From contig JAEOUE010000125.1 of the NCBI GenBank assembly GCA_016839515.1, positions 1 to 14,090 of the forward strand: 14,090 nucleotides of DNA. The letters are read 5' to 3'. The stretch is from Candidatus Hodarchaeum mangrovi (lineage in GTDB: Archaea > Asgardarchaeota > Heimdallarchaeia > Hodarchaeales > Hodarchaeaceae). Made by a program: the position numbers and the translations under genes. Under the pieces are notes generated by a model that saw nothing but the letters and a program-made list of their open reading frames with translations, ran no database searches and was not told where the DNA came from. This document shows, piece by piece, positions 1 to 14,090 of the stretch; the stretch's first letter is position 1, and each line of letters opens with the position of its first letter.

Positions 1-1
1 C

Positions 2-811
2 ACAGATATTGAAACAGTGAAAGGAGAGGGAAATAATGAGATGAAAGTTGGATTTGGAAGTAGTGCTGCGGCTGTTATTGCGATAATTGGTTCAATCTTA
101 TATTTTCATAATGCGTTTAATTTTTCATTCCGAGATAAAGAATTACTTTTCAAGTTAGGTATCATAGCTCATTATTATGGACAGGGGAAATTAGGTTCAG
201 GATTTGATGTTGCAGCTTCTACTTTTGGTGGAGCTTTGGTTTACAAAAGGTTCGATCCAGAATGGTTACAACAAGAGTTATCTAAAAAATCCCTTTTAGA
301 TGTACTTTATTCGAAATGGCCCATTTTAGAGCATTGGAATATTAAAATACCTAAAAATTTAGAATTAATGGTTGGTTTTACTGGTGTAAGTGCGTCAACT
401 CGAAAATTAGTTTGTGAAATGAAAAAATTTCGGAAAACTAATTTAGATTCATATCAAGCTATTATTTCAGCAATTAAAAAAGTTACAGAAGATCTAATAG
501 AAGAATTTCAAACATCTTCTAAACCAGAGAAAATCAGTGCTTTGTTAGATAAAAATCGAATTCTTTTGGAGGAATTAAGTTTAGCATGCTCATGTCACTT
601 AGAAATTCAACCCCATCAACTCATGAGCTCAATAGCTTCAAGATATGGAGCAGTAGCAAAGTTTTCTGGTGCAGGAGGTGGAGATTGTAGTATTGGGGTG
701 AGTTTTGATAAAAAAATTGCCAAAACTGTACTTAGTGAATGGGAACAACACGGTATAAGAATAATTAATATTGATTTAACTATGGAAGGAATTCGAATAG
801 AAAAAGATTAG
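2..811 (+). CDS. mvaK2: Phosphomevalonate kinase, ERG8/MvaK2-type GHMP kinase (5'-truncated by the window edge)
   Basis: Frame is open to the window start (TDIETVKGEG...). Has the GHMP ATP loop KVGFGSSAA, the ERG8-like segment AHYYGQGKLGSGFDVAASTFGG...YKRF, a ASTxxLV motif and C-terminal AKFSGAGGGDC. Lies near fni. Confidence 0.85.
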   Translation, partial: TDIETVKGEGNNEMKVGFGSSAAAVIAIIGSILYFHNAFNFSFRDKELLFKLGIIAHYYGQGKLGSGFDVAASTFGGALVYKRFDPEWLQQELSKKSLLDVLYSKWPILEHWNIKIPKNLELMVGFTGVSASTRKLVCEMKKFRKTNLDSYQAIISAIKKVTEDLIEEFQTSSKPEKISALLDKNRILLEELSLACSCHLEIQPHQLMSSIASRYGAVAKFSGAGGGDCSIGVSFDKKIAKTVLSEWEQHGIRIINIDLTMEGIRIEKD

Positions 812-859
812 TTTCAATAATACAATCTCTTGGAGCTAATAATCAAAATAAAACGAAAT

Positions 860-874
860 AGAAAGGTTTAATTT
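860..874 (+). promoter_or_regulatory. Candidate archaeal BRE/TATA promoter for ubiX
   Basis: Purine-rich AGAAAG followed by TTTAATTT about 60 nt upstream of the ubiX ATG. The AT-rich context weakens this. Confidence 0.3.
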
Positions 875-932
875 AGCTGATTGTTTATTAAAAAGTTACT
901 TTGGATTAATATAAATAACACGAGGGATTATT

Positions 933-1496
933 ATGACAAAAAAGATCATAATAGCTCTAACTGGTGCATCTGGAATTAATTATGGGATTGAAGTTTTAAA
1001 AGCACTAAAATCTTCAAACGTTGAGACCCATGTCATTTTGAGTGAATGGGCTGAATATGTACTTCACAGTGAAACAAATTTTTCCGTTTCTCAAATCAAA
1101 GAATTAGCTTTTAAGATTTATGATTATAATGATATGAGTGTATCAATTTCTAGCAGTTCTTTTTTAGTTGATGGCATGGTTATTATTCCTGCCACTGTTA
1201 AAACTGTAAGTAACATAGCAAATGGTCATACAGGAGATTTAATAACTCGTGCAGCAGATAATATGCTGAAAATGAAACGTAAATTAGTCATTGCTCTTCG
1301 TGAAACTCCTTTAAGCCCTCCATGTGTCAATAATTTGGCAAAACTTGCTACATATGGAGCAATAATACTTCCGTTGAGTCCAGGATTCTACCATAAGCCT
1401 GTAGAAATACAGGATCTTTTTGATTTTATTACAGGAAAGGTTTTAGACATTCTGGAAATATCTAATGATTTCTATCAAAGATGGAATAATGATTAG
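933..1496 (+). CDS. ubiX: Flavin prenyltransferase UbiX (prFMN synthase)
   Basis: Motifs IIIALTGASG, ETHVILS, LITRAAD, RKLVIALRETPL and PGFYHKP. Typical 187-aa length. Confidence 0.93.
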   Translation: MTKKIIIALTGASGINYGIEVLKALKSSNVETHVILSEWAEYVLHSETNFSVSQIKELAFKIYDYNDMSVSISSSSFLVDGMVIIPATVKTVSNIANGHTGDLITRAADNMLKMKRKLVIALRETPLSPPCVNNLAKLATYGAIILPLSPGFYHKPVEIQDLFDFITGKVLDILEISNDFYQRWNND

Positions 1497-1546
1497 GAAT
1501 GCAATATTAATAATCCCTAACATTTTATAGGCTATTAATTCCTAAT
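1492..1546. repeat. Imperfect inverted repeat between ubiX and fni enclosing a TATA-like element
   Basis: ATTAGGAA(1492-1499)/TTCCTAAT(1539-1546), TTAATA(1507-1512)/TATTAA(1533-1538), CCTA(1516-1519)/TAGG(1528-1531). TTTTATAG at 1523-1530. Confidence 0.5.
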
Positions 1547-1556
1547 ATCTAATATA

Positions 1557-2702
1557 ATGAGAGAGAAATGCATGGAAGTACCTTATAAAACTTCTATTCA
1601 AGAACAAGAGGAAAAAGATCTTGTTACCTCTAATCGAAAATTAGCACATCTTCAAATTTGCTTGGAAAACGATGTACAAGCTCGTTCAGTTAAAACAGGA
1701 TTAAATGATATATCTTTTGTACATAAAGCTATTACTGATCTAAATTTGACAGATATTGATCTTTCAGTTGAGATTTTTAAGAAAAAATTAGACATCCCCC
1801 TAATTATTTCTGGTATGACTGGAGGGCATAATTTTGCTTCTAAACTCAATTATTATCTGTCAGAAGCTGTGGATGAAACAAAAATTGGAATGGGGGTTGG
1901 AAGTCAACGTGCAGCTCTAGAGGATTCTAATTTAAGGGAATCCTTTGAAATAGTTCGTAAAAATGCTCCCAATTCATTAATAATTGGTAACATTGGTTCA
2001 GGACAAATTGCTCTTGGGCTTTCAAAAGAAGAATTTGAAGAAATTATTGATATGATTGAGGCAAATGCTGTTGCTATCCATTTTAACCCATTACAAGAGG
2101 CAATCCAGATAGAAGGGGATACAAATTTAAGTAATTTACATTCTAAAATATCTAATATCATCAAAAATACTAGAACTCCTGTAATAGCTAAAGAAGTGGG
2201 ATCAGGATTTAGTCTCTCCGATATTAATGATATTCAAAATATGAAGTTTAGTGGAATTGATATACAGGGTGTTGGAGGAACCTCGTGGGCTGGTGTTGAG
2301 TCTATTCGAGCTAATTCTTCTATTCTGAAAAGAACAGGTGAAGTTTTCTGGGATTGGGGGATACCAACTGCTTTAAGTACTGTTTTAGCCACAAGATATT
2401 TCAAAGGAGTAATTATTGGTTCTGGAGGGGTTAGAAATGGACTAGATGTTGGGAAGTTGCTTGCATTAGGTGCAGATGTGGCTGGAATGGCTATTCCCTT
2501 TTTATTTGCCACCCAATTTAATTCTTCAGAGCCTGTTGTACAACTTGTTCGCGAAATAGAATATCAATTACGGTTATGTTGTTTTTTAACTGGAAGTAAA
2601 AACCTTGGTGAGTTAAAAAAAGCACCTTTATTGATTACTGGGAAAACTGCTGAGAACTTACGACTTTATGGAATCGATCCCAAAGAATTTCTTAATCGAT
2701 GA
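1557..2702 (+). CDS. fni: Type-2 (FMN-dependent) isopentenyl-diphosphate delta-isomerase
   Basis: Motifs RKxxH, ISGMTGG, GVGSQRAA, IHFNPLQEAIQxEGD, VIAKEVGSG, GGTSWxxVE, DWGIPT and SGGVRNGLD. Start could instead be ATG 1572. Confidence 0.96.
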   Translation: MREKCMEVPYKTSIQEQEEKDLVTSNRKLAHLQICLENDVQARSVKTGLNDISFVHKAITDLNLTDIDLSVEIFKKKLDIPLIISGMTGGHNFASKLNYYLSEAVDETKIGMGVGSQRAALEDSNLRESFEIVRKNAPNSLIIGNIGSGQIALGLSKEEFEEIIDMIEANAVAIHFNPLQEAIQIEGDTNLSNLHSKISNIIKNTRTPVIAKEVGSGFSLSDINDIQNMKFSGIDIQGVGGTSWAGVESIRANSSILKRTGEVFWDWGIPTALSTVLATRYFKGVIIGSGGVRNGLDVGKLLALGADVAGMAIPFLFATQFNSSEPVVQLVREIEYQLRLCCFLTGSKNLGELKKAPLLITGKTAENLRLYGIDPKEFLNR

Positions 2703-2851
2703 GCTTAAAGTATCTTTTTTCAAAATGAAATCATCTTCACTGACACAATTATTCATAAATTTAATAAATTATCAAGTTATATTCTCTTTATTTCTTAAGA
2801 AGGCTTACGAATAGATTTATCAAATCAATTTTTATGAGCAAGAATTGGAGT

Positions 2852-2959
2852 CTTCACAGTAATTCGTGTTTCTTTATGAACTAAAATTGCATATTGTGAA
2901 GCTAAACCTGACCTAGGATTGGGTATGACTATTCAATCTGAATTAAGACCCTGGAGGTC
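2852..2959 (+). promoter_or_regulatory. Structured rpl7ae 5' leader with candidate K-turn and Shine-Dalgarno GGAGGT (2953-2958)
   Basis: Stem CTTCACAGTA(2852-2861)/TATTGTGAAG(2892-2901). GA-TTGGGTA...TATTCAA-TCT-GA (2917-2941) fits a K-turn layout. GACCT(2910-2914) is complementary to AGGTC(2955-2959), which overlaps the SD. Confidence 0.5.
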
Positions 2960-2967
2960 GTAATATT

Positions 2968-3345
2968 ATGAGTAAACCATTCTATGTTAATTATGAACAA
3001 CCCGAAGGATTAGAAAATGATGCGTTAGGTATTTTGGAAACAGTTAGTAATGATCCGACCAATATTCGGAAAGGTACTAATGAAACTACAAAAAGTATCG
3101 AACGCGGCGAAGCAAAGCTCGTTTTTATTGCGCTAGATGTTGATCCACCCGAGATTGTAGCTCATCTACCTCTTCTTTGTAAGGATAAGAAAATTCCTTA
3201 TATTTATGTTAGCACAAAAGAGAATTTAGGAAAAGCATGTAATCTTGGTGTTAAAACTGCAAGCTGTGCTATTTACCGTGAAGGTGAGGCAAAAGCTAAA
3301 ATTGATAATCTAGCTGCACGAGTGAAAGAACTTGCAGGGATTTAG
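2968..3345 (+). CDS. rpl7ae: 50S ribosomal protein L7Ae (eL8), K-turn-binding protein
   Basis: IRKGTNETTKSIERGEAKLVFIALDVDPPEIVAHLPLLC is the archaeal L7Ae signature. SD present. Followed by rps28e. Confidence 0.97.
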   Translation: MSKPFYVNYEQPEGLENDALGILETVSNDPTNIRKGTNETTKSIERGEAKLVFIALDVDPPEIVAHLPLLCKDKKIPYIYVSTKENLGKACNLGVKTASCAIYREGEAKAKIDNLAARVKELAGI

Positions 3346-3359
3346 AGGTGTATTTTTAG

Positions 3360-3575
3360 ATGAGTGAAGAGGAAATCTCGATCCCATCAGAAGTCCTCCA
3401 AATCATTGGACGAACGGGCGTAACAGGTGAGATCACTCAAGTTCGTGTCCGTGTTCTTGAAGGAAGAGACCGAGGACGGATTATTGTCAGAAATGTTAAA
3501 GGACCAGTCAGAAAAGGAGACACTTTAATGCTTCGAGAAACAGAACGTGAAGCACGGAATCTGAAGCGCCCATAA
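3360..3575 (+). CDS. rps28e: 30S ribosomal protein S28e (eS28)
   Basis: [52 protein letters not shown]. SD GAGGTG at 3345-3350. Confidence 0.97.
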
Positions 3576-3596
3576 AGATATTAATAGGTGATTACA

Positions 3597-3791
3597 ATGG
3601 TTCGTATATTTCAATGTGGATTTTGTGGTCATGATATAGAACCTGGAACTGGGATATCATTTGTAAGACGAAATGGCCAAGTAGCGCGATTTTGTAGTAG
3701 AAAGTGTCGTCGTTCATTAATCGATTTCAAACGTGATCCACGTAAATTTAAATGGACAAAAAAATATACTCCGATACTGAAATCTACATAA
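3597..3791 (+). CDS. rpl24e: 50S ribosomal protein L24e (eL24)
   Basis: CGFCGxxIEPGTG...FCSRKC zinc motif and RDPRKFKWT. Start moved from GTG 3588 to ATG 3597 because that GTG lies within the SD AGGTGA (3586-3591). Confidence 0.95.
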   Translation: MVRIFQCGFCGHDIEPGTGISFVRRNGQVARFCSRKCRRSLIDFKRDPRKFKWTKKYTPILKST

Positions 3792-3862
3792 ACTAACAGA
3801 GTTTCCCAATTTTCCTTTTTATGATTTTTATGCTCCAATAAAAGATTTAATACTGTTTTAAA

Positions 3863-4615
3863 TTATTTAGATTCCTTTGATTTCGAATTATCTTCTTTAA
3901 GTTCCTCTTCTTTTGGTTCTTTCTCTCTATAATCAAAAATATCAAGGAATCGCACTTCTTTAAACTCTAAATAATCACGTAAATCAGAAGCGAGTGTATA
4001 TTTTGATATTGCTAGACCTTCCATGAAAATTAAATAATTCGGTAATGTAATGGTAATTATTTCTAAATCGTTTGAAGTTTCTACCTTTATGTCTTCCATA
4101 TTCACACTTGAAAAACGACGTGAGATTATTTCTTTTTGAATTTGGGAAGCATCATTAATTTGCTCAACTACAGTGACATCAAAACTAAGGTCTTTTCCTG
4201 CTAAGGGATGATTAAAATCAACACGAGTTCTTCCTCCACCTACAAAGATGATTTTTCCATATTTACCTTGAAATTGTATTAATGCACCTACTCGGGGGTC
4301 TATTTTAGCGTTACATAATTTTTTTGTAGGAACCATTTCAATTTTTCCACTTTCTCTTTCTCCGTACGCTTCTTTCGTAGGTATTTCAAAAGTTTGTGTC
4401 TTATTAATTTCTAATCCAACTAATTTCTTCGCAAGACCCGGTATTAAAAACTTCTCATCACCAGCACGACATAACATTGGTTCATATTTTCGTTTTTCAT
4501 CAAAGATTGCCTCAGAACGAGCAATGTCTTCTAATGTTGTATCAAAGACCTTTGCGTTTTCTTTGAGGCGACCGATATAATCGATTTTTATCCAATCATT
4601 TTCAGCAATAGGCAT
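3863..4615 (-). CDS. slyD: Long-type archaeal FKBP peptidyl-prolyl isomerase / SlyD-like chaperone
   Basis: IKIDYIGR...VFDTT, LIPGL, EAYGER, GGRTRVDFNHPLAGKDL. About 100-aa C-terminal domain with a charged tail. Confidence 0.92.
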   Translation of the reverse strand: MPIAENDWIKIDYIGRLKENAKVFDTTLEDIARSEAIFDEKRKYEPMLCRAGDEKFLIPGLAKKLVGLEINKTQTFEIPTKEAYGERESGKIEMVPTKKLCNAKIDPRVGALIQFQGKYGKIIFVGGGRTRVDFNHPLAGKDLSFDVTVVEQINDASQIQKEIISRRFSSVNMEDIKVETSNDLEIITITLPNYLIFMEGLAISKYTLASDLRDYLEFKEVRFLDIFDYREKEPKEEELKEDNSKSKESK

Positions 4616-4644
4616 TCTATTCCCTCTTGATCTTTAATAGATTT

Positions 4645-5112
4645 TTATTCTTTCTTATTATTAAGTCGGTTAACTTTAACCATCTTCAATCGATATTCCT
4701 GATTGCAATCAATTGATTTATCTAAGATATTTATAATTTTCAGTTTTTCACCATCTTGAAGGTATTCTGGGCAGCAATTATGTTGATAATAAGGACAAGA
4801 AATTAACTCACATTTTCTAGGAGTAAAAGTGATAATAGCACCTTCAACAGCTAATTTTGCTCCTGTTGTGACCAAATAAGAGGATTCAAAGATTTCTACA
4901 GTCTTTACTCCTTCTTCAAAAATATTACACTGATGAATGGTCTCTCGAATACCTGAAACCTCATATATATGGTTTTCTTCAAGCTTTAAACAAGCTCCAC
5001 GTAACCGACAATCAGAGCATTCTGAGGTTTCACCAAGATAGAGAAACTTATTTCCGATCTTCGACTGTTTAACACCTAGTAATGTAATTTCAGGCGGTTT
5101 CTTTTCAGTCAA
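4645..5112 (-). CDS. UPF0179 family archaeal Cys-rich protein
   Basis: ITLLG...GNKFLYLG...ECSDCRLxxxC...YEV...HQC...EGVxxVE...AVEGA...CxxxxC pattern. TTG start with SD AGGAG (5123-5127). Confidence 0.85.
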   Translation of the reverse strand: MTEKKPPEITLLGVKQSKIGNKFLYLGETSECSDCRLRGACLKLEENHIYEVSGIRETIHQCNIFEEGVKTVEIFESSYLVTTGAKLAVEGAIITFTPRKCELISCPYYQHNCCPEYLQDGEKLKIINILDKSIDCNQEYRLKMVKVNRLNNKKE

Positions 5113-5218
5113 AGGGCTTAATCTCCTAGAAAAAAACTTAATTTTTTATAAATGGTGTAAATATGCTCATATTAACGTAATTCATTTAGATTTCTATGAA
5201 TGTCCGATTATCATGAAA

Positions 5219-5788
5219 TCAGACATTAGAGGAGAGAGAAGGGAAATATTCCCGCTCATATTTTATCATGTCCTCTTCTGTGTGACACTTTTTATAATTG
5301 TTTAATAGGTTAGCATTCAGAGTAAGAAATTGAATTCCCCAATTAAATACAGATAGAATATCCTCAGCCATTTTTACATAGTCCAACAGAATAAAAGCTG
5401 CGGAAAGAGCTTCAACACTGCTTAATTTAGCTGGTTTTCCATAATTCACAGGATTAGCTGCTAAAAGAGTAGGTAATCTTCTAGAATTTGAAAATTTAAT
5501 GTTAAAAATAGATTCTGCTTGGTTCCATGAACAATCAAGTACTGTTATACCCGAACGTAAGAAAATAGGTTGGTCACTTATACAAAGGGTACGAGGACTC
5601 ATGGGGTTTAAAATGATTGAGAATCGTGGAATTTTAGCAGGATTTTTAACTAAATTTAAACCTTTTAATTGTTTAAATCTTCCTTGTTTATATAATCGCC
5701 AAACTTTTAAACTAGAACATTTTTTAGGGTCACATTGGGATGTATAATACACCGTTATATTTTTTGAAAGGGAAGAGTTATTTTTCAT
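5219..5788 (-). CDS. tsr3: 16S/18S rRNA aminocarboxypropyltransferase Tsr3
   Basis: QCDPKKCS, LDCSW, RRLPxLLAANPVNYGKPxKLSSVEAL, FNWGxxFLxLN. Overlaps the ABCE1 stop by 11 nt. Confidence 0.95.
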   Translation of the reverse strand: MKNNSSLSKNITVYYTSQCDPKKCSSLKVWRLYKQGRFKQLKGLNLVKNPAKIPRFSIILNPMSPRTLCISDQPIFLRSGITVLDCSWNQAESIFNIKFSNSRRLPTLLAANPVNYGKPAKLSSVEALSAAFILLDYVKMAEDILSVFNWGIQFLTLNANLLNNYKKCHTEEDMIKYEREYFPSLSSNV

Positions 5789-7619
5789 AATAATATTCGC
5801 CTTGATTTTTTTGTTGGCGATCTAGTTTGGAATCAAACTTATTCACTCGAGGGCGTCCAGATCGTGGATCACGGCGAAATGTAATCTGCACATTTCCAAG
5901 AAATCTATTCATCCCAAGACGAACAGAGGAGGGAGCATAAGCTTTTCCATATATACCTGATTCTCCTAAAAAAACTATTATTCGATCACTTACATAATCT
6001 TGAAAGACAATATCATGTTCAACTACAAAAGCTGCTGAATTTCGGGATTGAACAGCTTTCCGAATCATTTTTGCGGCAGTTAATCGGTCTTCAATTGATA
6101 AAAAAGCTGAAGGTTCATCAAGAAGGTATAAATCAGCCTCTTTAGCTAAAGTACTGATAATGGAGACTTTTTGTAGTTCTCCACCGCTTAAAAATTTTAA
6201 AGGTTGTTCAAGTAACTCTTCTAGGTTAAATGGACGTATATAATCGGTTTTGAATTGAGGAGTTGCTGAAATTGAGCCAGTAGATTGAAGTAAATAGGTT
6301 TGAACAGGTAATTCGCTTTCTGAGTTGATATATTGAGGTTTATAGGCAACTTTTAATTTTGGTTCTTTCTCCTCTGTTGTCTTTTTTTCGGTCATTTGGC
6401 CATTTTGAAGACTAGTTTGCGCAACGGTGCCTTTAGTTGGAGATTCGAGACCTGCTAACATTTTTATAAATGTAGTTTTTCCAATTCCGTTAGGTCCGAG
6501 AATTCCAATAACTTCACTTTTCTGGATGGTTCCTTTACGAACATCTAAAGTAAAATTACTTACATCATAAGTTTTGGATATATTATCATATAAAAGAAGA
6601 GGACTCGTTGTAAGATTTTCTTCACGAACAGAGGATTTTTGAATTACAATAGAATAATCCCGAAAACGCATATTTTCTGATGGTATAAATCCATCTAAAA
6701 ATATATTAATACCTTCTTTTTCAGTATAAGGTTGTGAAACGACTCCGTATGATGATGGTGAACCATAAAACGTAGTAACATAATCAGATAAGTAATCCAA
6801 TACAGCTAAATCGTGTTCAACTAGAATTACGGTTTTTTTATAATCTACTAAGCTACGAATTGCCTTTCCAACACGTAATCGTTCATTAATATCTAAATAG
6901 GAAGAAGGTTCATCAAAAAGATATACGTCTGCATCTCGAGCTAGTGCGACTGCAACAGCAAATTTTTGTAATTCACCACCAGACAAGATTCTTATTTCTC
7001 GGTCCCAGATTTTTTCTAAGGCTAAATTTATTTTAATTTCATCTAAAACGCCCCTTTCATTTAATCGACTAAGCGTTTCTTGAACAGTTCCCTTAATCTG
7101 GATTGTTATGTTGTCGATGTATTGAGGTTTACGAATACAGCGAATTTGTTTATCAATAATTCGTCCAAAATAGTTTTGAAGATCCGTTCCTTTATAAACA
7201 TCATATACACGCTCCCAAGATGCTTCAGAATTAGGTTCACCAAAATTTGGAATAATATCACCAGCTAAAATTTTGAGAGCTGTTGATTTCCCAATTCCAT
7301 TTTGTCCCACTAACCCATTAACACTATTAGATTTAATAATCGGTAAACGAAATAATGTAAATCCATTAGGGCCAAAACGATGTGTAAGATCCTCGTCTAA
7401 ACGTTCTGGGGTATTAATTATCGTTAAAGCATGAAATCGACAAGTACGAGCACAGATACCACATCCTGTACAAAATTGTTCATGAATGATAGGTTGAGAT
7501 GTTGGGGTAGTAAACTCAAACATTTCGGTTCCAGATCGTACAACAGGACAGGAACCTCGACACTCCTTAACACAGCGTTTGGGTTTACACTTATCTGGAT
7601 TTAATACGACTATTCGCAT
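5778..7619 (-). CDS. rli1: Ribosome recycling ATPase ABCE1/Rli1 (2x[4Fe-4S] domain plus two ABC domains)
   Basis: N-terminal CxPxxCxxECxxxCP...CTGCGICxxxC. Two Walker A motifs (GQNGIGKST, GPNGIGKTT), two LSGGELQ, DEPS, VEHD, and C-terminal FRRDxxSGRPRVNK. Confidence 0.98.
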   Translation of the reverse strand: MRIVVLNPDKCKPKRCVKECRGSCPVVRSGTEMFEFTTPTSQPIIHEQFCTGCGICARTCRFHALTIINTPERLDEDLTHRFGPNGFTLFRLPIIKSNSVNGLVGQNGIGKSTALKILAGDIIPNFGEPNSEASWERVYDVYKGTDLQNYFGRIIDKQIRCIRKPQYIDNITIQIKGTVQETLSRLNERGVLDEIKINLALEKIWDREIRILSGGELQKFAVAVALARDADVYLFDEPSSYLDINERLRVGKAIRSLVDYKKTVILVEHDLAVLDYLSDYVTTFYGSPSSYGVVSQPYTEKEGINIFLDGFIPSENMRFRDYSIVIQKSSVREENLTTSPLLLYDNISKTYDVSNFTLDVRKGTIQKSEVIGILGPNGIGKTTFIKMLAGLESPTKGTVAQTSLQNGQMTEKKTTEEKEPKLKVAYKPQYINSESELPVQTYLLQSTGSISATPQFKTDYIRPFNLEELLEQPLKFLSGGELQKVSIISTLAKEADLYLLDEPSAFLSIEDRLTAAKMIRKAVQSRNSAAFVVEHDIVFQDYVSDRIIVFLGESGIYGKAYAPSSVRLGMNRFLGNVQITFRRDPRSGRPRVNKFDSKLDRQQKNQGEYYYEK

Positions 7620-7818
7620 ATTTTCATCAAGCTCTGAAAATTAAATTACCAAATAAAGCGAGAATGTGTTTAATTAAAGAACTTTCAGCCATAAAACCGG
7701 ATAACTTAGTCGTCCTCTGTAAATTTTTTTATTGGAAAAATGATGATAAATATCTCTGAAAAAATCTTCCCATTGGTTTAAAAATAATAAAGTTCAAAAA
7801 GGAATAATTATCTAAAAA

Positions 7819-8253
7819 AAATGGTGGATCAAGTCAAAGACTGACTCCGGGTTCTTTGATAGGAACCTGAGGAAATTCCAGCCATTCGTAAAAACCTGCA
7901 CAGGGGATACCTTTATAAAAGGAAAGCTCCTGTCAAGCGAGAGCTTGGGCACTGGAACAGAAACGACACGTCCTGTTTTCTATGGCAAGGATGGTGAGAC
8001 ACCACTGGCAACAGTACGTAAGTTAATCACCAGAGGACGAAACAGGAAACGATGAGACGAGCAACCGCAGGGAATGCAAGCGAGATTGGTTTTCAAGAAC
8101 GAAAACCATGGGAGACGCGCTGAGGTAGATGTCAGAACCCCCTTAGAGGGCAACCACTCAGGGGATAACAAAAGCTGGATTACTCATGACATGATGCTTA
8201 AAATACTCTAATCCCGTTTTACAAAAAGATGGGAAGAGTATTCACCACCATTT
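7819..8253 (+). ncRNA. rnpB: Archaeal RNase P RNA (conserved core about 7828-8195; possible extended P1 to 7819/8253)
   Basis: GC-richer island. CR-I GAGGAAATTCCAGC (7869-7882) pairs as P4 with CR-V AACAAAAGCTGGATTA (8167-8182). CR-II ACAGAAA (7957-7963) and CR-III TGAGAC (8053-8058). P2 CTGAC/GTCAG, P5 CATTC/GAATG, P7 CCTGC/GCAGG, P9 CAAGC-GAGA-GCTTG, P12 TCCTGTTT/AAACAGGA, P19 CCCC...GGGG. Transcript ends are uncertain. Confidence 0.93.
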
Positions 8254-8473
8254 CCTCTTTATATTTCTAGTTTTCTTAATTTCGTTCTCTTTTACATTGA
8301 AATTCTATTTAAATGAAAATAAAGAATATTATGCTTTATCAACCTTTACAAATCTCTCAACCTTTCTGGCAAAGATAGATTTTTAATTGCCACTCTAAAA
8401 AGTATTATTAGTAGCATTTCTGTTAAACAAACAAGTTGTACTATGTTCTGTATTATAATCAAAAGGGTTAACC

Positions 8474-10576
8474 ATGAGTATCCCTAGCTTTGATACATCC
8501 CATTATATGAATAAATATTCAACCAGCGCCGTTCGTGAGTTTTTACAGCCTCACGGAACAATTGATAAGTTATATTTAATTTCTTTGGTCTTTTGGTTTT
8601 CTACTTCTATTTTCTTTAAGCAAGCTCCTCTATTACGATTTGGATTCTTCATTTTTACCATTCTTTTTCTTATTATAAACAATCTGGTAAAAAAAAGGGA
8701 AGATCGTGAGTTCTCTTTATATGGATCAGTGATTAAAGTTTTCTTCATCTATTTTCTAATAATCTTTTTCACAAGTAATCGTGAGGTTAATCTCCCATTT
8801 TTACTACCATTTGAAGTTTCATACTTAGAATTTGAAAGTATCATTATCCTAACAACATTTTTGTTCGCAATTTTTCTCAATCAATTGCATTTTACATTGC
8901 TATTAGATTATGGCATTGTAGGTTATCAAGCGTTTTTATTTAGTCTTGTACGAGGATTTTGGTTAATTGGATTAGCCCTATACCTGTTTATTTCACTGGG
9001 TGTTTTAAAGGAAGAACTAATAGGTCTTACTCTTCCATGGGAAGAATATCTTTTTTTCGTTTTTATTTGCTATTTAGGTGTTTCATTGTTACCTTATTCA
9101 TATGACACTCTTCATAACTCTGTAATTAGACGAAATTTAATTATTAATCTTCGAGATAATGCTTTGGGAGCGAGTCTTTCACTATTTTTACTTGATATAA
9201 TTTTCCAAAAATTAACTTTTGAGATTTGGGATATATTAATCCCCCTACTTTTAGTTTCAGCTCTGATTCTATTAATAATAAGAGATCAAGATCTTCCTAT
9301 TGAAGAAAAACTCCTTGCTAGATCAATAGCAAAATCAAAAGAAATTTCACAAAAGTTGAATTCTTTAAAGTTTCACACCCCTGAGGATTTTTATGAGGCC
9401 AAAAAAGGTGTAGAATTACTTAATAAGCAGTCATCAAAGCTTTTCGCCAGCTCTAATTCTTTAGTCATTCCTTTAACTAAATATGACGATTTAGTTACAA
9501 TAGAAGTTATTGGAAATATGTCACTTCGGACTAAAGACTCTTTTGGCAGGTTTAAACAAGAAATAAAAGAACGAGCAACATTATTGTTAACAATAAAAGA
9601 ATGGAATGATTTAACTAAAAGAATAAAATTAAAACCTTTTTCTAATCTCAATTTATCTCAATATTATCAAGGTCTTTCTTCTAAGGAGGAATTTATGACT
9701 GAACTCGAAAATTCTTTAAAAAATTTCAAAGAAGAATTTCAAACGAGAGGTTTGATCAAAGTTGAAGAGAATCTGAATATGATTAAAGGAAAGTATCAGA
9801 TTCGAACTGCTGGAAAAAAACATGAATTTAATTTTCCAGGGATTAAAGTAATTGATGAACCTAATTCTCAACTAATTAAAATAGGATCTATTCAAGCAAT
9901 AGATATAAAAAGAAATATAGAGGGCCGAGAGGATCCTGCTAAATATTTCAGTATTAAAATGCCCTTTATTTCGTCAACTGAACTTAATTTAGATGGAAAA
10001 TATTTTGTTTTAAATATGCCCTTTGTTTCTGCTTTAGAGACACCAAAAGGTATGATTATGAAACTGTTTGGATTTAATGTGACTGAAGGAAATGAACACG
10101 AAATTCTTGAAGATTTAAATCGTATGATGGAATTACAAACAAAATTTAATAATTATTATGAATTTCGAATGTCCAATGTATTAGCACATGATGATAATCC
10201 CTCTCTCCTTCTAACTCGAAGTAAAGAAAAAAGTGGAAAAAATCTTCTTATGGTTGGATCGGAAGATACCGTTATTTTTGAGGATAAAGACGCATTTCCT
10301 CCTTATAATAAGCAAGAATCCTCAGTGAAATCTCAAGAAACCTATTCTGTCATTGAACTTTCAGAAAATGAAGTTGAGATTATTAACGGAGGTACTGAAA
10401 AGATAGATTATCAGTTTAAGCTAAAGAAATTAATGAAGCGAGTTGATAGAATGACAAAAAATGATTTCATTGAATATATGGGCTTTACTTCTCATCTTGA
10501 ATTCCTTGAATGGTTAACAAATTTACCTGATTCGTCTCCTATAAGGGTTGTAAATGAGTTTATTTATTTTAAATGA
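8474..10576 (+). CDS. Hypothetical membrane protein: about 8 N-terminal TM helices, large soluble region with short beta-hairpin-like repeats, putative C-terminal winged-helix-like domain
   Basis: 700-aa uninterrupted ORF. Hydrophobic segments lie within roughly aa 30-270 and the remainder is hydrophilic. No recognisable catalytic motif. Confidence 0.8.
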   Translation: MSIPSFDTSHYMNKYSTSAVREFLQPHGTIDKLYLISLVFWFSTSIFFKQAPLLRFGFFIFTILFLIINNLVKKREDREFSLYGSVIKVFFIYFLIIFFTSNREVNLPFLLPFEVSYLEFESIIILTTFLFAIFLNQLHFTLLLDYGIVGYQAFLFSLVRGFWLIGLALYLFISLGVLKEELIGLTLPWEEYLFFVFICYLGVSLLPYSYDTLHNSVIRRNLIINLRDNALGASLSLFLLDIIFQKLTFEIWDILIPLLLVSALILLIIRDQDLPIEEKLLARSIAKSKEISQKLNSLKFHTPEDFYEAKKGVELLNKQSSKLFASSNSLVIPLTKYDDLVTIEVIGNMSLRTKDSFGRFKQEIKERATLLLTIKEWNDLTKRIKLKPFSNLNLSQYYQGLSSKEEFMTELENSLKNFKEEFQTRGLIKVEENLNMIKGKYQIRTAGKKHEFNFPGIKVIDEPNSQLIKIGSIQAIDIKRNIEGREDPAKYFSIKMPFISSTELNLDGKYFVLNMPFVSALETPKGMIMKLFGFNVTEGNEHEILEDLNRMMELQTKFNNYYEFRMSNVLAHDDNPSLLLTRSKEKSGKNLLMVGSEDTVIFEDKDAFPPYNKQESSVKSQETYSVIELSENEVEIINGGTEKIDYQFKLKKLMKRVDRMTKNDFIEYMGFTSHLEFLEWLTNLPDSSPIRVVNEFIYFK
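9941..10030 (+). repeat. Intragenic degenerate direct repeat, 57-nt offset (KYFSIKMPFIS / KYFVLNMPFVS)
   Basis: AAATATTTCAGTATTAAAATGCCCTTTATTTC at 9941 versus AAATATTTTGTTTTAAATATGCCCTTTGTTTC at 9998. Confidence 0.7.
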
Positions 10577-10686
10577 ATGAAATATTTAATATAAACATCT
10601 AGAAAGAGATTTGAATGATTGTAAATCCTCTTAGAATTACTCTTGATTGAGTTTGCAGTGAATAAAGTCATTTAAATAGGTATTAT

Positions 10687-11229
10687 TTATTTTCCTATTT
10701 GAAATGCAGATTTTTCAGAACGAAGATAAATACCAACATCAACAAGGTTCTTCAAAAAGAGCATATTATCATTTAATCTCAATATCCCCAATCCTATTGG
10801 TATATTCGTATCTGAACATACAATTATTGGAGAATTTAAATAGGAAATGCTTTTATTTTGATCTTCAACTTCGAAACTTTCCCCATATAAAAATTTGGTC
10901 GTTTCTCGTGGATTTAAAATTAGTTTTCGATCTGTAAGAGGAGCTAAATATGAAAGTGATTCAATTCCAATAAAAAAATTCTCATTAATAAAGAACCCTA
11001 ATTTTCCACCAATTTGAATAATTTGATTTTCTTTCAAATAAATTTGAATCAAACTAATTAATGGAATGAAGTCTAAAGGGATTAAATAGACTTCTATCCG
11101 GTGATGTTCTATTTTGAGAAGCTGGTATTGTTCTAAAAGAGATTCAAATTCATTATTTTCTAATAAAATAGAAATAACCTCTTTAACAAGGTTTTTTTCA
11201 TCATCACTTATTATCTCAAAAGAATTCAT
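10687..11229 (-). CDS. nip7: Nip7-like PUA-domain ribosome biogenesis protein
   Basis: GxxLG...FFIGIESL, KFLYGE, IIVxxxxxxPIGLG and C-terminal LKNLVDVGIYLR match the Nip7/UPF0113 pattern. ATGA overlap with the upstream m5C methyltransferase. Confidence 0.75.
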   Translation of the reverse strand: MNSFEIISDDEKNLVKEVISILLENNEFESLLEQYQLLKIEHHRIEVYLIPLDFIPLISLIQIYLKENQIIQIGGKLGFFINENFFIGIESLSYLAPLTDRKLILNPRETTKFLYGESFEVEDQNKSISYLNSPIIVCSDTNIPIGLGILRLNDNMLFLKNLVDVGIYLRSEKSAFQIGK

Positions 11230-12155
11230 GAAACAACCTTCCTTAAGAGAGCAACAAAAAAGCCATCAAATCCAATATCAGGGAAAATACGTTTTGTTTT
11301 GGAAAGTTGAGAATCGAGTGGAAATTTCCAATTAATTTGATTCCCTGCAATTCCAATCTCAAAAGAAATGGGTAAAACTTCTACCTCATTAATATGTCTG
11401 TTTAAGAAGTTATGGATTTGAATTTCTCCTTCTTCTGGTTCTAAGCTGCAAGTAGAGTAAACTAAAGTTCCTCCTGGTTTAAGATGGTTCCACCCTACCT
11501 CAAGAAGGCTCTTTTGTATTATCGTATTTCGAAGGATATCTTTCATTTTACGAGGGGAAGAGCGTTTATTTTTTTCTAGTTTTAGTCCTGTCCCTGAACA
11601 TGGTGCATCTAACAAAATATGATCAGCCATTATATCTTTAAAAGAAAGGTTCATAGAATCTAAAAAAAGGATTATTGTATTCTTGATACCTAATCGTGAA
11701 ATATTAGCTCTTAACGCTGGGATTCGTGCTTTAGATTTTTCAATTGCAATAATAATTCCCCGATTCCTTAATTTTTGGGCTAATAAACTCGTTTTAATTC
11801 CTGGAGCAGCAGCCATATCAATTACTAAATCATCTTTTTGTAGTTCAAGGCTAAATGGAGGAATGATAGAAGTTAAAGCATGGATTGAAAAAAAACCTGA
11901 CAAATATTCTGGTGTAGAGACAATATTATACGGCGCTTTTTCAATCAAAAACGCATTAAACATTTTTGTTTCTCGTAAAATAAAACCTCGTTTTTCTATT
12001 GAAGAAAATAATTGGTTTGATGAAATTTTTAATATGTTTGGTATTATAAATCTTTTATCTTTCATGTTTAAATTTTGAATTATAGATTCTGTTTTTTCAA
12101 AACCATAAATTTCTCGCCACCTTTGGATATAGGGTAAAAATGAGTCTGACAGCAA
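11226..12155 (-). CDS. RsmB/NOL1/NOP2/Sun family RNA cytosine-C5 methyltransferase
   Basis: TPEYLSG, VIDMAAAPGxKT, ILLDAPCSGTG (motif IV Cys), LKPGGTLVYSTCS (motif VI Cys), DGFFVALLRK. TTG start preceded by GGAG. Confidence 0.93.
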   Translation of the reverse strand: MLSDSFLPYIQRWREIYGFEKTESIIQNLNMKDKRFIIPNILKISSNQLFSSIEKRGFILRETKMFNAFLIEKAPYNIVSTPEYLSGFFSIHALTSIIPPFSLELQKDDLVIDMAAAPGIKTSLLAQKLRNRGIIIAIEKSKARIPALRANISRLGIKNTIILFLDSMNLSFKDIMADHILLDAPCSGTGLKLEKNKRSSPRKMKDILRNTIIQKSLLEVGWNHLKPGGTLVYSTCSLEPEEGEIQIHNFLNRHINEVEVLPISFEIGIAGNQINWKFPLDSQLSKTKRIFPDIGFDGFFVALLRKVVS

Positions 12156-12163
12156 TATGTAAA

Positions 12164-12736
12164 TTACTCCTTAAATTTTTCTTTTAATATAAGTAGTTCG
12201 AGATAGGATTTTCTTTCTTCTTTGCCATCCCAATCTGGTATTAAATCTTTTACCATAGAAATAATTTTTTTCTTGATAAACTCAATGTCCATACTTTTTT
12301 TTGCCTGTAATAATTCAATCTCTAAAAATTGTCCTAAATTTTCAACAACATCAAACGAAATTGTCATTAAATCATATTTCCAACTAATTCGAGACTTGTT
12401 AATTGTTTTAAAATGGTAAAATCCTAATCTTTCTAATATTAAATAAACAGTCTTAGAATTTCTAATTTTAACATTTAACTCCTCTCTAATCTTTAGTGAG
12501 TCTCCTTGTTTAGGGCCTTTATAAGTTAATTCTGATAAAATAGTTTTAGAAGGAAAAATAGTATCTCTTATGCGTAATGCTCTATCGGTATCCCAAAAGT
12601 TTTCTATTGGACTTTGAAAATAGCAGTCTTTTTGAATTACTTGTGAAATTGGTTTTCCTAATTTTTTTATCAAGTTCTTAATTATTTGCTTTTGGGAATT
12701 TTGAGTATTTAAGGGAATTTTAATTTCTACTTCCAA
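12164..12736 (-). CDS. cyaB: CYTH-domain triphosphate tunnel metalloenzyme (class IV adenylate cyclase CyaB-like)
   Basis: N-terminal EVEIK (ExExK), QxDxYF, ALRIR, LTYKGPK, REE, KxR, DxVENLGxFLEIE, RKSYLELL. TTG start with GGTGA SD. Confidence 0.9.
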   Translation of the reverse strand: MEVEIKIPLNTQNSQKQIIKNLIKKLGKPISQVIQKDCYFQSPIENFWDTDRALRIRDTIFPSKTILSELTYKGPKQGDSLKIREELNVKIRNSKTVYLILERLGFYHFKTINKSRISWKYDLMTISFDVVENLGQFLEIELLQAKKSMDIEFIKKKIISMVKDLIPDWDGKEERKSYLELLILKEKFKE

Positions 12737-12859
12737 ATTTATTTCACCATAAGTGATTGGAGCTGGACTTTAAATCCTTCAAAGAAGGAAGTATTTTTAT
12801 ATTTCATTCATACAATAAATCCTGACTTTTTGAATTAAATTTTATAAAATGGATGATAT

Positions 12860-13591
12860 ATGTCTCCCCCAAAATCGGATAAAGATAGGAAGGAATCTAA
12901 AGACAGGGTCGAGACTCTTCCTGAACCTCCTCGTATTAATGAATTTAATGGCCCTCCTACAAATGCGTTAAAAGCTGATTCCCCTCAAGGTATTTTTCCT
13001 CTTCCTCTAAGTCCAGAATTAATTTTAAATCGTTTACCTCTTCCTGAACTACCCCATCATCAAACATCTACAATGAATCATAATTTTTTAGTATCTAATA
13101 ACATATCTGGGGAAATCCTTGAGGAATTACGAAAAACCGATTTTGGATCATTTCTTCAATCCGTTCCCAAGGAATCTGGTCCTAGGTTCTCTCCTGATGA
13201 ACTTACTCGAATAAAATATAAAAAAGCCCAAGAAGCGTATCTATCTGCGGGTAAAAAACATCTAGAGTTAGGATTTTTTAAGAATGCAACATTGCATTTT
13301 TCATCAGCAATTCTATGTGTTTTTTTAGGTGAATCAGTTTTTGAAGCAGCTCATCTTGCTGCAGATCTAGCACCTAAACTACCCCCTTCTATTTTAAACA
13401 ATAATACTTTGCAGGGTGTTAAGTTACTCCTTAAAGGAACTCTACTTAATAATATGGAGTTGATTGATAACTCCGAATCGTGGTTATTTTCATTAAATGA
13501 ATATATGTATGCTGAAGATAAATCACTTTTCCAAAACGCTCTCCAACATGCAAAGCAGCTCATTCAGAGAAAAAAGAAAATTAAAATTTAA
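12860..13591 (+). CDS. Hypothetical protein: Pro-rich disordered N-terminus plus helical TPR/SNAP-like C-terminal domain
   Basis: 243-aa ORF. The first ~70 aa are Pro-rich. YKKAQEAYLSAGKKHLELGFFKNATLHFSSA shows a TPR-like small/large residue pattern (inference). Confidence 0.7.
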   Translation: MSPPKSDKDRKESKDRVETLPEPPRINEFNGPPTNALKADSPQGIFPLPLSPELILNRLPLPELPHHQTSTMNHNFLVSNNISGEILEELRKTDFGSFLQSVPKESGPRFSPDELTRIKYKKAQEAYLSAGKKHLELGFFKNATLHFSSAILCVFLGESVFEAAHLAADLAPKLPPSILNNNTLQGVKLLLKGTLLNNMELIDNSESWLFSLNEYMYAEDKSLFQNALQHAKQLIQRKKKIKI

Positions 13592-13596
13592 TTAAT

Positions 13597-14088
13597 TCAT
13601 GAAATTGCTGCTTCAGATCCGAATAATGATTTGATGACATACATTTCCATAGTTGAATGCTGTCCCCCTTCTTGAATAGCATCAGCTAACCAATAAATAC
13701 CTTTATGGATACCCACTCCAGTTTTAGCACTAGTATTAAAGATATTTAATACACGACTCATTTTTTTATTAATCCCCATAAAATTGGCTAAATCTTCTTC
13801 TGTAATAGCTTGACCATCTTCAAAAATATCTACTTTATTAGCGAATATGGCTAAAGGAATATCCTTTAAATGATTCATTCTCAACATTCGCCAGAGATTG
13901 TTTCGAGCTTCGGGAAACCGGGCAGGATCACTAACATCGATAACATAAATTAACCCTGCAGAATTTTTAGTATACATCTCCCAGAGAGCTCTTCGAAATT
14001 GTAATTGTCCACCTAGATCCCATGCAGAAAAAGTAACATCACCAATTTGTATTGTTTCGGCGTTCATGCCTATAGTTGGTGTAGTATC
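13597..14088 (-). CDS. Arf/Arl-family small GTPase (5'-truncated by the window edge)
   Basis: Frame is open past the track's ATG 14067, reading DTTPTIGMNAE (switch I PTIG). Also WDLGGQ (G3), FRxxLWxxY, GLIYVID, FANKVD (G4) and TSAKTGxG (G5). The P-loop lies outside the window. Confidence 0.92.
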   Translation of the reverse strand, partial: DTTPTIGMNAETIQIGDVTFSAWDLGGQLQFRRALWEMYTKNSAGLIYVIDVSDPARFPEARNNLWRMLRMNHLKDIPLAIFANKVDIFEDGQAITEEDLANFMGINKKMSRVLNIFNTSAKTGVGIHKGIYWLADAIQEGGQHSTMEMYVIKSLFGSEAAIS

Positions 14089-14090
14089 AG

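What the first reader, a model, noticed from the sequence alone, without database searches (positions are those of the whole stretch)
7819..8253. RNase P RNA with an extra 41-nt hairpin inserted into an extended P1 (three-way junction)
Seen: inner P1 is ATCA-A-GTCA(7828-7836)/TGAC-A-TGAT(8187-8195). A 17-bp hairpin follows: AATACTCT(8202-8209)/AGAGTATT(8235-8242) plus TCCCGTTTT/AAGATGGGA. Then CCACCATTT(8245-8253) is the perfect complement of AAATGGTGG(7819-7827), immediately 5' of inner P1. Established: P1 in standard archaeal type A/M RNAs is an unbranched helix. Inference: a new peripheral domain, or a precursor-processing structure. This is the most distinctive structural novelty in the window.
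Basis: partly seen in the sequence, partly recalled or inferred. Interest (0 to 1): 0.7.

Follow-up and report, generated by a model that had tools for sequence, protein, structure and literature searches.

The report
Branched P1 helix in RNase P RNA
An Asgard archaeon's RNase P RNA carries a young, lineage-specific 49-base hairpin wedged into one strand of its terminal helix, a small but clean example of how a structured RNA grows a new branch.

Summary
An archaeal RNase P RNA (RF00373, 133.5 bits) lies at 7829-8194. It is followed by a stable 41-nt hairpin (8202-8242) and then by CCACCATTT, the exact complement of AAATGGTGG just 5' of inner P1.

The outer helix is not new. It is the normal extension of P1. 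In 19 relatives without the insert it sits directly against the Rfam hit and covaries strongly (12 of 12 pairs change on both sides). Extended P1 helices in other archaea have been mapped by RACE.

What is new is a 49-nt insert (8196-8244) in the 3' strand of P1. Only the window and one metagenome relative (L175) have it. L175 is 86% identical in the insert and its version still folds. The insert was not found in the 19 relatives or in 82 other genomes of the class, and it is single-copy in its own genome.

Metatranscriptome contigs from two studies run without a break from the ribozyme core through the whole hairpin (to 8242 and 8244). So the hairpin is transcribed and not spliced out. No RNA contig covers either strand of the outer helix, so the mature ends, and with them the three-way junction, remain inferred.

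Verdict: a real, lineage-specific expansion segment. It is a new variant of a known RNA, of moderate interest.

The parts
7787..7800 (+). Likely archaeal promoter: a purine-rich BRE-like stretch plus the TATA-like TTCAAAAA (7793-7800). It predicts a transcription start near 7821-7823.
   Evidence: The same motif sits at the same distance (-36 to -29 from the Rfam hit) in L017 and L021. BRE/TATA-like boxes lie at a similar distance in the 18 other genus sequences printed. In the relatives I counted out, the predicted start falls on the first base of the P1 extension. The start site is an inference from spacing and is not mapped.
7819..7827 (+). 5' strand of outer P1 (the P1 extension). Probably only about 7821/7823-7827 is transcribed.
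   Evidence: It is an exact complement of 8245-8253. Pair probabilities are 0.90 or higher for GGUGG/CCACC. The homologous positions covary in 19 relatives. No RNA contig covers it.
7829..8194 (+). Archaeal RNase P RNA core (Rfam RF00373, full-length match to model positions 1-288).
   Evidence: 133.5 bits against a gathering score of 84, E = 6.7e-38. It is the only copy in the genome. RNA contigs of 4 studies lie on it.
7828..7836 (+). 5' strand of inner P1, with A7832 opposite A8191.
   Evidence: An A:A mismatch in P1 is described as the common archaeal motif proposed to receive the L9 GAGA loop (PMC2615603, passage read).
7939..7942 (+). L9 GAGA tetraloop, closing P9 (CAAGC/GCTTG, 7934-7947).
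   Evidence: Read from the sequence. The GAGAG stretch is invariant in alignment A1. Its role as the partner of P1 is taken from PMC2615603 and was not tested here.
8187..8195 (+). 3' strand of inner P1.
8196..8244 (+). 49-nt lineage-specific insert in the 3' strand of P1: a 6-nt linker (8196-8201), the hairpin (8202-8242) and a 2-nt linker (8243-8244).
   Evidence: Present in the window and L175 only. Absent from the 19 aligned relatives. Among 82 other genomes of the class, no match was longer than 42 of 76 nt. Single copy in G000. No Rfam family matches it. RNA contigs of two studies cover it with 0 differences.
8202..8242 (+). 17-bp hairpin with an AA bulge and the loop ACAAA.
   Evidence: -17.9 kcal/mol, z = -5.5. 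The L175 version folds the same way at -15.2 kcal/mol, z = -3.1.
8245..8253 (+). 3' strand of outer P1 (the P1 extension, displaced by the insert).
   Evidence: 9 of 9 bases identical in L175, while the next 6 bases are 3 of 6 identical and the downstream spacer is 74% identical. No RNA contig covers it.
8250..8281 (+). T-rich tract, the likely region of transcription termination.
   Evidence: T-runs follow the P1 extension within about 0-15 nt in relatives. L175 has T7 at the matching place. The T4 inside the hairpin is not conserved in L175, and RNA contigs read through it. The termination site is an inference.

Best explanation
This is the single RNase P RNA gene of an Asgard archaeon. Records of genus relatives are titled Promethearchaeota, Hodarchaeota or Hermodarchaeota.

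Like its relatives, and like the RACE-mapped RNAs of Methanothermobacter and Methanocaldococcus, it has a P1 helix that runs 5-9 bp beyond the Rfam model. In one shallow sublineage (the window and metagenome locus L175), a 49-nt segment lies between the inner and outer parts of P1 on the 3' strand only.

The 5' strand of P1 stays continuous, so inner and outer P1 can still stack on each other. The insert folds on its own into a 17-bp hairpin that sticks out as a third arm. It is transcribed as part of the RNase P RNA and is not removed by splicing.

It is most likely a young expansion segment that the enzyme tolerates, possibly with a mild stabilising or end-protecting effect. It is unlikely to be a new catalytic or recognition module. 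The outer helix keeps the job it has elsewhere: lengthening P1 so that the region around the A7832/A8191 mismatch is stably paired as the docking site for the L9 GAGA loop.

Shown: the gene, the insert, its restriction to this sublineage, its fold, its transcription, and covariation of the homologous P1 extension in relatives.

For: Gene: RF00373 at 133.5 bits over the full model.

P1 extension:
- In alignment A2 (19 insert-less sequences), 95.2% of 228 cells form standard pairs.
- 12 of 12 pairs change on both sides, and 0 of 500 shuffles reach the observed values. Controls with the partner slid by 1-3 columns give 27-52% paired.
- The promoter spacing puts the predicted start at the first base of the extension.
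- Partial 3' copies of the gene in G007 keep their identity up to the last base of the extension and then diverge.
- Extended native P1 has been mapped by RACE, with about 200-fold more ribozyme activity in M. thermautotrophicus (PMC2615603, passages). The same was found in M. jannaschii (PMC9371926, passages).

Insert:
- Of 36 RNase P loci scanned for where the 3' partner lies, only the window and L175 have a 9-bp Watson-Crick partner displaced by 50 nt.
- Identity between the window and L175: core 342/368, insert 42/49, outer 3' strand 9/9, downstream spacer 163/220.
- Of 5 stem differences, 3 keep pairing (A-U to G-U, U-G to C-G, U-A to U-G). One re-pairs by shifting the bulge, and one opens the loop-closing pair.

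RNA:
- Contigs at 7835-8242 (X15, 0 differences) and 7833-8244 (X16) come from two studies.
- All 4 RNA runs give no cover on the flanks 7600-7832 and 8245-8500.
- No joints and no insertions or deletions were reported.

DNA: the stretch is held by 14 DNA runs. Counting the 6 RNA holders too, the 20 holding runs come from 9 studies. It is therefore not an assembly artefact.
Against: - No RNA contig covers either strand of the outer helix. All 4 contigs start at 7833-7835, inside inner P1, and the two longest stop at 8242 and 8244, exactly at the base of the hairpin. Taken at face value, the abundant RNA would lack the outer helix.
- Two contigs stop earlier, at 8185 and 8105.
- Only two sequences carry the insert and they are close kin. 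There is no double compensatory change.
- The insert is not significantly more conserved than the spacer (7/49 against 57/220 differences, Fisher p = 0.10).
- Chance helices of 8-9 bp (including G-U pairs) between flanks do occur in these AT-rich loci, for example L021 at an offset of 96 nt.
- The inner P1 pairs have only about 0.3 probability in the unconstrained thermodynamic ensemble.
Confidence: 0.65

Rival explanations
1. The hairpin is the 3'-terminal structure of the mature RNA. The primary transcript is trimmed back to the base of the hairpin (about 8244), and the unpaired 5' strand is trimmed to inner P1. The outer helix would then exist only in the precursor. The hairpin would serve as a block to 3' exonucleases rather than as a branch of P1.
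For: RNA contigs of two studies stop at 8242 and 8244, the last pair of the hairpin plus 0-2 nt. All four contigs begin at 7833-7835, whatever their depth (6-40). The tool itself rates coincident contig ends from different studies as only a weak hint.
Against: Contigs cannot define ends. Losing about 10-15 nt at both ends would be expected from random-primed libraries (my own knowledge, not tested here). Adding that much to both contig ends gives about 7821-7823 and about 8253, which are the predicted start and the end of the outer helix.

All 19 relatives keep a covarying extension. In Methanothermobacter the extension matters about 200-fold for activity (PMC2615603). The outer 3' strand is 9/9 conserved in L175, next to a tail that is 3/6 conserved.
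Confidence: 0.17
2. The hairpin lies in a 3' trailer. The functional RNA ends near 8195-8200 with a short P1. The hairpin and CCACC are co-transcribed and then removed, or they are read-through.
For: The Rfam model ends at 8194. One RNA contig ends at 8185 (X19). MAFFT aligns ATGCT at 8194-8198 of the window with the ATGCTC extension strand of one clade of relatives.
Against: Two contigs from two studies cover core and hairpin as a single unbranched contig at one depth.

The window has no partner for its 5' strand directly after 8195. An RNA ending there would lack the extension that every relative has.

The early stops of X19 and X20 lie in a stretch where strain variants exist. X19 carries T7971C, the L175 allele, and L175 differs at 8109. 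Variants of this kind break contigs, which could explain the early stops.
Confidence: 0.1
3. The insert is a scar with no function. It was brought in by recombination at the 3' end of the gene, for example by an integrating element that carries its own copy of the gene's 3' end, or by the rearrangement that flipped the gene relative to ABCE1. This concerns origin and is compatible with the best explanation.
For: [quoted passage not shown] G007 has two copies of 179 nt (98% and 94% identical). L069/L051 has four pieces of 49-211 nt. This is the pattern left by elements that integrate into the 3' end of RNA genes.

Gene order differs: ABCE1 lies downstream on the same strand in the L023 clade, but upstream and divergent in the window. 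A 13-nt identity links the 5' arm of the hairpin to the ABCE1 promoter region of L177.
Against: G000 has no partial copy of the gene and no second copy of the insert. No target-site duplication flanks the insert. No integrase family was found in the 7 ORFs scanned between the G007 copies. A 13-mer match in AT-rich DNA may be chance.
Confidence: 0.25
4. The insert is an intron-like or mobile element: a bulge-helix-bulge intron, or a miniature inverted-repeat element.
For: Its 8-bp perfect terminal arms look like terminal inverted repeats.
Against: It is single-copy in the genome and has no target-site duplication. It does not have two 3-nt bulges separated by 4 bp; the only bulge is the 2-nt AA. 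The RNA contigs that cover it show no joint skipping it.
Confidence: 0.02

Closest known systems
Archaeal RNase P RNA with a native extended P1 (M. thermautotrophicus, PMC2615603; M. jannaschii, PMC9371926)
   Same: The terminal helix is 5-9 bp longer than the commonly drawn or modelled P1. There is an A:A mismatch in P1 and a GAGA L9 loop. The ends of the gene pair with each other.
   Different: In those RNAs P1 is one unbranched helix. Here a 49-nt hairpin interrupts the 3' strand between the inner and outer parts, which predicts a three-way junction.
RNase P RNAs of the same genus (19 insert-less sequences, alignment A2)
   Same: They share the promoter layout, the core (70-78% identity by BLAST), the P1 extension and the T-rich tail.
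   Different: None has the insert, and their extension follows the core directly. Most have a 3x3 internal loop (AAG/GAG) where the window has the single A:A mismatch.
Lineage-specific expansion segments and 'insertion fingerprints' of RNase P RNA and rRNA (accretion model, PMC12974513; supersized rRNA expansion segments in Asgard archaea, PMC7594248, abstract only)
   Same: A self-folding branch helix is inserted into one strand of an older trunk helix whose stacking can stay continuous. It is present in one lineage and absent in its sisters.
   Different: The site (P1) and the host group are not mentioned in the text I could read. This case is very young, being shared by two sequences that are 93% identical in the core.
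Circular RNase P RNA of Thermococcales (10.64898/2026.03.23.713588, passages)
   Same: The 5' and 3' ends are brought together by P1.
   Different: The RNA contigs here show no back-joint or loose end at the termini. Nothing suggests circularisation.

Membership tests
Archaeal RNase P RNA (Rfam RF00373) | Covariance-model score above the curated gathering score over the full model | tested here: met
   133.5 bits against 84, model positions 1-288 of 288, E = 6.7e-38. The own-genome search gave the same result.
Archaeal RNase P RNA (Rfam RF00373) | Conserved core sequence blocks shared with relatives (the P4 strands GAGGAAA and ACAGAAACGA, and the 3' block ACA(A/G)AAGC(T/C)GGATTAC) | tested here: met
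   These columns are invariant or nearly invariant in A1 (21 sequences) and match the model consensus. The helix names attached to these blocks are recalled, not computed.
Archaeal RNase P RNA (Rfam RF00373) | GAGA L9 tetraloop and an A:A (or C:A) mismatch in P1, the proposed L9-P1 contact | tested here: met
   GAGA lies at 7939-7942, closing CAAGC/GCTTG. A7832 lies opposite A8191. The motif definition comes from PMC2615603 (passage). The contact itself was not tested.
Archaeal RNase P RNA (Rfam RF00373) | Expressed as a stable RNA | tested here: met
   Contigs in 4 metatranscriptome runs of 4 studies cover it, and the flanks are silent.
Archaeal RNase P RNA (Rfam RF00373) | Cleaves pre-tRNA 5' leaders together with the RNase P proteins | not testable with these tools
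   This needs a biochemical assay.
Expansion segment (lineage-specific branch on a conserved RNA) | Present in one lineage and absent in sister lineages, with the flanking trunk conserved | tested here: met
   2 of 21 aligned genus/order sequences carry it. It was not found in 82 other genomes of the class. The trunk (P1 extension) is conserved and covaries.
Expansion segment (lineage-specific branch on a conserved RNA) | Folds independently and leaves the trunk helix able to stack | tested here: met
   z = -5.5 and -3.1 for the two versions. There are 0 nt between outer and inner P1 on the 5' strand. Stacking itself is an inference.
Expansion segment (lineage-specific branch on a conserved RNA) | Retained in the mature, functional RNA | tested here: inconclusive
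   The hairpin is in RNA contigs of 2 studies. The ends are not mapped and neither outer strand is covered.
Bulge-helix-bulge intron | Two 3-nt bulges 4 bp apart at the boundaries, and the spliced form present in RNA | tested here: not met
   No such motif is seen in the sequence or the fold. No joints appear in the RNA contigs.
Miniature mobile element | Several copies in the genome and target-site duplications | tested here: not met
   A blastn-short search of the 91%-complete genome gave only the self hit; the other hits printed were 20 nt or shorter. No direct repeats flank it.

The most novel reading that the evidence does not exclude
The hairpin is kept in the mature, active RNase P RNA and P1 really is a three-way junction. 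As far as my searches reach, this would be the first branched P1 in an archaeal RNase P RNA. It would also be a naturally occurring before-and-after pair within one Asgard genus: 19 unbranched relatives against 2 branched. That would show the elementary step of RNA accretion, a self-folding branch inserted into one strand of a trunk helix beside the L9-P1 docking site. The branch might act as a new strut or protein handle.
Probability: 0.5. Interest if true: 0.45.

Novelty: new variant of a known kind. Interest (0 to 1): 0.36.

Why it matters
RNase P RNA is one of the few universal ribozymes, and its P1 helix is treated as a simple unbranched clamp. Here the same genus offers the unbranched form in 19 sequences and a branched form in 2, with the trunk helix preserved.

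That makes a compact natural test of the idea that structured RNAs grow by inserting self-folding branches without disturbing the older core. It sits in the archaeal group closest to eukaryotes, which is already known for oversized rRNA expansion segments.

The insert lies 4-5 bp from the A:A mismatch thought to receive loop L9. Activity assays with and without it would show how much disturbance that contact tolerates.

On the practical side, Rfam-based annotation ends this gene at 8194 and so misses about 60 nt of the likely RNA. In relatives it misses 5-9 bp of P1 at each end.

Tried and rejected
- **Repeat or mobile element.** I searched the insert against the whole genome with blastn-short and against 82 other genomes of the class. 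Only short chance matches appeared, so this was rejected.
- **Known RNA family in 8186-8480.** The only hit was a chance snoRNA match at E = 1.3.
- **tRNA genes near the locus.** None was found in 9 loci.
- **K-turn or L7Ae site in the hairpin.** There are no tandem G-A pairs next to the AA bulge (by eye; the motif is recalled).
- **tRNA-minihelix mimic.** The hairpin is followed by CACCACCA, but the spacing does not fit a discriminator base plus CCA, and relatives have other 3' strands. I dropped this as coincidence (by eye).
- **Circular RNA.** The contigs show no joints and no loose ends at the termini.
- **Assembly artefact.** Rejected, because the stretch is held by runs of 9 studies and RNA contigs reproduce it exactly.
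- **First genome contigs pattern.** It was too loose. Most of the 119 stretches were chance hits in bacteria. It was useful only for the record titles of the archaeal hits.
- **RNA contigs X19 and X20.** They stop at 8185 and 8105. No run covered 7600-7832 or 8245-8500. Absence of cover is not evidence of absence.
- **More of L175.** I tried to get more of the L175 record, to compare its promoter, through the genome search with handles. The record is not held. L175 starts only 15 nt before the core, so conservation upstream could not be judged.
- **Partial RNase P copies in relatives.** cmscan found only the contig-end copy L049, at 33 bits. BLAST and MAFFT showed the others. A Pfam scan of 7 ORFs around the G007 copies found no integrase.
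- **Prior descriptions.** Five literature searches found no paper on the structure of an Asgard RNase P RNA or on a branched archaeal P1. The library is partial.
- **Integration into RNase P RNA genes.** The search found nothing relevant. The one paper holding all the terms has the phrase only in a reference title.

Full report
**Observation.**
- The outer strands are AAATGGTGG (7819-7827) and CCACCATTT (8245-8253).
- Inner P1 pairs 7828-7836 with 8187-8195 around an A7832/A8191 mismatch.
- The hairpin at 8202-8242 has 8 + 9 base pairs, an AA bulge and a 5-nt loop.

The hairpin is far more stable than shuffled sequence: -17.9 kcal/mol, z = -5.5, with 0 of 200 shuffles folding as well. The 9-mer CCACCATTT occurs in the 14-kb window only at these two complementary sites, against a mean of 0.11 matches in shuffles. 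The repeat finder did not list the pair, perhaps because it filters short-unit runs. In the thermodynamic ensemble the GGUGG/CCACC pairs have probability 0.90 or higher and the hairpin pairs 0.78-1.0, whichever ends are assumed. The MFE and centroid structures of 7810-8265 keep both.

**What the gene is.** Infernal places archaeal RNase P RNA (RF00373) at 7829-8194, with 133.5 bits against a gathering score of 84 and a full-length model match. It is the only copy in the genome, a 4.0-Mb, 33% G+C, 348-contig assembly rated 91% complete. It lies in a divergent spacer between ABCE1/RLI (5778-7619, minus strand) and a 700-aa ORF without Pfam hits (8474-10576, plus strand). Records of genus relatives are titled Promethearchaeota, Candidatus Hodarchaeota or Hermodarchaeota archaeon. 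The organism is therefore an Asgard archaeon.

**The outer helix is the ordinary P1 extension.** I collected RNase P loci from 30 genomes of the class and 6 metagenome contigs. In every genus sequence without the insert, the bases directly flanking the Rfam hit pair with each other. Examples are GGCGT/ACGCC, GGCAT/ATGCC, GAGCAC/GTGCTC, GAGCAT/ATGCTC and GGCGC/GCGCC.

On the 19-sequence alignment A2 the result is clear:
- 95.2% of 228 cells form standard pairs.
- All 12 pairs show changes on both sides.
- 0 of 500 shuffles reach the observed values.
- Sliding the partner by 1-3 columns drops pairing to 27-52%.

Several other lines agree. A BRE/TATA-like box sits at a fixed distance, so that the predicted start falls on the first base of the extension. 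T-runs follow the extension. In G007, partial duplicates of the gene's 3' end stay identical up to the last base of the extension and then diverge.

This fits published work. The native P1 of M. thermautotrophicus is 7 bp longer than first drawn, was confirmed by RACE, raises ribozyme activity about 200-fold and probably forms the receptor for loop L9. An A:A or C:A mismatch is described there as the common archaeal P1 motif (PMC2615603, passages). Native M. jannaschii RNA also has the longer P1 by RACE (PMC9371926, passages). The window has both the GAGA L9 loop (7939-7942) and the A:A mismatch.

**What is new is the insert.** A scan of 36 loci for where the 3' partner of the 5' flank lies found only two in which it is displaced: the window and L175, each with 9 Watson-Crick pairs at an offset of 50 nt. 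In most of the genus and order relatives the top-scoring partner sat directly at the end of the Rfam hit; that this adjacent extension pairs in all 19 is shown on the alignment. The scan also shows that chance helices of 8-9 bp do turn up, for example L021 at an offset of 96 nt.

The 49 nt at 8196-8244 have no counterpart in the 19 relatives. The longest match among 82 other genomes of the class is 42 of 76 nt. The segment has no second copy in its own genome and matches no Rfam family.

L175 is a close relative. Identity to the window is as follows:

| Region | Identical bases | Percent |
|---|---|---|
| RNase P core | 342/368 | 92.9 |
| Insert | 42/49 | 85.7 |
| Outer 3' strand | 9/9 | 100 |
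| Next 6 nt | 3/6 | 50 |
| Downstream spacer | 163/220 | 74.1 |

Of the 7 differences in the insert:
- 2 lie in the linker or the loop.
- 3 keep pairing through wobble or a stronger pair.
- 1 is rescued by a shift of the bulge.
- 1 opens the loop-closing pair.

The L175 version still folds at -15.2 kcal/mol, z = -3.1. This suggests some constraint but does not prove it. The insert against the spacer gives Fisher p = 0.10, and there is no double compensatory change.

**RNA evidence.** The stretch is held by 20 public runs from 9 studies, 6 of them metatranscriptomes. I laid the contigs of four RNA runs from four studies on 7600-8500:

| Run | Contig on the window | Note |
|---|---|---|
| X15 | 7835-8242 | 408 nt, 0 differences |
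| X16 | 7833-8244 | 412 nt |
| X19 | 7835-8185 | carries T7971C, the L175 allele |
| X20 | 7835-8105 | |

All four runs give no cover on 7600-7832 or 8245-8500, and no joints or insertions and deletions were reported. So the hairpin is transcribed in one piece with the ribozyme in two independent studies and is not spliced out. The silent flanks argue that this is RNA and not contaminating DNA.

Against the three-way junction, no contig covers either outer strand. The contigs start inside inner P1 and end at the base of the hairpin. Contigs cannot define ends. Adding the 10-15 nt that random-primed libraries usually lose (my own knowledge, not tested here) gives about 7821-7823 and about 8253, which agrees with the predicted start and the end of the helix. 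That agreement is consistency, not proof.

**Mechanism.** The most likely picture (about 0.65) is this. The RNA runs from about 7821-7823 to about 8253 or a few U further. P1 consists of an outer part and an inner part stacked through the uninterrupted 5' strand. The insert projects as a third arm, joined by a 6-nt and a 2-nt linker. The outer helix does what the P1 extension does elsewhere, which is to stabilise the helix around the L9 docking site. The hairpin is a young, tolerated expansion segment that may add some stability or protect the end.

The rivals are:
- a terminal-hairpin form without the outer helix (0.17);
- a 3' trailer that is removed (0.10);
- an intron or mobile element (0.02);
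- as a question of origin rather than function, a recombination scar (0.25, compatible with the main reading).

**Comparison and novelty.** The RNA is a member of archaeal RNase P RNA by every test I could run. The extended P1 is already known. A branch in P1 was not found in the five literature searches. I rate this a new variant of a known kind. It is modest in scope, with two sequences in one shallow lineage, but it is a tidy natural example of RNA growth by branch insertion.

[quoted passage not shown] G007 has two 179-nt copies (98% and 94% identical) about 3.3 and 7.0 kb away. L069/L051 has four pieces of 211, 129, 83 and 49 nt within 5 kb. L086, L085 and L121 have further examples. This is the footprint that integrating elements leave at the 3' end of tRNA genes. 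It suggests that the RNase P RNA gene is an integration hotspot in this genus. No integrase family was seen in the 7 ORFs scanned, and G000 has no such copy. It is worth a study of its own and is one possible source of the window's insert.

Noticed in passing
G007:C52 482373-482535 and 486074-486244 (L050, L055, L095); L069/L051 1214-1424, 2599-2727, 4183-4265, 5176-5224; L086/L047/L052; L085 3661-3751; L121: [quoted passage not shown] In G007, L069/L051 and L085 they lie downstream of the intact gene on the same record. The aligned G007 copies start sharply and end at the last base of the P1 extension. This looks like the attachment-site footprint of elements that integrate into the 3' end of the gene, repeated several times. 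No integrase Pfam family was found in 7 ORFs around the G007 copies. None of these copies is in the window's own genome.
   Followed up: partly
L029 (G035, another family of the class) 1492-1499 with 1864-1871: The 5' flank ACTAATCG pairs perfectly (8 Watson-Crick pairs) with CGATTAGT, which lies 21 nt after the Rfam 3' end, across a T-rich spacer that contains T7. This may be a second, independent case of a displaced P1 extension, or it may be chance. It is a single sequence.
   Followed up: no
window 5778-7619 (minus strand) versus L023, L024, L025, L026 and L177 downstream of their RNase P genes: Gene order differs within the genus. In the L023 clade ABCE1/RLI starts about 100 nt downstream of the RNase P RNA on the same strand. 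In the window it lies upstream and divergent. The ABCE1 promoter region of L177 shares a 13-nt identity (AAAATACTCTAAT) with the 5' arm of the window's hairpin. This may be a relic or chance.
   Followed up: partly
window 8474-10576 (plus strand): A 700-aa ORF with no Pfam family lies directly downstream of the RNase P RNA. Its start is conserved in L175 (about 78% DNA identity over about the first 90 nt).
   Followed up: no
alignment A2 columns 19-21 with 412-414; window 7832/8191: Most genus relatives have a 3x3 internal loop (AAG opposite GAG, or GAG opposite GAA) in P1 at the place where the window and L175 have a single A:A mismatch flanked by Watson-Crick pairs. The proposed L9 receptor therefore differs within the genus.
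   Followed up: no
window 7971, 8109 and other sites; RNA run X19: The X19 RNA contig carries T7971C, the allele of metagenome relative L175. Several strains of this sublineage are therefore transcriptionally active in sediments, and their variants probably break some contigs early.
   Followed up: no
window 7760-7784 versus 8218-8242: An imperfect inverted repeat (25 nt, 72% complementary, with a 9-nt identical core) links the region upstream of the promoter to the 3' arm of the hairpin. It may relate to the inversion of the gene, or it may be chance.
   Followed up: no
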